The position numbers and the translations under genes were made by a program. Below, one piece after another: positions 1 through 64,000 of a stretch of DNA of 64,000 nt (within the stretch, counting starts at the first letter, position 1; each line of letters opens with the position of its first letter). The DNA comes from a virus. Lineage: Duplodnaviria > Caudoviricetes. The stretch lies in the IMG/VR virus record IMGVR_UViG_3300011337_000669; one strand, 5' to 3'. The notes beneath the pieces are model-generated. The model was not told the DNA's origin, made no database searches, and saw nothing but the letters and a program-made list of their open reading frames with translations.

Positions 1-216
1 CATTAAAGCTACTTGTACAGTAGTAAACCAATCATGACTATCGAAACTTTTAATCCAATTACTAAAGTTGAATGAGGTGTCAGGCCGTAATATACCAATA
101 CCAGTCAAGACTTGTTCATTCGTAATGTTTTCAGTCAAAGTCTTGGACACGTTATAATTCATAATCAATTTTATTCTTTCAAATAAATCGTGACTTTCTG
201 ATATTTTTTTTGGCAT
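1..216 (-). CDS. Partial protein (runs off left edge) with MPKKISESHDLFERIKLIMNYNVSKTLTEN leader
   Basis: Manual translation of the reverse strand; not in ORF track. TATTTAT motif upstream at 236-242. Confidence 0.7.
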   Translation of the reverse strand, partial: MPKKISESHDLFERIKLIMNYNVSKTLTENITNEQVLTGIGILRPDTSFNFSNWIKSFDSHDWFTTVQVALM

Positions 217-264
217 TTTATTTTTATTATTAACTATAAATAGTAGATTTATAAAAAAAAGGAA

Positions 265-579
265 ATGATATCAAGAGGAAGCCAAATTACGAATGTAAGA
301 AATAATACTATCCACATTGTTGACGATATCGAAGTCATCAATGGAGAAAAATTAATATTCACGGAGGATACAAAATGTTTTCCATACCATGAATGTGAAT
401 TAGTCCAAAATTCCTCTATTGAACACACAAATTTCACTAAAAATTTGATTGATAATCTAAAACATTCCGAATTGGATTTGGGGGAATGGTCCCCTCGTGA
501 ATTTATTCCTAAACCAAAAATAAAGAAAAACTTTTTATCCCGTTTTTGGGATAAAATTATTTACACCTTTACCTACTAA
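265..579 (+). CDS. Hypothetical protein
   Basis: 104-aa ORF filling the gap between neighbours. Confidence 0.55.
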   Translation: MISRGSQITNVRNNTIHIVDDIEVINGEKLIFTEDTKCFPYHECELVQNSSIEHTNFTKNLIDNLKHSELDLGEWSPREFIPKPKIKKNFLSRFWDKIIYTFTY

Positions 580-583
580 AAAT

Positions 584-3073
584 TTACTTCTTCAAATGAT
601 TGAACCTGAAGACAATGTTTTCCTCTTCAGGTTTATCTGAGAATTTAGGCCCCAAATATTCTTGGAAGTTGTTTCTCAACTTTGTCTCGATTTGTTTTTC
701 AACCTTTTCGGGAGTAAGGTTCGGTATTTCACCTTTCAAATAATTTTCAGGTGTTGGAACTTGTTTTCCGTCTACCACTTTCAAAACGTCTTGAATATCC
801 ACGTTCACGACGTTCTTGTCGTCAATCTCTTCAACAGAAGAAATTTTGAATTTGATACTAATTTTCGGTTCCACACCATAGGACGAAGATTTTGCGGTAG
901 AAACTTTTTGTGAAATCAATGAAGGTGCCATATTTCTGAATGCCATTCGTTTAAGTTCCATCACTTTCTCGTGAGTGGCGCCTCTCTCAATCATTCCCAT
1001 TTCCTGACGAGACAATAGATAAACTTGAGACTCCAAAGTATCATTCCATCTATATGGTCGGGACGCGTTCATTTGCTTTCCTGTGGAAGAAGAATATCTA
1101 TCTGAGGTTTCATACCACTTTCCATCTTTGAAGATATAAACTGGATACCACCCATAAGACTCGACAATATATATCTTTCCATCCATTGTTGTTCTCCAAT
1201 ATCCTCTCAAGTTTGAACCTTCAAATGGAAGTTGTGCTATGGTATAAATCTTGGCATTATAGTTAGGAGTACGTTTACCTTTCATCTTTCTTGGATCGAT
1301 AAAGTTGTCCTTTGTCAATGATGAATAATCACCATCTTGTCGATAGTTCAAAAGATATAATTCCAAAATATATGGCGCAAAATCGGCCTCGATTCCAAAA
1401 TATGGTAAATAATTTTTGATTGAGGATTGTAAGTCTCTTTTGTTGTTGTAATTAGTTTTTTGAGTATTAAGAAATTTGAACAGTTTGACAATCACCTTAT
1501 TTGGCTCAAGGTCAGTATTAACCGCCTCGTTCATCATATCAAAATCCTCATCATCGTATTCATCTTGACATGTTATTTGGTGAAACCCTAATAATCCGTC
1601 TTCAAACCATTCTTTACACATCGTAATCATTAAATTAGTAGTTTTCACAACGGGCCAATCACCTGAATGAAAATATTCCCACAGTTCGTCTTGAAACAAA
1701 AAATCGTCGACTGCTTTATTTATGACAGCATCTGCATATTCAAACTCATTATCAAATTTTTCACATGGGTCTGTAAACTCTGTTTCAGCGTGATAGATAT
1801 AATCCCGCATGGTCTTCTCATTAAACCTTCTTCTCAACTTTTCCAAAAAAGCGGATTTGTTCTCAACAATTGTTTTGAATTGTGATTCGGTGACAATATA
1901 TTCTTTTTTGATTTTTGTTTCGATAATTTTTATTGGTGGGGTAATTAAGTTTGGTTCGTTCCATCCTTTTGGTGGATAATTTGTGCTTAAATAAATATCT
2001 TTCATCGGGTTCATAGAAAGAGCTGTGTTGAGTTCAGATTCTATATTTTTTTCGTCATTAAAACTAATTCTTATTAGTTTAATTCCGTTTTCCCTACAGT
2101 ATTTGTTTTTTGCCAAATCGTTAAATTTCGTTTCTTCGTACCCCTTTTCACCACCATAATTTGGTTTTGGATCGAAATGTTGTCCCCCATCGAATTCTGC
2201 GATTACGACAGTCCCATCTTCCTTAACAAAGTAAGCATCTGCTTTTAACTTATTTCTGTTCCCCTTACCTTTAGAACTGTACTCTGATAATTTTTTTTCT
2301 TTTTCTACAGTATATCCTGAAAGTTCTAACAAACGTCTCATAGTAGATTCACCTCTGCGCTCCTTCTTGTTACGACAAGCAAATTCCAAGTAGCCCTTGT
2401 ATCCTGCAGCAACTCCATTAGGATAAAGGTTTATTGGATTTTCGTGATTTTTACATTTGATATTTTTTACGAACAATCTAGTTTGATGTGATCCTTCACT
2501 ACGTGGAACTAAGTACCAATCCTGTTCTATATCTTTAATGAAAAGTGGAGAATCTGGATTTTCGGGAACATCAGGAAAAATCAGTGGAGAATCTTCAGGA
2601 ATTGTATTTAGAAAATTTTCTACCTTAGACTTAAGATCTTGAGGATACGTCTCATCATTCGACTCAGAACGACATTTTTCACAGGTGAAATCTGTTAATC
2701 GATTAACTCTAATATCCTTTAACTTTCCATGAACTACTCCTTCTTTATCTTTTTTGGTACAACTTACTCCCTTGATAATTTTATTGTGTTTTTCATCCGT
2801 GTAGTAACTAACATTTTCAAAATCATATTGAGGGAACTCAATTTTAAAATTTTCTGTGAGTTGTTTTTGGTCTTTTACTCTCAATTCAGACAATAGATTT
2901 TGCATCGTAAGACTTTGGTCGCCAGTTCGATTTCTTCTGTTACTAACCCATGTGGATATATCCTTAGAATTGGAATCATTGTAAAAATCATTTAGTGTAT
3001 TAAATCGTGAAATATATTCTTTTATTGAATCTATATCCCATTTTGATTCTCGTCCTTCCAAAATTACTTTCAT
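584..3073 (-). CDS. Multi-module protein with a central Vsr/DUF559-like PD-(D/E)xK endonuclease domain
   Basis: ADAYF...AEFDGGQH...NDLAKNKYCRENGIKLIRISF motif; CxxC upstream; start moved to MKVILE after TATTTAT (3078-3084). Confidence 0.7.
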   Translation of the reverse strand: MKVILEGRESKWDIDSIKEYISRFNTLNDFYNDSNSKDISTWVSNRRNRTGDQSLTMQNLLSELRVKDQKQLTENFKIEFPQYDFENVSYYTDEKHNKIIKGVSCTKKDKEGVVHGKLKDIRVNRLTDFTCEKCRSESNDETYPQDLKSKVENFLNTIPEDSPLIFPDVPENPDSPLFIKDIEQDWYLVPRSEGSHQTRLFVKNIKCKNHENPINLYPNGVAAGYKGYLEFACRNKKERRGESTMRRLLELSGYTVEKEKKLSEYSSKGKGNRNKLKADAYFVKEDGTVVIAEFDGGQHFDPKPNYGGEKGYEETKFNDLAKNKYCRENGIKLIRISFNDEKNIESELNTALSMNPMKDIYLSTNYPPKGWNEPNLITPPIKIIETKIKKEYIVTESQFKTIVENKSAFLEKLRRRFNEKTMRDYIYHAETEFTDPCEKFDNEFEYADAVINKAVDDFLFQDELWEYFHSGDWPVVKTTNLMITMCKEWFEDGLLGFHQITCQDEYDDEDFDMMNEAVNTDLEPNKVIVKLFKFLNTQKTNYNNKRDLQSSIKNYLPYFGIEADFAPYILELYLLNYRQDGDYSSLTKDNFIDPRKMKGKRTPNYNAKIYTIAQLPFEGSNLRGYWRTTMDGKIYIVESYGWYPVYIFKDGKWYETSDRYSSSTGKQMNASRPYRWNDTLESQVYLLSRQEMGMIERGATHEKVMELKRMAFRNMAPSLISQKVSTAKSSSYGVEPKISIKFKISSVEEIDDKNVVNVDIQDVLKVVDGKQVPTPENYLKGEIPNLTPEKVEKQIETKLRNNFQEYLGPKFSDKPEEENIVFRFNHLKK

Positions 3074-3128
3074 ATTCATAAATACTCGATAAAAACAAAA
3101 TCCCTCCATATTGGGGGATTACAAATCA

Positions 3129-3482
3129 TTAATTAGGATATTCAGTTGAAACTTTGCCATTCTTGGAAAATGTGTAATGTTTCACCAAATTATGTTCATG
3201 AAATCTCCAATAAAATCTCCCAACGAATGTTCCATGATATTCCTCCGAAATTTTCATTACTTTATTTACCAATTCTTCATCACATTGGTGGTTCCAATCT
3301 TCAATGTCTCTTCCTGAAAAAATAATGTGACCATTTTCCAATTCAGGAGTCAATAAAACTTTCTGAAGAATTAGACATTCATACGTTTCCTCATCCAACT
3401 CTTGATGAATATTTTTCAACAACTTTGAATTATCATCTGATACAAATTCCAAGTTGATGGCAAAACCAAAATTTCCTGACAT
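3129..3482 (-). CDS. Hypothetical protein
   Basis: 117-aa ORF; TATTTAT upstream at 3513-3519. Confidence 0.6.
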   Translation of the reverse strand: MSGNFGFAINLEFVSDDNSKLLKNIHQELDEETYECLILQKVLLTPELENGHIIFSGRDIEDWNHQCDEELVNKVMKISEEYHGTFVGRFYWRFHEHNLVKHYTFSKNGKVSTEYPN

Positions 3483-3545
3483 ATTTTTCTTATTTAATTT
3501 TTTTTATTGAATATAAATACTATTTTTGTTTTAATAAGTAAAACT

Positions 3546-4322
3546 ATGAATCCACGTCTCAAAAAAATCATATTCAGTAAGTTAAACGATGATTTATCCA
3601 AGGTTGAAATCATTTTGTCTGAAAATCAGTCAATTTGGTTCATCGACCGTGCAAATAAGTATTGGTACTTCGAATTGGAAAAATCAGGTAAATTATGGTG
3701 GAGGTATGAGTTTTTTACCGATTTTTTTATCCTTTTTTCTCTTAAAATCGATGAATTTCAACCACTTCTCTCTGAATGGGTGGAAGGGATACTCAATCGT
3801 GGGGTTGCATCATCCAATTTATTAAACCATGGGGATGTGCAACGGGTGGAAAGAGTACTTAATAGTGGGGTATCCTCAACAAGCCACCCAGGTGCCAATG
3901 CCTATGATCAGGTAGAGGGTATACTCAATAGTGGGGTATCTGCAACCGGAGACCTTGGCATGGAAAGAATTACCACGGTGGAAGGTATCCTCAATCATGG
4001 ATACAGAAAAGGATCTCGTAAGGTAGATGAGGTACTCAATCATAAGGTAGTTACAACAGAATACTGTGGCATTATTCCAAATTATGATTTAGAAGAAGTC
4101 CTTAATCGTGAGATTAACGAAATAGATGGAGGAGAGTTGATAGATAATATTACACTGGAAAAAGTTCTCAATCATAAGGTCGTTTCAATTCTACCTGCAA
4201 ATCTACAAAATGAATTAGTACAACAAATTCTTGTTAATGAATTAATATATGAAGTTGAATCTGCAGATCCTTTGGACACACCAGCATACGATTCGGTGGA
4301 TGAAGTATTAAAAAATAGTTAG
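3546..4322 (+). CDS. Hypothetical protein with C-terminal 22-aa tandem repeats
   Basis: ORF (start MNPRL); V(E/D)xxLNxxV core repeated about 9 times. Confidence 0.75.
   Translation: MNPRLKKIIFSKLNDDLSKVEIILSENQSIWFIDRANKYWYFELEKSGKLWWRYEFFTDFFILFSLKIDEFQPLLSEWVEGILNRGVASSNLLNHGDVQRVERVLNSGVSSTSHPGANAYDQVEGILNSGVSATGDLGMERITTVEGILNHGYRKGSRKVDEVLNHKVVTTEYCGIIPNYDLEEVLNREINEIDGGELIDNITLEKVLNHKVVSILPANLQNELVQQILVNELIYEVESADPLDTPAYDSVDEVLKNS
3780..4322 (+). repeat. In-frame tandem array, mostly 66-bp period, conserved ~27-bp core plus variable remainder
   Basis: Unit starts at 3780, 3846, 3912, 3978, 4023, 4089, 4155, 4218, 4296. Confidence 0.85.
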
Positions 4323-4347
4323 ACACTAAAACTTTCTCCGCATCCGA

Positions 4348-4677
4348 TTAAACCGCGAATGAGGTTCCACAACCGCAGGTTCTTGTCGAATTTGGATTAT
4401 TCCATTCGAATCCTTTACCATTAAGTCCATCTTTATAGTCCAACTCAGTTCCTACCAAGTATAAAAGAGACAACTTATTAATACAGACCTTAATAGAATC
4501 AAGGTCAACGATTGTATCACTTGGGTCATCCTTGTCATCAAATTTCATTTGATAAGATAATCCACTACATCCTCCTCCAATTACTCCGACTCTTAACTTA
4601 TGAGTTTCAGGGGATATACCCTCATTCTCCATTAAAATTAAAAGTTGATTTTTTGCTCGTTCAGAAACAGTTACCAT
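4348..4677 (-). CDS. iscA: A-type Fe-S cluster carrier (IscA/ErpA, HesB family)
   Basis: GGGCSGLSY and C-terminal CGCGTSF motifs; 109 aa. Confidence 0.93.
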   Translation of the reverse strand: MVTVSERAKNQLLILMENEGISPETHKLRVGVIGGGCSGLSYQMKFDDKDDPSDTIVDLDSIKVCINKLSLLYLVGTELDYKDGLNGKGFEWNNPNSTRTCGCGTSFAV

Positions 4678-4702
4678 TATAATAGTTTTTACGATGAATT
4701 TA

Positions 4703-5008
4703 TTAAAGAATACTTAATTCGGCGACTTCTACGCCAGTTAAATCATATACAAGTTTTCTTATTATTTTCTCGACTTCTTTGTCACTGAGTAAAAATAAGT
4801 CCATAATTGAACCGAAAATATTTCCATCAATACTGAAATAATACGCGTTCATTTCAGGTGAATAGTATAACAATGCAGTTTCATGCCCATTTTTGAAAAA
4901 AATTTCCAAATCGGGGATAATCTCATCACGTTTCAACTCACCTAATTTGTCGATTAAGTATTTCGTCGCAATTGTCTGTAATCTTGATTGGTTAATTTGA
5001 TATTTCAT
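4703..5008 (-). CDS. Small MKYII-leader family protein
   Basis: N-terminus MKYQINQSRL; similar to neighbours. Confidence 0.7.
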   Translation of the reverse strand: MKYQINQSRLQTIATKYLIDKLGELKRDEIIPDLEIFFKNGHETALLYYSPEMNAYYFSIDGNIFGSIMDLFLLSDKEVEKIIRKLVYDLTGVEVAELSIL

Positions 5009-5336
5009 CTAAATCGATATGATTAAAGGTTCCAAAATAAATCTTTGTTGGTGGTTCGATGCCAAGGTAGTTAGAGAACCATTTTCTGATTGACTCTTTT
5101 TTTTGTTCATAGTCAAGTGAAAACATATCTACTAATGGATCTGAAATTTTTGCTCTGTCAAAGACTATTTTATCTTCAGGTTTTGACCACATAAAAACTA
5201 TTTCCCCATCTTTCAAGGCAAAATCCCATTCTTTATATAATTTTCCACCTGAAAACGAATCCAAATTATTATAGGTATCATTCAAAAAATATGCCCCCAA
5301 GTCAATCAGTCTCGATTCTGTAATTATTACCTTCAT
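4992..5336 (-). CDS. Small MKYII-leader family protein
   Basis: N-terminus MKVIITESRL; TATTTAT 5 nt upstream of ATG. Confidence 0.75.
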   Translation of the reverse strand: MKVIITESRLIDLGAYFLNDTYNNLDSFSGGKLYKEWDFALKDGEIVFMWSKPEDKIVFDRAKISDPLVDMFSLDYEQKKESIRKWFSNYLGIEPPTKIYFGTFNHIDLDEISN

Positions 5337-5366
5337 AAGTAATAAATATCAACAGGTATTTCTTTA

Positions 5367-5585
5367 CTAACACCCATCCTCACAAAACTTCTCAAGAAGT
5401 TCAAGTTCAATTTGGTTGATGTTTGCCGGAGTATCATCATCCCAAGATATCTCGATGGATTTTTGTTCTCCGGCAGTTTCATTCACCTCCACAGAAAAAG
5501 GGTACATAAACCCCTGATTATCAGTATAATAACCATAGGAGGTTTTCACAACCATAAAATTTTCTTTATCAATAATAATTCCCAT
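5367..5585 (-). CDS. Small acidic hypothetical protein
   Basis: Start moved to MGIIIDK; TATTTAT at 5604-5610. Confidence 0.6.
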   Translation of the reverse strand: MGIIIDKENFMVVKTSYGYYTDNQGFMYPFSVEVNETAGEQKSIEISWDDDTPANINQIELELLEKFCEDGC

Positions 5586-5640
5586 ATCTTTTTTTTTGTA
5601 AAAATAAATAATTTGTTGGTTCTTTCCAAAAAAAGAATAA

Positions 5641-5668
5641 AAAAAACCCACCTTTATGGGGTGGGGAT
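5641..5668 (-). terminator. Intrinsic terminator, CCCACC-TTTATGG-GGTGGG family
   Basis: GC stem with A-run on + strand (U-tail on - strand). Confidence 0.75.
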
Positions 5669-5688
5669 TATATTTTAAATTTGATTGA

Positions 5689-6276
5689 TTATGGAGTTGG
5701 ATAATCCACTTTTGGAACAGGTAGATTACCTGCGCCGGTAGTACAGAAAGTTTGTTTTAATTCTTTGGTCAAAGAAGGTGCGAAAACAGTCCAATGGATT
5801 TTTTTGCTTCCGTCTTTATTGGGTGAATTATCAAATGACATGAACAACTTGTCAGGAATATTACACATGAAGGATGCTTTATCATATTGTTCCTCTCCAA
5901 AAGGCGAATTTTTCATCTCAACTTCGAATGTTACATCATAATTTGTATCGAAATAAACTTTTTTAATTTCAAAAGTTCCGGAATTATTACCTGTACTATC
6001 AGGTTTGTTCTTGTCCTCAATTACAGTATATGTGTTAAATTGTTTACCCACAAATTTTTTCAAAAGATCTGGATTTTTGAATGGATTTGTAGTCGTTTCT
6101 CCACTAGTTGGGATTGGGAGGGTTGGGTTTGACATTGGTGGAGTAGTCTTGGTTTTCACACCAGGATTTTCACCAGTTTGTACAACAGTGGTTTGAGTTT
6201 GTTCACTCATCAGTCGTTTCTCCAATCTTTGGTTGGCTTCTTGAATATGTCTGATTTTACTGAAACTTTTATTCAT
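5689..6276 (-). CDS. Hypothetical protein with MNKSFSKIRHIQEANQRLEKRLMSEQ leader
   Basis: ORF; TATTTAT at 6292-6298. Confidence 0.7.
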   Translation of the reverse strand: MNKSFSKIRHIQEANQRLEKRLMSEQTQTTVVQTGENPGVKTKTTPPMSNPTLPIPTSGETTTNPFKNPDLLKKFVGKQFNTYTVIEDKNKPDSTGNNSGTFEIKKVYFDTNYDVTFEVEMKNSPFGEEQYDKASFMCNIPDKLFMSFDNSPNKDGSKKIHWTVFAPSLTKELKQTFCTTGAGNLPVPKVDYPTP

Positions 6277-6309
6277 AATTTTGTATTTCCAATAAATATC
6301 ATTAAACAC

Positions 6310-6338
6310 AAAAAAACCCCACCTTTATGGGGTGGGGT
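6310..6338 (-). terminator. Intrinsic terminator (same family)
   Basis: ACCCCACC-TTTATGG-GGTGGGGT stem-loop plus A-run. Confidence 0.8.
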
Positions 6339-6363
6339 GAAGTTAACTTCAATACTTAATTTA

Positions 6364-6768
6364 TTATTGAGGTTGTTGAGGCGCTTGTGCCTTTGCAATT
6401 GCTTGTGCCAAAGCATCAAGTGGTGCCAATACGTTGGAAATTGCCGGTAAATATGGTTTGAACGCTTGTGTATTTTGATATTGAGAAATAGCCTTTTTAA
6501 TAGTATCAGGAAGATTACCAAGTTGTCTTCTGATTTTCAAAACGTCATAAATCGCATTTATTTCATTTTGTTGAGCCTGATTTGTTGCTCGGTTTGTTGC
6601 TCTCAAATCTTGTCTTGCGTCTCTTCTTGCATCCTTTGCATCTCGAACACCTGTTCTAGCGGCATCAAGTTCTTGTTGTGCTGCTAGTTGTTGACTAGTT
6701 TGTTCTTGTATTGCCTTTTTAACCAATCTTGATAAATCAGCTTCGGTCATTCTTATAATTTTTCCCAT
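6364..6768 (-). CDS. Coiled-coil protein with MGKIIRMTEADL leader
   Basis: Q/A-rich helical sequence; TATTTAT at 6786-6792. Confidence 0.7.
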   Translation of the reverse strand: MGKIIRMTEADLSRLVKKAIQEQTSQQLAAQQELDAARTGVRDAKDARRDARQDLRATNRATNQAQQNEINAIYDVLKIRRQLGNLPDTIKKAISQYQNTQAFKPYLPAISNVLAPLDALAQAIAKAQAPQQPQ

Positions 6769-6804
6769 GTTATTTTCAGTTTAATATAAATATCACAAAG
6801 AATA

Positions 6805-6837
6805 AAAAAAACCCCACCGAATAAAGGATGGGGGTTT
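6805..6837 (-). terminator. Intrinsic terminator
   Basis: AAACCCC...GGGGTTT stem after the cyclophilin gene. Confidence 0.65.
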
Positions 6838-6841
6838 AATT

Positions 6842-7276
6842 TTAGTCAATCAAACTGATGGAGACAATATTATCTCCTTGTTGGATTTGTTCGATAAGGT
6901 CAAGACCTTCAATTACCTTTCCAAAACAGGTATGGTTCCCATCCAAGTGTTGGGTGTTTTGTCTAGTATGACAAATGAAAAACTGAGAACCTCCAGTATT
7001 TCTCCCTGAGTGAGCCATAGAAAGGACTCCTCTGTCGTGGAATTGTTTTGGCGCGGTTACTTCACAAGGAATATTATATCCTGGTCCACCATCCCCACGT
7101 TTATTTGGACAACCTCCTTGGGCGACAAATCCTGGAATAACTCTATGGAAGTTCAATCCATTGTAGAAACCATCTGATGCCAATTTCTTGAAGTTATCAA
7201 CCGTAATTGGGGTTTCGTTATCATAAAGTTCGACAATCATGTCCCCTTTATCTGTTGAAATTTTTGCTTTGCTCAT
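6842..7276 (-). CDS. ppiA: Cyclophilin-type peptidyl-prolyl isomerase
   Basis: FYNGLNFHRVIPGFVAQGG, GVLSMAH, GGSQFFI, HLDGNHTCFGKV motifs. Confidence 0.95.
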   Translation of the reverse strand: MSKAKISTDKGDMIVELYDNETPITVDNFKKLASDGFYNGLNFHRVIPGFVAQGGCPNKRGDGGPGYNIPCEVTAPKQFHDRGVLSMAHSGRNTGGSQFFICHTRQNTQHLDGNHTCFGKVIEGLDLIEQIQQGDNIVSISLID

Positions 7277-7353
7277 CTTATTCAATTTTCAAAAAGTATA
7301 ATAAAAAAATATGAAATAAAAAACCCCTCCTAATTAAAGATGGGGTTGTATAA

Positions 7354-7683
7354 TTATTCTTGACAAGTTAACACATAAGTTTCCATCAAATCATCACCAT
7401 ACCAGTCACGGCACATAATAAAAATTCTGTCAATAAATTCTTCATAGCTACTTTCGGTAAAATACTCTTCGTTAACAGCAAAAAAATGTTCAATCGCCAT
7501 AGCAATAATGCTATCAGAATATTCGTATTCATCAACAAAGTCTCCACAAAGATCCGGAAATTCCTCCTGTGTTTCACGAATATATTTCTCGAAGGATTTC
7601 TTATTCACCCTTCGTTTCAATCTATTCATTAAGGAGGACTCGGACAATAATTCATATTGTGATTCTGTTATAATATATTTCAT
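7354..7683 (-). CDS. MKYIITESQ-leader protein, paralog of an internal module of the 584-3073 protein
   Basis: Shared L(K/R)RR.N......YI, C..F..E.EY.D..I and MC..W motifs. Confidence 0.75.
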   Translation of the reverse strand: MKYIITESQYELLSESSLMNRLKRRVNKKSFEKYIRETQEEFPDLCGDFVDEYEYSDSIIAMAIEHFFAVNEEYFTESSYEEFIDRIFIMCRDWYGDDLMETYVLTCQE

Positions 7684-7684
7684 A

Positions 7685-8020
7685 TCAATAATCAGTTAAA
7701 ATAACGGAACCATCAGGAGAATACGCTTCAATCCAAAATTGATTGTTATATCGAGGAATTCCCAAATAATATAAAAAATCTATTCCTATATATTGAGATA
7801 TAAGATAATAAGGGTCGAATTCTTTCTCATACATATTTTTTTCAGTAATCGAATCATCATTCAGGTATACGGCAACTTTGTAGTTATCAAGCTTTCTGCG
7901 ACCTTTTCGACCCTCACCGACGTAAGTAATCTCAACACGATCCACCATAGGATAAACATTCTTTAACAAAGAAGAATTCGCAATCTTATTCAACGCCTTT
8001 AATTCTTGATCACTTAACAT
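7685..8020 (-). CDS. Hypothetical protein
   Basis: ORF; TATTTAT at 8025-8031. Confidence 0.65.
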   Translation of the reverse strand: MLSDQELKALNKIANSSLLKNVYPMVDRVEITYVGEGRKGRRKLDNYKVAVYLNDDSITEKNMYEKEFDPYYLISQYIGIDFLYYLGIPRYNNQFWIEAYSPDGSVILTDY

Positions 8021-8039
8021 ATCAATAAATATCTATTAT

Positions 8040-8092
8040 CCAAAAAAGGGGTTGGGGATTAGAACGACCGAAGGGAGAAATCGAATCCGAAT
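8040..8092. repeat. Dispersed intergenic repeat, copy A
   Basis: CCAAAAAAGGGGTTGGGGATTAGAACGACCGAAGGGAGAA. Confidence 0.9.
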
Positions 8093-8143
8093 ATATTTTA
8101 CATACACACAATAATGTACTACATTTGTTCCAAACAAAGAAAA

Positions 8144-8839
8144 ATGAAATACAGAAAGAAACCAGTAATCATTGACGCAGTTCAATGGACAGGAAAGAAT
8201 CGTAGAGAAATGTTTGACTTCCTAACCCAAGATACATTCAAGAATGAAACAATGGAAATAAGTGATAAACACTTTTACATTGACCGTCATAATGACGGTG
8301 GGTTGGTTATTAAAACCCTTGAAGGAGAACATCTTGCAACAATTGGGGATTACATCATCAGAGGTGTTCAAGGTGAATACTACCCTTGTAAAGAAGATAT
8401 CTTCCTTCAGACCTATGAGAAGGTCGAGGATAATCCTATAACCCTATCATTGAAAGATCTTTATGTCCACGGTAATGGTGATAAAAATAGTACTGGGGGG
8501 ACGACAATTAGTGTTCCTACTAAAGTACCTTACCATACAATTTGTAGTTGTAATGGTAGTGGTCTTTGTGGGTGTACTATCGCTAATAATATGGTAGATA
8601 ATCCTAATATTCTTAAGACTACTACTGGTAATATTACTACCGGTGTATTAAACACTGCAACATCATCATCCACATATGGATATCCAAGAACTGAACCTGA
8701 ACCAAATGGAGTCAAATGTCCAAAATGTGGTGAAGAATTAATGGACACTTACCCAAACATGATATTAACCTCCGATCCACCACAAAAAAATGTTCACTGT
8801 CCAAAGTGTGACCATAAAGGATACAGATTTATTTCATAA
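8144..8839 (+). CDS. Phage protein (MKYRKKPVIIDAVQW family) with C-terminal Cys/Zn-ribbon extension
   Basis: GDYII.GV.GE.YPCK motif; CPKC...CPKC at C-terminus; TACATTTG at 8120-8127. Confidence 0.7.
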   Translation: MKYRKKPVIIDAVQWTGKNRREMFDFLTQDTFKNETMEISDKHFYIDRHNDGGLVIKTLEGEHLATIGDYIIRGVQGEYYPCKEDIFLQTYEKVEDNPITLSLKDLYVHGNGDKNSTGGTTISVPTKVPYHTICSCNGSGLCGCTIANNMVDNPNILKTTTGNITTGVLNTATSSSTYGYPRTEPEPNGVKCPKCGEELMDTYPNMILTSDPPQKNVHCPKCDHKGYRFIS

Positions 8840-8840
8840 T

Positions 8841-8869
8841 AAAAAACCCCACCTTTAAGGGGTGGGGTT
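8841..8869. terminator. Bidirectional terminator between convergent genes
   Basis: AACCCCACC-TTTAAGG-GGTGGGGTT. Confidence 0.8.
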
Positions 8870-8872
8870 AAA

Positions 8873-9460
8873 TTATGGATTTCTTCTTTTATCCCAAATA
8901 TCTACGACATGCAAATACATATCATCAAGGTTCTCTTTTCCTGATTCAATTCTTCGAATAACCTCTTCCTTTGTATAAAGAGTATTTTTAACAATATAGT
9001 CAATCATTTCTTCATCTGTGATTCCTTCAGGTTTTTCGGGTTCAGGAATACACTCGTATTCTCTATCTGATGTGCCAATGTCTTCAATAGATAACCCTGA
9101 CTCTCCAACGATTTGTTCGAACTTAGGAACCATCATTTCATCATACCATTCAAGAATTACATGCAGAACATATGATTTCCTTAAGCTCAATGCTGTTGTA
9201 AGAACATCAACAAAACTTTTGGATATCATCAAATAACCTTGGTCAAATCGACCATCCTCAAAATAATAAATTGCGGTAATTACTTCTTTCCCATCAACAC
9301 ACCAATCCTCACGAAGATTTCCGTAATTACGTGCCTTAGGAGTGACCTTACGTTTGCCACCATCAATATATTGATTTATATATTTGACAATAGCGTTGCT
9401 AATAGACTGGCTACTCCTGTTAAGTTTTCTATATTGTTCTTCTGTTATGATGTATTTCAT
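8873..9460 (-). CDS. MKYIITEEQ-leader protein
   Basis: Leader; TATTTAT at 9465-9471. Confidence 0.75.
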   Translation of the reverse strand: MKYIITEEQYRKLNRSSQSISNAIVKYINQYIDGGKRKVTPKARNYGNLREDWCVDGKEVITAIYYFEDGRFDQGYLMISKSFVDVLTTALSLRKSYVLHVILEWYDEMMVPKFEQIVGESGLSIEDIGTSDREYECIPEPEKPEGITDEEMIDYIVKNTLYTKEEVIRRIESGKENLDDMYLHVVDIWDKRRNP

Positions 9461-9482
9461 ATATCAATAAATATCAATTATC

Positions 9483-9535
9483 CCAAAAAGGGGCTGGGGA
9501 TTAGAACGACCGAAGGGAGAACGAACGGATCCGAA
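9483..9535. repeat. Dispersed intergenic repeat, copy B
   Basis: CCAAAAAGGGGCTGGGGATTAGAACGACCGAAGGGAGAA. Confidence 0.9.
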
Positions 9536-9542
9536 CAACAAT

Positions 9543-9572
9543 AAAAAAACCCACCTTTATGGGGTGGGGATT
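9543..9572 (-). terminator. Intrinsic terminator (same family as 5641 and 6310)
   Basis: CCCACCTTTATGGGGTGGGG identical core. Confidence 0.8.
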
Positions 9573-9581
9573 AAACTTTAA

Positions 9582-10319
9582 TTAAAGATGATTTCTTAAC
9601 ATGCTAATGACATCTTCTTCATCTTTATTCCAAATGTCCTTAATTTTATTTTTATCAATCAACATCGGTCGAGCATAATATGTCATTTTTTTCACCCTAT
9701 CTCCAAATCTTTCCTCAAACTTATTCTTGGCATAATCTATCATCTCTTTTGTGAATTGTTTATACTCACGTTCGATATCATTTTCCCATCCCCATTGTTT
9801 ACCAGAAATTAAAAATATTTTTTTATCCTTTCTATCATAATACATGATAAACTTATTTCCGCCAGGAGTTCCCGTGTTGAATGTAACCTTTCCACCTTTT
9901 GATGATTTATCTTCGATTCCCAAAATACCATTACTTGATACAATCAAAAAGTCTGGAGATGCTTTTGACCCAAATGGTTCTTTAATAAAATACACCGAAT
10001 TAACATCAATATCATCGAAATAATTGGACAATGTGGTTGTTGTAAATTTCGATGGGTCGGATGAATTATAAACCGATTTCATTTTGGCAACACATGCCTT
10101 ATTTTTAAGAATAAATTGACCATCATTTATAAAATCCAAGGATATCACCTGATTGAAAATATAATCTTCACGGTCTTTCGATGTCCAGTTATTTCCGATG
10201 TTGTTCACCGTATTTTTCAAAGCATCGACCAAACCAGTCATTTTTTGACGAGCAATATTTTCATTAGGTATTGTCTGAGATAAAACATTTGATACGGAAT
10301 TTCTGATACTTTCTGCCAT
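9582..10319 (-). CDS. Putative type II restriction endonuclease (PD-(D/E)xK)
   Basis: SPDFLIV...GIEDKSSK catalytic-like motif; adjacent to an MTase. Confidence 0.65.
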   Translation of the reverse strand: MAESIRNSVSNVLSQTIPNENIARQKMTGLVDALKNTVNNIGNNWTSKDREDYIFNQVISLDFINDGQFILKNKACVAKMKSVYNSSDPSKFTTTTLSNYFDDIDVNSVYFIKEPFGSKASPDFLIVSSNGILGIEDKSSKGGKVTFNTGTPGGNKFIMYYDRKDKKIFLISGKQWGWENDIEREYKQFTKEMIDYAKNKFEERFGDRVKKMTYYARPMLIDKNKIKDIWNKDEEDVISMLRNHL

Positions 10320-10333
10320 AGACAAATAAATAG

Positions 10334-11431
10334 TTAATATTCAAAATTTAATATTTCGTTCACGGTAATATTGGTGCTATTAAAATAATCTTGGAAGGAT
10401 ATATGTCCCCCGACCATCATTTCATATAGTTCCTTAATCATTTCCTTATTTTCATGAGTAATCACCATAACGTGATTTTCAAACAAGTATGAATCATTAT
10501 TCTCAATCAAAGCAAATTTCATATTTTTTGATATTACCCGTGGCATAACAATACAATCTTTTACTTTGGATATTTCATCAGAAACAATATATTGTTTTTT
10601 TCCCGGAATCTTGCTTCTAAGTTTACCGCCAATTTTGATTTCATTATCTCCAATATTATTTGAATATAACAATATTTTTTGGGAAGAATCATCGGTCAAT
10701 TTTTCTTTCACATTATACCACAGAATATCCCCAATTTTGCATACAAAACCTTTTTCCTTTAAGGTCATGCCATTTGAAACATTTTTGGTCAATGTATAAT
10801 AATTATTTTTCAAACTTATGAATGAATGACCCTCATCGAACTTTTTTTGCAATATCAAAAGACAAACATCGATGGAGACATCTTTGAATGGAATCTGATG
10901 GATAATATCCACAACGGCATATTCATCATAGATTTTTTTCCGAATGTCATTATACCAAGGACTTGATAAAATGGTTGAAGGCAAAAGATACGCCAACACC
11001 CCACCGTCCTTTAACAACTCAAAAGATTTGTCCATAAACAAATGAACCAAATTAATTCTCCCCCTCTTTTCAAAATTAAATCGTTCACGTAATTTACTCT
11101 TTTCATCTTCATCATAATAAGAATAAACCAATTCAATATATGGAGGATTTCCAATAATAAAATCATATTGTTTATCAAAATCAGTTAAAAGAAAATCACC
11201 CAATAAACAATTGGCACCATCAATAGGTGAGAACACCTCAGGGTCAATCTCAAAACAATCAATACTTAAATCGGATTTTTTTAATTCAGACACAAAATTC
11301 CCCGAACCAAAACTTGGCTCCAAAACCCATCCCGATAAATCAAATCTTTTTCTTAATTCTTCAATAGTGAAATTACACTCATTCACGTCAGTATTAAACT
11401 GACCATACTTAGCTCTTTTTGACTTTCCCAT
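10334..11431 (-). CDS. N6-adenine DNA methyltransferase (TaqI/Eco57I-like, gamma order)
   Basis: Motif I VLEPSFGSGNF; motif IV IIGNPPY; C-terminal TRD-like region. Confidence 0.9.
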   Translation of the reverse strand: MGKSKRAKYGQFNTDVNECNFTIEELRKRFDLSGWVLEPSFGSGNFVSELKKSDLSIDCFEIDPEVFSPIDGANCLLGDFLLTDFDKQYDFIIGNPPYIELVYSYYDEDEKSKLRERFNFEKRGRINLVHLFMDKSFELLKDGGVLAYLLPSTILSSPWYNDIRKKIYDEYAVVDIIHQIPFKDVSIDVCLLILQKKFDEGHSFISLKNNYYTLTKNVSNGMTLKEKGFVCKIGDILWYNVKEKLTDDSSQKILLYSNNIGDNEIKIGGKLRSKIPGKKQYIVSDEISKVKDCIVMPRVISKNMKFALIENNDSYLFENHVMVITHENKEMIKELYEMMVGGHISFQDYFNSTNITVNEILNFEY

Positions 11432-11488
11432 ACAGTTATAAATATAATTCATTTATCGTGGAAAATAAAATAATTAGACACAAATATC

Positions 11489-11550
11489 CAAAAAAGGGGT
11501 TGGGGATTAGAACGACCGAAGGGAGAACGGACGGGGCGGTATACGAATAA
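11489..11550. repeat. Dispersed intergenic repeat, copy C
   Basis: Identical to copy A over 40 bp. Confidence 0.9.
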
Positions 11551-11573
11551 CAACAGATAAGATACGAATATCT

Positions 11574-11906
11574 TTAACCTTTATCCACAGATTTAACAGG
11601 AAGTTTTGTATTTTCCTCAAACCATTTAATAAAAATAGATTTCCAATGTTCACCAAACAAATCCGTGAGATAATCATAAGTTTCGTCAGGAAGATAAACC
11701 TTCCCCCTTTTTTTCAAAGCTTTCCATAAGTAATACATATGGTCGTAAGGATTATCCTCATCCCAAAATAAATAAAGTTCACCATAGTCGTCCTCCAATT
11801 TCTCAATATATTCTTCAGGATTCCATCCATCATAGGGAGTGAGATTAGAATTCAAAAAATCAACTATTACTTCTCCCAATCTACTACTTGTAATAATATA
11901 TTTCAT
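11574..11906 (-). CDS. MKYIITSS-leader family protein
   Basis: Start moved to MKYII; TATTTAT 6 nt upstream. Confidence 0.7.
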   Translation of the reverse strand: MKYIITSSRLGEVIVDFLNSNLTPYDGWNPEEYIEKLEDDYGELYLFWDEDNPYDHMYYLWKALKKRGKVYLPDETYDYLTDLFGEHWKSIFIKWFEENTKLPVKSVDKG

Positions 11907-11929
11907 AATTAATAAATACCCAAAACTTC

Positions 11930-11992
11930 CCAAAAAGGGGATGGGGATTCTCACGACCGAAGGGAGAACGGACGAAGCGGTATACGAATAAC
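11930..11992. repeat. Dispersed intergenic repeat, copy D
   Basis: CCAAAAAGGGGATGGGGATTCTCACGACCGAAGGGAGAA; shares GCGGTATACGAATAAC tail with copy C. Confidence 0.88.
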
Positions 11993-11994
11993 GA

Positions 11995-12735
11995 CTATAA
12001 TATCTTATCCCCCTTACTCATATTATCCTCACCCCATAATGGCTGAAGATTTGTATAATGACATAACCCGATTAACTCTTCTTCAGAAGTTGCAGAAGAT
12101 AGGGGAATTATATGGTCAATATGCCAATCACCCCTATTCTCCCAAGACATACCATCAACAAACTTTGATTCCAAATATTCCTTGAACTCATCATATGTCA
12201 TCCCAACAACCTCTTCCGTTGAAGTATCAAATTTCTTATACCCCTGTCTCCTAAATGAATTACGAATTAAATTACGAAGACGAACCTTCATAGCAAACAT
12301 CTCATCTTCATTCCATCTACGCTTCCATCTCTCATATTCACTCTTTCTCTTTTTTTGCCTCTGCATTTCTTTCCACTCATCAGTCTTATAGTATTCCATA
12401 CGTTTTTTCCACTCCAAACTTTTTTGAAGTTTCTGTTCCTTGATAAGCATCCTCTCTTCTTTCCGAACTTCCTTCAATCGATTCAGTTCATCAGTTATTT
12501 TTTTCTTCTCCTCTCTGATAATACGATTCCCCTCCACAATTTTTGACTCATATCGTTTCTTTGAGTCTTTTATCTTTTTCTTCCCCTCCTCAGTTTGTCT
12601 CCATTTTTTATGATTGCCTCTATTAATCTCTACACGACATTTTTTACAAGCACCTTTTGGTTTTCCCTTTTCATAGTAATATTCTGTTAGGGGTAAATCT
12701 AATTCACATTTACAGCATAATTTTGTCTCATCCAT
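11995..12735 (-). CDS. HNH endonuclease with N-terminal Cys motif and K/E-rich coiled coil
   Basis: WHIDHIIPLSSA...LCHYTNLQPLW.EDN..KG; TATATTTG 5 nt upstream of ATG. Confidence 0.85.
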   Translation of the reverse strand: MDETKLCCKCELDLPLTEYYYEKGKPKGACKKCRVEINRGNHKKWRQTEEGKKKIKDSKKRYESKIVEGNRIIREEKKKITDELNRLKEVRKEERMLIKEQKLQKSLEWKKRMEYYKTDEWKEMQRQKKRKSEYERWKRRWNEDEMFAMKVRLRNLIRNSFRRQGYKKFDTSTEEVVGMTYDEFKEYLESKFVDGMSWENRGDWHIDHIIPLSSATSEEELIGLCHYTNLQPLWGEDNMSKGDKIL

Positions 12736-13554
12736 ATAATCAAATATAGGGGATTATCCCCCAAAAATAAATAACTATATAATCAATAGGATTACCTTTT
12801 TTATGAAAAATTTTCCAAAAATTCTAAAAAGGATATACACACCTTTTTCAAACAAGGGGTCGTGTTTATAGAAACTAACACCCCACAATATACGGTAGGG
12901 GGAGAAACCCAAAAAAGGTCATTTTTAGCTGCAAAATTTTATTCGGGTAACATAGGGAATTGATGACCATAATATGACATTCTGACAGGAGGGAAGGGGG
13001 GATTCCTATACGAAGGACAGAAAGACAGGAGGGGGGAGGGGGGTATATCGTATGCCAAACCCCTCCCATCTAATATATTTATTTATCCCCCCCTCCCTAT
13101 GAGTTATCCACCTCCTTATAGTCGGGGATAAATACTTATCCACAAGATATACATTGTTAGCACAATGGTTCCCGTATTCGACCCCGACCATAGATGTGTA
13201 TAAGTTGTGGAGAAATAAATGGTGATATGTTTGGTGGGGTGAATAATAATGACGACCTTTATGTACTTGATGTTCTGTCGTACGGATAGATAAGGAGGCG
13301 GGGTAAGTAATTACTCGGGAGAGTGGACTCCGACACACCCCAAACAAAATAATATATTGTGGATAAGTGGTATGACAGATAGTCAATAATAAAAAGTACG
13401 TAGGGGTAACCGAAGAATGTTCTGTATAACAATACAATTATATCTTGGAATCCTCTGTCCTATTGATCATAATCCAGATTATATAACATGGTTCTATAAC
13501 TCCCCCAACCTTTTATTGTATTATATGGGGAATGTTTAGATGACCCTTAAAAAT

Positions 13555-13989
13555 TTAGATAGACATGAAAGGTTGTTCCCCTGGCTTACGATTGATATGC
13601 CATGTCCCCAATTCAATATTACGATTACCGAACTTAAACTCATCAGGAAGGGTGGGGTTCTCAGATACATCTTTGATGGTTCTCCTTATATCATCACGGA
13701 CTCTCTTGTATTCCTCATACTCCATATCGTTAATAAGGTTGGGGTACGAATAGTCAATATACTTCCCCTCATCAACCAACTCCTGAATCCATTTCTTCGT
13801 CTCATGACCATAAGCCTCAGAAAACTCGGTGGGGTCGAACTCAAAGTTCAAAAAAATTGTTGTATAAAGATCCAAGTCCTCCTGTCTAACGAACACATCC
13901 TTAATCCATGGGAACTCCCTCATCAATGCTCTCTTAATCAACTTGAAAGCATAAACGTTATATATATCTTCAGGTGTTGTCTTCCCCAT
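13555..13989 (-). CDS. Hypothetical protein inside the DnaA-box region
   Basis: 144-aa ORF with composition typical of the window. Confidence 0.65.
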   Translation of the reverse strand: MGKTTPEDIYNVYAFKLIKRALMREFPWIKDVFVRQEDLDLYTTIFLNFEFDPTEFSEAYGHETKKWIQELVDEGKYIDYSYPNLINDMEYEEYKRVRDDIRRTIKDVSENPTLPDEFKFGNRNIELGTWHINRKPGEQPFMSI

Positions 13990-14003
13990 GTCATTACCGT
14001 TTA

Positions 14004-14237
14004 TTATAAATACTCAGCCTTTATCATCTTTTGACATACCTCCACAATTTCCTTGGGGATTATCTCATAATTACTCACCTCATATAATCTCTCAATCTTC
14101 GCATCAACACATACCCAAGCATCCATACTCACAGGCTTACGTTGAAATGTTCTCTTCGCTCTCTCAAAATACAGAGAACCAACCTCTTGATCATTGAAGG
14201 AAATAATGAACCGTATCTTATCATCCACCTTCTCCAT
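14004..14237 (-). CDS. Hypothetical protein
   Basis: ORF; start uncertain (14237 or 14258). Confidence 0.55.
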   Translation of the reverse strand: MEKVDDKIRFIISFNDQEVGSLYFERAKRTFQRKPVSMDAWVCVDAKIERLYEVSNYEIIPKEIVEVCQKMIKAEYL

Positions 14238-15034
14238 TATATATACTAAATCTATCATGTGGATAAATATACATTCGGAACATATAAAAATAAAGGAGAA
14301 TCATTGTGCCAACAATGTATCCACACACTGACATTCTGTCTGTAGGGGGCAACATGGTGAATACCGACCGAAGGTTGGGGAAAACTTTTTCCATTGTGGA
14401 TAAATAAATAGGGGGAAAAACTTGACTTTGTCATAATGTCAGGGGAGCGTTACATGGGGGATAATCCCTTTGAGGGGTTTTGGGTCCCCCACTCTTTACC
14501 ACTTTCCCCCACCATTAGTACTGAATTCATGGCTGGTTATAGTGTAGTGACCACTTTTTTCCCCCTGACGATAGTGTGAAGACCATATTTTTACTATACG
14601 TAAAACCTAGCAAAAAAAGGAATAGTAAGTGTAACCCCGCGTGAGTGAACGTAGTGAACCTTTAACCCCCCCTTCAACGAATCCCATAGGTTATTATGGT
14701 TCATATGACCTGACTATTATTGTCCCCTTCAACGACATATCGTAGATGGTGGGAGAATGTGGGAGTTATACCTGATGGGGTTTAATTGTTTACCGAAGGT
14801 ATTGTTTTGTACCCCATAGGGTATAGGACTATATGTGAAATAATATATGTTAATTCGGATCCCCACCGAATAGGTGGTGCTTATTTAACATCTCACCTTC
14901 ACACAATATCACCATGTCATTCGATGTCCTGTCATTTGGCGGGGGACAATAGTTAGGCGGGGACAGTTTGTCCCCATGTATAACTCTCCAAATGTGTGTT
15001 AAAAAATGAGTTTTGGAAGATTATACAACAAGAG

Positions 15035-15129
15035 AGAGAATGAGGAATTAATGAACGAATGAAATGGTCGGGAACACGACAGTGTTCCTCATCCGACCAT
15101 GGAGTGAGTGAATTAATTCCTCATTCTCT
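15035..15129. other. Long nested hairpin (structured RNA or cruciform candidate)
   Basis: 18-bp perfect outer stem 15035-15052/15112-15129; inner stems ATGGTCGG/CCGACCAT and GAACAC/GTGTTC. Confidence 0.7.
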
Positions 15130-15137
15130 ATAATATA

Positions 15138-15163
15138 AAAACCCCCACCTTTTGGGTGAGGGG
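15138..15163 (-). terminator. Intrinsic terminator
   Basis: CCCCCACC-TTTTG-GGTGAGGGG; same core at 20347-20376. Confidence 0.7.
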
Positions 15164-15172
15164 ATAAAATCT

Positions 15173-15829
15173 TTAGAAACTATAGCCGATTCCGACATTA
15201 ACTGAAGTAAATTTAGAAATAACCAATCCACCTCGGAAGATAAACGAGTCACTTAAATTCTTCATGTATCCGAAAGTAACATAAGGAGTTATTTTCCTCT
15301 CGTTAATATCTTTCGATTCTACATATGTTTCGATATTCGGAGTTGGATTGGTAGAAAGTTTAGGAACCGAAGGTGTTCCAATCGACCCTATCGACCCTTG
15401 GGTAGAAACATAAGTAACATTACTTTGTTGAGGTGTAACTATTTTCTCCATTAAAACATTCTCGAGGCCTAAAGAAAGGCTGGATTGTATTCCCCCTCCT
15501 ATATAAATTCCTTCTTTGTTTTTATAAAACATACCGAAACTATTGGAAACTCCACGCTCAATCCATTTTCCTACTTTTCCATTGATGTAATTTTGTGGAT
15601 AAATGTCATTCGTGACAGTCGCAGTCCTGATATATTCAAAACCAATGTTGTTATACTCTACCCATCCACCATAAGCAAAACCAGTAGACCAATTCATATC
15701 CCCCATCATAAGTGGGGCACCAAACATAGGCCCGATAGAACCTACAGGTGATACAGTAACTGAATGTTGTTGAGAAAAGGATGCGATGGTGATAAACCAT
15801 AGAAGTACAATAAAGAAAATCTTTTTCAT
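15173..15829 (-). CDS. Putative outer-membrane beta-barrel protein
   Basis: Signal peptide MKKIFFIVLLWFITIASFSQ; alternating beta-strand pattern; C-terminal VGIGYSF. Confidence 0.7.
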   Translation of the reverse strand: MKKIFFIVLLWFITIASFSQQHSVTVSPVGSIGPMFGAPLMMGDMNWSTGFAYGGWVEYNNIGFEYIRTATVTNDIYPQNYINGKVGKWIERGVSNSFGMFYKNKEGIYIGGGIQSSLSLGLENVLMEKIVTPQQSNVTYVSTQGSIGSIGTPSVPKLSTNPTPNIETYVESKDINERKITPYVTFGYMKNLSDSFIFRGGLVISKFTSVNVGIGYSF

Positions 15830-15961
15830 GTGTGTTTGTTTATGTTTGAATTACAAAGGAACTAAAAAAATTCGACTAATCCAAAAATTATGAAAAAAAT
15901 ATCGTGGATAATCTTCACAATTATTTAATATGGTGTGAGTTTCTTTATTCTATTTATTGGT

Positions 15962-16660
15962 ATGATAAAAGACTTACTAACAATCGTTATACCTTCTAAG
16001 AATGAATCAGAGTTAATTGATTTGACTTTGAGTTTATTAAACAAACAAGAAGATATATCAGGTACAAAAGTTATTATTGCCGATTCATCTGATGATTCTA
16101 CAAGAGACATTATATTATCAGGAGACCACAGTAATTTGAACATTACCATTATTGATGGTGGCTATCCGAGCGTTGCAAGAAACAAGGGTGCCATGATGTC
16201 CACAACCCCTTATATATTATTCTTGGATGCTGATATATACTTAATTGATAATACCACCATAAGAGAGTGTACGAGTATTATACAGAAAGATTCGTTGGAG
16301 TTGGTAACATGTAAGTTTAGATGTGAAGGAAGATACGCATTTGTTTTCCCCGTTTTTGAATTCTTTAGAGATTTATCGATTAAATATTCCCCTTGTGCTA
16401 TTGGAGGTTTTATGTTATTTGAGTTTGAATCCTTTATGAGAGTCGGAGGGTTTGATGATGAAGATAAATTTGCTGAGGACTTTCACCTCAGTAGTAAAAT
16501 TCCACCTGAATCTTTTAAGGTAGTAAATAAAAAGATATATACTACAGATAGAAGATTTAAGAAGAAGGGATTATTTTATATGGTTAGGGTAGCCATTTTA
16601 TCCATAATGAATAAAAGCAATCCTGCGTTTTTCAGATATGACCACAACTACTGGCTATAA
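15962..16660 (+). CDS. Glycosyltransferase family 2
   Basis: IVIPSKNE, IIADSSDD, ARNKGA, LFLDAD, FAED motifs; TATTTAT at 15951-15957. Confidence 0.9.
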   Translation: MIKDLLTIVIPSKNESELIDLTLSLLNKQEDISGTKVIIADSSDDSTRDIILSGDHSNLNITIIDGGYPSVARNKGAMMSTTPYILFLDADIYLIDNTTIRECTSIIQKDSLELVTCKFRCEGRYAFVFPVFEFFRDLSIKYSPCAIGGFMLFEFESFMRVGGFDDEDKFAEDFHLSSKIPPESFKVVNKKIYTTDRRFKKKGLFYMVRVAILSIMNKSNPAFFRYDHNYWL

Positions 16661-17363
16661 ATGTGTGGTCTTATCCGATCTACACTTGGGTATGAATGAC
16701 TGCAAACCTAAACGTATTCTTGAGTTCCTTGATAAAGTTGATACAGACCTTATCATTCTTAATGGTGATATTATTGATATCGATGCACTTCGTCGTGGTA
16801 GCAAGTGGAAGGATAAACATATGAAGGTCCTTATTAAGTTATTGGATATGTCCCGCCATACAGAGATTATCTATATCAGAGGGAACCACGATAACGATGT
16901 GAAAGATCTATACAACAGCATCCTCGGGAATATTAAATTCATGGATGAATATGTGTATTCTGCTGGTAATAAGAAGTATCTCGTATTCCATGGTGATAAG
17001 ATTGATATCACAACCAAATATAAATTGCTTACTCAAATTGGTTCCATAGGTTATGATATTGCCCTTCGTCTTAATACATGGTATAACAGGTATCGAGAAT
17101 TCACAGGCAAACCATATTACAGCATTTCTAAAGTAATTAAGGAAAACTTTAAGAATGCCGTTTCATTCATTAACGACTTCGAGGTGAATGCCTGTGATTA
17201 TGCTAAGACCCTTAATTGCGACGGTGCTATCATCGGGCATATTCATATACCCTCCATCAAAATAATTAATGGAATGGAATACTACAACTCAGGTGATTGG
17301 GTGGAAAACTTCTCCGCCCTTGTTCTTACTCAGGATAATGAATGGAAGTTAATCAATTCCTAA
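16638..17363 (+). CDS. Calcineurin-like metallophosphoesterase, UDP-2,3-diacylglucosamine hydrolase (LpxH)-like
   Basis: SDLHLG, GDIID, GNHD, FHGD, GHIH, NSGDW motifs. Confidence 0.85.
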   Translation: MTTTTGYKCVVLSDLHLGMNDCKPKRILEFLDKVDTDLIILNGDIIDIDALRRGSKWKDKHMKVLIKLLDMSRHTEIIYIRGNHDNDVKDLYNSILGNIKFMDEYVYSAGNKKYLVFHGDKIDITTKYKLLTQIGSIGYDIALRLNTWYNRYREFTGKPYYSISKVIKENFKNAVSFINDFEVNACDYAKTLNCDGAIIGHIHIPSIKIINGMEYYNSGDWVENFSALVLTQDNEWKLINS

Positions 17364-17406
17364 CCATATCTTGTCAATCTCATTCTTATTCCGTACCTTT
17401 GGAACC

Positions 17407-17760
17407 ATGAAGAAGACCTTAAGACTTAAGAGAGTAATGATGGCGTACTTGGATTCGATGTATCCTGGAATTTATCTATTGAAGTTAGATCGCTTGGGTG
17501 ATGTGGTGGAGAATTTTGATAAAGATCCACAGGGGAATTGGTTTGAGGATAGAAGAGTCGGTAGATCGAGAAATAGTTGGTTTGATATGAGGGAAGAAAT
17601 CATCCGCAGATTGGAATTGATGTTCTCTATAGATTATATCACCGCTGACACCGTATTAAATGATTGGGTGAACTGTAGACCTAAGTATAAGTATGTCAGA
17701 AACTCTATGACCGAGCAAGTCCTTGTTCGCGTGGAGGAAAAAACTCATATGACATTGTAA
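17407..17760 (+). CDS. Hypothetical protein
   Basis: Start moved to MKKTLR, 5 nt after TACCTTTG (17394-17401). Confidence 0.6.
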   Translation: MKKTLRLKRVMMAYLDSMYPGIYLLKLDRLGDVVENFDKDPQGNWFEDRRVGRSRNSWFDMREEIIRRLELMFSIDYITADTVLNDWVNCRPKYKYVRNSMTEQVLVRVEEKTHMTL

Positions 17761-17764
17761 CTAT

Positions 17765-17805
17765 CATATGCCGGGTTCGATTACCCCCGACCCCCTTTTT
17801 TATTT
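17765..17805 (+). repeat. Upstream element, copy E (related to repeat A-D)
   Basis: CATATGCCGGGTTCGATTACCCCCGACCCCCTTTTTTATTT. Confidence 0.75.
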
Positions 17806-17822
17806 TATCGATATTTATTACT

Positions 17823-18134
17823 ATGAAGTATATCATATCTGAACAAAGATTAGGAAGAATAATAAACAGGTACTTAGATGACTTGGGGTTTACAGAAGGA
17901 AATGATGATGCCGATGGGTTTGATATAATGCGCGGTGATAATCAAGTGATGGCTTTCCGTAATGAAGAAGAGAGATTATATATTAGTACTGATTTAATTA
18001 GAGATGTAAGAGACCTTTTTGGATTACCCCAAAAAGAAAGTATGAACTATATCAGGAATTGGTTTCAGGATGAATATAATACACGAGCAAGGACAATGTG
18101 GTTGTTATTTCCTGACGAACCATTCACCTATTAA
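17823..18134 (+). CDS. MKYIISE-leader family protein
   Basis: Leader; TATTTAT upstream. Confidence 0.75.
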   Translation: MKYIISEQRLGRIINRYLDDLGFTEGNDDADGFDIMRGDNQVMAFRNEEERLYISTDLIRDVRDLFGLPQKESMNYIRNWFQDEYNTRARTMWLLFPDEPFTY

Positions 18135-18139
18135 TCTGT

Positions 18140-18181
18140 CATATGCCGGGGTCGATTATCCCCCAACCCCCTTTTTTATTT
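18140..18181 (+). repeat. Upstream element, copy F
   Basis: CATATGCCGGGGTCGATTATCCCCCAACCCCCTTTTTTATTT. Confidence 0.75.
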
Positions 18182-18197
18182 CCTTATATTTATCTAT

Positions 18198-18461
18198 ATG
18201 AAATATATTATCTCCGAAAGCCGACTCGAAGGTATCATGACCGAATACTTGGATTATGATGATAGTTTGGTAATCGCGGATCCGATTTATGATGATAACG
18301 ATCCACATTGGACTGAATATATGTTCTACAACTATGACGATGAAGACTTGTGGGTCAATAATCAATTTATTGATGAATTCAGCTATTTGTTTCATAAAGA
18401 GTATGACGAATCTCTCTCATTTATAAAAGACTGGTTCAAAAAAGAATTCAATCTAAAATGA
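18198..18461 (+). CDS. MKYIISE-leader family protein
   Basis: MKYIISESRLEGIMTEYLD. Confidence 0.78.
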   Translation: MKYIISESRLEGIMTEYLDYDDSLVIADPIYDDNDPHWTEYMFYNYDDEDLWVNNQFIDEFSYLFHKEYDESLSFIKDWFKKEFNLK

Positions 18462-18742
18462 AATACATTATATCTGAAAGCCGACTCGAAAAAATCATGA
18501 CTGAATACTTGGATTCTTATTTTCTAAGTAAGGATATTATTGATAACCAAGCAGGTATTGCTGTGTATGATGATGAGGAGGAATATTTACAGTATTTCCC
18601 AAGAAAAAAAGAGTTATTCATATTGAACGAATTCTTGGATGAGTTCGAATCGGTGTTTAACCTTAGTCGAAACGAATCACTTAGATTCATCACCAAGTGG
18701 TTCGAGAATGAATTTCACGTTAAAGTATACCAATCAGGGTAA
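18458..18742 (+). CDS. MKYIISE-leader family protein (tandem paralog)
   Basis: MKYIISESRLEKIMTEYLD; ATGA overlap with previous gene. Confidence 0.78.
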   Translation: MKYIISESRLEKIMTEYLDSYFLSKDIIDNQAGIAVYDDEEEYLQYFPRKKELFILNEFLDEFESVFNLSRNESLRFITKWFENEFHVKVYQSG

Positions 18743-18749
18743 TTGGTTT

Positions 18750-19679
18750 CTACCCAACATATTTTTTAGCACCACGTGTATATAACGTCACAAACTTCTC
18801 TAACAATTCCTTGTCACTATTTATTAAATTACGAAGTCCGTCTTCTAATTCATTCATCTGTGGAACATGGGTATCAGCATAATCCATAGGTATTACACTT
18901 ACAATCCCCGAGTATATCGCTCTATCTAAGTATGTTTGAAAGTCAGGCATGAATGATGGCATGTACCAATCTGCAGCTAGAATAACTGCATCGATAAGTT
19001 CGGGCATTCTTCTTTTGAGATATGGATTTACTGATTCATCTATCTTTAGTTTGTTTCTCTTTTCGTAGATGGACTTCATCTTCTTTAACAATGTTTCATT
19101 ACTAAGTATGAGTTTTTTCATCATGTCTTCCAAATACTCCAACTTTGTGGTATCAGAATCAAAATAATCTTCAGGTAGTTCAGTTACAATTCCCGAATAT
19201 ATCGATTGTTCCAAAAATGTATCAAAAGTCATGGTGTGCTTGTTGGGATTATAGTATGACGCCGATTCAAAAACCGAATCAATCAATTCAGGTAATCTCC
19301 TTCTAATAGATATTGGAGAATCCCCTTCATTCATTATTTCTAAATCGAGTTTACTAATGAAGATTTGTTTTAGTGTCTGAAGTAATTCCTTATCATTGTT
19401 GATTGTTTTTAATAAGACTTTTTCAATTTCACCTAACTCTTCGCTGGTCAAATCATAATCTTCAATAACATTTCTTATTGAATAAAATATTGTCCTATCT
19501 AAGAAATTCTTGAAATAATTCTCATCGAATTCTCTGTCACTTCTAACAAATATTTCGTTAGCGGTATCAACAACTGCATTAAGAAACTCAGGAAGTCTCC
19601 TTCTTAAATAAGGATTAAGAAAACCTTCATTAATCCCCATGACCTCCTTGATTCTATCTATGTCTTCTTGTAAATTCAT
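18750..19679 (-). CDS. MNLQEDI.RIKEVMG-leader protein with 3 tandem domain copies
   Basis: RRR(L/M)PE.. motif three times; start moved to MNLQED. Confidence 0.8.
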   Translation of the reverse strand: MNLQEDIDRIKEVMGINEGFLNPYLRRRLPEFLNAVVDTANEIFVRSDREFDENYFKNFLDRTIFYSIRNVIEDYDLTSEELGEIEKVLLKTINNDKELLQTLKQIFISKLDLEIMNEGDSPISIRRRLPELIDSVFESASYYNPNKHTMTFDTFLEQSIYSGIVTELPEDYFDSDTTKLEYLEDMMKKLILSNETLLKKMKSIYEKRNKLKIDESVNPYLKRRMPELIDAVILAADWYMPSFMPDFQTYLDRAIYSGIVSVIPMDYADTHVPQMNELEDGLRNLINSDKELLEKFVTLYTRGAKKYVG

Positions 19680-19683
19680 TTGG

Positions 19684-20325
19684 TTAAATGTTGGAGATAT
19701 AGTGATCGTAAATCTCATCGTATATTGAATGATTCTTTACTAACTCCATTATCTTTGGCTCTAGCACTTCACTTATTTTTAACTGTTCTTCGTGTTCCCC
19801 TCCTATTTCATCGGCAACAAAATCTCTTGTTGCTGAGAATATAACCCTTTCTAAAAAATCATCGAAGTTGTTGAATCTACGTGGTGATAACCAGTCATAT
19901 GAAGCTTCGATATAATCAAGTAAAGCATCCATTCTTCTTTTAACAAGAAGTAATTCTTTAGATTCATTTATGTCTTCAGATTCATCTCTTGTTGGATACT
20001 TTTTCGAATCGTAATGTTCTTTGATTTTTCTGAATAACCTTTTATCGTTACGTAATGATACAAAGGCAAATGGGAGTAACTCCTCTATTTCATCTCTTTT
20101 CACAAGAATATCATTAAATTCGAAGAAACCATCTATTGAATGTCTCAATACTAACTTAAGATAGTCTTCAAAACTATCTATGTCTTCTATGAATTCATCC
20201 ATCCACTCGAAAGAAGTAAGGAGAACATCAAGAAATTCATCTTGTCTTCTCTTAAAAAACATATCACGGCTTTCGTTAATCCCCATGACTTCCTTAATCC
20301 TATTTATGTCTTCACGCAAATTCAT
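19684..20325 (-). CDS. MNLREDINRIKEVMG-leader protein with 2 tandem domain copies
   Basis: KRR.D motif twice; TATTTAT upstream. Confidence 0.8.
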   Translation of the reverse strand: MNLREDINRIKEVMGINESRDMFFKRRQDEFLDVLLTSFEWMDEFIEDIDSFEDYLKLVLRHSIDGFFEFNDILVKRDEIEELLPFAFVSLRNDKRLFRKIKEHYDSKKYPTRDESEDINESKELLLVKRRMDALLDYIEASYDWLSPRRFNNFDDFLERVIFSATRDFVADEIGGEHEEQLKISEVLEPKIMELVKNHSIYDEIYDHYISNI

Positions 20326-20346
20326 ATAGATAAATATAAAGAAAAT

Positions 20347-20376
20347 GAAAAACCCCCACCTTTTGGGTGAGGGTTT
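20347..20376 (-). terminator. Intrinsic terminator
   Basis: AAACCCCCACC-TTTTG-GGTGAGGGTTT. Confidence 0.75.
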
Positions 20377-20381
20377 CATTA

Positions 20382-21248
20382 TTATAATTGACTTTCTGCC
20401 GTGACTTTGACGTTGGATAACATCCATCCCGCGTCACATAGTTGGTCACTGTAACAATTTCCCGTGAACCACGGAGTTGATGACGGTCCTTTAGGTGAGT
20501 ATCCTTCCCAATATGAAGGTGTTATCCACCATCCTTTTTCCATACTAGATTTTAATGTGGACATATCTATTGTTGTACCATCTGCTCCACCATCTGCCAA
20601 TACATCATATATTACAGCACTATTTCCGTTTTGTGAAACAGATATTGTCATATTAGTATAATCAGAATTAAACACTATGGTCATGTCAAATGGTTTAGTG
20701 ATATCTAATACATCTACTAAATTATGTGTACCTTTGGATGGGTTATCACTCATATTTGATGGAGTATAACAATCATCATTCAACGCCCCGCTTGTATACG
20801 AATACTCAAATCTTTGTTGATTATTTAAATGAATTGTTTGTTGGAATATTCTATTTCCGTTTGTTTCCATAAAATCAATCTCATTACAATATGGAGAACC
20901 TGCATTTCCTGCATCACAATAGTTAGTTCCTTTAGGTTGAACTGAATTGTTAACCATGTAAAAAGAAGCGTTTAACCAATTGTTCTTTTGTACGCTGTTT
21001 GGTGCCAATCCTGACAAATCAATTGTTGCAGTAATTTTGGATATGTTCTTATATCCATGAGTTGACACAACCCGACCTGGATTAAATGTAACACTTGAAT
21101 CTGTAATAACAGGATCGAGTGTTGGATTACACCAATCACTAACCCAATCTTCTTCAAATGTAACATCATACGTTGTATTCGTAACAGTTTTTGGTTGACA
21201 TCCGAATACCAATAATACCATTAAACCAAGGATAAATAATTTTTTCAT
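20382..21248 (-). CDS. Lipoprotein glycoside hydrolase, GH7-like (clan B jelly-roll)
   Basis: Lipobox LVFGC; WLNASFYMV, GTNYCDA, CNEIDFMETN, LDITKPFDMTIVF motifs. Confidence 0.7.
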   Translation of the reverse strand: MKKLFILGLMVLLVFGCQPKTVTNTTYDVTFEEDWVSDWCNPTLDPVITDSSVTFNPGRVVSTHGYKNISKITATIDLSGLAPNSVQKNNWLNASFYMVNNSVQPKGTNYCDAGNAGSPYCNEIDFMETNGNRIFQQTIHLNNQQRFEYSYTSGALNDDCYTPSNMSDNPSKGTHNLVDVLDITKPFDMTIVFNSDYTNMTISVSQNGNSAVIYDVLADGGADGTTIDMSTLKSSMEKGWWITPSYWEGYSPKGPSSTPWFTGNCYSDQLCDAGWMLSNVKVTAESQL

Positions 21249-21260
21249 AGTTGTGTTTTA

Positions 21261-21599
21261 TCAGAAAACTCTTAAGAAATGTCCTGCGAGTGCTAACAAT
21301 CCAACAATGATTGGAACGTAGGTTTTTGATCCACCCATAAGTGATAAGTGCATTACGACCGCAGCACTCATGAATGATGCGATTAAAATTGCTCCGAACA
21401 ATGATGTAGTCGGAATCAAAAGTAATACAACTCCTAATAATTCACCTAATCCTGTAACAACTCTATACTTCTCTAACTTCATGAATGCGAAGTTCCCCAC
21501 CATTTCTTGTGTTCCAACAAGTTTATCGATTGCACCTTTTCCTAAAAAGAGTGCTGTGATTACGGATAGTACCCATCCGATAATTGATAAAATTTCCAT
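21261..21599 (-). CDS. DoxX-like membrane protein
   Basis: About 4 hydrophobic segments; GELLGVVLLLIP, SAAVVMHL pattern. Confidence 0.75.
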   Translation of the reverse strand: MEILSIIGWVLSVITALFLGKGAIDKLVGTQEMVGNFAFMKLEKYRVVTGLGELLGVVLLLIPTTSLFGAILIASFMSAAVVMHLSLMGGSKTYVPIIVGLLALAGHFLRVF

Positions 21600-21633
21600 A
21601 GTTTTGTTTTTTATATTTTTTTGTTAATTTTTC

Positions 21634-21858
21634 TTATTCTTCGACATCTTCCTCCTCATCTATTTCTCCACTACAACGGTATTCAACCTCATCTCTGTAT
21701 GAAGTGACATCTTGCTGGTGTTCCACACCATCGCATTCGTCCCAAGGACAATCTTCAACTATTTGTAACGCTTCTTCTTCTGTTTCAGCCTCAACGTGAA
21801 GGGTCCACGCCTCTTCCACATATCTCTCTGCAATAATGATAAATTTCTTCTTTGCCAT
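21634..21858 (-). CDS. Small acidic protein (paralog pair, copy 2)
   Basis: MAKKKF.IIAER...AWT...CP..ECD. Confidence 0.7.
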   Translation of the reverse strand: MAKKKFIIIAERYVEEAWTLHVEAETEEEALQIVEDCPWDECDGVEHQQDVTSYRDEVEYRCSGEIDEEEDVEE

Positions 21859-21865
21859 AACTTTT

Positions 21866-22120
21866 TTATTTTTTATATTTTTCTTCTAATTTTTTTAATT
21901 CTTCTTCATTCAAATCTTGTTCGTCATCTAATGAATATTCAATGTCATATGAATCAGTATAAACATTTTCATCATCGTGGTGATAGATATCATCGCATTC
22001 TCCATCAGGACAATTTTCAACTAATTCTAATGCGTCATCGTAATTTTCTGCCAAAACACTATATGTCCACGCGTGGACATATGTCCTTTCCGCAATAATT
22101 GTAAACTTTTTCTTTGCCAT
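21866..22120 (-). CDS. Small acidic protein (paralog pair, copy 1)
   Basis: Same motifs as 21634-21858. Confidence 0.7.
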   Translation of the reverse strand: MAKKKFTIIAERTYVHAWTYSVLAENYDDALELVENCPDGECDDIYHHDDENVYTDSYDIEYSLDDEQDLNEEELKKLEEKYKK

Positions 22121-22178
22121 ATTATTATTTTTGTTTAACTGTAAGAATTTATTTCGGTATTGTCAAATAAACACAACC

Positions 22179-22304
22179 CTATTTTCCTCTTAAGAAAAAT
22201 AATACTATTGCTCCGATGATTAGGTATGTCATAAAGTTTGGGATATTGGTCAGCCCCCAAACAATGATGAATCCTACAATTAAAACATTGATTAGTCGTA
22301 ACAT
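22179..22304 (-). CDS. 41-aa hydrophobic membrane peptide
   Basis: Manual translation MLRLINVLIVGFIIVWG...FFLRGK; TATATTTG upstream. Confidence 0.55.
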   Translation of the reverse strand: MLRLINVLIVGFIIVWGLTNIPNFMTYLIIGAIVLFFLRGK

Positions 22305-22386
22305 GAGTTATTTTTTTTTAGGTATGCCCCAAATATAAAAAAAAATATCCGAATAAAAAAACCTCATCGATGGTGAGGTTTATATT

Positions 22387-22926
22387 TTATTCTTCAGGTT
22401 TGTATCTTTTAGCCGCGTATAATAAGTTATCAATCCCTGACTTATCAGGATTTGTAATTGAAATGTATTTTATTACATCAGGGTCATTTAGTTTCTTCAA
22501 AAAACTATTGTTTCTACTTTGAGCATAAGTAACATCAGATCTCTTCTTACCTTTAATCCTAATTATCTCCAATTGGTCAATCATCTTCTTATACAACCAA
22601 TATGGAATCTTAATGTAATTGAACCCCTCCATATCTTCAACATCTCCTAATACCTCCACTTGTGATTTTGGTAAATTAAACTTTTGAACATTGAGATTAT
22701 ACTCTTGAGCGTTGTCCATAAAAATTCTGTTTTCACGAGCCATCTCTTTGATGTTCATGATTTGGATGCTATCACCATCTTCTCCTGTAATCATATAGGC
22801 CCCAACAATTGATTTATCCTCAGGAATATAAGTTGTCTTATTAAAATCATAAGACGGATTGACATCTTGTTCTGAAATCATTCCCATCACTTCTTTGATT
22901 CTATGTATATCCTCTTGTAAGTTCAT
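22387..22926 (-). CDS. MNLQEDIHRIKEVMG-leader protein
   Basis: Leader; start moved. Confidence 0.75.
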   Translation of the reverse strand: MNLQEDIHRIKEVMGMISEQDVNPSYDFNKTTYIPEDKSIVGAYMITGEDGDSIQIMNIKEMARENRIFMDNAQEYNLNVQKFNLPKSQVEVLGDVEDMEGFNYIKIPYWLYKKMIDQLEIIRIKGKKRSDVTYAQSRNNSFLKKLNDPDVIKYISITNPDKSGIDNLLYAAKRYKPEE

Positions 22927-22927
22927 C

Positions 22928-23374
22928 TTATTTCTTTTTCTTGATACAGTTCGGATATTTTTTACCAAACATTGTCTTCATACCTTTTTGAGTATAACCT
23001 TTCCAACATTTCTCAGTCAACTCACCTTCCATTTGCTCTTGCTTTTGTGTGTCTTTACAACCCCTAACGTACTTTCTTTTCAGATTTGGCTGTATATCAA
23101 AATTACTATCCAATAACATAAAAATGTCATTCATAATATCCTCTTGTACTGAAGTCCCACCAAAAGCATTCGCCATTACTTGAAACGGATCGATATCGAA
23201 AGTTACGGTAACTAAATAACTTTTGTATTCACCAGCCTCTATTACATCGATATCAACATCACATATTTCTTTTTCGTACTGACGAACAATAATCCCATCA
23301 ATCAGTTTTTTAATCAATGGCACTAAATTTTTTCGAGTTTCTTCGTGTAATATTTTTCTGATTAGGTCTCTCAT
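22928..23374 (-). CDS. MRDLIRKILHEE-leader protein with C-terminal KCWKGY...PNC mini-domain
   Basis: Leader; TATTTAT upstream. Confidence 0.7.
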   Translation of the reverse strand: MRDLIRKILHEETRKNLVPLIKKLIDGIIVRQYEKEICDVDIDVIEAGEYKSYLVTVTFDIDPFQVMANAFGGTSVQEDIMNDIFMLLDSNFDIQPNLKRKYVRGCKDTQKQEQMEGELTEKCWKGYTQKGMKTMFGKKYPNCIKKKK

Positions 23375-23395
23375 TGTAAATAAATACCAGAGAAA

Positions 23396-23740
23396 TTAGA
23401 ATAACTTTGACAAAAATTTGAGTTTAATACTGTCCATCTTTGTAATCCCATTACGGGTCCATAGCGCCTTATCAATTAAACTATCATATTTATTGTAAAG
23501 GTAATGTCTTAGAAACAAAAAATCCCAATGGTCAACAACAAACCTCCTTACATTAGTTTTATTTGGTAACCTGAAAGAAAAAGATAATAATGAACTCTTT
23601 TTAAGTTTATTGAGGACTGTGAAAACTCTGAAGTTAAATGAAGAAGAATCTCCATAATACCCAATAGTAAATAAATTAACTTTGAACCTAACTCTATGTA
23701 GTTTCCACGAAACTTTCTCTAAAAACGTATTTATATCCAT
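23396..23740 (-). CDS. Hypothetical protein
   Basis: 114-aa ORF. Confidence 0.55.
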   Translation of the reverse strand: MDINTFLEKVSWKLHRVRFKVNLFTIGYYGDSSSFNFRVFTVLNKLKKSSLLSFSFRLPNKTNVRRFVVDHWDFLFLRHYLYNKYDSLIDKALWTRNGITKMDSIKLKFLSKLF

Positions 23741-23822
23741 ATTATAAAAATAAGAAAAAGTTTTTGATTATAAAGAAAGTGAATAGATTTTTCCAATCTT
23801 ATTTTTGTTTATATTTCTTAAT

Positions 23823-24086
23823 ATGACAACCATCGAAAAACATATTGTGAAATACATTGATGATAAATTTGGTTTCCCCTATCTTCATTATAACCGAGAA
23901 GAACAAACATGGGTAAATGAGTTTTTTCTATTTGATATAAAACCACAAACGATGTTTATCTCTGACATTGCACGAAATGAACTATACAAAAGATTTGGAA
24001 AAGGTTATATTGATAATGTCCTTTTGACCGTAGTTTCTTATTGGTTCAAAAAAACATATAAACTTGAAGTAAAGGAAGTCGAATAA
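23823..24086 (+). CDS. Hypothetical protein
   Basis: C-terminus (WFKKTYKLEV) resembles that of the MKYII family. Confidence 0.6.
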   Translation: MTTIEKHIVKYIDDKFGFPYLHYNREEQTWVNEFFLFDIKPQTMFISDIARNELYKRFGKGYIDNVLLTVVSYWFKKTYKLEVKEVE

Positions 24087-24098
24087 CTATTTACCAGT

Positions 24099-24752
24099 AT
24101 GAGTTACTTAGTTGCAAATGTCCCACCCGTAGAAGTTTTTATAGATAAAAAGTTTTTATACGATTTTCAGAAAGATGAGTCAGGAAAATATTTGGGTGAT
24201 GGTGAATGGGAAAAAGGACATTGGGTCAGTGTAAAATCTATTCCAAATCGAGCCTTGTTATTTGAAACTTATGTTGATAAATTCGGAGCAGTTTACGATA
24301 AATTACCAATACATGCATTTCGTTGGAGGGAACCACAACCGAACGATAAGGTGTTTCCTTTGGATTTCTTACAACTTTGGGATTGCCTGTCATACAACAT
24401 ATCTGTAATTGAGAAACGTGTCCTGAGAGGTGTTAAAACCTACACTACGATGAAGGACCAAAGTATTGTTGAAGGTGAATATTTGTTCACAATCGACACA
24501 GCTCATTCAGATCCAAATGAGATTGATTGTGGATGGAGTGAAACTCCAAACGAACACAAATGTTACAACATATCCAAATTGGAAAATGGACAGATTTGTG
24601 CTCAACCTAACAACCGAACAAGATGGTACCAACCGAGTAGGACTTCGGATATTACACAAATTCCATATTTCAGGTATTCAACAAAAATTTGGAAGTCTGA
24701 AGACTATAGTAAATGGCGTCCCTCAGATGAAAATTGGGATTATACTCCCTAA
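24099..24752 (+). CDS. Hypothetical phage-type protein
   Basis: 217-aa ORF rich in W/H/C; TATTTAC upstream. Confidence 0.65.
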   Translation: MSYLVANVPPVEVFIDKKFLYDFQKDESGKYLGDGEWEKGHWVSVKSIPNRALLFETYVDKFGAVYDKLPIHAFRWREPQPNDKVFPLDFLQLWDCLSYNISVIEKRVLRGVKTYTTMKDQSIVEGEYLFTIDTAHSDPNEIDCGWSETPNEHKCYNISKLENGQICAQPNNRTRWYQPSRTSDITQIPYFRYSTKIWKSEDYSKWRPSDENWDYTP

Positions 24753-24755
24753 AAA

Positions 24756-25559
24756 TTATATCTCACCAATCAATACAACTGGAGTCATTCCTATTGCCGC
24801 CGCTGTTGATAGTCTTGTATTACCCGCAACCAAGTAATATCTATTACCAAACTTAAGTATCATCGGTCTATGATAATCTCCTCCTAATAGTGCTTTGGCT
24901 AATTTAGTTGGATTGGTTTTGTTGAATTCTTTAGCAATTTTTCTTACCTTATCCATTTCTCCCACCTTGATTTCGTTGGAATGCGTGTTTTCCAATTTTC
25001 TCCACACATCAAAAGGAATTTCAATTTCAACACCGTTTCTGAAAGCCTTTACAATATCTTCAACTGATGTATTAACCCCATAATTCCTCGATAAATCCTC
25101 CACCGTTCTTTCGATTTCTTCTATTTCATCATCGATTGAATCCTTTTTTTTCCCTTTCTTACCTTCGTAAAGTCTATCTTTGAAATCGGGATTTTGTTTG
25201 TCAAACTTCTTAATAAAAATACCTGAGAGAACGTTACTCATGTTCTCCTCAGGTCCCCCTATGTCTTGTATTTTTTTCTTGTCGTCCAATCCCATCTCTT
25301 GATATTGATATTCATGAACCCATTCATGAGATATGGTTCTCAAGATGTCAATTAACATTCTACCTTTAGCCAAGATATACATTTTACTTCCTGGCATTCT
25401 AACACCTGTAGTAACTGTGGTAGATCTATCACTTGTGAGATTTACCTCTACATCTGACGATAGCGGAAGTTGGCTTTGTAGAAACTTGATAAATGAAGAA
25501 ATAACTTCGAGTTGTTCCTGATTAACTTGTGACTTTGGACTTTTGATACAAACTTTCAT
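24756..25559 (-). CDS. HExxH zinc-metallopeptidase-like domain fused to a ParB/Srx-like domain
   Basis: ISHEWVHEYQ; C-terminal RPMILK.GNRYYLVAGNTRL. Confidence 0.65.
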   Translation of the reverse strand: MKVCIKSPKSQVNQEQLEVISSFIKFLQSQLPLSSDVEVNLTSDRSTTVTTGVRMPGSKMYILAKGRMLIDILRTISHEWVHEYQYQEMGLDDKKKIQDIGGPEENMSNVLSGIFIKKFDKQNPDFKDRLYEGKKGKKKDSIDDEIEEIERTVEDLSRNYGVNTSVEDIVKAFRNGVEIEIPFDVWRKLENTHSNEIKVGEMDKVRKIAKEFNKTNPTKLAKALLGGDYHRPMILKFGNRYYLVAGNTRLSTAAAIGMTPVVLIGEI

Positions 25560-25614
25560 CAGGTATAAATATTATAAAATATCGATATTTTCTAAGTAAC
25601 TTACTCGATATTTG

Positions 25615-25749
25615 TTAAGAGTTGACTTCTTGTCTTCTTCGGTCTGTCTTTTTACATACGTTAGATACAATTTTGACTAATTCTCCCATTGGATTGTTAG
25701 CTAAAAAAAATCTCATTCTAGTGTCCGATTCTAATCTTCTTTGTTTCAT
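25615..25749 (-). CDS. 44-aa basic peptide
   Basis: Manual translation MKQRRLESDTRMRFFLANNPMGELVK... Confidence 0.45.
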   Translation of the reverse strand: MKQRRLESDTRMRFFLANNPMGELVKIVSNVCKKTDRRRQEVNS

Positions 25750-25800
25750 ATTGTTTCGTTTATTTTGTTATAAAAATAAATAGTCGTAATTAACCAAATA

Positions 25801-26055
25801 TTATTTGGTGTGTCCCAATTTGTCAATTGCTTTGACGCATTTTTTAATCGCTTCGAACTGTCCATACGATAAATGTATTTGGCGTTCCCCTTCGGAATCG
25901 TAAATATGAATATCATATCCTTCACAATTTGACCACTCAGTAACCTCGAGGAAATGACCTTCTTTTTCTTTGTCCTTTCCCATTGACCCGACACAATAAT
26001 CTTTAAGTTCTACAAATGTAGATTTTCTGTTTGTAACTTCGATTTCTTTTTTCAT
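25801..26055 (-). CDS. Hypothetical phage protein
   Basis: ORF in operon; EVTEWSNCEGYDI. Confidence 0.6.
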   Translation of the reverse strand: MKKEIEVTNRKSTFVELKDYCVGSMGKDKEKEGHFLEVTEWSNCEGYDIHIYDSEGERQIHLSYGQFEAIKKCVKAIDKLGHTK

Positions 26056-26420
26056 CTTTGGTTGTTATCATAAGATTTTACAGATGGTAACCCACTATAC
26101 TCACAAAACAATTCTTCTCTCTCTTTTTCCAACTTCTCTTTTACTTCATTAGAAAAATACATACCATCCGATTCCATATCAGCAATAGTTCTATCGAGAG
26201 TTTTGATTAATTTAACCTTGTCTTCTTTCGTATGTTTAGTATCGTCAAACAATCGTTCCATCATATCATACACTGCGTCTCTACCAAACTTTTTCCGAAT
26301 TGGAGTGTATGTGTATTCTTCTTTTTCCATTTTAGAGAATTCTCTAAAGCAGCCTACAATAAAGATTAAAAATCCAGTTGCTACAAATGCAGATAAGATT
26401 ATTACATCAAGATTTTCCAT
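26052..26420 (-). CDS. Membrane-anchored hypothetical protein
   Basis: N-terminal transmembrane segment. Confidence 0.6.
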   Translation of the reverse strand: MENLDVIILSAFVATGFLIFIVGCFREFSKMEKEEYTYTPIRKKFGRDAVYDMMERLFDDTKHTKEDKVKLIKTLDRTIADMESDGMYFSNEVKEKLEKEREELFCEYSGLPSVKSYDNNQR

Positions 26421-26592
26421 TTCTACCCTTGAGATTAAAGATTATTACAAAAAGCAAAATGGTAGGACACCACAATCCAATGAAGATTGCCTTGAGAGGG
26501 TCGTCCAAAACTACGAAATAATATTCCGACACAGCAATCAGACTCAATACAATCACCAGGAGCGCTAACTCCGATTTTTTAAATTTATTCAT
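26407..26592 (-). CDS. Small 2-TM membrane protein
   Basis: Two hydrophobic segments; TACCTTTG upstream. Confidence 0.6.
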   Translation of the reverse strand: MNKFKKSELALLVIVLSLIAVSEYYFVVLDDPLKAIFIGLWCPTILLFVIIFNLKGRNGKS

Positions 26593-26660
26593 GTTCCCTT
26601 TTTTTAGTTGATTACAAAGGTAAATGAAATAAACGAGTTAAAAAAGTTTTGATATAAAAT

Positions 26661-27053
26661 TTATTCCCAAGTTCCTTCAGAGATGATTGTTGGTTTCTCG
26701 TTCCTGTCAATCATTGCCCATTCCGCTTTAACTAATCCAAACGGTTTAAAACATTCCATGACCTGTTCCAAAGCGAAACACTTACAACTATAGATGTCAA
26801 ACTGTATCATTGGTAATTCCAAATTATCCCAACAATGAAGACTACAATGTGATGTTGCTAGTGTTACCGTACCTGTCAACCCTTCATTACCTGGATCCGA
26901 TACATATACACTTGTTGGACCAGCAACAACCTTCATCCCCACCGTTTCAACCAAGTTTATAAACCATTTGTTTAATACCTCCTCTTCTTTGGGAGGATTA
27001 GTTACCCAACATTTAACCAATAAATGTTGGTGATAGGGATTGAATTTTTCCAT
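26661..27053 (-). CDS. speD: S-adenosylmethionine decarboxylase proenzyme (class 1B-like)
   Basis: GLTGTVTLATSHCSLHCW; FDIYSCK motif; 130 aa. Confidence 0.8.
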   Translation of the reverse strand: MEKFNPYHQHLLVKCWVTNPPKEEEVLNKWFINLVETVGMKVVAGPTSVYVSDPGNEGLTGTVTLATSHCSLHCWDNLELPMIQFDIYSCKCFALEQVMECFKPFGLVKAEWAMIDRNEKPTIISEGTWE

Positions 27054-27183
27054 CAATATTATATGTAATTTTTTTACATATATATCAGGATTTTGGAAAA
27101 AATTAATTAATCACAATTATCAAGATGAAAACAAGTTTGTCCCGTGCCTTCAATTTTTCATTATTGAGATATTTATATAATAA

Positions 27184-27969
27184 ATGAGTAATATGTCCAA
27201 AAAATTATGTATAAAGTGTAATATTGAAAAGAATTTTTGTGAATTTCATAAATCAGTAAAATCTAAAGATGGGTTGGTGACTTATTGTAAAGAATGTAGA
27301 AAATTAATCAGTGCTGACTATAATAAAAAATATTCTGATAAGATCTCAATAAAAAGAAAAAAATATAAAGAAGAAAATCCCGAAAAAATTAAAAATATTA
27401 ACAAAATATCAGGGAAAAAATATAAAGAAAATAATAAGGATAAACTAAAACTTCAAAGTAAATTGTATAGAGAAAAAAATAAAGACAAAATAAAAGAACG
27501 GCACAAATTATATAAAGAAAAAAATAAAGACAAAATAAAAGAATATAATTCAAAAAATGCTGAATACATTAAAAATTACAAAAAAAATCACTATCAAAAA
27601 AATAAAGTAATAATAAATGAAAAAATGAATGAAAAATACCATTCTGATTCAACATTCAAATTAATATGTTTAATTAGAGGAAGAATAAATAAGTTCTTAA
27701 AAATAAAAAATGTAGGAAAAAATAATTCAACATTTAATATGATTGGATGTTCTCCTTTAGAATTAAAAAATCATTTAGAAATTTTATTTACTGAAGGAAT
27801 GTCTTGGGAAAATCATGATTTATATGGATGGCATATTGACCACATAATTCCTTTATCTTCAGCTAAAACCGAGGAAGAAATATATCAACTTTGTCATTAT
27901 ACAAATCTTCAGCCACTTTGGGCTGAAGATAATTTGAAAAAGGGTGATAAGTTAGATTATTTCTTATAA
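27184..27969 (+). CDS. HNH endonuclease, paralog of 11995-12735
   Basis: GMSWEN..WHIDHIIPLSSA..LCHYTNLQPLWAEDN.KKG; YKEKNKDKIK repeats. Confidence 0.85.
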   Translation: MSNMSKKLCIKCNIEKNFCEFHKSVKSKDGLVTYCKECRKLISADYNKKYSDKISIKRKKYKEENPEKIKNINKISGKKYKENNKDKLKLQSKLYREKNKDKIKERHKLYKEKNKDKIKEYNSKNAEYIKNYKKNHYQKNKVIINEKMNEKYHSDSTFKLICLIRGRINKFLKIKNVGKNNSTFNMIGCSPLELKNHLEILFTEGMSWENHDLYGWHIDHIIPLSSAKTEEEIYQLCHYTNLQPLWAEDNLKKGDKLDYFL

Positions 27970-28268
27970 CAATCTTCACATAATTGTCCAGACCCTTCCA
28001 CATAAAAAAACCTCATATCAATATGTGTAGAACGTAAGTATGAAGTCTTCTTACCACACACAACACAAGTATCATAGTCATCAGGACGATTTATAGCGGT
28101 CACCAGTCCATCTTCGTTGATAGTTAGACCAACATGTTCATCATCAATTTGAGGACCTTCTAAGTCCCTCTTTGCTTGCCAAAATCTATCATGGACTTTC
28201 TTACCCATATCATAGTAATTTGATGTAGATAAAATCTCTTCTTCAGTAAATGTAACTTTGATTGACAT
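27957..28268 (-). CDS. Hypothetical protein with Zn-binding CxxC motifs
   Basis: CVVCG...GSGQLCEDCY. Confidence 0.65.
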   Translation of the reverse strand: MSIKVTFTEEEILSTSNYYDMGKKVHDRFWQAKRDLEGPQIDDEHVGLTINEDGLVTAINRPDDYDTCVVCGKKTSYLRSTHIDMRFFYVEGSGQLCEDCYKK

Positions 28269-28330
28269 AATATGTTTTTTATATTCAAAACATAATTAGA
28301 CAAAAAGAAAAAATAAATGTATTTATCAAT

Positions 28331-28696
28331 ATGATTGACACAAAAAAACTATCAGAGAAATTAAAATATTTAATGGAACAAGAATCAAATCGACAATTCG
28401 AAATATTTGATTTGGATGTGGATTTTTATGACGGAAACAGTGGATATCAATTATTCATTAAGTTTGACTACTTTGGGGTAATCGATTCTCAGATGCCAGG
28501 CTTTGCCACGGATATATCTAAAATGATAGGAAAAATAGAAAAAATTGTATCCAAAGTTACAATCACACCTGAAAAAAAATTATCTTTGTCTCAGGAAGTT
28601 GAGGTCGAATCTTTTATCGATCAAATTGATTATAAGATTGAAGATAGACATATTTTTACTCTTTCTTTTTTAGTTCACTATCTTGATAATAATTAA
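28331..28696 (+). CDS. Hypothetical protein
   Basis: ORF; TATTTAT 5 nt upstream. Confidence 0.65.
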   Translation: MIDTKKLSEKLKYLMEQESNRQFEIFDLDVDFYDGNSGYQLFIKFDYFGVIDSQMPGFATDISKMIGKIEKIVSKVTITPEKKLSLSQEVEVESFIDQIDYKIEDRHIFTLSFLVHYLDNN

Positions 28697-28699
28697 TAT

Positions 28700-29530
28700 A
28701 TGAACGAGAAATTAAAAAAAATCGTCCTAAAACTTGAGGACTCAATCAAAAAATTTGATTCAATACAGGACTTGTATTTCAAATTGAAGATAATTGCTAT
28801 ATCTCAGTCAGATTATTTTTCCTATTTAGGTCCAGACAACTTAATTAAATTAACCTTATACATTTACTCATACAAAATGACAAAAGGTTTTGATATGGGT
28901 GATAAAATGATAAACAATTTATCATTTGCCGAATTGGCAACCCCATATGAACAACAATACTTGAAAACTTGCGAACAATGTGAGGGAGATGGAGAGATGA
29001 AATGTCTATATTGTGGTGGAACCCATGAAATCAATTGTAAAAAGTGTAAAGGAGAGGGAGAAATAGATTGTGAATATTGTAACCCTGAAGTATATTCATA
29101 TGAGTGTGATGAATGTTTTGGTGAAGAGAGGGTCGATTGTGACGAATGTTATGGTAGAGGAGTTGTAAAATGTGAGGAATGTGATGTAAATGGAACAGTC
29201 GAATGTGATGAATGTGAAGGGCAAGGGGAAATCGAAACGGATGAAGTTGTAGTACGATTTGTTTTTATCGCAACTTGGAGCAAGAGAATCAAAGACCAAT
29301 GTGAACTAAGTGTTGGAACAAACACCCCAATTATGTCTGAAGAGGAATTTTTGTCATTGGAATCTGACTTTATAATATTATCTTCCGGCGAAGGTCATCA
29401 AATTTTAGATGTTGATCCATATCAAATGTATTGTTTAAGTTATTCTGATGAACCAGCAATAAGTCTACATTCACATTCGATGAACATACTACCTACCAAC
29501 AAAACGAAAAACGCAGAATATTGGAAATAA
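28700..29530 (+). CDS. Protein with DnaJ-type CxxCxGxG zinc-finger repeats, no J domain
   Basis: About 8 CxxC motifs (CEQCEGDG, CKKCKGEG, CDECYGRG, CDECEGQG). Confidence 0.75.
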   Translation: MNEKLKKIVLKLEDSIKKFDSIQDLYFKLKIIAISQSDYFSYLGPDNLIKLTLYIYSYKMTKGFDMGDKMINNLSFAELATPYEQQYLKTCEQCEGDGEMKCLYCGGTHEINCKKCKGEGEIDCEYCNPEVYSYECDECFGEERVDCDECYGRGVVKCEECDVNGTVECDECEGQGEIETDEVVVRFVFIATWSKRIKDQCELSVGTNTPIMSEEEFLSLESDFIILSSGEGHQILDVDPYQMYCLSYSDEPAISLHSHSMNILPTNKTKNAEYWK

Positions 29531-29532
29531 AA

Positions 29533-29554
29533 AAAGGAGACCGAAGTCTCCTTT
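29533..29554. terminator. Bidirectional terminator
   Basis: AAAGGAGAC-CGAA-GTCTCCTTT perfect 9-bp stem. Confidence 0.85.
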
Positions 29555-29594
29555 AATTGGGCTCACAGGTTTGTGAAGCGTCCACCACCAAGTT

Positions 29595-29894
29595 TCATCT
29601 AACTTGGAAATCATCGTTTCTGAAAAGCACATTGGCAAAATCCTCCAAGTCTTTTCCACTCACATAACCAACAACATCATCCCCATTTTCAGGAAAAAAG
29701 AACTTGGTAATGAATCTATGGTCTTGAGAATCAAATACCGCAATCTCGAAAGTTTTTTCGAAATCCCCATAGAGGCCCCGACCACCTCCAACAATAGATA
29801 ACTCGTATTTACGGTTGAATATATTTGTCACCCTACCGTCTTGCGTCGAAGGGTGAGGTTTTGACCATTTTTTTATGTCCTTGATTGTAATCAT
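29595..29894 (-). CDS. Hypothetical phage protein
   Basis: ORF; SIVGGGRGLYGD..TFEIAV. Confidence 0.6.
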   Translation of the reverse strand: MITIKDIKKWSKPHPSTQDGRVTNIFNRKYELSIVGGGRGLYGDFEKTFEIAVFDSQDHRFITKFFFPENGDDVVGYVSGKDLEDFANVLFRNDDFQVR

Positions 29895-30172
29895 TTTGTT
29901 ACTTCCGCCTCGATTTTAGATTTGTTAATAAGATGCTCCGCTAATGTATAAGTATCCACATTCGTGGTAATGATGGATTCAACCAAATGTTTGTAAGGGA
30001 CGTGAACAAAGAAATCCACACCATTGAAAAACGTCAAATCATTTTTTAATTCGATACTTCCTTGAACCATTTTGAGGAAAAGTTTGAACTGAGTCCCATT
30101 CACAAAGGTCTCATTCAAAAGGACTCCAAATTTTTCGTGTTGAATCTTGATGTTGTGGGATGCCATGTTCAT
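29891..30172 (-). CDS. Hypothetical protein
   Basis: ORF; TATATTTG upstream. Confidence 0.6.
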   Translation of the reverse strand: MNMASHNIKIQHEKFGVLLNETFVNGTQFKLFLKMVQGSIELKNDLTFFNGVDFFVHVPYKHLVESIITTNVDTYTLAEHLINKSKIEAEVTK

Positions 30173-30249
30173 ATCTTCGTCGTTTGTCTTACAAATATAA
30201 TTAAATTCCGAACAATAAAAAAAAATCCCCTACTTTTTTTAGTAGGGGA

Positions 30250-30500
30250 AGTTAGAAAAATAAGAAGAGGGTTTACGACCCTCCACATTGATGACCGAAC
30301 TTATATATTCAGTCAGATATCTTAAGTTGAATAACTTCTAAAAAAAAGTCCCACAAACTCCTTCTCTCTCGAACTCTCATTTGTGGGACAAATGTTTCAC
30401 AAACATAGTAAGAATATTTTATTATATCAAACTAAAATGAAACTTTTTGTGGGGGTGTTGAATCTCTCGACTCAGTTTTATAAATATAAGTAAGTTTAAT
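30250..30500 (-). ncRNA. Candidate small RNA(s) in an ORF-free gap
   Basis: Two promoter-like motifs and several hairpins (GTCCCACAAA/TTTGTGGGAC, GACTGAA/TTCGGTC, GAGGGT/ACCCTC). Confidence 0.3.
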
Positions 30501-30506
30501 AAAAAA

Positions 30507-30920
30507 TCAAACTACCTCGAAATATTTTTTTAATATTGTTTGTAAATTGGATTCCAATCCCAATTTCTTTGTTTCTTTGAACGTAAAATATCCACATTTT
30601 GTGTGCTCATGACCATCTACCGCCGAATCCAAGTCAGGTAATATTTCATCAGTGAGTTCAGATATGAACACATAGATAAAGTCCTTGTCGGACTTAACAC
30701 CATTGTCGATTACAGGAATTGTTCCAATGAAATCTATATCATTCTCTGACAATTCAAAGTCAGTCTCTTCATAAAGTTCACGAACAGCCGCCTCGCGTGG
30801 AGTTTCCCCTCTTTCAATTTTACCTGTAGGAATGAACCATTGGTTAGGATGCGAATCCTCACCATTTCGTTTACACAGTAAACACTTATCCTTGTATTTT
30901 AATATTACACCTGAGTACAT
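30507..30920 (-). CDS. Nudix hydrolase
   Basis: Nudix box GKIERGETPREAAVRELYEETD. Confidence 0.92.
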   Translation of the reverse strand: MYSGVILKYKDKCLLCKRNGEDSHPNQWFIPTGKIERGETPREAAVRELYEETDFELSENDIDFIGTIPVIDNGVKSDKDFIYVFISELTDEILPDLDSAVDGHEHTKCGYFTFKETKKLGLESNLQTILKKYFEVV

Positions 30921-30947
30921 TTCAACTTAAATTGTATTTATATAATT

Positions 30948-31295
30948 ATGGACGTATCAATAAATAATCACAGATTCGAAGTTACAACATTAATCGACCC
31001 AAAATCTCAAAGAATTGGAATGATGGGTAAAAGATTTTCACACATCAAACAAGGTATGTTGTTTTTGATGGGTGGAAAAGAACAATGTTTTTGGATGCTG
31101 AACTGTATAATTCCCCTCGATATAATCATAATAAAGAATAATATTATTGTCAACATCCATCACGATTGTCCTCCGTGCCAACAAGATGATTGTCCCTCTT
31201 TCTGTGGTAACGGAAATATTGTGTTAGAATTACGTGGAGGTGCTTGTCTGAAGTTAGGTATCAAACCAGGTGATACTATCAATTACTTGTTTTAG
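30948..31295 (+). CDS. DUF192-family protein
   Basis: GMM.....GMLF.......FWMLNCIIPLDII...VLELRGG pattern. Confidence 0.8.
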   Translation: MDVSINNHRFEVTTLIDPKSQRIGMMGKRFSHIKQGMLFLMGGKEQCFWMLNCIIPLDIIIIKNNIIVNIHHDCPPCQQDDCPSFCGNGNIVLELRGGACLKLGIKPGDTINYLF

Positions 31296-32682
31296 ACAAC
31301 TCAATCTTTTCTTTCAATACTTTTTGAAATTGATTAGCAATCATTTTGGTAAACTTGACAGTTGGCGAATCTTCCGACTCTCCGTATCTTGTTCCACCAC
31401 TTGGAGGTCTTGTACTTCTCCCAAGATAATTTAACCCTGAAATGTTTGTTATACATTTGTGGCCTCCCGAGTTGGCTTGTATCAAGTCCCAAGCATTTAC
31501 ACCGATTTTGTCCAAAATCTTCATTTCATCTTCAGTCAAACTTTTGAAAGATTTTTCCATCATGGTACCAATCTTGTCTAAGATTTGTTCACCATTATCC
31601 ATAAACATTATTTTTTCACCATATAGGGCTTTGAAATCTTTGAATGTAAATCCAATACTTTCAGGTCCAACACTAGTTTCACTTACCCACTTTATTGTTG
31701 ATAGTGGTACAGTTTTTTGTTTCAATTGGTCTTCCCATTTACTTAAAACTTCTTGTGCGATTTCCCCTAAATTAACACCTTTAAGTTCTCTATCTTTCTT
31801 AAACGGATTACAGGATGCTTGAACGAGTCCCATAGGCCATGCCATAATTAAAAAGTCTGCCTCAGGATTATTTTTATAAGGAGTGTATCTATCATAAGAA
31901 CCTGGCTTGAACATACTACCTCCTCCATATTGGAAAATAATATTATCAGTTACAGTTGGGAAAGATTTCATTTGCCCGATATAATCTTCAGCATTTTTCT
32001 GTAATTGTTCAGGTGATGGTGATCCCGTATTTCTCATCCAATTTTTTATATTGTTCAGTATTGAAAGCAAAGATGGTTCTGAATCCATTACTAACATTTC
32101 TAAAAATCCTGGCTTATTTTTGAAGGCCAACAACAGTTTGTTGATAACTAACCCCAATAACATTTTATTTGACTGAAGGGATTTTTCCTTGTCAATTCGA
32201 AATAAATAATTTACAACATCATCAGGTGTTAAATTTTTTCTTGCAAAGTCAGCAGAGTCAACAGTACTAATAAGTAAAATGTCTGGAGATGGGAACAATT
32301 CTTTTGGAGAAACAACTTGAGACAAAGTTTCCACGTTGGATCGGGACTGTCTAAATGAAGTTGATTTAGTATCTTCGGCACCAGCCTGTCTATCATGGTG
32401 GTCAGTGTGAATAACAAACATTGGTTTACCATGCGCAAAATCCACGAGAACTGGCATTGTGTCACCAGTCGCATCGTTTTTTTTCACAGCAAATTCTTTG
32501 TCTCCATATTGAATAATATGAGCATCAACAACTTTGATACCATTGTCTTCCAAATACTTTTTCATCGCGATGGCGGTTGTTACACCGTCCAAATCCTGAT
32601 GGAAGTAGATTTCTGCCTTGGGATATCGTTTACTTAATTCTTTAATATCCCGAATACCACTCTCTTTTAATATTTTTTTCAT
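31279..32682 (-). CDS. DHH-superfamily phosphoesterase-like protein with MKKILKE leader
   Basis: HQDLDG, LVDF and TDHHD motifs. Confidence 0.7.
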   Translation of the reverse strand: MKKILKESGIRDIKELSKRYPKAEIYFHQDLDGVTTAIAMKKYLEDNGIKVVDAHIIQYGDKEFAVKKNDATGDTMPVLVDFAHGKPMFVIHTDHHDRQAGAEDTKSTSFRQSRSNVETLSQVVSPKELFPSPDILLISTVDSADFARKNLTPDDVVNYLFRIDKEKSLQSNKMLLGLVINKLLLAFKNKPGFLEMLVMDSEPSLLSILNNIKNWMRNTGSPSPEQLQKNAEDYIGQMKSFPTVTDNIIFQYGGGSMFKPGSYDRYTPYKNNPEADFLIMAWPMGLVQASCNPFKKDRELKGVNLGEIAQEVLSKWEDQLKQKTVPLSTIKWVSETSVGPESIGFTFKDFKALYGEKIMFMDNGEQILDKIGTMMEKSFKSLTEDEMKILDKIGVNAWDLIQANSGGHKCITNISGLNYLGRSTRPPSGGTRYGESEDSPTVKFTKMIANQFQKVLKEKIELSKTSN

Positions 32683-33041
32683 TGGAACTGTTTTTTGACC
32701 CAATCGAGAAAATTTCCCCAAAGATCTTCGTGTACACCATACTCATTAGCAACTATGTTTTTCAACATAATTTTGTCCTTCTCAGGCATTTTGTTGTAAG
32801 TTTTATCACCCCAGACTCCATCCGTAGGATATACACCAATCATTTGTTGATATTTAGCGATTGCGTCTGCAGTCTTGGAATTTCGTCCAGTCCTCCCATC
32901 CAATTCCAAACCAGCGTTGATTCTTTTGTTCAGAAAAGCCTGAATTCTATAAACATGCTCTCGGTGATACATTTGTTCGTTAATTACTCTTTTAACAACT
33001 CTTGTCAAGTCGGACTCAGTCAATTTAATTATTTTTGCCAT
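32679..33041 (-). CDS. Peptidoglycan-binding-domain protein with MAKIIKLTESDL leader
   Basis: IQAFLN..GLELDG..G..TA.AI..YQ....DGVWG.KT. Confidence 0.7.
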   Translation of the reverse strand: MAKIIKLTESDLTRVVKRVINEQMYHREHVYRIQAFLNKRINAGLELDGRTGRNSKTADAIAKYQQMIGVYPTDGVWGDKTYNKMPEKDKIMLKNIVANEYGVHEDLWGNFLDWVKKQFQ

Positions 33042-33043
33042 AA

Positions 33044-33415
33044 TTAGTACTTTAGGGTTAATAAGTATTTTGATTTATTTATTGTCGCCAACATTTCATC
33101 ACGGATATTCAATAAATCTGTGTCATATCTTGTATCCAATTGGTCTGAAAAACTAACTAAAAATTCGGTAATTCCATCCATAAAATTTTGTATACTGATG
33201 GAGGAGATGTCTTGGAACATCAACGCAAATTCAGGTTCGAATTCTGGCCTTCCATATTTTCCCATCATGACTTCAGTAAATTCATCAATTAAATCACCAA
33301 GTCCGTCATATAATTCTCCATAAGTTCTGTGTTTAGCATCTCCGTATGTTTGCCAATGTAAAAACTTCCATTGAAGTTGTACTTGTACCAATTTTTTAAT
33401 TAATTCTTCTTTCAT
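33044..33415 (-). CDS. Ferritin/Dps-like four-helix-bundle protein (DUF5856-like)
   Basis: LHWQT..AKH...GELYD...D.F.E.MMGKYGR; LNIRDEML. Confidence 0.75.
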   Translation of the reverse strand: MKEELIKKLVQVQLQWKFLHWQTYGDAKHRTYGELYDGLGDLIDEFTEVMMGKYGRPEFEPEFALMFQDISSISIQNFMDGITEFLVSFSDQLDTRYDTDLLNIRDEMLATINKSKYLLTLKY

Positions 33416-33480
33416 CTTCATAAATATAACAATAACCAAAAAAAAGGTCTCAAGGACCTTTTTAAGTTTTATTTTCAAAA

Positions 33481-35007
33481 TCAAGAACCCCTTGTTTTTT
33501 TTGATTCCATATGAGATGTAACATCATCCAATATATTGTTTCTCTTGGCGTATGTATAAGCTCCCATACTACCTAATCTAAAAGCCTCTCTGTTTTGATA
33601 TTTAAGTGCCTCTTGTTTAACCGATTCGTCATCCCAAACGTTTCTTCTTTTCATATGTTTAGTAACATCATTTATCCAACCGTATTTTATTGCCGCATCA
33701 TAGGCAGTCTTATTGTTTTTTCTAAAGTCGACATAATTATCATATTTTTTTGCAATATCATTAACCAAATTTTTAGTCCAAACAAATTGTGACTCCATAT
33801 GTTTTGTAACTTCATCTAACCAATTATTTTTTACCGCAGAATTATAGGCACCAGGCGAATTTTGTTGGAATTCCCTTCTCATTTTATATTTTTCAGCTTC
33901 TTTTTTAACATTATCAAAATCCATCCAAGGAAGTTCTTTCCTTTTCAAATTTTCAATCAAGTCGAACCACCTGTTTTTTAATATTGCGTTGTATGCTGAT
34001 TCTTCATTTTTCCTAAAGTTTGCTAAAGTGTCATAGTTGATAATTATTTTTTGTAAAATCTCTCTAGTATATTTTTTAAATTTAACATCTTTTTCCAAAT
34101 CTTTAACTACATCCTCATACCACCCATTGTTTACTGCCGCTTCCCAAGCATTTTTTTCATTATTCCTAAAATCTTTCAGTTTAGTATATTTTTTGGCAAT
34201 ATTCATGACTTTTTCTTTAGACCATTTTTGTAAATTACCACCTAAACCACCTGTTTTTACTTTATTCAATGGTGTCCAACCATTATTAATATACTGATTT
34301 AATATCTCATTTTCTTTTTGTACAGATTCCTCATTAGTAATAAATTCTGTAATTTTTTTCAAAACCGGTGTCAATCCAGTTTTTAATGTGTGCTGATACA
34401 CAGAACTTTTTACATCCCTTAAATGGCTGTACTCCCTTTTCTTTTGATTATATGTTAGTCCAACATAAAAATAGTTATCAGGAAATTCATACACATAAAT
34501 CATTCTGTTATATCTATTCCCCAACAATTCCATATGTTGTGTAACATCATCCATGATGCCCATTCGTAAAGCGGCATTATACGCATTTTGGTCATTTTTT
34601 TCAAATTCACTTCGATATTTATATTTTAATGCAATATCATGTATTTTTTTTTTATCCCATCGCGTATTTCGTTTCATATGCGAAATTATGTCATCAATAA
34701 ACCCATTTCTTTTAGCGAATAAAAAAGCTCCATTTTCATTATTTCTGAAATCTATAAATCTATCATAATTTTGTGCAATTCGAAATATATCATCATATGT
34801 CCAATTATTATTTCGTTTTATTACCATATGGGTTGTGACATCATCTATCCACCCGTTACGTCTAGCGGCTTCATACGCGTTTGAGGATTTTTTTTGAAAT
34901 TCTCCTCTATTCCCATATTTTTCCGCTTCTTTTTGAACCAATTCTTTAGTCCACTTGACTCTTTCAGTAATAATTTTTTTTATTTCGGCAAGAATTATTT
35001 GTTTCAT
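33481..35007 (-). CDS. GIY-YIG-like nuclease flanked by 8 tandem ~47-aa repeats
   Basis: IYVYEFPDNYFYVGLT...RE..H core; W......A.KY....F......AY..A....W.D...HM repeats (3 before, 5 after). Confidence 0.8.
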   Translation of the reverse strand: MKQIILAEIKKIITERVKWTKELVQKEAEKYGNRGEFQKKSSNAYEAARRNGWIDDVTTHMVIKRNNNWTYDDIFRIAQNYDRFIDFRNNENGAFLFAKRNGFIDDIISHMKRNTRWDKKKIHDIALKYKYRSEFEKNDQNAYNAALRMGIMDDVTQHMELLGNRYNRMIYVYEFPDNYFYVGLTYNQKKREYSHLRDVKSSVYQHTLKTGLTPVLKKITEFITNEESVQKENEILNQYINNGWTPLNKVKTGGLGGNLQKWSKEKVMNIAKKYTKLKDFRNNEKNAWEAAVNNGWYEDVVKDLEKDVKFKKYTREILQKIIINYDTLANFRKNEESAYNAILKNRWFDLIENLKRKELPWMDFDNVKKEAEKYKMRREFQQNSPGAYNSAVKNNWLDEVTKHMESQFVWTKNLVNDIAKKYDNYVDFRKNNKTAYDAAIKYGWINDVTKHMKRRNVWDDESVKQEALKYQNREAFRLGSMGAYTYAKRNNILDDVTSHMESKKTRGS

Positions 35008-35030
35008 ATCTAGTAAATACTATTAAATAA

Positions 35031-35054
35031 ATAAACCCCAAATATGGGGTTTAT
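35031..35054. terminator. Intrinsic terminator
   Basis: ATAAACCCCA-AATA-TGGGGTTTAT. Confidence 0.8.
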
Positions 35055-35914
35055 TTATTTTTTTCAAAATCTAATATTTGTTGTCGTTTACTTTCAACAA
35101 ATAAGTTAACTCGTTTTCTTGCAACTTCACAATAATTCGAACTGAGTTCGATTCCAATCCATCTGCGTCCTAACGTTTCTGCCGAGGCCAAACTAGTTCC
35201 GCTGCCTGTGAATGGGTCCATAATTATATCATTCTTGTAGGTAAGAATTTTTATCGCTTTCGTTGGGATGTCCATTGAAAAAGTTGCCTTTGTTTGTTGT
35301 CTTGTATCCGCAAAATATTCCCATTGACCATATACCAAACTCATAAAGTCCTTCTTATCTTCATCTTGATACATGGTTTTTTTCTTTATTGTTCCGTCTT
35401 CTTGTTCAACATCAACAACTTCCCCAACCCACTGAGGTTCCCCTTTAACTTTCTTAATCCTATCTTTCTTGTAAGCAAGGATTACACACTCTTTTGGATT
35501 GTAAATATATGGACTGGATGGACTCATCCAAGAACCCCAAGCGGTGGTCTTACTTCTATGTGGCGCATTCTCATCAAGGTCAACAAGTCCATAGAATTTG
35601 AACCCAACCTTTTTCATTACAGACCAAAATTCAGACATAAATAATACTCTACCACCTCTATCTTGGACATTGATTTCATAAGGAATATTAATCGCAACTC
35701 TACCATCTTCTTTCAATATTCTGAACGCCTGAGTTAACCAATTCTCAGTGAATTGCCAGTAATCATCCATAGATTGATTGTCATCGTGAGTATCATAGTC
35801 AATACCGACGTTATAAGGTGGAGAGGTAACAATTAAATCAATTATTGACTCAGGTAATTTACCCATCTCAACAACACAATCTCCATTTATAATCCTATTT
35901 GTTTCTAACATCAT
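35051..35914 (-). CDS. N4-cytosine/N6-adenine DNA methyltransferase (beta class)
   Basis: VTSPPY before DPFTGSGT. Confidence 0.92.
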   Translation of the reverse strand: MMLETNRIINGDCVVEMGKLPESIIDLIVTSPPYNVGIDYDTHDDNQSMDDYWQFTENWLTQAFRILKEDGRVAINIPYEINVQDRGGRVLFMSEFWSVMKKVGFKFYGLVDLDENAPHRSKTTAWGSWMSPSSPYIYNPKECVILAYKKDRIKKVKGEPQWVGEVVDVEQEDGTIKKKTMYQDEDKKDFMSLVYGQWEYFADTRQQTKATFSMDIPTKAIKILTYKNDIIMDPFTGSGTSLASAETLGRRWIGIELSSNYCEVARKRVNLFVESKRQQILDFEKNK

Positions 35915-36312
35915 AATTTACCTTCGTTTCTTAATTGTTCTCTAATCTTCGTCGCAGATATATCTGAAACTTCTTGAGGTGGAATATGTTCTATAATATC
36001 ATAACCAACACCTCTTCCGAAGTTTATCGATTCAATATCAGGTATTATCATAACTTTAACTCTACCCTCCTGAATTAAGTCTATAAGTTCTCCAGTGATT
36101 CTATTCTCAACCTCTTGTGAAGTATAAGGATTTTTATCGTCAGGTTCAATGTCCCTAATACAAATTAGAACATTTTTACCATCGTTCAAGATTTCATTCA
36201 CAATCCATCGATGACCCCCGTGAAATGGCTGGAACCTCCCCACAAACATAGAATACTGTTTACCTCCAGTATTTTTCAATTTTGGATCTCCCTCAACGTG
36301 TGTCTTTTTCAT
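35911..36312 (-). CDS. HIGH-type nucleotidyltransferase (cytidyltransferase/NadM-like)
   Basis: GRFQPFHGGH and ISATKIR motifs. Confidence 0.8.
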   Translation of the reverse strand: MKKTHVEGDPKLKNTGGKQYSMFVGRFQPFHGGHRWIVNEILNDGKNVLICIRDIEPDDKNPYTSQEVENRITGELIDLIQEGRVKVMIIPDIESINFGRGVGYDIIEHIPPQEVSDISATKIREQLRNEGKL

Positions 36313-36320
36313 TTTTGTTT

Positions 36321-36764
36321 TTAATTTGTTTTTATGAACTCCAAAATAATATTTACAGAATCCTCAATTGAGACATTGGTCGTATCAATATCTATGTAAT
36401 TCTCTGATGGTCTTCCATATTCTTTAACGAAATATCCTTCTCTTCCCCTAACTTCGGTGGTGTGGACATAAACTTCGATAAGATTATGTCCCATCTTTGA
36501 TTTGAACTTATCTCTTTGGTCTTTATATGGAGACACTAAAGAAACAAATACCTGTTTACCTTTATTATGAAGATATTCTGAGATTTGTTGCGCAAGTTCA
36601 ATATTCTTTCTACGTCCAACTTCAGAATAATCTTTATTATCAAATAAATCTCTCAAATCATCTCCATCAATATGAAATACATCCGAACCCATATTTAACA
36701 TCATTTGTTTACATAGGGTTGTCTTGCCTGAACCAGGTTGTCCTGTTAACCAAATTATTGACAT
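36321..36764 (-). CDS. cysC: Adenylylsulfate kinase-like P-loop kinase
   Basis: IWLTGQPGSGKTT, IDGDDLR, R..NI, VSLVSPY..R. Confidence 0.8.
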   Translation of the reverse strand: MSIIWLTGQPGSGKTTLCKQMMLNMGSDVFHIDGDDLRDLFDNKDYSEVGRRKNIELAQQISEYLHNKGKQVFVSLVSPYKDQRDKFKSKMGHNLIEVYVHTTEVRGREGYFVKEYGRPSENYIDIDTTNVSIEDSVNIILEFIKTN

Positions 36765-37072
36765 TTCTCTAAGTTTTTGATTTTTCTGTCTAAATAAAAT
36801 GCAGCTTTTTTGAGGTCTTCTAATTCCTTTGTTCGGTCTTTTATACCCGCTCTTGCAACATATTTTACTACGTTAAACAAATAAGCATCGTGGTCTAATC
36901 CCCAAGATTCACAAACCTTAATAACTTCGTACGGATTCTCTTCACCTCCATAATGGTTCGGGTGATTTATCATTTCTTTATTCATTATTTTTACCCCATT
37001 TTTTTCCGATGTATTCATTGTATCTATCATACTTGCTTGGACTATACAACATCCAAACAAAATAGATATCAA
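36755..37072 (-). CDS. DUF3310-family protein
   Basis: INHPNHY....EVI.....NVVKYVARAG.K...EDLKKA.FY; start uncertain. Confidence 0.85.
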   Translation of the reverse strand: MISILFGCCIVQASMIDTMNTSEKNGVKIMNKEMINHPNHYGGEENPYEVIKVCESWGLDHDAYLFNVVKYVARAGIKDRTKELEDLKKAAFYLDRKIKNLEKCQ

Positions 37073-37101
37073 TGACCCATTCTATCTTTTTTAGAATTTT
37101 T

Positions 37102-37314
37102 TTAATTTTTTCCAAAATATTTTTCGATTGATTCAAGTCGGTCATCAGCGTCTGTCAACATTCGAAGTGCCTCTTCAGCATTCTCATAAAAATCTTTTGT
37201 TGAGTGGTCTCCAATACCAACTCCTGTATTACCCAATAGGTCCAAAGTTAGTAATGCTTTTGCTTTGTCTGCCTCAGCCGAGGTCTTTAACATTTTGATT
37301 AAATTTTTATTCAT
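37102..37314 (-). CDS. Hypothetical protein
   Basis: GVGIGDHS motif; in operon. Confidence 0.65.
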   Translation of the reverse strand: MNKNLIKMLKTSAEADKAKALLTLDLLGNTGVGIGDHSTKDFYENAEEALRMLTDADDRLESIEKYFGKN

Positions 37315-37325
37315 AACTTGTATTT

Positions 37326-37511
37326 TTATAATTTGATTGATTTTAGAATTTCTTCATCAGTTTTTCCCTCAAGATATAGATTATAAATCAATAAACAAAT
37401 GGCATCCCCAAAATGTAACATTTCACTTTTACCATAATATTCTTTTAATTTACCTTCTTTTAGGGCTGAGACACATTGGTCAAGGGTCACCCATCTCTTG
37501 TTAAAACTCAT
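37326..37511 (-). CDS. Hypothetical protein
   Basis: Start moved to MSFNKRW. Confidence 0.5.
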   Translation of the reverse strand: MSFNKRWVTLDQCVSALKEGKLKEYYGKSEMLHFGDAICLLIYNLYLEGKTDEEILKSIKL

Positions 37512-37530
37512 TTTGAAAAAAATAAGAATT

Positions 37531-38310
37531 TTAGTTGGTAGAGTCAAGGTTGTTTGTCTTCTCAAAATTAACCATTTGAAAAATATAAGACATAACTTTT
37601 CGTTTGATAATCGGAATCATTGTTTCTTGAAACGGGAAATTCTGAGAACATTTAATTTCAAATATAGGTAACTGTTTGTAAAATTCTGTTTGATTCCACT
37701 TCGAATTACTATCTATAATCTCTGTAAGTGTTTTCTCATCGACTCCTCCCTCAGAGATTAAATTCAAATATGTCCGATTTGTGGATTTATCTTTTTTATC
37801 AGATTTTATTTCATATTCCCACACATATAACTTTTCTTCGGACTTTCGATAGAAAAAAATATATCCTGAACCTGATACTAAATTGTTTTTATTTTTACGA
37901 AGATACAAATCAATTGATTCGAACGCTATATTCCAAATTGATTTGGCAATACTGAAAGCGTCAAATAATTTTGGACCCGAAAACTTTAGAGTTTTATCTA
38001 ACTCACTCTCTTCTTGTTCAGTTAATTGTCTTGGTTTTTTCGGAGTTAATTCTTTAACAAGTATCTCATCATCAGGAGATTCAAATTTCTTGTTGGTTAA
38101 CAAAAGTGTATTCTCCTTTGATATTGACTGAATATTTGCCAAATGTAATGACAATTCCACAAAATTTGGGTATAACTCAAACTTATCAAAACTCTGGTCA
38201 CATTTCTGTAGATAGTCCAACAAGGTATATTTGTTGTACTCAAAATCCAATGGTTCTTTGAACATCCATTCTGGATTTAATTTGAATGATATCTTTTTCT
38301 TTCTACCCAT
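37531..38310 (-). CDS. Hypothetical protein
   Basis: 259-aa ORF. Confidence 0.7.
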   Translation of the reverse strand: MGRKKKISFKLNPEWMFKEPLDFEYNKYTLLDYLQKCDQSFDKFELYPNFVELSLHLANIQSISKENTLLLTNKKFESPDDEILVKELTPKKPRQLTEQEESELDKTLKFSGPKLFDAFSIAKSIWNIAFESIDLYLRKNKNNLVSGSGYIFFYRKSEEKLYVWEYEIKSDKKDKSTNRTYLNLISEGGVDEKTLTEIIDSNSKWNQTEFYKQLPIFEIKCSQNFPFQETMIPIIKRKVMSYIFQMVNFEKTNNLDSTN

Positions 38311-38336
38311 AGGGAAATTATAATAGTTATTAACTA

Positions 38337-39182
38337 TTAATCAATTCTCATTATATAAAATAAGTCTCCGTCAGCATAAACCTCGTGAGCTTCTCCATCG
38401 TAGGTCGCAAGGTAATGTCCGTAACCGTCCATGTCTATCGCTTCCTCTATTAGACTATCAATATCTATAAATTGCTCATAGTCTATGTCTAAATTTCCTA
38501 TAAACTCCCAAGGATCATCTTTGGCCTCTAGTAATTTGGTTTCAATCATATCATCGATTAATTCATCGGGGAATTCTCCTTGAGGATCGGATCTTATTTC
38601 CAAAATTTCTAAAGTATATTCGTCAATTAATTCTTCAAACTCAGATATTTTGGATGCATAAAAATCTTCATTCCCTTTCTCCATAAAATTTTGAAGTTGT
38701 TTTACACTATTTTCTAATCTTTTTTGTTTGTTTGTCAAGATTTCGACTTGTTCTTGTTGTTTAGATGACAACATCCTTTGTGAATCTTCGAAATACCCTT
38801 CAGCGTAATTATAAACATCATCAGTATAATAATCTTGGGCGTATTCCATAACTCCTCTAATGTCCAAGTGACTTTTGAGGAAATCTTGATTGAAGACAGA
38901 TACCCCTTCGGAATCTATCATATCTCTGATATATTGTTCAGCGGATTTTTGTGTTTCATCTTCATCACCCACCGAATATTCAGTTCCCTCTACACTAAAC
39001 CTATCCAAATCGTAGAAATCACCAACGAAAATAACATCTTCCAATGTAGTGTCTTCGTCCACCTCTCCAACATCTTTCAACCAACTCAAAAGAAGTTCAG
39101 CTCTCAATTTTAGTGAGGGATTATTTTCCATGTATAATTTGGTTCTATCTTCAGCGGATTGATTTTGTTCTAAAAAATTCAT
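38337..39182 (-). CDS. Acidic hypothetical protein
   Basis: 281-aa ORF; TATTTAT upstream. Confidence 0.7.
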   Translation of the reverse strand: MNFLEQNQSAEDRTKLYMENNPSLKLRAELLLSWLKDVGEVDEDTTLEDVIFVGDFYDLDRFSVEGTEYSVGDEDETQKSAEQYIRDMIDSEGVSVFNQDFLKSHLDIRGVMEYAQDYYTDDVYNYAEGYFEDSQRMLSSKQQEQVEILTNKQKRLENSVKQLQNFMEKGNEDFYASKISEFEELIDEYTLEILEIRSDPQGEFPDELIDDMIETKLLEAKDDPWEFIGNLDIDYEQFIDIDSLIEEAIDMDGYGHYLATYDGEAHEVYADGDLFYIMRID

Positions 39183-39237
39183 CAGTTTTTATTTAATAAA
39201 TATCTAAAGATTATTGATTTTGTTTATATTTATAATT

Positions 39238-39831
39238 ATGGGATGCGGTATTTACAGGATTACAAATGAAGTAGACAATAAAGTATACGTTGGTAGTTCA
39301 TTGAATATTAAGAATCGAGAATATAAACATTTTTGGTTGTTACGTAACAATAAACACGATAACTCTTTTTTACAAAATTCATTCAATAAAAATGGCGAAT
39401 TAAAATTCAAGTTTCAAATAATTGAACTTTGTAATTCTTCCGAATTGATTGATAGAGAAAATTATTATATTGATTTATTGAAATCAAACTTTCCTGAATT
39501 CGGATATAATTTAGCGAAAGTAAACGAATTCAGACGAAATACATATAACGATGAAGTAAAAAAGAAGTTATCTAAATACAATTTACAAAAAAATTCCAAC
39601 TTCAATCTATTTTACTTACAAAATATTTTATCAAATGAAATAAAAACATTTGACAATTTGGTAGATGCTGCTAATTATTTAATAGATAATGGGTTTACCA
39701 ATGGAACCCCAAGAAATGTTAGGATGAAATTATCAGTTGCCTTACGAGGTAAGAAAATAAATAATGGGAAAAACAATAATGGGTCAATTAGAAAAACTTG
39801 TTATAAACATAAATTTGAAATAATAAACTAA
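39238..39831 (+). CDS. GIY-YIG homing endonuclease
   Basis: GIYRITN...YVGSS..I..R...H...L; E..YI..L; GYN motifs. Confidence 0.9.
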   Translation: MGCGIYRITNEVDNKVYVGSSLNIKNREYKHFWLLRNNKHDNSFLQNSFNKNGELKFKFQIIELCNSSELIDRENYYIDLLKSNFPEFGYNLAKVNEFRRNTYNDEVKKKLSKYNLQKNSNFNLFYLQNILSNEIKTFDNLVDAANYLIDNGFTNGTPRNVRMKLSVALRGKKINNGKNNNGSIRKTCYKHKFEIIN

Positions 39832-39848
39832 ATTAAATAACAAAAATC

Positions 39849-40007
39849 ATGGCGTGCGGATGCAAAAACAATAATCAATCACAGCCTCAAGCTCAACAGC
39901 AGCAAGCAACAACTCAATTAGCTAAAGAACAACAAAATGAGAGTGTTAAAGCCGCTATCAAAAAAACTGTAGAGAAGTATTATAACGTAAATAAAACTTC
40001 TAAATAA
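39849..40007 (+). CDS. 52-aa MACGCK Gln-rich peptide
   Basis: Manual translation; not in ORF track. Confidence 0.65.
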   Translation: MACGCKNNNQSQPQAQQQQATTQLAKEQQNESVKAAIKKTVEKYYNVNKTSK

Positions 40008-40069
40008 GTTTAAGTAAGAGGGATATATGAGAGGGACAATTTTTTTGTCCCTTTTTTGTATTTATTAAT

Positions 40070-41065
40070 ATGGATTTTCAAGAAATAATAGATGATTTCA
40101 ATAATGGAGAGTTTGACGCCGAACTTTTTTTCGGTGATTGGGACACATTTTTTAGTGTATTGGATAAGAGAGGATTAATTTCTCAAATCGATCTTGAAAA
40201 CACGGAAGTACAGAATTCGTTGTTAATTTGGCTTCATGGACGAGACCGCAAAAGATTTCATGAATTTGTTGTAGATAAATTGTCCGATGTTGACATGGAC
40301 GAAAACGGTGTAATTTATTTAGATTTGGACGACAGGTCTGAATTATCAAATTTTTTCTGTGAAAGTTCCCGTAACGGTCTCTCAAAAGGTTATGTTGAAA
40401 ATATTCTTTCGGGTGAAAGCGATCTTTACCACTACGACTACACAACTGATAGTGTTTATCGTGATGTTATTGAAGGGCTAAACCCAAAAAATATGAAACA
40501 CCTTAGAGAATATGTTGTCGAAAATCTAAAAGGTCAAAAAATAGAAACTGGAACTATAGAATTAGAAGATATTGCTAGAGAACAAGGTCATCCCGAATAT
40601 GTGACAGTTGATAATCCTATGACAGCACAGACTATCATAGACGACAAGGAGTCAATGAATCACCTTTTGGATACTTATCTTGAAGACTTAAAATCCGAAT
40701 TAGAATCCATTCACAGGAATGCTTATAACCAAGCATATGAGAGTGAAACATATGAAAACATTTTTAGTGAATTACAAGAGTATATAAACGGTAATGGTGA
40801 ATATTATTCTCAACCTCACCGTTTCAAAAAAGATACCATGACACAACGTTTCAGAGTTCCTGTTGCATCAAACTTTGACGAAATAATCTTAGACTATTTA
40901 ATTTCAAATAAGAATCGAGGATCTCGTGGATTATTAGAATATTGGGGCGATTACATACCAATAGTTCAAGATGAACAAGATTGTTTAACGGTTAATTCTC
41001 CCGACTATCCTGATTTCAGAAAGATCGAAGAAAATATTAATGAAATTTTCACTGATTACATCTAA
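40070..41065 (+). CDS. Acidic hypothetical protein
   Basis: 331-aa ORF; TATTTAT 4 nt upstream. Confidence 0.72.
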   Translation: MDFQEIIDDFNNGEFDAELFFGDWDTFFSVLDKRGLISQIDLENTEVQNSLLIWLHGRDRKRFHEFVVDKLSDVDMDENGVIYLDLDDRSELSNFFCESSRNGLSKGYVENILSGESDLYHYDYTTDSVYRDVIEGLNPKNMKHLREYVVENLKGQKIETGTIELEDIAREQGHPEYVTVDNPMTAQTIIDDKESMNHLLDTYLEDLKSELESIHRNAYNQAYESETYENIFSELQEYINGNGEYYSQPHRFKKDTMTQRFRVPVASNFDEIILDYLISNKNRGSRGLLEYWGDYIPIVQDEQDCLTVNSPDYPDFRKIEENINEIFTDYI

Positions 41066-41122
41066 TTATTCTATTCTTTTTGTAAGTGTAATTTATTATC
41101 ATTCAACAAATCAGTTAATTAA

Positions 41123-41869
41123 ATGATATTAAAGAAGACTAACAGTAGGGTTTATACAATAAATTTATTTTCAGACTATCTCCTAAACAAAATCCCAAAC
41201 ACAGAAGAATCAATTTTCTCTGTAGCAGATTGTAAAAATTTCATAATTATAAAAGGTAAGACCTCCCATAAAGAAATTTTAGATATCAGTTCAATAACAA
41301 AAGAGTTCAACGAAAAATACGAACCTGAGACACCAATCTCCCATACAATAGATTTAATTGAATATGATTGTAAGTTATCCAAAGTAAAAAATTTGGAATT
41401 TATCTTACATAAGTCTGAGAATTGTTCTTACCATAAAACCCAAATTGAAAAATTCTTATTGAATGAGTCATCATTTGATTTCAGCGGTTATTCATTAGAA
41501 GTCTCTGATGATAAATTGATTGTTACATCTGAATTCCCTCATGGATATTCACTGAATCAGGGAAGACTTATCTATCTTTACGGAAAACATATTTTTTATA
41601 GTATCCCAACTAACTACACAGATTCATCCATTATTTTTAATCTGTCTTTGAACAAAGATGATGAAAATGACAATATTATATCAATCTTTAATGTAGATAA
41701 AAACTCTGAAGATGAAACCTTGAAATCAGCAATATTAGATGTATTCGATTTCAATATGTCTTGGCTATCATCTGAAATGAAAAAAGTGGATTGGAGTATC
41801 GAACTCACAAATCCACTCGAAGATTATTCTTTTGTTAAAAAGAAAAATAAAGATTTTGTTATTTTTTAG
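41123..41869 (+). CDS. Hypothetical protein
   Basis: 248-aa ORF. Confidence 0.65.
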   Translation: MILKKTNSRVYTINLFSDYLLNKIPNTEESIFSVADCKNFIIIKGKTSHKEILDISSITKEFNEKYEPETPISHTIDLIEYDCKLSKVKNLEFILHKSENCSYHKTQIEKFLLNESSFDFSGYSLEVSDDKLIVTSEFPHGYSLNQGRLIYLYGKHIFYSIPTNYTDSSIIFNLSLNKDDENDNIISIFNVDKNSEDETLKSAILDVFDFNMSWLSSEMKKVDWSIELTNPLEDYSFVKKKNKDFVIF

Positions 41870-42171
41870 ATTATACCGATATTTTTTCGGTGTTCTTTAA
41901 TTATTTGAATAGCTTCAGTCAACTCATTATAATTTTTATCGGGAGTATATAGGAAAGACTTATAATTCTTCCCATCTCCCTCAATAATAAGTAACGCTGG
42001 TATTAAATCATTGTCTGTTATTTCACTGAACACATCATATTCATCTTTATGTTCATCGATATCTCTATCGAAAAACTCTATACCTTCTTCATTTAACATT
42101 TTTTTGAAGTCAACGCAGAAAGGGCATCCTTTCATAGTATAGACAATAACATTCAAATCTTTCATATTCAT
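41866..42171 (-). CDS. Glutaredoxin-like protein
   Basis: VYTMKGCPFC...IP. Confidence 0.85.
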   Translation of the reverse strand: MNMKDLNVIVYTMKGCPFCVDFKKMLNEEGIEFFDRDIDEHKDEYDVFSEITDNDLIPALLIIEGDGKNYKSFLYTPDKNYNELTEAIQIIKEHRKNIGII

Positions 42172-42488
42172 TAATCTAATAATTTAAGAAGTTGGTCTGG
42201 TGAAATCACGCCCGGTCTTGAAAAAGTTTCTTCTCCATTCTCGAATATTTTAATCGTCGGAACTCCCCTAACATTCCACTCTTTCATAAGGTCCATATCT
42301 TGTTCAATGTCAAATTTATAAACACTGTATTTTGGTGTTCCTTTTTGCATTAAAGATTCATTAACTTTTTCAAGGTTCCCCAACATTATTTTGCACGGTC
42401 CACACCAAGTCGCAAATAGGTCAAGTACGAAGTTTTCCTTGTTGTTAATTTTTTGTTTTAGTTCTTCACTTGTTAGTTGTTTTGTCAT
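42171..42488 (-). CDS. trxA: Thioredoxin
   Basis: LDLFATWCGPC; VRGVPT. Confidence 0.9.
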   Translation of the reverse strand: MTKQLTSEELKQKINNKENFVLDLFATWCGPCKIMLGNLEKVNESLMQKGTPKYSVYKFDIEQDMDLMKEWNVRGVPTIKIFENGEETFSRPGVISPDQLLKLLD

Positions 42489-42810
42489 TGTTAAATTGTT
42501 TTATAAGTTGTCTTAAAAAAATTGTTAATTCACTTTCTTGATTTTGTTTATAATAAACAACTAAATTCACATCGGTAGTATTCAATAATAAATACAAATA
42601 GAATCCTTGTTTTGTTTTGAAAATTATTTTTTCGAGTATAATTTTTCCTGAACCTGCATCTACATCAATTAGTCCTTTACTCCAAACGACTTCGAAACTT
42701 CTACCATTCAAGAATTTGAAAATAGAATCGTCAGGAAAATTGATTTGGATCGATGACAAAACCCCTAAAGATTTTTCATTATTCTTTATAAATTTTGGTT
42801 TTTTTATCAT
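42466..42810 (-). CDS. Hypothetical protein
   Basis: ORF in operon. Confidence 0.55.
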   Translation of the reverse strand: MIKKPKFIKNNEKSLGVLSSIQINFPDDSIFKFLNGRSFEVVWSKGLIDVDAGSGKIILEKIIFKTKQGFYLYLLLNTTDVNLVVYYKQNQESELTIFLRQLIKQFNNDKTTNK

Positions 42811-42815
42811 AGTTA

Positions 42816-44495
42816 TTAAAAGTCTAATGTACGAGGTCCCTCGAGTATTTTATTATCCCATTTCAAAAAACCATCCTCATCCCAATATGAGCTGGATTCA
42901 AAGAATGTTCCATTATAACACTTTTTGGTTATTTTTACAGGTTCAAATCTGTCATCGTTTACGTAATATAACATTTTCAAATCCAATTTCAATAGCCAGT
43001 GTGTCCATTCATCTGATAATTTCCCATTGTATTTCCCCAAACTTTGTACTCTACGACATTTAACCTTATCATCCTCTCGATATAGCTGATATTCAATAGT
43101 TGCCCTTTCCTCAGAATTTCTTGACCCCTTTCTTAAAGATATAATTATATTTGACGACTTTCCAATATAGGTTTTTACACAATTTGATTGGGTTGAACTC
43201 TCTTCATTATATGATGTTGAATCATCCAATAATACAGGATAATACTCTCCCAATGGTTGTTCCAAATGTTCGTAAGAATAGATGGGATAAATCCTTTCAT
43301 AGTGACCATTTTTATAGAATGTTAATTTATCCGACCAATCCAAATGTTCATTTCTAAAGGTATCCACTTCATTACTCATCCACCTCAAATCAGTTTCACC
43401 ATACATTTTTAATTGGGTGTAAATTTCAATGTGGTCGATGAATGTATAGGTGTCAAACATTTCTTCAAAATATACTTTCTTGAAAAGATTGAATACCCTA
43501 CGTAGTTCATCTTTACCAATTACATTTACAAACTCAGCGGGAATATCCCTATCTTTGATGTTGAATTCAGAATTCAAAGTTTGTAAAATAAAATCATCAT
43601 CCTGATTAATCCAATCATCCCCGAATAATCTTCTTGCCATCAAGTACAAGTCCAAGTTAAGTGATTTACAACTATGAAGACATTTTTTTAATTTCTTTCC
43701 AGTTAATCCATTATGTATCATAAACGCGTCCACCAATCGATTGTCATTCTTTTTGAGTATCTTTCTAAAAATCGGACCAACTAATTTAGAAGAATACAAA
43801 CGGAAATTGTTTGGATACTTAATCCCTTTTTTATCTAAATAAAACTTGAATAATCTCTTTTCGAAGTTGAATTCGTATGGTTCTTCCCTACCGTCAATCT
43901 CATGCATGAATTTTGATACCGCGTCATTAGCAATCTCGGAACTATTGTGTGAGTATGACCACCCTTTGTCTCTAATGGTATACATTACTTGTGCTATTGG
44001 TTCATTCAAAAAAAAGTTTTTGTTAAGTTTTTTCCGTACCTTCTTTTTATTTTGATAATTGTGTAGAAATCCTGAATATACATCACCAGTTTTGGTGTTG
44101 ACAGTAATGTAGTCCACGTTCCGAACAACTTTGAACCATTTGTTTCCCATTTTCCTTTCCCTATACCCATTAAAAACCTTCATAGAGACCTTATCTCCAT
44201 CTCGTTCGACCACAACCATCAAATAAGATTTAAGTACCCTGGATAAAGGATTTCCGTAGTATAAAACAAAATCCTGTTCAACATTCGAAACATAGTTTTC
44301 TATAAACACATCAGAGGTTTTAGACAAATTAACTTGGTCATATGCTATTTTATAGAAGTCTTTTTCCCAAATATCCCCATCATCATCATCGAAAAAAAAT
44401 TTGTTTTTTGGATGTGGAAAAGATATAGGAACAGTGTCGTGAAATACAACCGTTGTGTAGGACTCATAATTAACTTTGAAAATTTCTTCTTTCAT
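42816..44495 (-). CDS. PcfJ-like domain protein
   Basis: C-terminal EESSTQSNCVKTY...SLR...ATIEY...Q..GKYN. Confidence 0.65.
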   Translation of the reverse strand: MKEEIFKVNYESYTTVVFHDTVPISFPHPKNKFFFDDDDGDIWEKDFYKIAYDQVNLSKTSDVFIENYVSNVEQDFVLYYGNPLSRVLKSYLMVVVERDGDKVSMKVFNGYRERKMGNKWFKVVRNVDYITVNTKTGDVYSGFLHNYQNKKKVRKKLNKNFFLNEPIAQVMYTIRDKGWSYSHNSSEIANDAVSKFMHEIDGREEPYEFNFEKRLFKFYLDKKGIKYPNNFRLYSSKLVGPIFRKILKKNDNRLVDAFMIHNGLTGKKLKKCLHSCKSLNLDLYLMARRLFGDDWINQDDDFILQTLNSEFNIKDRDIPAEFVNVIGKDELRRVFNLFKKVYFEEMFDTYTFIDHIEIYTQLKMYGETDLRWMSNEVDTFRNEHLDWSDKLTFYKNGHYERIYPIYSYEHLEQPLGEYYPVLLDDSTSYNEESSTQSNCVKTYIGKSSNIIISLRKGSRNSEERATIEYQLYREDDKVKCRRVQSLGKYNGKLSDEWTHWLLKLDLKMLYYVNDDRFEPVKITKKCYNGTFFESSSYWDEDGFLKWDNKILEGPRTLDF

Positions 44496-44542
44496 ACTTT
44501 AATTATAATAAAAAAAATGGGGAGTATAAACCCCCCACTTAA

Positions 44543-45292
44543 TTAACAATAAGACTCTGCCAACTCCCAAAGATTAGTATTAATCTTGTTGATTGATTGG
44601 AAGTTTTTTAATTCCTTCATTGAAGTGAATCTTCCTTTTTCGGATTGGTACCTCAAACCTCCACGAACAAACTTCTCTTGAATTACGTTGAACGTAGTCC
44701 AAACTGAACTTCCTGAATCCTCATGTCTGATAGGATGAAGGAAGTCTTCAAATTTGATTTTAGGGATTGACCCTTTTTCCCAACGGATTGAGGTGGCTTT
44801 GGTGACAAAGTCAACCACTTTTTCTTCATCCAAGAAGGTAGTCTCCATCTTACCTACAGACCTTTGGATTACTGGCAGTCTTTCCGCGAATTGGTCTGTG
44901 ATTTGTTTCACTGTTCCCATGTCAAACTTCATGTGTTTAACAGAAATTTTATCCGAAAGGGATGTTGGTACTGTTAGACCATTGGAACAAACTAATCGAT
45001 GAAGTCCAGCACTTACTGAGAACGTACTCATTCCGTTGTGAGAGTTTCTGATAATCGCCTCTACCAAAGAATCACCTACCTGTGGAAATTCAACATTACG
45101 TAGTCTTAACTCATGCTGAGCGTAAGATCCTCTACCATTTTGGTTAGCGGAGAATACTTTCCATCCTTCATTCTCAAAGTTTTCGAGAATATCCATTGTC
45201 GGTACAAAAGTGTACTTGTTCGACATTTTTGGAGATGGAGAGGTGGTGAATACTGAGGGAGCGATTCTCTTGAGGTAGTCTGTCGTTATCAT
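44543..45292 (-). CDS. DUF932/DUF945-family protein
   Basis: HELRLR, IRNSHNG, GLHRLVCSNGL, WTTFNVIQE motifs; TATCTTTG upstream. Confidence 0.88.
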   Translation of the reverse strand: MITTDYLKRIAPSVFTTSPSPKMSNKYTFVPTMDILENFENEGWKVFSANQNGRGSYAQHELRLRNVEFPQVGDSLVEAIIRNSHNGMSTFSVSAGLHRLVCSNGLTVPTSLSDKISVKHMKFDMGTVKQITDQFAERLPVIQRSVGKMETTFLDEEKVVDFVTKATSIRWEKGSIPKIKFEDFLHPIRHEDSGSSVWTTFNVIQEKFVRGGLRYQSEKGRFTSMKELKNFQSINKINTNLWELAESYC

Positions 45293-45345
45293 GTCTTATT
45301 GATTTAGAATTCAAAGATATGATAAAAAATTTAATTTACCAAAAC

Positions 45346-45615
45346 TCAATTCAAAAAAAGATCACCAAAAATAGTTTTTTGTGTTGCGTTAATTTTAGTT
45401 TCTTTAGGCTGATTAATTTCTGAACACAAATGAAGTAATTGAGATTGGGTGAGGCTAACATCCTCACCCTTTTCATAATTTTTAATTGCAGCTTCTTTGA
45501 TTTTGATATAAAAAAATTCTTCCTTGTCTTTAGAAACTAAGTTCAATAAATCATTAGGATTTTCTCTGAAAAACTTAATGACATTGTTCATGTATATTTC
45601 AATATCAAGATTCAT
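45346..45615 (-). CDS. Hypothetical protein
   Basis: 89-aa ORF. Confidence 0.55.
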   Translation of the reverse strand: MNLDIEIYMNNVIKFFRENPNDLLNLVSKDKEEFFYIKIKEAAIKNYEKGEDVSLTQSQLLHLCSEINQPKETKINATQKTIFGDLFLN

Positions 45616-45632
45616 AAGACATCATTTAATAA

Positions 45633-46958
45633 TTAACCCCCCAAATCCCACATACCAGGTTGCATCTCTTCACCCTTATCAGTAATTGAACTTGGAATTT
45701 TTGCATTGGGACTTTCCTTAAGATTCAAGAACATTAGACTTGGTAAATTAGCAATACATTCAGGTATTGTTGTCAACTCAGGATTTTTCATAACCGCTAA
45801 GAATTTCAATCTCGGTAATTCACAAACTGATTCTGGTATACTTTTGAATGAAACATTATCAGTAATAATATGAACCAAGTTTTTGAATTTACCTATCTCT
45901 TGAGGAAGGTCTATTTTGATAGCATCTTTGCTATCTCTATTTTGTATCGAGAAAGATTCTAATGTATCAGGTAAACTTCCAATCAAGTCATCCAATCCAT
46001 ATAAAGAAATAAATTTACCTACCGCGCCAGAAGATAAACCATCAACTTTGAACTCTTTCCCTGAGGTACCCGTAAGACCTTTTGCAAACTCGGGTTTGAA
46101 GAAGGTTTTAAGTTCATTCATAGGTCCATTCAATAGTCCTACTAAATCCTGTTGACGATCATCCTTATCCATAAATTGATTGGATGGGAAGTGAAACTGA
46201 TATCTATTTTTAGGTAATCCTGTATTTGGACTAACATCAGTATCATTTGGATCGAAAATAACGTATAATGGTCCATCTTTAATATATCTATCAAACCAAC
46301 TAGCACCTGGTGCCGATGTACACCATCTTGTTTCAACGTTGTTACCACCATAAAAACATGCCGCCTCTTTTCCAACTTGTCCTTTATCTTCGATTTCTAC
46401 AACTCTCCAATTAGGACCATCAAAAACCAATTTAGCCCCAGGATGGACTGGCGCAGATTTTCGTTCTGCTTTGGTTGTAGTCGCCATGGTTAAATCAAAA
46501 TCCTTAACCGCGTCATATAGTTGGTCAGGTGTCAATTTATTAATGTCTCTCATTTCTTTAGGGAGACGCACCTTAAATCTCTCAAACTTTTTGAGATCAT
46601 CAGTTACTTTATACAAATCTTCTAAGAAAACCTCTTTAGCCTTCTTCAACTCTCTTTCGTATGAATAATCACCAACAGAACTTTCAGTCTTAGGTAGTAA
46701 ATAATTTTTTACCAACCATGGTACATAACTACCGGCTTTGATTTTACCTAATTCTTCAGGAGTTGCAGTTTCAACATCTACATTGTTCAACCTAGTTGTC
46801 GGGTCAGCTAAAACTAAATCCAAAAATTCTTTCTTAGAAAGTTTTGGTTTTATCTTCTTGCCCTCTTTATCCTCACCAGATTTTGTTAAAGCATTCAATA
46901 ATACCTCAAATCTTGATTGTTCAACTATGATTGATTTTAATAACGAAGTAAATTTCAT
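45633..46958 (-). CDS. Leader-bearing protein with C-terminal leucine-rich repeats
   Basis: LPQEIGKFKNL / IPESVCELPRL / IPECIANLPSL; central TRWCTS motif. Confidence 0.75.
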   Translation of the reverse strand: MKFTSLLKSIIVEQSRFEVLLNALTKSGEDKEGKKIKPKLSKKEFLDLVLADPTTRLNNVDVETATPEELGKIKAGSYVPWLVKNYLLPKTESSVGDYSYERELKKAKEVFLEDLYKVTDDLKKFERFKVRLPKEMRDINKLTPDQLYDAVKDFDLTMATTTKAERKSAPVHPGAKLVFDGPNWRVVEIEDKGQVGKEAACFYGGNNVETRWCTSAPGASWFDRYIKDGPLYVIFDPNDTDVSPNTGLPKNRYQFHFPSNQFMDKDDRQQDLVGLLNGPMNELKTFFKPEFAKGLTGTSGKEFKVDGLSSGAVGKFISLYGLDDLIGSLPDTLESFSIQNRDSKDAIKIDLPQEIGKFKNLVHIITDNVSFKSIPESVCELPRLKFLAVMKNPELTTIPECIANLPSLMFLNLKESPNAKIPSSITDKGEEMQPGMWDLGG

Positions 46959-47002
46959 CTATTTTTAATTTATTAATAAATATATTGTTATTACAAAAAT
47001 AA

Positions 47003-56279: not shown

Positions 56280-57051
56280 GACTTCTTACGTAACTGAGTC
56301 TTTTCTTTTCGGTATCATTAAAATTTGGTTCATCTTCCAATCCATCCATAATTGTATCCAAGTCGGAAAATTCATCCTTTAGCTCTTCATAATTTTCAAC
56401 TATCTCAGGTTGTAGTGGTCCAAATTTTTGTTCGTTCAGTTTTCTCAATTCATCTTCCAACTTTTCCAATTCTTCTTTGGTTGGTGTATATTTTTCTTGG
56501 TCAATCTGAGCTTCCATCTTACCTGCCTGAATACTCAATTGGTCAATATCTAAAACCTGCTGAGGTTGTGGTGTTGAAACTTTTTTCTTCTCGTCTTCTT
56601 CAAATTTTACTAACATGTGTAAGAATGAAAGAGAGATTATTGGTAACATTCCACCAGCAAACAAAGATAAAAATCTCTTATGACCAACATAATCACCTGA
56701 TTCAACTCCCAAGTATGAAACCAATGGGTCAACTAAATCAACCCAATCCTTAAACGCTGGTGAATTAATATCAATGTATTGATAAGCAAAGAAGATATTT
56801 CCAATGAATTGTATAAGAGTTACAATACCAAACGGGAAATATACCTTAGACCCCATCTGAGCAGATATTGCCGCAAGTGCTGACAAAGCAGCAATTTCAA
56901 TACCAACAGACAAATATATTGACCAACTAACAGGATTTGACAATCCATACCAAGAAGTAACGTGAGATATGGAAACAAATGCCACAGTTAAAATTGGAAC
57001 AAGGAATGAAATATAAATTATTGCTTTGAAATTCTTCTGAACCCAATTCAT
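56272..57051 (-). CDS. Multi-pass membrane protein with charged tail (holin-like candidate)
   Basis: About 4 TM segments; SISHV..WY; next to amidase. Confidence 0.55.
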   Translation of the reverse strand: MNWVQKNFKAIIYISFLVPILTVAFVSISHVTSWYGLSNPVSWSIYLSVGIEIAALSALAAISAQMGSKVYFPFGIVTLIQFIGNIFFAYQYIDINSPAFKDWVDLVDPLVSYLGVESGDYVGHKRFLSLFAGGMLPIISLSFLHMLVKFEEDEKKKVSTPQPQQVLDIDQLSIQAGKMEAQIDQEKYTPTKEELEKLEDELRKLNEQKFGPLQPEIVENYEELKDEFSDLDTIMDGLEDEPNFNDTEKKRLSYVRSHG

Positions 57052-57335
57052 TTTCTCTGTGATTTAAGTTTCTTTATCTCATCTTCGATTTCAGTTTGTC
57101 TTCTAACATCGAATAATTTTCTGTCAGTTGCCTGAATCATTCTTTTCTCGGCTTCTAATCCTGAAATTTGTAATTCAATATTTAATTCTTGTTTGGTGTA
57201 TGTCGAGTCTTTGATTGCGGTTACTTCCTGTCTCACTTTGGTCAATTCTCTTGAATCTCCACAGGACTTAAATAAGGTAAGTAAAGTAATTACCAATACG
57301 ATAATCACGAAGTTGTTTTCTATAAATTTTTTCAT
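57048..57335 (-). CDS. TM plus coiled-coil protein
   Basis: N-terminal TM ending in FKSCG (possible lipobox). Confidence 0.6.
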   Translation of the reverse strand: MKKFIENNFVIIVLVITLLTLFKSCGDSRELTKVRQEVTAIKDSTYTKQELNIELQISGLEAEKRMIQATDRKLFDVRRQTEIEDEIKKLKSQRK

Positions 57336-57404
57336 GTCGATTTTATTTTAATTTATCCTTAAAATATAAAAGGTGTACTTAATAAATACACCCTTTATCA
57401 CATT

Positions 57405-58202
57405 TTACAAATAATCGAACAGAGAAGCCGTTTCGTTTCTTAATTTTCTCAAAGCCTTTTCTTTAATCTGTCTTACTCGTTCCTTAGTCAAATCAAAGTC
57501 ACTACCGATGTCCTCAAGAGTTCTGGTTGAACCAGATAACCCAAAATAATCTTCGATGATAACCTTTTCCCTTTCATCCAAAACATTTAACATGTTCAAA
57601 AGTTTTTCTTTCAGGGTGTCATCTGTAGATAAATTTTTATCCGCCGAATCTGCATTAGGGTTAACCAAAATGTCCAACAGTGTATCCCCTTCTTCATTGA
57701 GGGGATTATCCAAATTAATTGTATAAGGTAAACTCACCATTTTATCGGGTAATGCGACTCCAGCTTTTTCAAGTTCCTTCTTAGCTTTATGAAGTTCTTG
57801 AACAACGTTTACTGGTAGACGAATAGTACGAGCATTCTCATTCAATGATTGCAAGATAGATTGTCTAACCCACCATACCGCATATGAAATAAATCTAAGT
57901 CTTTTCGTCCAATCGAAATTCTCAATCGCCTTCATTAGACCAAGATTACCCTCAGCAATCAAGTCACTCAAATCTAAACCTTGATTTTGATATTGTTTTG
58001 ACACTGTAATCACAAAACGTAAGTTTCCTACCAACAATTCTTTTTGGATTTCTTTCTTCTCTTCTTCTGTGATAACACCTGACAACATTCTCTCAGCTAG
58101 CTCACGCTCCCTCTCAGGAGTCATGACTCTAATCTTTCTGATGTCTTTCAGATAATGACTAATCTCTTCTTGATTGATTGGAATTGATGATTTTTCTTTC
58201 AT
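57405..58202 (-). CDS. Sigma-70 family factor, short Bacteroidota RpoD-like
   Basis: YLKDI; NLRFV..V.KQYQNQGL.L.DLI.EGNLGL; RFISYAVWWVRQSILQ; TKERVRQIKEKALRKLR. Confidence 0.95.
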   Translation of the reverse strand: MKEKSSIPINQEEISHYLKDIRKIRVMTPERERELAERMLSGVITEEEKKEIQKELLVGNLRFVITVSKQYQNQGLDLSDLIAEGNLGLMKAIENFDWTKRLRFISYAVWWVRQSILQSLNENARTIRLPVNVVQELHKAKKELEKAGVALPDKMVSLPYTINLDNPLNEEGDTLLDILVNPNADSADKNLSTDDTLKEKLLNMLNVLDEREKVIIEDYFGLSGSTRTLEDIGSDFDLTKERVRQIKEKALRKLRNETASLFDYL

Positions 58203-58203
58203 A

Positions 58204-58779
58204 TTAGTTATTGCTGTAGTTTTGAAGTAGAGTTAATTCGTGTTTGGTAAGGGAGTCCATTCCTAAGACATTTATCTTATCCAAGATGGTATCCAAAGTT
58301 GTTTTAGTTGCAGGAGTACCCATCCATTGTGAAATCTTAGCCTTAATCTCTGAATGCAAGTCGTTTGGAAGATTTATTTCGTTTGAAAAACTTATGTCAA
58401 TATCGTCATCCTCATCATAGTCACTATATAAATCAGTATTCTCAACAACACCTTTCATGTCGATTGAATAGTCATTATTCTGACCAGGATTATCTAAATC
58501 AAATAAATGTCCAGATCTTTCGTAAGGGACGTGAACTGACACTTTGTCAGATACTTCTGTCAAAATTAGTATTTCACTATCAACATGGATAAGCCCAATG
58601 ATATATTCAAAGATTTCGTCTTTAGGAACCTCTGTTGCGAAGTGCATCATTATAATTCCTCCTCCGAATTGATACTTCATGTTTGGTGAATCCACCAATG
58701 GCGCGACTGCCATTACCAGTTGATTACAACTTTCGTCTGTAATAAAATTACCAATAACTGTGGCTAAGTAGTTTTTCAT
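58204..58779 (-). CDS. Hypothetical protein
   Basis: C-terminal LD.ILDKI...G..SLT..E...L; TATCTTTG upstream. Confidence 0.65.
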   Translation of the reverse strand: MKNYLATVIGNFITDESCNQLVMAVAPLVDSPNMKYQFGGGIIMMHFATEVPKDEIFEYIIGLIHVDSEILILTEVSDKVSVHVPYERSGHLFDLDNPGQNNDYSIDMKGVVENTDLYSDYDEDDDIDISFSNEINLPNDLHSEIKAKISQWMGTPATKTTLDTILDKINVLGMDSLTKHELTLLQNYSNN

Positions 58780-58795
58780 ATTTTACGTTTAATTT

Positions 58796-59296
58796 TTACA
58801 AAGATACTAATTTTCTATTACTCTCAAAATAAACTCTTCCTTTTGTTCCTGAATGTTGCTCGTACCACTTACCCTCTTTATCTTTCCAAACATATGGATT
58901 GGTCGGGTCAACACTCCACCTATACTGAGAATAGAAGTCGAAGTCTTTTTTTAATAGATTGGATTTGTGTGAGTCATGAAACTTTTGGTTACCAAACCAA
59001 TCAGGATAAGTCACCTCCTCATCGATATCCTCCTTATCCATTGTGTTCTTGAATCCACGACTAACCCACTCATCAATACTCGCATTCAAGTACATCTTAA
59101 GAAGTGGTACATGGTTTCTCCACATAACAGAGCATGGATGGTTAATCCACCCTTTGTAGGGGGTACCATCCAACTTTAATCTGCCAGTGATTGCACTAAT
59201 AATTTGATAGGTTTCAACTCGTTGTTTGCCAAGTCTCTTGTTATCAAGGACTCTGAGTGATTCGATTAAATCTGCGTATGGTAGAAATGTTTGCAT
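58796..59296 (-). CDS. Pyrimidine-dimer DNA glycosylase (DenV-like/MSMEG_6728 family)
   Basis: MQTFLPY..LD.KRLGKQRVE..QI; NHP...MW; H.SH.SNLL.KD. Confidence 0.88.
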   Translation of the reverse strand: MQTFLPYADLIESLRVLDNKRLGKQRVETYQIISAITGRLKLDGTPYKGWINHPCSVMWRNHVPLLKMYLNASIDEWVSRGFKNTMDKEDIDEEVTYPDWFGNQKFHDSHKSNLLKKDFDFYSQYRWSVDPTNPYVWKDKEGKWYEQHSGTKGRVYFESNRKLVSL

Positions 59297-59323
59297 ACCA
59301 CAAAGATATGGATTAATTTGATA

Positions 59324-59803
59324 TTAGCTCAACATTAAATTCGATAATCCATCTATTTTAATTTTACAAGCCAAATAACTCTCGTAATTCAAATATGTTG
59401 GATTTTGTTTTGCAACAACTGTAACCTTACTATGCTCATGTTTCGATAACTTAACAGTAGAGCAATACTTTTTCAAAATTTGGATGAACTTACTCAATTC
59501 CATATTCTCATCCCTATCCAACTCAGAAAAGATAAATTTCATTGCCTTACTTCTTTGAATGAAGTGGTCATCAACCAACTCAGATAACTCAATATTTTTT
59601 GCGGACTCAGACATTAACCCAGTCTTGAAAAATTTACAGTTAGTTACATCCCAAATCGGATTTCTGTTTCTAACAAAAAACTGTCTTAACTTAGTTTCAT
59701 CACCTTTAATACTTCTATAACGTATCAGTAATACCTTGAAATCTTCCAAAGTTTCCTCGATTTTGAATAATTGATTATGATTTAGATCTCCTTTCATAAA
59801 CAC
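59324..59803 (-). CDS. Hypothetical protein, possibly HNH-like
   Basis: VDDH...TVKLSKHEH; TATCTTTG 5 nt upstream. Confidence 0.55.
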   Translation of the reverse strand: MFMKGDLNHNQLFKIEETLEDFKVLLIRYRSIKGDETKLRQFFVRNRNPIWDVTNCKFFKTGLMSESAKNIELSELVDDHFIQRSKAMKFIFSELDRDENMELSKFIQILKKYCSTVKLSKHEHSKVTVVAKQNPTYLNYESYLACKIKIDGLSNLMLS

Positions 59804-59836
59804 AAAGATAATGGTTTTATTTTATACTGTCAAATT

Positions 59837-59863
59837 AAAAACCCCACCGTTGAAGGTGGGGTC
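59837..59863 (-). terminator. Intrinsic terminator
   Basis: ACCCCACC-GTTGAA-GGTGGGGT. Confidence 0.8.
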
Positions 59864-59868
59864 TATTA

Positions 59869-60792
59869 CTACTTCTTCAAGAAACCAAGTTCATACACCA
59901 ATGGTCTCATTCTATCTTCAAGGTTCTTATACAACTTACGGAACTCTTTGAAATCTTCTTGAAAATATTCTTTCCAAACTAATTTGAGTTGAGCATATCC
60001 TGCGTCCCACGAGTTAAGGTGGTTTTCTTCGTTTGCCATAACTTGACGAAGTTCCATAGATTTCTCAACAAGTTCTGTAGCTTTATCCAAAACTAATTTT
60101 GCATCAGGAGAAAGTTTACCATAAATTCTTTCTTCACCAAATAGAAGTTTGTGAACATAACGATCGGGAGATGTTCTCGCGTCGTTGTAAAGTTCATCAT
60201 ATCCGTTTTGGTCCGCAAGTTCTTTCATCTTGTCCACAGACATCCAAAAGAATTCGTTTTTGATGTCCCATAGTCTATGCTTGTATTCCACTTGACGTAG
60301 AGAGGATTGTTCTGACGAGTTATTGAATAAGGAGTAAATCATAGAATCAACCATAAATTGATTGTATCTTTCATGATTTTCATTAGGTGCAAAATACTCA
60401 TCTTTATCATTGAGCCAATCTCCATTGATAGATTTTCTTGCACAGAATAAAACCAAAACCTTTTTTAGATTTTCTTTAGTGATAGATAAACCTGATTTAT
60501 TACTAAAGGCTGAAGAAAACAACGAAACATTAGTTCCGTTATAATAAACATTATTACCCGCATTGAAAAAATATCCAAAGGCTCCTTCACAAAGTTTACT
60601 ATAACCCTTTTGTTTAACCTTCAAAGCCGAACTCAATTTCGGAAAATCGAGATTACTTTTTTTCCCTTTAATTTCCTTTCTAACCCAAGTTGATGCGGTT
60701 ATTTTGCCATCTACATTGTAAATTGATTTGGTTCCAAGATTTTCAATATCTCCAAAACCTTTATTCTCTAAAATATCAAATTTGTATTCCAT
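59869..60792 (-). CDS. Probable C-terminal/specificity part of a split type IIG-like R-M enzyme
   Basis: Directly follows the MTase ORF; RKSI...W.ND.DEY.AP and NEFFWMS segments. Confidence 0.55.
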   Translation of the reverse strand: MEYKFDILENKGFGDIENLGTKSIYNVDGKITASTWVRKEIKGKKSNLDFPKLSSALKVKQKGYSKLCEGAFGYFFNAGNNVYYNGTNVSLFSSAFSNKSGLSITKENLKKVLVLFCARKSINGDWLNDKDEYFAPNENHERYNQFMVDSMIYSLFNNSSEQSSLRQVEYKHRLWDIKNEFFWMSVDKMKELADQNGYDELYNDARTSPDRYVHKLLFGEERIYGKLSPDAKLVLDKATELVEKSMELRQVMANEENHLNSWDAGYAQLKLVWKEYFQEDFKEFRKLYKNLEDRMRPLVYELGFLKK

Positions 60793-60811
60793 AACGCTAA
60801 GGTATATTAAA

Positions 60812-62299
60812 TTATTTAATTTTCAAAATGGAAAAAGAAACCCCCCATTTAGTTGAAACATCATCAAATTCAGAGGCTTTGAATATAAACCCCTTTTCGA
60901 AAGTGAATTGATTTAAGGTTTTGTTTCTGAAAATTTCAAAATCAATTCCTGAAAACATAAGTGGTTTACTAAAAACCGCAATATTCATCTTTCCTAATTT
61001 TGTAATCCTATAAATAAATTGGGAGTATAGGTTTTTAACTGACATACCCATCTTTTCTTCGTTCATACTAATTTTTACTTTAGTATTTTCTACTTCGTTT
61101 TTTGAAGACCCACCATCATTCACAATGTTTTTGAAATCATTTACAGTCGCATATGGTGGATTCATCAAAACAATAATATCTTTACCTTCTTCAATCGCTC
61201 TCTTTAATCCGGTTGGAAGTTTTTCATAGTCATCATTCAAAAAGTCATATTGAAACTTGACCGCCTCAGTATTATATCCCATTTGATTTGCAGTATCAAT
61301 ATCGGATTGATTAAGAGTTGAAACATAAAGTTCTTTGAACTTGTAATCACGGGTAAGATTACCTGTTCCCCAAGCTGGGTCCCATACTACATATTTCTCT
61401 TTCCAATCTTCACCAAAAACCGATGCAACATACTCATGGGCTTTGTCCACCCAAATTGCAGGTGTGAAGAACTCACCTTGTTTACGACGAGTAGTATCTT
61501 CAACAATACGGTCAACCACCGCAGCCAACTTGTGCTTTTGTGATGGTGTATAAGAAGATGAGAAGTGACCGAAAAACGATTCAAAAGCATCCCTCGATAC
61601 AATGGATACTTCACCAAATGATTTGGTTACAACGGTCTTTCTTTTCTTCACAGGATGAAGATAATTATCATCTTTGTTCACCAAAATTTGAACGAATAAA
61701 TTTGCTCTTTCATTCGTAGTCAATTTGTTTTTACCCAATACTTTCTCATCAAAGTAACGGAATACCTCAGTGATATTTTTATCAGTAACAAGAACTCTTC
61801 GTTGAACATTATCGGTCAAGTCTTTAACTTTTTGAACACATTCCATAAAGTCGTCAGAACTGTAAACAAATGGTCTGATTGACTCATCTTTCATCATAGC
61901 CAAAACTAATTCAGCAATGTTATGAGCAGAAGATGGTGCGGTATTCCAATTCAAGTCCATTTCAAGATACTTGATTACATCATTAACGTGTAACGTGAGG
62001 CATTCATTTCTATCCCCAATGAAAATTGTGGTAGGTGGAATAATTCCCTTGTCATAAAAACGTTTAATATAAAACACAGATTGAGCAAGGACCTTCACCA
62101 AATCTGACTTGTTAGAGAGATTGATGTCATCCTTGTACTCCATAAGAACTCTTACCTTATCAGATTTGGAAACACCAAACCCATCACATCCAAATGGAGA
62201 AGTAATCTCCATATCCTTGAATTTCTTGAGGAAATTGTGACGGTAGGTGTTCTCTACATCTTTTTCGTTTATAGCGGAAGTCAATACGTTTGTCATCAT
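60812..62299 (-). CDS. Type IIG-like endonuclease-methyltransferase, N-terminal part
   Basis: N-terminal CDG...LMEYK nuclease-like motif; QGEFFTP, WDPAWGTGNL, LMNPPY. Confidence 0.8.
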   Translation of the reverse strand: MMTNVLTSAINEKDVENTYRHNFLKKFKDMEITSPFGCDGFGVSKSDKVRVLMEYKDDINLSNKSDLVKVLAQSVFYIKRFYDKGIIPPTTIFIGDRNECLTLHVNDVIKYLEMDLNWNTAPSSAHNIAELVLAMMKDESIRPFVYSSDDFMECVQKVKDLTDNVQRRVLVTDKNITEVFRYFDEKVLGKNKLTTNERANLFVQILVNKDDNYLHPVKKRKTVVTKSFGEVSIVSRDAFESFFGHFSSSYTPSQKHKLAAVVDRIVEDTTRRKQGEFFTPAIWVDKAHEYVASVFGEDWKEKYVVWDPAWGTGNLTRDYKFKELYVSTLNQSDIDTANQMGYNTEAVKFQYDFLNDDYEKLPTGLKRAIEEGKDIIVLMNPPYATVNDFKNIVNDGGSSKNEVENTKVKISMNEEKMGMSVKNLYSQFIYRITKLGKMNIAVFSKPLMFSGIDFEIFRNKTLNQFTFEKGFIFKASEFDDVSTKWGVSFSILKIK

Positions 62300-62350
62300 G
62301 ATGCTAATGTAATCATAATTAATTTAGATACAAAAAAAAAAATCTCACAA

Positions 62351-64000
62351 TTATTGTGAGACTTTTGAAATGTTGTCAATCTTGGTGATTCTGACCGTGT
62401 TATTTGCCCAATTATTTACTAAAGGGTTGTGGGTAATAACGAATATCTTTTCAAAATAGTCTTTCATCTTTGTAAAAAACTCGCCTACCATTTCCAAATT
62501 ATCATTCGATATCTTTCCGAAGACCTCGTCCCAAACAATTACATTTGCCTTTGGTAAAGAACATACCTTAGACAATACGGCTCTCAATGCCATTGCCGCA
62601 ATTGTTCGTTCGTAACCAGACCCTGAAACCATAAGTTTTTCAACACCAGTCGAGTTATCGATCATTATGAACTCAACCTCATTCTTGTCATTGATTCGAA
62701 TCTCCAAGTTAAAGTAAGCCGAATCCTGTAAAAGTCTTTGAAGTTCAGAATTAATTAGAGGAATCAAGGTCTTCATAATCACTTTGGTGATTCCATTCTT
62801 ACCGTATACTTCAACATAGATTTTATAAATCTTCTCTCTTTCGAACTCTTCAGCAATTTTCAAGATGAGGTCTTTATTCTTTTCGATTCTTGATTCAATA
62901 GTTTCAATATGAGTTGAGTTTGTATTTTGAACTTTTTCGTAACCTCGTTTCTCATTAATCAATTCGTCAATACGTAATCCCGCCTTTAACAACTGAGCAT
63001 CAATCTCATTGTTCTTCTTGATTTTGTCTTGGACTTCCTCATATCTTTTGAGTTTATCTTTGACTTGTTCCAATTTGAGTTGAGTGGATTCCAAAGATAA
63101 CTCATATTTTTCTTTTATGAGCTTGTTTCTCTCATATTCATCGAAGTCCTTCTTGAGTTGTGTAAAGGATTGTTCTTTCTTTTCGTACCCATCAATTTCT
63201 TCTTTAAAGTCTTGAACAAGTCTTTTGAATGAATCGAGTTGTTTAATTTTCTCGTTGGTCAATTTAGCTTCCATCAACTTGATACCACAATGGTCACATT
63301 GAATTCCATCACCATACTTTTCAATAAGGTCTTGAATTTCCTCAACTTTATTCTCGCAAGTAACAAGTTCAGCGAATCTTGATTTGATAACCTCTTTTAC
63401 GTTATCATGTTTATCCTCATGATAAAATTCTTTGGGTTCAACTATCTTAATACTCTTGATGTCCTGTTCGGTCTTTTGTTTCGAGTCCTCTAAGTTGCTT
63501 ATCGAAGATTGTAATAACAATGGATTCAAGGTAATGAGTTCTTTATCCAAATCAGTGAATTTGGATTTCAACAAATTATCTTTATAATCCTGCCCCTTCT
63601 GAAGTCTTTTGTCGACATCTGAGATGTTTTTGGACATCTCGATAATCTCATCCTTCATTCGGATAATCTCCTCACCAGAGGTCTGATTATCCTGTTTAAG
63701 AGACTCTGTATTATACACATTAGAAATCATTCCTTTGGAGAATTCAGAATAAAGTTCTTTACCAGTCTCTTCCTTTTTCTTAAGGAATTCTAAGCCCAAG
63801 AATCGAGTTAATACCTGTCCACGAGCAGTTGGTTTTGCGTCCAACAAATCCTCAAGGTTGGATGCTGTTGTAACAATGGTCATCAAAAAGTCTTCCATAC
63901 TTCCGATGGATTTCTTCATGAAGTTTTCTGTCTCACGTCTTTGTTCACCAGTGAAGTTTTGAAGTTGACCATCAGCAAGTTTCTTGAAGAACTCAAGTTC
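62351..64000 (-). CDS. SbcC/Rad50/T4 gp46-like recombination ATPase (5' end outside window)
   Basis: Coiled coil with CDHC zinc hook; SGSGYE signature; Walker B VWDEVFG; VITH. Confidence 0.9.
   Translation of the reverse strand, partial: ELEFFKKLADGQLQNFTGEQRRETENFMKKSIGSMEDFLMTIVTTASNLEDLLDAKPTARGQVLTRFLGLEFLKKKEETGKELYSEFSKGMISNVYNTESLKQDNQTSGEEIIRMKDEIIEMSKNISDVDKRLQKGQDYKDNLLKSKFTDLDKELITLNPLLLQSSISNLEDSKQKTEQDIKSIKIVEPKEFYHEDKHDNVKEVIKSRFAELVTCENKVEEIQDLIEKYGDGIQCDHCGIKLMEAKLTNEKIKQLDSFKRLVQDFKEEIDGYEKKEQSFTQLKKDFDEYERNKLIKEKYELSLESTQLKLEQVKDKLKRYEEVQDKIKKNNEIDAQLLKAGLRIDELINEKRGYEKVQNTNSTHIETIESRIEKNKDLILKIAEEFEREKIYKIYVEVYGKNGITKVIMKTLIPLINSELQRLLQDSAYFNLEIRINDKNEVEFIMIDNSTGVEKLMVSGSGYERTIAAMALRAVLSKVCSLPKANVIVWDEVFGKISNDNLEMVGEFFTKMKDYFEKIFVITHNPLVNNWANNTVRITKIDNISKVSQ

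Follow-up and report, generated by a model that had tools for sequence, protein, structure and literature searches.

The 64,000-nucleotide stretch of DNA analyzed here (the window), from a virus of the Caudoviricetes (IMG/VR record IMGVR_UViG_3300011337_000669), encodes an RpoD-like sigma factor, and two short boxes, TAnnTTTG (class 1) and TATTTAT (class 2), recur ahead of its genes. Which sigma factor reads which box? A preliminary description of the locus proposed that the phage sigma, or another phage factor, redirects the host RNA polymerase from class 1 to TATTTAT. We arrive at a different division of labor, to which we assign a probability of roughly 0.55: the host SigA and/or the phage RpoD paralog read class 1, and a second, gp55-like sigma reads TATTTAT as an often-leaderless late promoter. 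What the sequences show is the domain make-up of the sigma and its affinity, that the motifs are real, with their geometry and conservation, that a second sigma exists, and how these elements co-occur across phages; which sigma reads which box, together with timing and transcription start sites, we infer.

The sigma gene encodes a bona fide sigma-70 protein of 265 aa that belongs to the SigA type of Bacteroidota. In Pfam, it matches Sigma70_r1_2 at residues 15-42 (9.7e-07, above the cut-off), region 2 at residues 60-125 (1.2e-14), and region 4 at residues 205-256 (2e-14), while no match to region 3 was obtained at E<=0.01. Only 14 residues precede region 1.2, leaving no space for region 1.1; the description of the protein as a region-1.1-less, Bacteroidota-type RpoD was, therefore, correct. 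The protein also matches phrog_351 (1.1e-52), and SigA chains in the PDB align with it over residues 12-264 (4e-47). Based on MAFFT alignments, it is 47-48% identical to SigA of Bacteroides and Hymenobacter compared to 35% for the E. coli protein. Similar to Bacteroidota SigA (sigma-ABfr), which also lacks region 1.1 and is of similar length (286-287 aa in Bacteroides and Hymenobacter), it contains the region 2.4 sequence RQSILQ(A/S)L, which is identical to the host type, and a near-identical region 4.2 helix, T(R/K)ERVRQIKEKA. It differs from these proteins in being phage encoded, in lacking ∼20 residues of region 3.0/3.1 that are present in the Bacteroidota and E. coli sigmas while keeping a 3.2-like segment, in having a six-residue insert after region 1.2, and in substitutions in region 1.2 (YLKDIRK versus YLQEIGR) and region 2.3 (W/K/R/L versus E/R/G/F). 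The core-binding and DNA-binding regions that we examined are intact and conserved across relatives at 53-97% identity. Because region 2.4 retains its Bacteroidota-specific residues and region 4.2 its recognition helix, the phage sigma is predicted to bind the host core RNA polymerase and to read host-type class 1 promoters.

Several comparisons bear on the origin of this gene. First, in tblastn searches of cellular sequences, for which a plasmid collection was used, the top eight matches are all from Bacteroidota (41-42.5% identity versus 34-37% for others). Second, in a tree with small sampling, the phage clade and Bacteroidota SigA are sister groups with support of 100/98, and the phage clade sits on a long stem branch (1.66). 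Third, the phage sigma scores 183-184 bits with the NCBIfam RpoD/RpoS equivalog models, below their cut-offs of 379-572 bits (555-572 for RpoD). An ESM Atlas search returned viral clusters only, and a scan of genome contigs with phage-specific sigma peptides, which retrieved nothing but distant sigmas from outside Bacteroidota, gave no information on origin. Matches labeled human fecal Bacteriophage sp. were considered as Bacteroidota references and rejected, as they are 360-385-aa Firmicutes-type SigA genes. We suggest that a host SigA gene has been captured and trimmed by a family of T4-like jumbo lake phages of Bacteroidota.

The neighborhood of the sigma gene (Table 1) gives information about its expression. 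The upstream DUF6576 gene ends one base ahead of the sigma start codon, and a DUF6576 homolog lies immediately upstream of the sigma gene in 61 of 80 related loci, making this protein a conserved, translationally coupled partner. Three TATCTTTG boxes are present <1 kb upstream of the sigma gene. Of the candidate promoters of the DUF6576-sigma pair, the box at 58799..58806 is the closest, and it is conserved (282646, N18) in G001, a complete 326-kb IMG/VR relative whose sequence runs collinear with that of the window (75-92% nucleotide identity). Judged by its geometry, the box at 59301..59308 is predicted to give rise to a leaderless mRNA. We suggest that class 1 promoters of the host type, in which a TTTG element precedes TAnnTTTG by ∼19-20 nt, drive joint transcription of the sigma gene and the virus-only DUF6576 gene; transcribed in this way, the sigma would, therefore, probably be made early or mid-infection. 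The sigma gene is located downstream of a gp46-like gene, the position that gene 55 has in T4.

Table 1. Features of the window that bear on the sigma gene and the two classes of boxes
Feature	Position	Strand	Remarks
Class 2 box TATTTAT, 4 nt, ATG	8025..8031	(-)	After GC hairpin and T run, in divergent intergenic region; kept in G001
Class 2 box TATTTAT, 4 nt, ATG of leader-bearing gene (MKYIISE...)	17812..17818	(+)	
Class 2 box TATTTAT, 4 nt, ATG	40059..40065	(+)	Right after terminator hairpin
Class 2 box, A-rich 15-nt spacer, before 551-aa ORF	53343..53349	(-)	
Probable lysis cassette	55674..57335	(-)	95-aa, 259-aa, and 201-aa ORFs
Terminator-like hairpin after sigma stop codon	57366..57398	(-)	15-bp stem, -17.1 kcal/mol, z -4.2
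RpoD/SigA-like sigma factor	57405..58202	(-)	265 aa; regions 1.2, 2.1-2.4, shortened 3, 4.1-4.2; no 1.1
DUF6576 protein, virus-only family	58204..58779	(-)	Pfam DUF6576 2.3e-07; nearest Atlas clusters 98-100% viral
T4 denV-like pyrimidine-dimer DNA glycosylase	58796..59296	(-)	Pfam Pyr_excise 2e-21; transcribed in the direction of sigma
Class 1 box TATCTTTG	58799..58806	(-)	19 nt ahead of DUF6576 ATG
Class 1 box TATCTTTG	59301..59308	(-)	4 nt ahead of denV-like ATG
Class 1 promoter: TTGACA, 17-nt spacer, TATCTTTG	59803..59833	(-)	5 nt ahead of an ATG, right after terminator
Intrinsic-terminator-like hairpin	59839..59864	(-)	10 pairs (6 G-C), then T run; upstream of class 1 promoters

Both promoter classes distinguished in the preliminary description are real and enriched upstream of genes. 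For class 1, every site listed there (8120, 12741, 17394, 22330, 26615, 30192, 45312, 58799, 59301, and 59803) carries TAnnTTTG in sense orientation. The motif is in mild excess in the window as a whole (112 copies versus 88 ± 8 expected) and occurs in 12 of 102 upstream regions compared to 3.1 expected. Across 39 sites, a TTTG-like element, T/T/(T,G)/(T,G), is found 23-20 nt upstream of the box, and in 80 related loci the spacing to the start codon peaks at TAnnTTTG-N4-ATG with 80 occurrences. The inferred position of the box is -12 to -5, where the SigA box of F. psychrophilum is also found (PMC9723704). The phage class 1 boxes, thus, have the same consensus (-33 TTTG and -7 TAnnTTTG) and the same position as promoters of the primary sigma of Bacteroidota (PMC9723704, PMC7366714). 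We suggest that the RpoD paralog reads these bipartite promoters on phage DNA, where it would supplement or replace the host SigA.

TATTTAT is present at 61 sites in the window (38.7 ± 5.8 expected) and is the top 7-mer identified de novo in upstream regions, 21 of 104 of which contain it (0.98 expected). As described earlier, it stands ahead of more than 20 genes, including the genes bearing the MKYII(S/T)E leader at 8018, 9458, 11904, 17823, and 18198, and the arrangement TATTTAT-N3-7-ATG occurs 23 times versus 3.7 ± 1.9 expected. Variants with one mismatch show no spacing peak, the base before the box is variable (64% A), and no element of the -35/-33 type is present at these sites. In G001, the box is retained while its flanks diverge. 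TATTTAT boxes follow terminators, occur in divergent intergenic regions, and precede tail-fiber, virion-cargo, and lysis genes. A literature search for phage promoters with TATTTAT yielded no relevant report. The box, thus, has the features of a T4-type late promoter, i.e., a single, strict, AT-rich element without a -35 element ahead of late genes, and we suggest that it is a separate, phage-specific late promoter in which a strict 7-bp element would act at approximately -11 to -5 without a -35 partner.

The distance from TATTTAT to the start codon is bimodal (N4-6 and N12-20). At the long-leader sites, a conserved A (36/47, 38/47) is found at the position that the A of the ATG has in the N4 sites. 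For both TATTTAT and TAnnTTTG, exactly 4 nt separate the end of the motif from the ATG or this conserved A, giving inferred positions of -11 to -5 for TATTTAT versus -12 to -5 for TAnnTTTG; the earlier register, in which the two classes were aligned on their TTT, was not confirmed. Approximately 40% of the TATTTAT boxes are close enough to the start codon for the mRNA to be predicted to begin at the AUG, compared to a leaderless share of 4-6% among host mRNAs (PMC9723704, PMC7366714). A box so close to start codons could instead act in RNA, as a translation enhancer or protein-binding site. The dominant spacing of 4-6 nt is reminiscent of the constraint on a ribosome-binding site, and the presumed hosts do not use Shine-Dalgarno sequences (an SD-like 4-mer is present in 23 of 398 genes), which leaves room for another signal. 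However, the box is separated from the ATG by 12-20 nt at half of the TATTTAT sites and by 46 nt at one conserved site, which lies inside a hairpin, and among orthologs the box is found anywhere from 4 to 46 nt ahead of the same gene. Moreover, the conserved A 5 nt after the box at long-leader sites fits a transcription start site, the bona fide promoter box TAnnTTTG has the same N4 peak, and boxes that follow terminators or lie between divergent genes are placed where a promoter is required. We, therefore, regard a signal at the RNA level as very improbable.

One conserved box lies directly downstream of the sigma gene. The preliminary description reported a hairpin with TATTTAT ahead of the lysis genes, and we recovered this structure at 57366..57398, with TATTTAT at 57382-57388 in its 5' arm and loop. 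In relatives, the stem co-varies (GGGTGTAT/ATACACC versus CCTTCTAT/ATAGAAGG) and the box is retained at distances of 4 to 46 nt to the following ATG. The hairpin is a candidate terminator and would overlap with the promoter from which the lysis cassette is transcribed late. In this cassette, the 201-aa ORF is an Amidase_2 endolysin (Pfam 8e-08), the 259-aa coiled-coil ORF has weak matches to coiled-coil families, and the N-terminus of the 95-aa ORF suggests a membrane protein or lipoprotein.

A late promoter of this kind calls to mind T4, in which the TATAAATA box is read by gp55 together with gp33 and the gp45 clamp (PMC2988020). TATTTAT resembles the T4 late box in being a single, strict, AT-rich element without a -35 partner, in recurring dozens of times in near-perfect form and in either orientation, and in standing ahead of virion and lysis genes in phages whose relatives encode a gp55-like sigma-2 domain. 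It differs from the T4 box in sequence, in its position (-11 to -5 rather than -13 to -6), and in that many of the predicted mRNAs are leaderless. The T4 geometry was rejected for TATTTAT sites with N4 or N5 spacing, at which the start would fall inside the ATG, and TATAAATA itself has no spacing peak relative to the ATG. It had been pointed out that TATTTATA is the reverse complement of TATAAATA. As strings this is true, but the final A, the eighth base, is present in only 14 of the 61 sites, and the boxes are sense oriented right before start codons; we rejected TATTTAT as a T4 promoter of the opposite strand.

The suggestion to look for a gp55-like gene outside the window was fruitful. A second sigma, 248 aa in length, is encoded in two complete relatives of 326 and 321 kb; its gene lies ∼155 kb from that of the RpoD paralog and occupies 126664-127410 in G001. 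Several lines of evidence identify this protein. First, weak matches of Pfam r2, T4 gp55, and phrog_234 converge on this one ORF. Second, the profile of its family matches SigA region 2 (0.0025) and, in hhalign, gp55 (E 1e-4). Third, its AF2 model (pLDDT 90.7) has only sigma factors among the top 50 Foldseek matches and superimposes on T4 gp55 (7d7c_F) with a Z of 10.9 and an rmsd of 3.4 over 115 residues. By contrast, an HMM of the gp55-like family gives only 4.9 bits with the 265-aa sigma, which, with its regions 1.2, 2, and 4, is RpoD-like rather than of the sigma-2-only architecture of gp55. The 248-aa protein is larger than T4 gp55 (185 aa); at its C-terminus it carries an additional helical domain, which whole-chain alignments place against sigma region 4. 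Because of this domain, the argument that the missing -35 element points to a sigma without region 4 is weaker than in T4. PHROG models of gp33 (phrog_254) and gp45 (phrog_223), two proteins that diverge fast, had no match in the two complete relatives, and a second gp55 family (phrog_12791) was searched for and not found. Searches for a phage RNA polymerase found neither a beta-subunit type nor a T7-like enzyme, the T7-like search having been run without a positive control. We suggest that the 248-aa sigma is the most likely reader of TATTTAT.

The distribution of sigmas and boxes across phages provides a comparative test. The window has no near match among deposited phages, and in its own family the three longest contigs carry both sigmas and the rest are fragments, so that the sigmas are inseparable there. 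Tblastn with the gp55-like protein of G001 found nothing among deposited phages; with a more distant member of its family (P0362), we reached the cultured Flavobacterium phage immuto, which has a gp55-like protein (E 1e-37). Immuto carries TATTTAT in 33 of 219 upstream regions (1.7 expected), has no RpoD-like sigma, and shows no enrichment of TAnnTTTG (3 versus 4.8 expected). In G001, TAnnTTTG is found upstream 25 times versus 12.1 expected. Class 1 is, thus, enriched only in the paralog-carrying phages, i.e., G001 and the window but not immuto, immuto being the one cultured phage without the paralog in this contrast.

These observations weigh on the original proposal, in which the RpoD paralog is itself the late sigma and moves the host core from TAnnTTTG to TATTTAT, leaving the 248-aa protein to do something else. 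The divergence of the paralog from Bacteroidota SigA in regions 1.2 and 2.3 and its missing 3.0/3.1 segment could alter specificity; the 4-nt distance to the start shared by both boxes is the geometry of sigma-70/SigA and not that of T4; its gene follows a gp46-like gene, as T4 gene 55 does; and its expression from class 1 promoters is what an early-to-late cascade would need. However, immuto uses TATTTAT in the absence of any RpoD-like sigma, a -33/-35 element is missing at TATTTAT sites even though the paralog has kept region 4.2 of the host type, and its region 2.4 does not differ from the host type. In addition, the invariant bases of TATTTAT cannot provide both an A at -11 and, four bases on, a T at -7, for which only the variable preceding base could serve. 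With a gp55-like gene available and class 1 tracking the paralog, we consider redirection by the paralog unlikely; the qualification that another phage factor might be responsible holds.

The paralog could also read neither class and serve a third, middle class of promoters or, together with DUF6576, compete with SigA for the core in a shut-off or decoy role. In G001, ∼80 of the 137 larger intergenic regions have neither box, the virus-only and translationally coupled DUF6576 partner is conserved in most loci, and the partial loss of region 3 could impair normal initiation. On the other hand, k-mer enrichment yielded no third motif, the core- and DNA-binding regions examined are intact and conserved, and class 1 enrichment follows the presence of the paralog. 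Such a role is doubtful, if less so than redirection to TATTTAT. Equally tentative is a more elaborate form of our preferred assignment, in which the private, trimmed host sigma and DUF6576 would sustain transcription from TAnnTTTG after the host SigA has been inactivated or outcompeted while the gp55-like sigma runs leaderless late genes, or in which the trimmed sigma would have shifted to TATTTAT.

In the Bacillus phage SPO1, a cascade of divergent sigmas (gp28, then gp33/34) recognizes clearly different boxes. The model from which the preliminary description started resembles SPO1 in that a phage sigma-70-family protein made from host-type promoters reprograms the host core; in contrast to the SPO1 sigmas, the sigma of the window keeps host-type DNA-recognition residues. 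The closest precedent is the group 2 of T4-like jumbo phages that lack an RNA polymerase of their own and encode a minimal sigma together with a fuller RpoD-like sigma of presumed cellular origin (PMC7824862). The gene content described there by Iyer et al. (2021) is exactly that of the family of the window; however, promoters are not assigned in that work, the minimal sigma has an extra C-terminal domain in the family studied here, and the claimed universality of gp33 was not reproduced with the PHROG model. Another report describes a core sigma factor in moraphages, large freshwater phages of Bacteroidota from a lineage outside the T4 group, and contains no promoter data (PMC12619734). A sigma gene is, therefore, expected in T4-like jumbo phages (PMC7824862), and our finding refines a known category rather than opening a new one.

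Lakes, oceans, and guts harbor abundant phages of Bacteroidota, the transcriptional control of which is almost unstudied; the host phylum has unusual promoters and a translation that is not led by Shine-Dalgarno sequences. Our analysis provides a testable model in which host-type promoters are possibly served by a phage-borne sigma and the late box TATTTAT by a distant relative of gp55. The model includes an unusually high predicted share of leaderless late mRNAs, at approximately 40% of boxes versus 4-6% in the host. Because immuto is cultured and has both the box and a gp55-like gene, the late half of the model is accessible to bench experiments. If true, it would represent a two-sigma division of labor not yet described for phages of Bacteroidota.

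Two promoter classes precede genes of the window, as the preliminary description had proposed, and this proposal is sound: both boxes are enriched 5' of genes in the window, and TAnnTTTG is also enriched in G001, a complete 326-kb relative. Searching without prior assumption, TATTTAT (class 2) was the top enriched upstream 7-mer (21 of 104 upstream regions vs 0.98 expected), and TTTGTAA, the tail of the class 1 box TAnnTTTG, ranked third. TATTTAT lies 3 to 7 nt before an ATG 23 times, compared to 3.7 +/- 1.9 expected. Among the 88 sites in G001, spacing to the ATG is bimodal, one mode comprising 22, 10, and 4 sites at N4, N5, and N6 and the other lying at N12-20; no spacing peak was seen for single-mismatch variants in G001. 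At orthologous G001 sites, box and spacing are retained while the flanks have diverged. The boxes are located after terminator hairpins and in divergent intergenic regions, and the genes 3' of them include tail-fibre, head-tail adaptor-like, wall-hydrolase-domain, and leader-bearing small genes. We detected no -35/-33-like conservation 5' of TATTTAT, only a preceding purine and, 13-16 nt 5', a patch rich in T. T4 late promoters have a strict 8-bp box and no -35 element (PMC2988020). We found no paper describing a TATTTAT box. Sites with long spacers conserve an A at the fifth and sixth positions past TATTTAT (36/47 and 38/47), precisely the location of the start-codon A in N4 sites. This conservation points to a predicted transcription start 5 nt past TATTTAT, which would place the box at -11 to -5. 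An SD-like 4-mer is found 5' of just 23 of 398 genes, which fits a Bacteroidota host.

Other elements were observed near these boxes. A GC-rich intergenic repeat, tctcccttcggtcgttctaatcccca(a/g)cccctttttgg, lies just 5' of TATTTAT boxes at window 8021-8113, 9461-9581, 11453-11573, and 11955-11994; its end is terminator-like, and its first half is also conserved. Two copies of an element whose core resembles a tRNA T-arm (gccgggttcgatta-cccccgaccccc, with a T run; 17761-17822 and 18135-18197) lie directly 5' of TATTTAT-N4-ATG genes, and ARAGORN detected no tRNA in the window. In the divergent gap 217-264 between ORFs 1-216(-) and 265-579(+), minus-strand TATTTATA at 236-243 corresponds on the plus strand to TATAAATA, identical to the T4 late box, with the plus-strand ATG 22 nt further on; this match is probably a reverse-complement coincidence.

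For class 1, we analyzed 39 TAnnTTTG sites of the window and G001 that lie outside long ORFs and 5' of ATGs. T/T/(T,G)/(T,G) is conserved 23-20 nt 5' of the box, corresponding to the published -33 TTTG. The box is present in 12 gene-upstream regions of the window (3.1 expected) and 25 of G001 (12.1 expected), and TAnnTTTG-N4-ATG forms a sharp peak, with 80 occurrences over 80 related loci. Because the SigA box of Flavobacterium psychrophilum is at -12 to -5 (PMC9723704), a box ending 4 nt before the ATG predicts an mRNA whose 5' end is the A of AUG. In host Bacteroidota, only 3.7-5.5% of mRNAs are short-leader or leaderless (PMC9723704, PMC7366714). The N4 spacing common to both classes does not support aligning the two boxes on their TTT, as had been suggested; a one-base shift in start site between them could still exist.

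The suggested search for a gp55-like gene elsewhere was successful: both complete relatives encode a single such ORF (Table). Its family comprises 1174 representative clusters; the family profile matched SigA region 2 (0.0025) and gp55 (0.15) in the PDB, and T4 gp55 by hhalign (E 1e-4). The AlphaFold model (pLDDT 90.7) had only sigma factors among its top 50 Foldseek matches and superimposed on T4 gp55 of the late open complex (7d7c_F) with Z 10.9 and an rmsd of 3.4 Å over 115 residues. In whole-chain structural alignments, an extra C-terminal helical domain (residues ~158-247) aligns to sigma region 4. Homologs of gp33 and gp45 (phrog_254, phrog_223) were not detected in the two complete relatives. 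The protein could be a natural fusion of gp55 with a flap-binding domain. The gene lies among glycosyltransferase genes, ~155 kb from the RpoD-like sigma gene.

Coordinates of sigma genes and associated features
Feature	Position	Strand	Details
Sigma gene (RpoD paralog)	57405-58202	-	265 aa; Pfam regions 1.2, 2, 4
DUF6576 gene	58204-58779	-	virus-only family
Hairpin	57366-57398	-	15-bp stem then U-rich sequence; -17.1 kcal/mol, z -4.2
TATCTTTG box	58799		19 nt to ATG
TATCTTTG box	59301		4 nt to denV-like ATG
TATCTTTG box	59803		5 nt to ATG; TTGACA 17 nt 5'; terminator immediately before
gp55-like sigma	G001 126664-127410 (L086:1318-2064)		248 aa; weak matches to Pfam Sigma70_r2, T4 gp55, gp55 PHROG

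Several lines of evidence agree that the sigma encoded in the window is a Bacteroidota-type RpoD without region 1.1, as originally described. First, its best cellular matches in a plasmid collection are all Bacteroidota RpoD/SigA (41-42.5%), compared to 34-37% for Firmicutes and others, and MAFFT identities are 48% to Bacteroides finegoldii, 47% to Hymenobacter, and 35% to E. coli sigma-70. Second, in a maximum-likelihood tree of small sampling, the phage clade adjoins the two Bacteroidota sequences included (support 100/98) on a long branch. Third, it shares with Bacteroidota SigA the lack of region 1.1, RQSILQ(A/S)L in region 2.4 (RQAITRSI in E. coli), and the 4.2 recognition helix T(R/K)ERVRQIKEKA. 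Residues 12-264 align to solved SigA/RpoD chains, and the protein matches phrog_351, while scoring far under the NCBIfam RpoD and RpoS cut-offs. Relative to Bacteroidota SigA, it has 6 residues inserted after region 1.2, lacks ~20 residues of region 3.0/3.1, and is altered by substitution in regions 1.2 and 2.3. The gene starts one base past the end of the DUF6576 gene; a DUF6576 homolog is directly 5' of the sigma gene in 61 of 80 related loci and absent from phage immuto, which lacks an RpoD-like sigma, and the DUF6576 protein may act together with this sigma or regulate it. Three TATCTTTG boxes lie inside the 1 kb 5' of the sigma gene. The same-strand order from a gp46-like gene to sigma (window 55674-64000) resembles T4 46-47-...-55 (T4 25-41 kb, locus L081), placing the RpoD-like sigma roughly in the position of T4 gene 55.

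Both sigmas co-occur on every sufficiently long contig of the window's family and are therefore inseparable within it; the gp55-like sigma is much better conserved (95-100% among top matches) than the RpoD paralog (88-97%). Immuto (vB_FspM_immuto_2-6A), a cultured Flavobacterium phage with a complete 160-kb genome, encodes gp118, which clearly belongs to the gp55-like family (E 1e-37). It encodes no RpoD-like sigma: Sigma70_r2 had no match at E<=1, and neither the window sigma nor Bacteroides SigA gave a tblastn match below E 1.7. TATTTAT is present in 33 of 219 immuto upstream regions (1.7 expected), ranking among the enriched upstream 7-mers behind only the overlapping ATATTTA, and TAnnTTTG is not enriched (3 vs 4.8 expected). 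Judged by this co-occurrence of boxes and sigmas in immuto vs G001 and the window, TATTTAT would go with the gp55-like sigma, with no need for the RpoD paralog, and we suggest, with a probability of roughly 0.7, that the gp55-like sigma reads class 2. The preliminary description had the RpoD paralog, or another phage factor, switching host polymerase to TATTTAT; the enrichment of this box in immuto, which has the gp55-like protein and no RpoD-like sigma, makes such a role of the paralog improbable. Class 1 would go with the RpoD paralog, an assignment that draws on one contrast only and fits the paralog's conserved recognition residues; we lean slightly toward the paralog reading class 1-type promoters, adding to or replacing host SigA. 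That it serves a third promoter class or acts as a competitor is unlikely. Immuto upstream regions are also enriched in TCAATAAT/ATAATTAA-type words (15-28 regions vs 0.7-2 expected), which may represent a second, non-TAnnTTTG promoter class.

The TATTTAT-bearing hairpin reported after the sigma gene and ahead of the lysis genes is indeed present. TATTTAT fills the end of its 5' arm and the loop, and the gene that follows opens a probable lysis cassette, the last gene of which encodes an Amidase_2 endolysin. Relatives retain TATTTAT before this gene, with 4, 15, 18, 20, or 46 nt separating it from the ATG, and where the hairpin is present its stem co-varies, one clade having GGGTGTAT/ATACACC and another CCTTCTAT/ATAGAAGG. 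The element is best read as a sigma-operon terminator overlapping a late promoter; these observations also argue against a purely translational role, and that TATTTAT is an RNA-level signal is highly improbable.

The window has a G+C content of ~33% and tightly spaced genes, the majority on the minus strand; at 49280-49900, 14435-14785, 30173-30506, and 19845-20179, ORFs of >=50 aa are absent over 330-620 nt, and these stretches may contain RNA genes or very small ORFs. No close deposited phage was found for the window, and thousands of relatives of its sigma (70-97% identity) occur in metagenomes and on IMG/VR contigs, the longest of which reach 326 kb. Window 580-64000 and G001 are collinear, with 75-92% nucleotide identity. 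The major capsid protein and portal of G001 are of the T4 type, and no phage RNA polymerase was detected in this genome. Iyer et al. described T4-like "group 2" jumbo phages without RNA polymerases and with a minimal sigma, some of which add an RpoD-like sigma, probably of cellular origin (PMC7824862). The RpoD-like sigma is, thus, of a kind already known in T4-like jumbo phages, to which the window gene adds a member.
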